Of a stretch of DNA of 5,638 nt, positions 1 to 5,638 are shown in pieces. Below the pieces are notes generated by a model that saw only the letters and a list, made by a program, of their open reading frames with translations, made no database searches and was not told the origin of the DNA. Position numbers and translations under genes: made by a program. The stretch is from IMG/VR virus record IMGVR_UViG_2639762987_000001; one strand, given 5' to 3'. The DNA is from a virus. Taxonomy: Duplodnaviria > Heunggongvirae > Uroviricota > Caudoviricetes. Every line of letters starts with the position of its first letter. Positions within the stretch are counted from its first letter, which is position 1.

Positions 1-141
1 CATAAAACGCTGCATACGGGCAGAAGACCGTTCTGCATCGCTGGCTGCACCATTCAGAAGGTTTTTGATACGGGGGATTTCATTTTTAAACTCTGCCGCA
101 TCAATCCCCAAATCAATGACCAGGTTGGCTATCTGGTCCAT
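1..141 (-). CDS. H: Tail tape measure protein, N-terminal fragment (lambda gpH-like); continues beyond the window start
   Basis: Minus-strand frame is open from ATG (plus 139-141 = cat) to base 1. Hand translation gives MDQIANLVIDLGIDAAEFKNEIPRIKNLLNGAASDAERSSARMQRF..., which aligns with the lambda gpH N-terminus as I recall it (..DLVVDLSLDAARFDEQMARVRRHFSGTESDAKK..). Strong SD GGAGGTG (plus 148-154) lies about 6 nt upstream. Start overlaps the end of the T frame by 29 nt. Position directly after G/T matches the conserved tail gene order. Not in the ORF track because it is short within the window. Confidence 0.75.
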   Translation of the reverse strand, partial: MDQIANLVIDLGIDAAEFKNEIPRIKNLLNGAASDAERSSARMQRFM

Positions 142-475
142 AACGCACACCTCCGGAAATACCTTCCCCAAGATGCATCAGTTCTTCGTCCGTTCGCTCC
201 GGTATCCCGTTCTCTTCCGGTAAAAGGCTGAAATCAGCCACCGCAGCATCACTGCTGCCGGACACCATTCTCACGATCAATGCCTTCAGCGAGGCAAACT
301 GCGCATCCATCCACACATCACTGAAGCTCTGCATCCGGAAATAATCGCCCCACTCACCAAGCTCAGTGGCCGACATTTCCGACAGCATCCGCCGCCAGTC
401 TGCCCGCCGGAACTCCCGGGCAAGCCGCATGACAAACTGCATTTCCCGCGTCAGGACTTTTCCGGCGTCAGCGCC
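113..475 (-). CDS. T: Tail assembly chaperone T domain; predicted to be expressed only as a G-T fusion by -1 ribosomal frameshift from the G frame
   Basis: ORF-track ORF 113..442 (109 aa). I translated its frame further upstream: it is open back to a stop at 476-478, so it overlaps the 3' end of G in the -1 frame. Slippery site G_GAA_AAG lies in the overlap. Stop TGA at 113-115. Assignment rests on position, frame relationship and conserved G/GT architecture, not on recognised T sequence. Confidence 0.7.
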   Translation of the reverse strand, partial: GADAGKVLTREMQFVMRLAREFRRADWRRMLSEMSATELGEWGDYFRMQSFSDVWMDAQFASLKALIVRMVSGSSDAAVADFSLLPEENGIPERTDEELMHLGEGISGGVRYGPDSQPGH

Positions 476-840
476 TCATGCTCATCATCCCCGGCATTAT
501 CAATGGCCCCCATACCGCTCAGCGACAGAACCATCTCCGCCCCCGCACCCAGGGCATCATACGACCATGTTGTAATAACGGATGCGCAAAGCGTCTCAAC
601 ATCCTGAGACTGTTCCGCATTCCACAGTGAGCGGGAAACCAGCCAGGCATTGATATCCATCCCCATCCGCAGAAAAGCAATCTGTCGTTCAGCCTCCGGC
701 AGTTCTCCCTCTTCGGCATCAAACTTTGCCGTTCGCTGCTGAACAAACGCCAGATATTCAATTCTCTGCAGCCCGGACAGCTCACTGAGCACCACGGACT
801 GCTTTTCATAATTAAACGTGCCCTGTTTCAGAAACATCAT
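451..840 (-). CDS. G: Tail assembly chaperone (lambda gpG-like)
   Basis: Translation MMFLKQGTFNYEKQSVVLSELSGLQRIEYLAF... aligns with lambda gpG N-terminus (MFLKTESFEHNGVTVTLSELSALQRIEHLA) from memory. Tandem ATG at 840/837 is preceded by SD GGTGGAG (plus 841-850 = gttctccacc). The ORF-track start at 879 is a TTG (plus 877-879 = caa) upstream of the terminator hairpin and is rejected. Stop TGA at 451-453. Confidence 0.88.
   Translation of the reverse strand: MMFLKQGTFNYEKQSVVLSELSGLQRIEYLAFVQQRTAKFDAEEGELPEAERQIAFLRMGMDINAWLVSRSLWNAEQSQDVETLCASVITTWSYDALGAGAEMVLSLSGMGAIDNAGDDEHEALTPEKS
457..463 (-). promoter_or_regulatory. Candidate -1 programmed frameshift (slippery) site G_GAA_AAG for G-T fusion synthesis
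   Basis: Minus-strand heptamer GGAAAAG (plus 457-463 = cttttcc) sits 2 codons before the G stop and inside the only window (451-475) where G and T frames are both open. It is one base different from the lambda G-T site G_GGA_AAG as I recall it. The A-site A_AAG to AAA slip is preserved; the P-site GAA to GGA re-pairing is imperfect. Confidence 0.55.
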
Positions 841-853
841 GTTCTCCACCTGC

Positions 854-877
854 AAAAAAGCCCCGGATAACCGGGGC
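854..877 (-). terminator. Intrinsic (rho-independent) terminator-like hairpin between V and G
   Basis: Plus 860-866 gccccgg / 871-877 ccggggc form a perfect 7-bp all-GC stem with loop ataa; plus A6 run 854-859 becomes a U6 tract immediately 3' of the hairpin on the minus-strand transcript. Lies in the 57-nt V-G intergenic space, upstream of the G SD. Confidence 0.7.
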
Positions 878-897
878 AAATGATGAGTATCGTCCTG

Positions 898-1641
898 TTA
901 ACCTGCGGCGCTGACAGCCACCGCAGCCACTGCCACAAAATCGCCGTCAGAAGTCATGCCCACAATGCTGACACTGCCCTGCTTCACGCCTTTCACCGTG
1001 GCCACAAGCCCGTTCAGGGTCACCGTGGCAGTCTGTGGATCTGTCGAATGCACACTGATCGCTTTGTCACTGGCTCCGTCAGGTTTTACTGTAAAGGTCA
1101 GCGTGGTGGTTGCTCCCACTTTTACACTGGCAGATGCCGGTGCCACCGTCAGCCCGGTAACGCTCACTGTTTCAGTGCCTTCCTCTGCCAGATACGGACG
1201 CCCCACACCGCTGATTTTCACTGTGCGGGTCATCACGTCTTTTGAGGCAATGGTTTTACCCAGTGAGCTCAGCCAGCCACGGAAAACATCAACAGTGCCG
1301 TTGGGATATTTGATACGAAACGCGCAGACTTCACCGGAGTCGAACAACTGAACCAGTTTTTTCTGCCCGCTGTCACCCGGACGCCAGGCCAGCGTCGCCG
1401 AAGTATCACCGACGGATTTCTGCCCCTGGGTTGTCGTTTTCCAGTCTGCATCTTCATCATCGAGATAAGAGTCATCTTCTGCATCAGCGGTCATTTCGCC
1501 AGGTTGCAGATCCTTCACCATCGCAAGACGCAGCCAGTCAGTGTCCGATAAAGGGTTCGCAAACGCATCGCCCTTGCCGGTGTACATCCAGAACGTCGTT
1601 CCCGCACCTTTCGTTTTTGCCAGTGGATTTGGTGTGGTCAT
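898..1641 (-). CDS. V: Major tail protein (lambda gpV-like) with C-terminal Ig-like domain
   Basis: Translation MTTPNPLAKTKGAGTTFWMYTGKGDAFANPLSDTDWLRLAMVKDL...SYLDDEDADW...YPNGTVDVFRGW... aligns along its length with lambda gpV ([45 protein letters not shown]...SYLDDEDADW...FPNGTVDVFRGW) from memory. ATG at 1641 (plus 1639-1641 = cat) is preceded by SD AAGGAGGTG (plus 1645-1653). The ORF-track start at 1647 is GTG (plus 1645-1647 = cac) inside the SD. Stop TAA at 898-900. Confidence 0.95.
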   Translation of the reverse strand: MTTPNPLAKTKGAGTTFWMYTGKGDAFANPLSDTDWLRLAMVKDLQPGEMTADAEDDSYLDDEDADWKTTTQGQKSVGDTSATLAWRPGDSGQKKLVQLFDSGEVCAFRIKYPNGTVDVFRGWLSSLGKTIASKDVMTRTVKISGVGRPYLAEEGTETVSVTGLTVAPASASVKVGATTTLTFTVKPDGASDKAISVHSTDPQTATVTLNGLVATVKGVKQGSVSIVGMTSDGDFVAVAAVAVSAAG

Positions 1642-1652
1642 TGCCACCTCCT

Positions 1653-2054
1653 TTAATTCGTGTACGTGATCTGGTACGTGATTTCCGCCATCGCCCAGGT
1701 GGCCATCTCATTATCACGTTGATAGTTAAAACCGAGAGGGATCAGGGTGTCGATGAGTCCGGAAAGTGCCGGTATATCATTCAGGGCCGGGAAAATGGTG
1801 CTCTCCATCCACATATCCAGCTCTGAATCCGGTGCCTGTGCCCGGATGAAGACAGCAATATGCAGAACAGCCTGCCAGTCATCTTCATCCGTCATTTTTC
1901 CGGTGTACTGAGCATCACTCAGCCACACCGCCACGGCAGGCAGTTCCTGCGCATCAATAAATGCCGGAAGCCCGTCAAAAAACGTGGCGCTGTCTCCACA
2001 CTGTTCCCGAAGGCGTGCCAGTACGGCCTGGCGGATTTGTGTATGTCGGTTCAT
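1653..2054 (-). CDS. U: Tail terminator protein (lambda gpU-like)
   Basis: Translation MNRHTQIRQAVLARLREQCGDSATFFDGLPAFIDAQELPAVAVWLSDAQYTGK...PDSELDMWMEST...ITYQITY aligns with lambda gpU (MKHTELRAAVLDALEKHDTGATFFDGRPAVFDEADFPAVAVYLTGAEYTGE...PDSELDAWMESR...LTYVITYEM) from memory. Start at 2054 overlaps the Z stop as ATGA (coupling). In-frame ATG at 2066 with a GAGG 2-3 nt upstream is an alternative start. Stop TAA at 1653-1655. Confidence 0.9.
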   Translation of the reverse strand: MNRHTQIRQAVLARLREQCGDSATFFDGLPAFIDAQELPAVAVWLSDAQYTGKMTDEDDWQAVLHIAVFIRAQAPDSELDMWMESTIFPALNDIPALSGLIDTLIPLGFNYQRDNEMATWAMAEITYQITYTN

Positions 2055-2413
2055 CGGGTCAGCCATAACCTCAGTTGTTGTTTCAGTGCATACCCCAGCT
2101 GTTTCGGCATTTCCGCAGCAATAATGCGGTCGCGGGCATCTTCAAATGCCTGTGTCAGCGGTCCGGACAGCGGGACTTTCACNNNNNNNNNNNNNNNNNN
2201 NNNNNNNNNNNNNNNNNNNNNNNNNNNNNNNNNNNNNNNNNNNNNNNNNNNNNNNNNNGCGGGCAGATTGCCCCGGTTAACGCGGATCCTGGCCGTCATT
2301 TTTCCTGACGGACTGGCTTTAAACACCCGGACACGCTGACGTACCAGTTTCAGGGGGATCCCTTTCACCTGGTTATCTCCCGCAACGGTATTCCCGGCAA
2401 CCTGCCGGGTGGC
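2051..2413 (-). CDS. Z: Tail completion / head-tail connector protein (lambda gpZ-like); interrupted by N-run 2183-2258 and with its 5' end in or beyond N-run 2414-2484
   Basis: Segment 2259-2413 translates to ...KMTARIRVNRGNLP and segment 2051-2182 to VKVPLSGPLTQAFEDARDRIIAAEMPKQLGYALKQQLRLWLTR. These match lambda gpZ motifs (..ARIKVNRGDLP.. and ..VKIPMAVPLTTAFKQNIERIRRERLPKELGYALQHQLRMVIKR) from memory. Both segments are in the same coordinate frame. Stop TGA at 2051-2053. The ORF-track extension up to 2599 (MLCPDLRS...) is not Z-like and is treated as an artefact of reading through Ns. Confidence 0.85.
   Translation of the reverse strand, partial: ATRQVAGNTVAGDNQVKGIPLKLVRQRVRVFKASPSGKMTARIRVNRGNLPXXXXXXXXXXXXXXXXXXXXXXXXXXVKVPLSGPLTQAFEDARDRIIAAEMPKQLGYALKQQLRLWLTR
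2183..2258. other. Run of 76 ambiguous bases (N) inside the Z-like gene
   Basis: Directly visible in the sequence. True content and true length are unknown. Confidence 1.
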
Positions 2414-2484
2414 NNNNNNNNNNNNNNNNNNNNNNNNNNNNNNNNNNNNNNNNNNNNNNNNNNNNNNNNNNNNNNNNNNNNNNN
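2414..2484. other. Run of 71 ambiguous bases (N) covering the FII 3' end and Z 5' end
   Basis: Directly visible in the sequence. The FII stop and Z start must lie inside or be distorted by this run. Confidence 1.
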
Positions 2485-2726
2485 CGTTCATGCCGTGTGA
2501 CCGTCCATTGTTGTCCGTCATAAACAACGCGATCCCCGCGCCGTGGGCGGTATCCCGAAGAAAACACCACCAGAGAGACCGCAGGTCCGGACAGAGCATT
2601 CAGCTCTGCCAGTGTTTCTCCCGGGATCACAGTCATATCGACATCATTAATCGAGGCTGTCTTTCCCATCTTTCTGACCGTGATCGCATCCATACGCGCT
2701 GCCAGCCGGGAAAAGGGATCAGACAT
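2485..2726 (-). CDS. FII: Head-tail joining protein (lambda gpFII-like); 3' end lost in N-run
   Basis: Translation MSDPFSRLAARMDAITVRKMGKTASI...RRGDRVVYDGQQWTVTRHE aligns with lambda gpFII (MADFDNLFDAAIARADETIRGYMGTSATI...RRGDTLTIGEENFWVDRV) from memory. ATG at 2726 (plus 2724-2726 = cat) overlaps the stop of the upstream gene as ATGTCTGA. The ORF-track continuation through the Ns to 2373 would overlap conserved Z coding sequence and is not trusted. Confidence 0.8.
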
Positions 2727-3042
2727 TGAGTTTTACCGGCACTTCTTCTGCACTGGTTCCGGCATCTGCCCAGACAACCCCGACCAGCGGATCAGAGCCG
2801 CTGTTAGTCAGCTGAACTTTTCCGGACTTCAGATAAACCTTCTTACCCGTTTTCATGTCATCCGTTTTCAGCTTAGGCAGCATAAACACACCTTCGGTCA
2901 TGCCGTCGCCTGTTTCACCCTGTGGAATATCGGTCAGCGCCACCGCAAAAACATCACCCACCTGCACCAGCTCTCCGCTGCTGATGGCTGCACTGGCAAC
3001 AATCGCCACCGTTTTTCCTTCTTCTACAAAATTCTTTGCCAT
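2719..3042 (-). CDS. Small phage structural-module protein, DUF2190-like (function unknown; candidate head decoration or accessory protein)
   Basis: 107-codon ORF MAKNFVEEGKTVAIVASAAISSGELVQVGDVFAVALTDIPQGETGDGMTEGVFMLPKLK...KVYLKSGKVQLTN...LVGVVWADAGTSAEEVPVKLNV. The small, Gly/Val/Ala-rich pattern resembles DUF2190-family phage proteins as I remember them; this is a recollection, not a search. ATG at 3042 has SD GGAG (plus 3049-3052 = ctcc) 6 nt upstream. The ORF-track start at 3087 lies within the terminator hairpin and is rejected. Stop TGA at 2719-2721. Confidence 0.8.
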   Translation of the reverse strand: MAKNFVEEGKTVAIVASAAISSGELVQVGDVFAVALTDIPQGETGDGMTEGVFMLPKLKTDDMKTGKKVYLKSGKVQLTNSGSDPLVGVVWADAGTSAEEVPVKLNV

Positions 3043-3055
3043 AACTGTCTCCGCA

Positions 3056-3074
3056 CAGCCCCGTTCAGGGGCTG
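3056..3074 (-). other. Stable hairpin immediately upstream of the DUF2190-gene ribosome binding site
   Basis: Plus 3056-3062 cagcccc / 3068-3074 ggggctg form a perfect 7-bp stem with loop gttca. No U-tract follows it on the minus-strand transcript, so it is not a canonical terminator. Confidence 0.5.
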
Positions 3075-3085
3075 ATTTCAGGTAC

Positions 3086-3104
3086 AAAAAAAGCCCTTAC
3101 GGGC
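3086..3104 (-). terminator. Intrinsic terminator-like element after the major capsid gene
   Basis: On the minus-strand RNA: GCCC-GUAA-GGGC (plus 3093-3104; GNRA-type tetraloop, 4-5 bp GC stem) followed immediately by U7 (plus A-run 3086-3092). It is 25 nt downstream of the capsid stop. The stem is short, so likely weak or partial. Confidence 0.45.
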
Positions 3105-3128
3105 CATCAGAGTTGTTGTCTGCGACGT

Positions 3129-4148
3129 TTACGCCGTACATTTCACCAGACCGCGGTGATCAACTGGCGCGACACCGGCGTCAATACGCACTTTCGTTGT
3201 CACGCCATCCACACTGAAGCCCTCCATCTGATCAATATATGGCGTATCCACACCGTTGAGATAAGCCACTTCAATCGTATCGGAGCCTTTTGACGCAGCC
3301 AGGTAGAAGGTGGTCTGGCTGTTATCATCAAGACGAGGCTCTGCAATAACGGTCGCAAAATCTTTCACCGGGTTAATAATACCGGCGTTAATGTCAGCCC
3401 CCTTGACACTTGAGGAGCGAATGACCTGGTTAGCAACAGACTCCATCGCCGTCGGTACCAGTACGAACGCAGGACGAATATTCAGATGACGCTCCCCCTC
3501 TTTCTGAACGCGCATCAACTGGCGGGCTTTATCCAGCGATGCCACGTCCATTGCAGCGCTCTCCAGTACGTTTGCATGTTTCGCTTTATCGAACAGACTT
3601 ACATTATCTGTGGAGATTTTCGGGTTAGACGTCAGAATGGCATAAACCAGATCGGCAATAGTGGATTTCGCCGCACGGCCCAGTTTCATCGGGACATCGG
3701 TCAGCATATTCAGATCATCATTGATAATGGCCTGACGGGTGATACTGAACAGCTCGCCATAGGTCGCCAGTGCAATAGTGGCCTGTTTATCTCCGGTGGT
3801 GACGTATTTATATTCCGCCCCTTCACGCACCTGACGCAGAGCACTGAAGCCCCCCATACCCACACGATGGGCAATTTTAAAATCAGACAACTGACCTTTC
3901 CGCGTCCATTGTTCATAGGTTTCAGGAGCATCTTCCCAGCCCTGCAGAATGGCTTTGTTCGCAACATCCAGCAGAATATTACCGAAGTCAGACGTACTGT
4001 GGGTGAACGCCGCACCGACCATCTGCATCGGGTTATAACCGGAAACCCCAATACCCCGTTCAGTCAGTGACATACGGGCATATTCACGCAGGGTCATCCC
4101 GTTGTAGACATTATCACGTTCGGTTTTTTCAAATCCGGCACGCGCCAT
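3129..4148 (-). CDS. Major capsid protein (HK97-fold type; not lambda gpE-like)
   Basis: Long ORF, MARAGFEKTERDNVYNGMTLREYARMSLTERGIGVSGYNPMQMVGAAF...ending ...VDHRGLVKCTA. It sits immediately downstream of the prohead protease gene and is followed by a terminator, the usual position and context of the major capsid gene. Start ATG at 4148 (plus 4146-4148 = cat) is the first ATG downstream of the protease stop but has only a weak SD. The true N-terminus could lie in N-run 4191-4217; the ORF-track start at 4253 (MICLPCLAGVIR + Xs) reads through Ns and is rejected. Stop TAA at 3129-3131. Confidence 0.88.
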   Translation of the reverse strand: MARAGFEKTERDNVYNGMTLREYARMSLTERGIGVSGYNPMQMVGAAFTHSTSDFGNILLDVANKAILQGWEDAPETYEQWTRKGQLSDFKIAHRVGMGGFSALRQVREGAEYKYVTTGDKQATIALATYGELFSITRQAIINDDLNMLTDVPMKLGRAAKSTIADLVYAILTSNPKISTDNVSLFDKAKHANVLESAAMDVASLDKARQLMRVQKEGERHLNIRPAFVLVPTAMESVANQVIRSSSVKGADINAGIINPVKDFATVIAEPRLDDNSQTTFYLAASKGSDTIEVAYLNGVDTPYIDQMEGFSVDGVTTKVRIDAGVAPVDHRGLVKCTA

Positions 4149-4185
4149 CAGCGCCTGGCGGATCCCGTCCCCCACAAAATTACCG

Positions 4186-4989
4186 TTACCNNNNNNNNNN
4201 NNNNNNNNNNNNNNNNNTCTGATAACGCCCGCCAAACATGGCAAACAGATCATTAATACCGTTTACACGCGCTTTTTGCTCTGCCAGTACCTGCGCACGG
4301 ATACTGTTTTCATCCACCACGGGTGCTGCTGCCTGCACTGGCGTCCGGGAGGCTGCAGGTTCATCATCCTGTACGCGTGGAGCACTGTTGCGTGGCGGAG
4401 TAATCATGTTTCGAATGGATTCCGGCATCTTTTTAAATTCCTCTGTACGTTTTGACTGAATACATGCCATTGCCTTAACGGCTGGCGTCACCTGATCAGC
4501 AAATCCATGTGCCAGACATTCGGCACCGGACATCCAGGTCTCATCCGCCAGCATGGCAGCAATTTCATCGGTGGTTTTCCCGGTTTTCTGTGCATAAGCG
4601 GGTAACAGAACCGCCTCAACCTTATCGAGCAGGTCGGCATAGGTGCGCATGTCCTCCGCATCACCGCCCGTAAAGCCAAATGGTTTATGAATCATCATGA
4701 AAGTGTTTTCCGGCATAATGACCGGGTTTCCCACCATCGCAATGACCGACGCCATTGACGCCGCCACACCGTCGACATAAACGGTAATGGACGCACCATG
4801 TGTTTTCAGCGCATTAAAAATGGCGATGCCTTCAAAGACATCGCCACCCGGTGAATTAATATGGAGATTAATGTGGGTGATATCGCCCAGTGCATTCAGA
4901 TCACTGATAAACTGCTTCGCTGTAACACCCCAGAAACCAATCTCGTCATAAATATAAATATCCGCGTCACTCTGGTGACCAGCCTGCAT
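4186..4989 (-). CDS. Prohead (head maturation) protease, ClpP / S14-like, with a C-terminal extension of about 90 residues (possible scaffold region)
   Basis: Translation from ATG 4989 (plus 4987-4989 = cat): MQAGHQSDADIYIYDEIGFWGVTAKQFISDLNALGD...INSPGGDVFEGIAIFNALK...ASMASVIAMVG...MIHKP... is the typical ClpP-like phage prohead protease core. It starts 14 nt after the portal stop. The ORF-track start at 5250 overlaps the portal gene in another frame and is rejected. The apparent stop TAA at 4186-4188 depends on reading through the N-run. Confidence 0.88.
   Translation of the reverse strand: MQAGHQSDADIYIYDEIGFWGVTAKQFISDLNALGDITHINLHINSPGGDVFEGIAIFNALKTHGASITVYVDGVAASMASVIAMVGNPVIMPENTFMMIHKPFGFTGGDAEDMRTYADLLDKVEAVLLPAYAQKTGKTTDEIAAMLADETWMSGAECLAHGFADQVTPAVKAMACIQSKRTEEFKKMPESIRNMITPPRNSAPRVQDDEPAASRTPVQAAAPVVDENSIRAQVLAEQKARVNGINDLFAMFGGRYQXXXXXXXXXX
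4191..4217. other. Run of 27 ambiguous bases (N) at the protease/capsid junction
   Basis: Directly visible. The last 10 codons of the protease ORF are made up of these Ns, so its stop position is not established. Confidence 1.
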
Positions 4990-5002
4990 CCTGAACCAGG
5001 AA

Positions 5003-5638
5003 TTATTCTTCGGACTGGTCGTCGGTGTGCTGCGGCTCCTGTCGTTTCGTTGCGGCACTGCTGCCTCCTTTATCACTGGCCGGATCGGTATCAAATACCA
5101 GATCCAGCTTGCGGTTTTCATCAATTTCGGCCTTGCGCCGACGTTTGACATCATCCGGATTACGACCACCAGCACGTACCCAGTCTGATTCTGTCGCCGC
5201 TCCACCACGAATCTGGATTTTCCAGGCCTCAGCCTCCTTAACAGGGTCAATCCACGGCATCACTGGTCCGGAATACACCGCGGTATACAGTGAAGAACGG
5301 TCAAGATCGCGGGGTAGCCTGATAACACCGGATGCCACAGCCTGTTTCAGCCAGGCACGATACATCGGGCGGGTGACGGCACCAATAAACCAGTCCTGCA
5401 GGATCAGGTAGCCATCAGTAGACTCAACCAGTTCCTGACGCTGGGCGCTGTAAGTGCCGTTATAGTTGCGCGCTGTACTGGAAAAACTCAGACGACTGCC
5501 CGCCGCCACGGCACGCAACTGACCATTACGAAAAGTTTCAAGGTTAGGATTGGGGCGATCCGACTTCACCATTCCGATTTCTTCGCCGGGTTTCAGATCG
5601 TCGTAAATAATGCCTGGCTGAATGGTAAGCTCGCGTTC
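5003..5638 (-). CDS. Portal protein, C-terminal part (5' end outside the window)
   Basis: I checked that the frame of ORF 5003..5572 stays open from 5572 to the window edge (hand translation ERELTIQPGIIYDDLKPGEEIG-MVKSD...), so the gene is 5'-truncated by the window. It ends in an acidic tail (...QEPQHTDDQSEE). It lies immediately upstream of the prohead protease, the conserved portal position. Stop TAA at 5003-5005. Identity rests on synteny rather than recognised motifs. Confidence 0.72.
   Translation of the reverse strand, partial: ERELTIQPGIIYDDLKPGEEIGMVKSDRPNPNLETFRNGQLRAVAAGSRLSFSSTARNYNGTYSAQRQELVESTDGYLILQDWFIGAVTRPMYRAWLKQAVASGVIRLPRDLDRSSLYTAVYSGPVMPWIDPVKEAEAWKIQIRGGAATESDWVRAGGRNPDDVKRRRKAEIDENRKLDLVFDTDPASDKGGSSAATKRQEPQHTDDQSEE

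What the first reader, a model, noticed from the sequence alone, without database searches (positions are those of the whole stretch)
451..478. G-T programmed -1 frameshift site with a non-canonical heptamer G_GAA_AAG
The T frame is open only from 475 downward and overlaps the last 8 codons of G in the -1 frame, so T can only be made as a G-T fusion. The only plausible slip site in that overlap is GGAAAAG (463..457 on the minus strand). It differs by one base from the lambda site G_GGA_AAG as I recall it, which changes P-site re-pairing (Glu GAA to GGA) while keeping the A_AAG Lys slip. This is a natural variant for asking how much P-site pairing the G-T shift needs. The fusion would be roughly 240 aa.
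Basis: partly seen in the sequence, partly recalled or inferred. Interest (0 to 1): 0.5.

Follow-up and report, generated by a model that had tools for sequence, protein, structure and literature searches.

The report
Phage tail G-T frameshift site GGAAAAG
This is the ordinary ribosomal slip site that lets a lambda-like E. coli prophage make its G-T tail-assembly fusion protein; its "odd" heptamer GGAAAAG is the commonest one among the relatives sampled and is already annotated in phage N15.

Summary
On the minus strand, G (840..451, Pfam gpG) ends ...CCG GAA AAG TCC TGA. The T frame (Pfam gpT) is open from 475 in the -1 frame. GGAAAAG (463..457) is the only slip-prone sequence in the 25-nt overlap. 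A -1 slip there gives a 242-aa fusion that aligns with lambda GT and N15 GT straight through the junction.

The window is an mEp460/cdtI-type lambdoid prophage found in about a third of complete E. coli genomes.

The heptamer is not a rare variant of lambda's G_GGA_AAG:
- Phage N15's RefSeq record labels exactly GGAAAAG, at the same position, as the "slippery sequence for -1 translational frameshift".
- 16 of 27 sampled G/T lineages carry it (phi80, HK225, mEp043, Fels-1, and Klebsiella, Serratia, Proteus and Providencia prophages).
- It is the only invariant run in the junction across those 16 lineages.
- Its first G is kept although the preceding codon changes amino acid (Pro, Ala or Leu).

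The ATG at 442 that public annotations use as the T start is not conserved and has no usable Shine-Dalgarno sequence. No downstream RNA structure is predicted.

Verdict: a real G-T frameshift site and a new member of a known kind. No fusion protein has been measured here. Interest is low to modest.

The parts
451..840 (-). Gene G, tail assembly chaperone: 129 aa from ATG 840 (RefSeq starts at ATG 837), stop TGA at 453-451.
   Evidence: Translation. Pfam PF06894 Phage_TAC_2, E 5e-40, residues 2-122. Annotated gpG in E. coli MS6198.
457..463 (-). Slip heptamer G_GAA_AAG: 0-frame codons GAA (Glu) and AAG (Lys); -1 frame codons GGA and AAA.
   Evidence: Identical heptamer at the same position in 16 of 27 lineages. 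Only invariant run in a 97-nt alignment. Annotated as the slippery sequence in N15.
451..475 (-). G/T overlap: 25 nt between the first sense codon of the T frame and the end of G.
113..457 (-). [quoted passage not shown] The T frame itself is open from 475.
   Evidence: Pfam PF06223 Phage_tail_T, E 5e-15. The fusion aligns with lambda GT (residues 2-237 against 1-244, E 5e-43) and with N15 GT as one segment across the junction.
440..442 (-). In-frame ATG that public annotations use as the start of a free-standing T. Probably an internal Met codon.
   Evidence: annotation. Not conserved in relatives. Best anti-SD pairing is -4.3 kcal/mol and abuts the ATG.
474..477 (-). SD-like GAGG 10 nt 5' of the heptamer. 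A possible weak stimulator, not established.
   Evidence: an SD-like tetramer lies 9-13 nt upstream in 6 of the 11 lineages of this clade and in none of the 5 N15/phi80-type lineages.
898..1647 (-). Major tail protein V with a C-terminal Ig-like domain (context).
   Evidence: PF16461, E 1e-66, and PF02368 Big_2.
860..877 (-). Terminator-like hairpin followed by a T run, between V and G (context).
   Evidence: Annotated as a terminator in the mEp460, Ayreon and N15 records.
1..141 (-). Start of the tape measure gene H (ATG 141-139). It overlaps the end of T by 29 nt and runs off the window.
   Evidence: Anti-SD pairing is -10.8 kcal/mol at GGAGG, which lies inside the coding for T's C-terminal GGVRYG motif.

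Best explanation
The window carries the G-T tail assembly chaperone pair of a lambda-like siphophage, an mEp460/cdtI-type E. coli prophage.

Most ribosomes translate G to its stop at 453-451 and release the 129-aa chaperone. A small fraction slips back one base on G_GAA_AAG (463..457). The single E. coli tRNA-Lys moves from AAG to AAA. tRNA-Glu in the P site moves from GAA to GGA, keeping the first-position G:C and third-position A:U pairs and accepting a G.U pair in the middle. Translation then continues in the T frame to 115-113. The product is a 242-aa G-T fusion, ...TPEK-VLTREMQ....

By analogy with lambda, the G part of the fusion binds the tape measure protein and the T part recruits the major tail protein.

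Shown here: gene families, frames, the homologous position of the site, its conservation, and the lack of a conserved T start.

Inferred: that the fusion is made, at what ratio, and which tRNA or tRNAs slip.
For: 1. Family and order. The gene order is V, G (PF06894), T (PF06223, -1 frame), H.

2. Fusion alignment. The conceptual fusion aligns with lambda GT and with N15 GT as a single BLAST segment through the junction.

3. T-frame conservation. In 27 lineages, the T-frame peptide from the heptamer's Lys onward is K-[VAIR]-x6-F-x3-LA[RH]E[FM] at fixed spacing. In most lineages this stretch lies past the G stop.

4. Heptamer conservation.
- GGAAAAG is the only invariant run across 16 lineages whose T proteins are 43-100% identical to the window's.
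- The third base of the codon before GAA is G in 16 of 16 although the amino acid is Pro, Leu or Ala. At the 13 codons upstream, the commonest third base reaches at most 11 of 16.
- In IMG/VR, 115 of 117 analysable matches to GGAAAAG plus the fixed-spacing T motif have the same G/T geometry. The preceding codons there are CCG, GCG, CTG, TTG and GTG.

5. Prior annotation. N15's RefSeq record marks GGAAAAG (10027..10033) as the 'slippery sequence for -1 translational frameshift'.

6. No own start for T.
- ATG 442 is not conserved.
- Its best anti-SD pairing is -4.3 kcal/mol, against -6.4 for G and -10.8 for H.
- None of 97 T homologues is a single-frame G-T protein.

7. Literature.
- A_AAG is the most shift-prone tetramer in E. 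coli (PMC4066793; PMC5009743).
- Re-pairing of tRNA-Glu from GAA to GGA through G:U has been proposed for mycobacteriophage chaperone sites. An XXYYYY ('twofour') motif is in the PRFect motif set (PMC10885494).
Against: - No protein or reporter data exist for this site, for N15 or for any other GGAAAAG phage that I could find in the searchable library.
- In a purified E. coli system without stimulators, AUG GAA AAG gave mainly the 0-frame product and was used as the 'less slippery' control (PMC6924986).
- No downstream structure is predicted that could compensate (z = 0.08 and -0.94).
- An in-frame ATG lies 8 nt after the G stop, so some free T made by re-initiation cannot be excluded from sequence alone.
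- All the public annotations I inspected treat T as a separate gene.
Confidence: 0.88

Rival explanations
1. The same G-T fusion is made, but only tRNA-Lys slips on the A_AAG tetramer (the one-tRNA or NNA_AAG 'hexanucleotide' mode). P-site tRNA-Glu does not re-pair, and the conserved first G has another cause.
For: - A_AAG alone is the best tetramer in E. coli, and NNA_AAG sites such as G_CGA_AAG (IS1222) work without P-site re-pairing (PMC5009743; PMC4066793).
- Kluyvera and Ewingella relatives have G_GCA_AAA, where tRNA-Ala could keep only the first position.
Against: - Heptamer position 1 is G in 16 of 16 lineages and in 115 of 115 IMG/VR loci, across five different preceding codons.
- In all 27 lineages, base 1 equals base 2 of the heptamer (G_G, A_A or C_C), which is what first-position P-site re-pairing needs.
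- G-ending codons are also the preferred Pro, Leu and Ala codons in enterobacteria, so this argument is suggestive rather than decisive.
Confidence: 0.3
2. T is made as a free-standing protein from ATG 442 (or ATG 430), by re-initiation after termination of G 8 nt upstream. The heptamer would then be irrelevant.
For: - The ATG lies 8 nt after the TGA of G.
- RefSeq and GenBank records annotate T this way.
Against: - The ATG is replaced by Leu, Arg, His, Ile or Tyr codons in relatives, and several relatives have no Met before LAREF at all.
- Annotators disagree on the start: 442 in MS6198 and mEp460, 376 in Ayreon.
- The only SD-like sequence is GGGA, which abuts the ATG.
- T-frame residues between the heptamer and the ATG are conserved.
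- Lambda, where the fusion is proven and free T is not made, has the same layout (PMC5009743).
Confidence: 0.06
3. The shift happens at the RNA level: RNA polymerase slips on the A run, or the frame break is a sequencing error or a decaying pseudogene.
For: The site contains a run of four A.
Against: - To my knowledge (not checked here), known transcriptional-slippage sites need longer homopolymer runs than four A.
- The same sequence is present in 87 IMG/VR loci with an identical heptamer. A copy at 95% identity or more is in 1,847 of 5,426 complete E. coli genomes, and 17 phage records match at 98.4% identity or more.
- The two-frame layout is kept across genera.
Confidence: 0.02

Closest known systems
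Phage lambda G / G-T programmed -1 frameshift at G_GGA_AAG (Levin, Hendrix and Casjens 1993; Xu, Hendrix and Duda 2004, 2013, 2014; both cited through PMC5009743)
   Same: - Same gene families (PF06894, PF06223) and same V-G-T-H order.
- Same -1 relation of T to G.
- Slip site at the homologous codons, with the same K-V... continuation and the same spacing to the LAREF/LAREM motif.
- No predicted downstream stimulator.
   Different: - The P-site codon is GAA (Glu) rather than GGA (Gly), so re-pairing to GGA needs a middle-position G.U pair.
- G ends 1 codon after the heptamer instead of 5.
- The T part is shorter (114 against 144 residues after the Lys).
- GT identity is only 34%.
Phage N15 genes 14/15 (RefSeq NC_001901), and the phi80, HK225, mEp043, Fels-1 and Kp4865-4 homologues
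   Same: - Identical heptamer G_GAA_AAG at the same position.
- N15's record labels it the slippery sequence for the -1 frameshift.
- HK225's record calls the downstream product 'tail assembly protein GT'.
   Different: - The N15-type lineages have GCG before the heptamer and, except Kp4865-4, 5 codons between it and the G stop. The window has CCG and 1 codon.
- The window's GT is 36% identical to N15 GT.
- The window's own lineage (mEp460, cdtI, E. coli RefSeq genomes) is not annotated with a frameshift in the three records inspected.
One-tRNA -1 slippage on A_AAG, and NNA_AAG 'hexanucleotide' sites such as IS1222 G_CGA_AAG and B. subtilis cdd A_CGA_AAG (PMC5009743; Sharma et al. 2014, PMC4066793)
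   Same: An A_AAG Lys codon is read by the single E. coli tRNA-Lys, and the P-site codon does not fit the XXY rule.
   Different: Here the base before the P-site codon is also conserved, which suggests partial P-site re-pairing. The product is a structural-assembly fusion, not a transposase.
Non-canonical phage chaperone motifs in PRFect, 'twofour' XXYYYY and 'fivetwo' GGGGGAA (McNair et al. 2024, PMC10885494)
   Same: GGAAAA fits 'twofour'. The paper proposes that tRNA-Glu re-binds GGA through G:U pairing, which is the same re-pairing needed here.
   Different: Those motifs were derived from actinobacteriophage annotations. In GGGGGAA the Glu codon is the second (3') codon of the heptamer, not the first.
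E. coli dnaX A_AAA_AAG
   Same: The same slip of tRNA-Lys from AAG to AAA.
   Different: dnaX has an upstream SD and a downstream hairpin and shifts at high efficiency, about 80% in the assays of PMC6787027. Here there is no predicted hairpin and only a weak, unconserved SD-like GAGG.

Membership tests
Lambda-type G/GT tail assembly chaperone with programmed -1 frameshift | Two short ORFs lie between the major tail protein gene and the tape measure gene. | tested here: met
   V is at 1647..898, G at 840..451, T frame at 475..113, and H starts at 141.
Lambda-type G/GT tail assembly chaperone with programmed -1 frameshift | The upstream ORF belongs to the gpG family. | tested here: met
   PF06894, E 5.1e-40, 136.6 bits against a cut-off of 27.
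Lambda-type G/GT tail assembly chaperone with programmed -1 frameshift | The downstream ORF belongs to the gpT family and lies in the -1 frame, overlapping the end of G. | tested here: met
   PF06223, E 5.1e-15, 56.1 bits against a cut-off of 25.9.
Lambda-type G/GT tail assembly chaperone with programmed -1 frameshift | A slip-prone sequence in the overlap is conserved among relatives at the homologous position. | tested here: met
   All 27 lineages have a Lys-codon slip site (A_AAG or A_AAA) at a fixed distance from F..LAREF; 16 of them have GGAAAAG.
Lambda-type G/GT tail assembly chaperone with programmed -1 frameshift | T has no start of its own, and its conservation begins at the slip site. 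| tested here: met
   ATG 442 is not conserved and has a poor SD. The fusion aligns through the junction.
Lambda-type G/GT tail assembly chaperone with programmed -1 frameshift | The fusion protein is made at a few per cent of G and is needed for tail assembly. | not testable with these tools
   Needs a western blot, mass spectrometry or genetics.
Canonical X_XXY_YYZ tandem-slip heptamer | Bases 1-3 are identical, so the P-site tRNA keeps its first two pairs after the shift. | tested here: not met
   Bases 1-3 are G, G, A. The P-site codon GAA becomes GGA, a second-position G.U pair (PMC6924986).
Canonical X_XXY_YYZ tandem-slip heptamer | Bases 4-6 are identical, so the A-site tRNA re-pairs. 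| tested here: met
   A_AAG becomes AAA.
Z_ZZN tetramer / NNA_AAG one-tRNA slip sites | A_AAG lies in the 0 frame. | tested here: met
   AAG at 459-457 is preceded by A at 460.
Z_ZZN tetramer / NNA_AAG one-tRNA slip sites | The bases 5' of the P-site codon are free to vary. | tested here: not met
   Heptamer base 1 is G in 16 of 16 lineages and in 115 of 115 IMG/VR loci, although the preceding codon and amino acid vary.
N15-type slip site (GGAAAAG annotated in NC_001901) | The same heptamer, the same frame and the same distance to the T motif. | tested here: met
   N15 10027..10033 is GGAAAAG. In both, the Lys is followed by 11 residues and then LAREF.
dnaX-like stimulated -1 frameshift | A downstream hairpin or pseudoknot lies 5-9 nt after the heptamer. 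| tested here: not met
   The MFE of the 87 nt after the heptamer equals that of shuffles (z = 0.08). For the 161-nt context, z = -0.94.
dnaX-like stimulated -1 frameshift | An upstream SD-like sequence lies about 10-14 nt 5' of the heptamer. | tested here: inconclusive
   GAGG lies 10 nt upstream in the window. A similar motif is present in 6 of 11 lineages of this clade and in none of the 5 N15-type lineages. The acidic tail of G produces GAG and GAA codons in any case.

The most novel reading that the evidence does not exclude
G_GAA_AAG, not lambda's canonical G_GGA_AAG, is the predominant G-T slip site of enterobacterial lambda-like phages, and it is selected as a whole heptamer because its first G is kept across five different preceding codons. 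If so, P-site tRNA-Glu re-pairs to GGA through a middle-position G.U pair in vivo. A sequence that behaves as 'not slippery' in a purified system (Peng et al. 2019) would then deliver the few-per-cent shift these phages need without any stimulator. Both slipping tRNAs carry mnm5s2U34, so the G:GT ratio of this large phage group might be doubly sensitive to the host thiolation pathway that Maynard et al. 2012 linked to lambda.
Probability: 0.35. Interest if true: 0.4.

Novelty: new member of a known kind. Interest (0 to 1): 0.2.

Why it matters
Practical point. In the records inspected, annotation of this very common E. coli prophage group lists T as a free-standing gene. The group is present in 1,847 of 5,426 complete genomes. 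The records were one RefSeq genome and phages mEp460 and Ayreon; the summary rows for the other hits also list G and T as separate products. The start codons chosen disagree, and the fusion that is probably the real product is missing. A rule keyed on the heptamer and its fixed distance to the LAREF motif would fix this.

Scientific point. The finding adds no new mechanism. It does show that the family offers a ready-made natural series at one homologous position:
- G_GGA_AAG
- G_GAA_AAG
- G_GCA_AAA
- G_GGA_AAA
- A_AAA_AAG
- C_CCA_AAA

This series could be used to ask how much P-site pairing a stimulator-free -1 shift needs.

Tried and rejected
- Downstream stimulatory RNA structure. Folding the 87 nt after the heptamer and a 161-nt context gave energies no better than shuffles. 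Rejected.
- Upstream SD-like stimulator. Present in the window but not conserved. Left as 'noticed'.
- Independent T start. Tested by anti-SD pairing and by conservation of the ATG. Rejected as the main route.
- Single-frame G-T relatives. The long T homologues P0001, P0004, P0005, P0029, P0042 and P0052 are chimeras with other genes or read-through artefacts, not G-T fusions.
- The search for related loci with the T protein, or with a T alignment, in IMG/VR returned only 100%-identical copies. It was useless for diversity. Diversity came from genome contigs, from tblastn against phages, from the look-up of encoding contigs and from DNA-pattern scans.
- Literature. No paper in the searchable library discusses GGAAAAG as a phage slip site. 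Xu et al. 2004, Xu et al. 2014 and Licznar et al. 2003 are not held. I therefore could not check whether N15's site was ever tested experimentally, or what efficiency GAA_AAG gave in the NNA_AAG series.
They give diversity within a sample, not total counts.

Full report
**What is in the window.** Reading the minus strand gives an ORF from ATG 840 (or 837) to TGA 453-451. It encodes 129 aa and ends ...GAG GCG CTG ACG CCG GAA AAG TCC TGA. A second frame is closed by TGA at 478-476 and open from 475 to a stop at 115-113. Its codons begin one base upstream of the G codons, so it is the -1 frame. The two frames overlap by 25 nt. GGAAAAG lies at 463..457 and reads G_GAA_AAG in the upstream frame. 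In the overlap it contains the only tetramer of the Z_ZZN type (A_AAG), and there is no X_XXY_YYZ heptamer. A -1 slip on it gives a 242-aa product with the junction ...EALTPEKVLTREMQ.... The bare heptamer is not statistically unusual: there are 3 copies in the window against 0.73 expected. Its meaning comes from context.

**What the genes are.**
- The upstream ORF is a lambda gpG tail assembly chaperone (PF06894, E 5e-40).
- The downstream frame is gpT (PF06223, E 5e-15).
- The gene before them is a lambda-type major tail protein with an Ig-like domain (PF16461, PF02368).
- The tape measure gene starts at 141.

The DNA is 98.4-99.4% identical to the 17 matching phage records, which include cdtI, mEp460, Ayreon and Tritos. 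A copy at 95% identity or more is present in 1,847 of 5,426 complete E. coli genomes. The three records I inspected (RefSeq E. coli MS6198, phage Ayreon, phage mEp460) annotate T as a separate gene. Their start codons differ: ATG 442 in two, ATG 376 in Ayreon. None has a joined CDS.

**Comparison with lambda.** Lambda has ...TCT GCG GGA AAG TGT... at the homologous place (L004 1210-1216). Its T CDS is annotated from the last base of that heptamer. The window's conceptual fusion aligns with lambda GT (residues 2-237 against 1-244, 34% identity, E 5e-43) and with N15 GT (36%) as a single BLAST segment running through the junction. The difference from lambda is one base: GGG AAA G against GGA AAA G in the T frame.

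**Relatives.** I collected the G/T junction from 27 lineages:
- GTDB genomes
- phage records found by tblastn
- contigs encoding divergent T homologues

In every one, the T-frame peptide from the Lys of the slip site onward has the form K-[VAIR]-x6-F-x3-LA[RH]E[FM] at a fixed spacing. In most lineages this stretch lies past the G stop.

| Heptamer | Lineages | Examples |
|---|---|---|
| G_GAA_AAG | 16 | window; a 74%-identical E. coli relative; Citrobacter; Fels-1; two further Salmonella; Serratia; Sodalis; Klebsiella spallanzanii; Klebsiella phage Kp4865-4; Proteus; Providencia heimbachae; mEp043; phi80; HK225; N15 |
| G_GGA_AAG | 4 | lambda; PhiR12_4; an Stx2a phage; Dickeya |
| A_AAA_AAG | 2 | Stx phages |
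| C_CCA_AAA | 2 | Vibrio phages |
| G_GCA_AAA | 2 | Kluyvera; Ewingella |
| G_GGA_AAA | 1 | Providencia rustigianii |

So the 'non-canonical' heptamer is the majority form in this sample.

The RefSeq record of phage N15 carries a misc_feature 'slippery sequence for -1 translational frameshift' at 10027..10033. That sequence is GGAAAAG. HK225's record calls the downstream product 'tail assembly protein GT'.

Two IMG/VR scans used each heptamer plus the fixed-spacing T motif.
- GGAAAAG: 115 of 117 analysable matches had the correct G/T geometry. They comprised 37 distinct T N-termini and five different preceding codons.
- GGGAAAG: 114 of 119 had the correct geometry, with only 9 distinct T N-termini.

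**Evidence that the heptamer is selected.** In a gap-free 97-nt alignment of the 16 GGAAAAG lineages (T identity to the window 43-100%), the seven bases are the only invariant run. The base at heptamer position 1 is the third base of the preceding G codon. It is G in 16 of 16, although the codon is CCG, GCG, CTG or TTG and the amino acid is Pro, Ala or Leu. At the 13 codons further upstream, the commonest third base reaches at most 11 of 16. That G is not translated as part of a T-frame codon in the fusion, so its conservation points to the mRNA-tRNA interaction. After a -1 shift, tRNA-Glu would keep a G:C pair at codon position 1 and an A:U pair at position 3, and would have G.U in the middle. 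In all 27 lineages, base 1 equals base 2 of the heptamer. This argument is suggestive rather than decisive, because G-ending Pro, Leu and Ala codons are also the preferred ones in these hosts and the lineages are not independent.

**Is T made on its own?**
- The ATG at 442 lies 8 nt after the G stop. It is replaced by Leu, Arg, His, Ile or Tyr codons in relatives.
- The later Met (MRLAREF) is His, Phe, Leu or Asn in others.
- The best anti-SD pairing before ATG 442 is -4.3 kcal/mol and abuts the ATG. G has -6.4 and H has -10.8.
- None of the 97 T homologues is a single-frame G-T protein. The long ones are chimeras.

Free T by re-initiation cannot be excluded from sequence, but nothing supports it beyond gene-caller output.

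**Stimulators.** The RNA after the heptamer folds no better than shuffled sequence (z = 0.08 for 87 nt, -0.94 for 161 nt). A GAGG lies 10 nt upstream, the spacing at which SD-like elements stimulate -1 shifts. A similar motif occurs in only 6 of 11 lineages of this clade and in none of the N15 type. I do not count it as part of the signal.

**What the literature says.**
- A_AAG is the most shift-prone tetramer in E. coli, and G_GGA_AAG is among the best heptamers (Sharma et al. 2014, PMC4066793; Atkins et al. 2016, PMC5009743).
- NNA_AAG sites can work without P-site re-pairing.
- Peng et al. 2019 (PMC6924986) used AUG GAA AAG as the 'less slippery' control. They noted the second-position mismatch for tRNA-Glu and saw mainly the 0-frame product in a purified system.
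- The PRFect paper (PMC10885494) lists an XXYYYY motif among those seen in annotated phage chaperone frameshifts. It proposes G:U pairing for tRNA-Glu re-binding GGA.
- Lambda needs a G:GT ratio of about 30:1 and shifts about 4% of the time (PMC3296357). Even a weak site may therefore suffice.

I could not read Xu et al. 2004, Xu et al. 2014 or Licznar et al. 2003. I therefore do not know whether N15's site or GAA_AAG has been measured.

**Verdict.** This is the G-T programmed -1 frameshift site of a lambda-like prophage, using G_GAA_AAG. It is not a rare variant of the lambda site. It is the N15/phi80-type site, annotated more than two decades ago by my recollection of the N15 genome paper (Ravin et al. 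2000), and the most common and most diverse type among the relatives I sampled.

Still inferred, not shown:
- that the fusion is made
- at what ratio
- whether one or two tRNAs slip

The useful by-products are an annotation correction for a very common E. coli prophage and a natural series of heptamers at one homologous position.

Noticed in passing
L089 (Kluyvera) and L090 (Ewingella) junctions; also L093, L091 and L094: Some relatives place the slip Lys codon directly before the G stop. These are G_GCA_AAA_TAG (Kluyvera, Ewingella), G_GGA_AAA_TAG (Providencia rustigianii) and G_GAA_AAG_TAA/TAG (Proteus, Providencia heimbachae). In G_GCA_AAA, tRNA-Ala could keep only the first position after the shift. 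This resembles a 'shifty stop' arrangement and is further from the canonical rule than the window's site.
   Followed up: partly
window 860-877 (minus strand): A 7-bp all-GC hairpin followed by TTTTTT lies between V and G. It is annotated as a rho-independent terminator in the mEp460, Ayreon and N15 records. It would lower G, T and H transcription relative to V.
   Followed up: partly
window 464-477 (minus strand): A small hairpin, GGCG-CUGA-CGCC, lies directly 5' of the heptamer, and a GAGG lies 10 nt upstream. The commoner allele in IMG/VR (55 of 87 loci) has GAGGTG instead of GAGGCG. That change keeps the stem as a G.U pair. Neither feature is conserved in other genera.
   Followed up: partly
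window 113-160 (minus strand): The tape measure gene starts at ATG 141, 29 nt before the T stop. Its strong SD (GGAGG, -10.8 kcal/mol) lies inside the codons of T's conserved C-terminal motif GGVRYG. That protein motif and the H ribosome binding site are therefore encoded by the same bases; lambda shows the same arrangement.
   Followed up: no
window 2183-2258, 2414-2484, 4191-4217: Three runs of N (masked or unresolved sequence) interrupt head and head-tail joining genes on the minus strand.
   Followed up: no
window 2709-2715 (+) and 2817-2823 (-): There are two further copies of GGAAAAG in the window. The minus-strand copy lies inside ORF 2719..3087. Frame and context were not examined.
   Followed up: no
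L001 2260-3801 (E. coli MS6198, 100% identical over window 100-900): In the only 100%-identical RefSeq locus inspected, the tape measure gene downstream of T is annotated as a frameshifted pseudogene. That particular prophage copy may be defective.
   Followed up: no
PMC3296357 main text: The Maynard et al. 2012 text prints lambda's slippery sequence as GGGTTTG (codons GGT-TTG), while its Table 1 gives GGGAAAG. The text appears to give the complement of the A run. This is worth knowing when text-mining slip sites.
   Followed up: no

Follow-up and report, generated by a model that had tools for sequence, protein, structure and literature searches.

Genes and signals of the locus

The window, by which we mean the whole 5,638-nt stretch of DNA analysed here, is in this region 98.7-99.8% identical to lambdoid phages of E. 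coli, among them Ayreon, mEp460 and cdtI. Records of the Ayreon/mEp460/cdtI type share a gene order of large terminase, gpW-like gene, lambda-type portal, a 652-aa fusion gene and a terminator, after which follow the gene with which we are concerned here, an FII-like gene, Z, U, V, G/T and the tape measure gene. The features of the window that bear on this gene are collected in Table 1.

Table 1. Features around the probable cement gene; positions count from the first nucleotide of the window
Feature	Position	Strand	Basis or remarks
Probable capsid cement/decoration protein gene	2719..3042	-	107 aa, 11.1 kDa, pI 4.7; stop included
GGAG Shine-Dalgarno/ribosome-binding site	3049..3052	-	6 nt 5' of the ATG of the probable cement gene; sequence read directly
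Second stem-loop, CAGCCCC-TGAAC-GGGGCTG, 7 bp, GC-rich	3056..3074	-	just 5' of the ribosome-binding site
Terminator-like hairpin, GGCCC-GTAA-GGGCT followed by a run of seven T	3085..3105 (stem 3105..3092)	-	terminator scan
ClpP-like protease/scaffold/major capsid fusion gene	3129..4989	-	NF045540 on both halves; PF25209 Phage_capsid_4, E=2.8e-55
FII-like head-tail joining gene, visible part	2485..2726	-	PF13856, E=4.7e-14; weak PF05354; PHROG 153

The gene under study is an ORF of 107 codons, free of N masks, which runs on the minus strand from an ATG (3042..3040) to a TGA stop (2721..2719), exactly where the initial annotation had placed it, and its product reads MAKNFVEEGKTV...VPVKLNV. The N-terminus MAKN is the same in all homologues. 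A longer ORF of 122 aa with a TTG start at 3087 begins inside the T-run of the terminator and, since the homologues start at MAKN, is not a real gene; two ORFs on the opposite strand (2680..3075 and 2855..3217) match no protein family and were likewise rejected as genes. Among 24 near-identical alleles the distinct codon changes comprise 15 synonymous and 10 non-synonymous ones, a pattern that fits a protein under selection. The gene is very widespread: of 5426 complete E. coli genomes, 1826 carry it at a nucleotide identity of at least 95%, in as many as six copies per genome, and it almost always lies on the chromosome.

The position between a major capsid gene and an FII-like connector, as described in the initial annotation, is correct as far as the order of the genes goes, but what lies upstream is not a plain capsid gene: it is a fusion of protease, scaffold and major capsid protein (MCP), separated from the ORF by 86 nt that contain two hairpins. 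The start of this fusion gene was inferred from mEp460, in which the fusion is a single CDS of 1959 nt encoding 652 aa. It resembles the tripartite capsid gene of Gifsy-2, and PHROGs and RefSeq label it only as 'head maturation protease'. Its capsid product is the presumed binding partner of the protein discussed here. Downstream, the stop codon of our gene and the ATG of the FII-like gene (2726..2724) share the 8-nt string ATGTCTGA, by which the FII-like gene is translationally coupled to its predecessor, and the tight coupling noted earlier is thus real. The observation that this is the slot in which lambda carries FI also holds, both in the phage records and in the comparison with lambda.

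Three N masks of 76, 71 and 27 N (2183-2258, 2414-2484 and 4191-4217) take the place of 181, 156 and 126 nt in mEp460, respectively. Because the masks shorten the sequence, the window shows two artefacts: a fusion gene that seems to consist of two ORFs, broken at the mask 4191..4217, and the 117-aa FII-like ORF, which arises where the 3' end of that gene is masked (2414..2484); gp07 of mEp460 has 91 aa. Z-like ORFs that cross N masks are artefacts as well. Inherited names mislead here too: PGAP's 'DNA breaking-rejoining protein' next to the probable cement gene appears to be the FII-like gene, and 'ATP-binding sugar transporter from pro-phage' is how PF13856, its Pfam family, is described. Further downstream, a GGAAAAG motif at 457-463 (minus strand) lies just before the stop of a G-like chaperone gene (453..451), with a T-like ORF in the -1 frame, an arrangement that fits the usual programmed G/GT frameshift of lambda-like tails.

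Family assignment, predicted fold and solved relatives

The ORF had been read as a DUF2190-like protein, and the Pfam search proposed as a check agrees: PF09956 is matched with 74 bits against a gathering cut-off of 24 bits (E=1.5e-20), with residues 6-105 covering positions 1-103 of a profile of 103. Pfam's present name for this family, formerly DUF2190, is Phage_cement_2, 'Phage cement protein'. PHROG 122, 'head decoration', is matched over the entire protein (E=4.6e-47, residues 1-107 on positions 1-109 of a 109-position profile), and RefSeq uses 'head decoration' also for the counterparts in mEp460 and cdtI, which are 98% identical. A further match, to PF22758 (Phage_cement, the family of E217 gp24 and Pam3 gp6), is confined to the C-terminal part and reaches 24.4 bits, which is under the gathering threshold of 27 bits; we therefore regard PF22758 as a related sister family only and reject membership in it. 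The PF09956-type family is large, and a profile search at E<=0.001 retrieves 3849 representatives of 50%-identity clusters.

The names under which the gene is filed differ between databases. PGAP/RefSeq still labels the copies in E. coli genomes 'DUF2190 family protein', JGI labels the protein 'RecA/RadA family phage recombinase', and records of Stx phages carry 'membrane protein' over the matching region. The assignment given here clears up the outdated or misleading naming of a very common prophage gene. A search of the literature for DUF2190, PF09956, COG5471 and mEp460 yielded no functional study, and no virion proteomics, cryo-EM or genetics of the mEp460/cdtI/Ayreon group was found in the searchable literature; one paper states that the heads of the related phage mEp213 had not been studied.

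An AlphaFold2 model of the monomer, built from an alignment of 35 sequences, is all-beta and of high confidence (mean pLDDT 91.6, pTM 0.80), the only uncertain part being the first ten residues. Foldseek searches of the PDB with this model return phiCD508 gp48 as the top solved relative (TM 0.76, E=8e-5). A probability of 1.00 is assigned to phiCD508 gp48, the phi29 head-fibre base, the HFTV1 stabilisation protein, Sf11, Pam3 gp6, TW1, T1 and FCWL1, almost all of which were solved in place on capsids, and down to an E-value of about 0.6 the recognisable matches are almost entirely reconstructions of phage and archaeal-virus capsids or crystals of decoration proteins. The comparison of a predicted structure with known decoration folds, which had been suggested at the outset, accordingly gives matches to capsid decoration proteins. 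The sequences of these solved relatives are only 13-18% identical to our protein. A family profile of 76 sequences finds phiCD508 gp48 (E=4e-7) and the base of phi29 gp8.5 (E=0.014) among the PDB sequences; searches of the same sequences with the single protein or with the narrow 35-sequence profile returned noise only.

The relationship to lambda deserves a differentiated answer. The initial annotation considered the protein to be dissimilar from lambda D and FI, and at the level of sequence this stands: the comparison with gpD yields a BLASTP E-value of 0.88, an hhalign probability of 0.1% and no match to a Pfam family of gpD, that with gpFI a BLASTP E-value of 22 and no such match in Pfam or PHROG, so that sequence-level kinship to either is rejected. 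At the level of the fold it does not stand for D, because lambda gpD is partially matched over 58 columns with an rmsd of 2.2 Å, as part of a core of 58-60 columns that is found in gpD and in SHP of phage 21; other decoration proteins are matched much better. Judged from the predicted model, our protein shares with gpD the structural class of the trimeric beta-tulip decoration proteins, without being a member of the gpD family.

Several of the relatives have been studied on their capsids. The best solved relative by both profile and fold, gp48 of phiCD508 (PDB 9GAY/9GB0), is similarly small (~125 aa) and covers a T=7 shell of HK97 fold with 420 copies, in the form of trimers that each touch nine MCPs and possess an N-terminal arm (PMC11948020). 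There are also differences: gp48 is only 18% identical to our protein, its phage is a myovirus with a Gram-positive host and an MCP that is not fused to a protease, and its gene precedes the capsid gene gp49, whereas the gene in the window follows it. On the capsid of Pam3, 140 trimers of gp6, which the model matches with a TM of 0.70 (8hdt_G), occupy the 3-fold and quasi-3-fold axes; the N-terminal loop of gp6 takes hold of adjoining capsid subunits at their N-arm, P-domain, E-loop and A-domain (PMC9942802). In contrast to our protein, Pam3 gp6 and E217 gp24, as members of PF22758, are larger (~166 aa) and carry an additional beta domain at the C-terminus. The beta-tulip decoration proteins gpD, gp87/gp88, gp8.5 and TW1 gp56 are capsid-bound trimers with a stabilising function; gpD holds the lambda head during the last 10-20% of genome packaging and is seen as a substitute for the HK97 cross-links, and the base domain of phi29 gp8.5 is a trimeric beta-tulip that touches the capsid (PMC7602432). 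It is this N-terminal base of gp8.5 (PDB 6QYY) that our protein matches in profile and fold. The complete gp8.5 differs in its long helical spike and in the prolate head on which it sits, whereas the protein of the window corresponds to the base domain alone.

Given these relatives we cannot follow the initial annotation in regarding the family as little characterised and the gene as the best candidate of the window for new functional work: Pfam has renamed the family, phiCD508 gp48 (E=4e-7) has been solved on its capsid as 140 trimers, and the syntenic Gifsy-2 capsid is reported to bear trimers at its 3-fold axes. The gene is of an ordinary, catalogued and already known kind, with its family, its name and relatives solved on capsids all on record, and no new function needs to be postulated for it.

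Gene context, domain fusions and intergenic hairpins

The genomic context was compared on contigs of five homologues from other lineages (Bacteroidota of myovirus type, a Shewanella prophage and three of metagenomic origin) and on that of the E. coli allele P0018; a search for related loci with a narrower alignment had retrieved near-identical E. coli prophage copies only and was uninformative on the diversity of contexts. At five of the six loci the PF09956 gene directly follows a Phage_capsid_4 fusion gene of 630-706 aa, which is itself preceded by a lambda-type portal and a GpA terminase. The genes on the 3' side encode a siphovirus tail at some loci and a contractile tail (sheath and tube) at others, and the connector gene immediately downstream varies in the relatives (PF13856, PF05354 or no family), in contrast to the capsid fusion upstream, which is constant. 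Because the capsid fusion is always upstream and the tail type varies, the gene travels with the head module and not with the connector or the tail. The sixth locus (P0347, L090 602-946) is found right at the beginning of an 80-kb contig, on which no capsid gene is visible and host-type genes follow (alcohol dehydrogenase, glycoside hydrolase); it may be the edge or a remnant of a prophage and is uninformative on context.

The closest parallel is found in Gifsy-2, a lambdoid phage of Salmonella with a different immunity region. Its STM1034 protein likewise has 107 aa, with 59% identity to our protein over 106 of 107 residues, and it is encoded after a portal gene, a tripartite protease-scaffold-MCP gene and a spacer of ~90 nt with two hairpins. 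The order behind STM1034, namely an overlapping FII-like gene, Z, U, V, G/T and H, is identical to that of the window. The Gifsy-2 capsid has T=7 geometry and is reported to bear trimers at the 3-fold axes, for which STM1034 is a candidate source.

Fusions involving the PF09956 domain are informative on how the protein might work. Three such domains are arranged in tandem in P0178 (333 aa), and two each in P0195 and P0236; the triple fusion would agree with a trimer as the working unit. An E. coli allele with 90% identity and the same lambdoid context (P0018, L092 4001-4471) continues at its C-terminus into about 15 collagen G-X-Y triplets. Collagen forms a triple helix, and such a tail is for this reason compatible with a trimer. 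Among the 5426 complete E. coli genomes this collagen-tailed allele is found in two, each of chicken origin, compared with 1826 for the plain form. In P0224 (L088 5001-5444) the domain is fused to the C-terminal segment of a phi29 head fibre (PF11133), and the predicted viral structures in BFVD that share the fold include long fibre proteins with collagen and chaperone domains. The domain therefore serves, in such relatives, also as a capsid anchor for head fibres; and because these extensions are C-terminal, the C-terminus of our protein probably faces outward. At the opposite end, N4 and G9 are nearly invariant among 76 sequences of 30-67% identity, in an arm (residues 1-10) that is modelled with low confidence (mean pLDDT 59). 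A conserved arm of this kind would be compatible with capsid binding but does not prove it.

The spacer in front of the gene has a pronounced secondary structure. The terminator-like hairpin is located 23 nt past the stop of the capsid gene (3129), and the records of mEp460 and Ayreon annotate a rho-independent terminator at the spacer between capsid and cement gene. Folding of the spacer as RNA (3043..3128, minus strand) gives a minimum free energy of -30.2 kcal/mol (z=-2.4); a scan of the window against Rfam gave no match. At the same places the Gifsy-2 spacer (L093 3411-3500) also has two hairpins, which differ from these in sequence, and a strong GC stem is present in each of the 66-97-nt spacers of more distant relatives (L084, L086, L088 and L091). 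Lambda has hairpins after both D and E (L003 1781-1835 and 2862-2902), and within the window another hairpin of this kind comes after the major tail gene (860-877, minus strand). Late operons commonly seem to carry such hairpins near the genes of their most abundant products, where the hairpins probably stabilise the transcript or attenuate it weakly and would be read through under late antitermination.

A probable capsid cement protein and its alternatives

We read the gene as encoding a capsid cement (decoration) protein, which would bind to the expanded T=7 head as a trimer, at 3-fold and quasi-3-fold sites, and we put the probability of this reading at roughly 0.85. It is carried by the family membership, the class of the predicted fold and the conserved linkage to the capsid gene. 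Head assembly may proceed as follows: the protease-scaffold-MCP fusion would release its MCP domain, and in the course of DNA packaging the T=7 shell would expand; the 11-kDa protein would then bind to the outer surface at the icosahedral and quasi 3-fold positions, with some 420 copies forming about 140 trimers. Each trimer, held together by the all-beta core, could clamp three neighbouring capsomers and so stabilise the head in place of the covalent cross-links of HK97. The flexible N-terminal arm (MAKNFV..) probably reaches the N-arm and the E-loop of the MCP, as it does in related cements, and the C-terminus probably points outward.

In this role the protein would be the lambda gpD of its phage group. 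The two are of similar size (107 aa compared with 110 aa), come from phages with lambdoid heads, presumably act in an equivalent manner at 3-fold sites and share part of the fold, and both genes are flanked by terminator-like hairpins. They differ in gene order: in lambda D precedes E, whereas the present gene follows the MCP and occupies the slot of FI. Lambdoid heads with a tripartite capsid gene would thus have their cement gene placed after the capsid gene and not before it. An argument against the cement reading is that a terminator-like hairpin separates the gene from the capsid gene, although a cement should be required in equimolar quantity with the capsid protein; lambda, however, has similar hairpins after both D and E.

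The domain fusions suggest a competing role, in which the protein would be a display or anchor module for fibres or adhesins on the capsid surface, like the base of the phi29 fibre, and stabilisation would be secondary or absent. The profile and fold matches to the base of gp8.5 favour such a role, as do the phi29-fibre fusion P0224, the collagen repeats of P0018 and the fibre proteins in BFVD. The allele of the window, however, is a bare 107-aa domain without any fibre part, the collagen allele is confined to two genomes against 1826 with the plain form, and a bare base domain bound to the capsid is operationally nothing else than a cement or decoration protein; we consider a primary anchoring function improbable. 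Somewhat less credible still is a head-completion or connector protein that acts together with the FII-like protein at the portal vertex. The translational coupling through ATGTCTGA and the position at the boundary between head genes and head-tail joining genes would suit such a protein, but neither Pfam nor PHROG gives a match to a connector family, the structural matches are decoration proteins of the shell and not adaptors or stoppers, and in the relatives it is the downstream connector gene that varies and the upstream capsid fusion that is constant.

An analogue of lambda gpFI, that is, an accessory of DNA packaging that is absent from the virion, might be expected in this slot between the capsid gene and FII. 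We nevertheless hold this to be very improbable: the direct comparison with gpFI gave only E=22, no other gene of the phage is a candidate for the decoration role, the fold and the family are those of decoration proteins, and the trimers reported for Gifsy-2 would need a gene. Of the virion-associated roles that the initial annotation had left side by side, decoration or cement is thus favoured by family, PHROG, fold and solved relatives, while head completion and a packaging accessory found no support. There is finally the old COG5471 label, according to which the protein would be a phage recombinase of RecA/RadA type. Nothing speaks for it apart from the inherited database names ('predicted RecA/RadA family phage recombinase', 'recombinase RecA'). 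A predicted all-beta protein of 107 residues with no Walker A/P-loop motif and no RecA-related match in Pfam or NCBIfam, whose gene lies inside a late structural operon, is hardly conceivable as a recombinase, and fold, motif, family and operon effectively refute this identity.

On the cement reading, a probable gpD analogue with an outward C-terminus could be of modest practical use, as a handle for phage display and capsid engineering in lambdoid phages of the Gifsy-2/mEp460 type. A more far-reaching idea, which we offer as speculation and think rather unlikely to be correct, is that the position of the gene is a natural swap-in site for functions of the capsid surface, with the outward C-terminus of the cement occasionally acquiring collagen or fibre tails by recombination, and that the hairpins regulate the timing or the ratio of cement to capsid protein and are not plain stabilisers of the mRNA.
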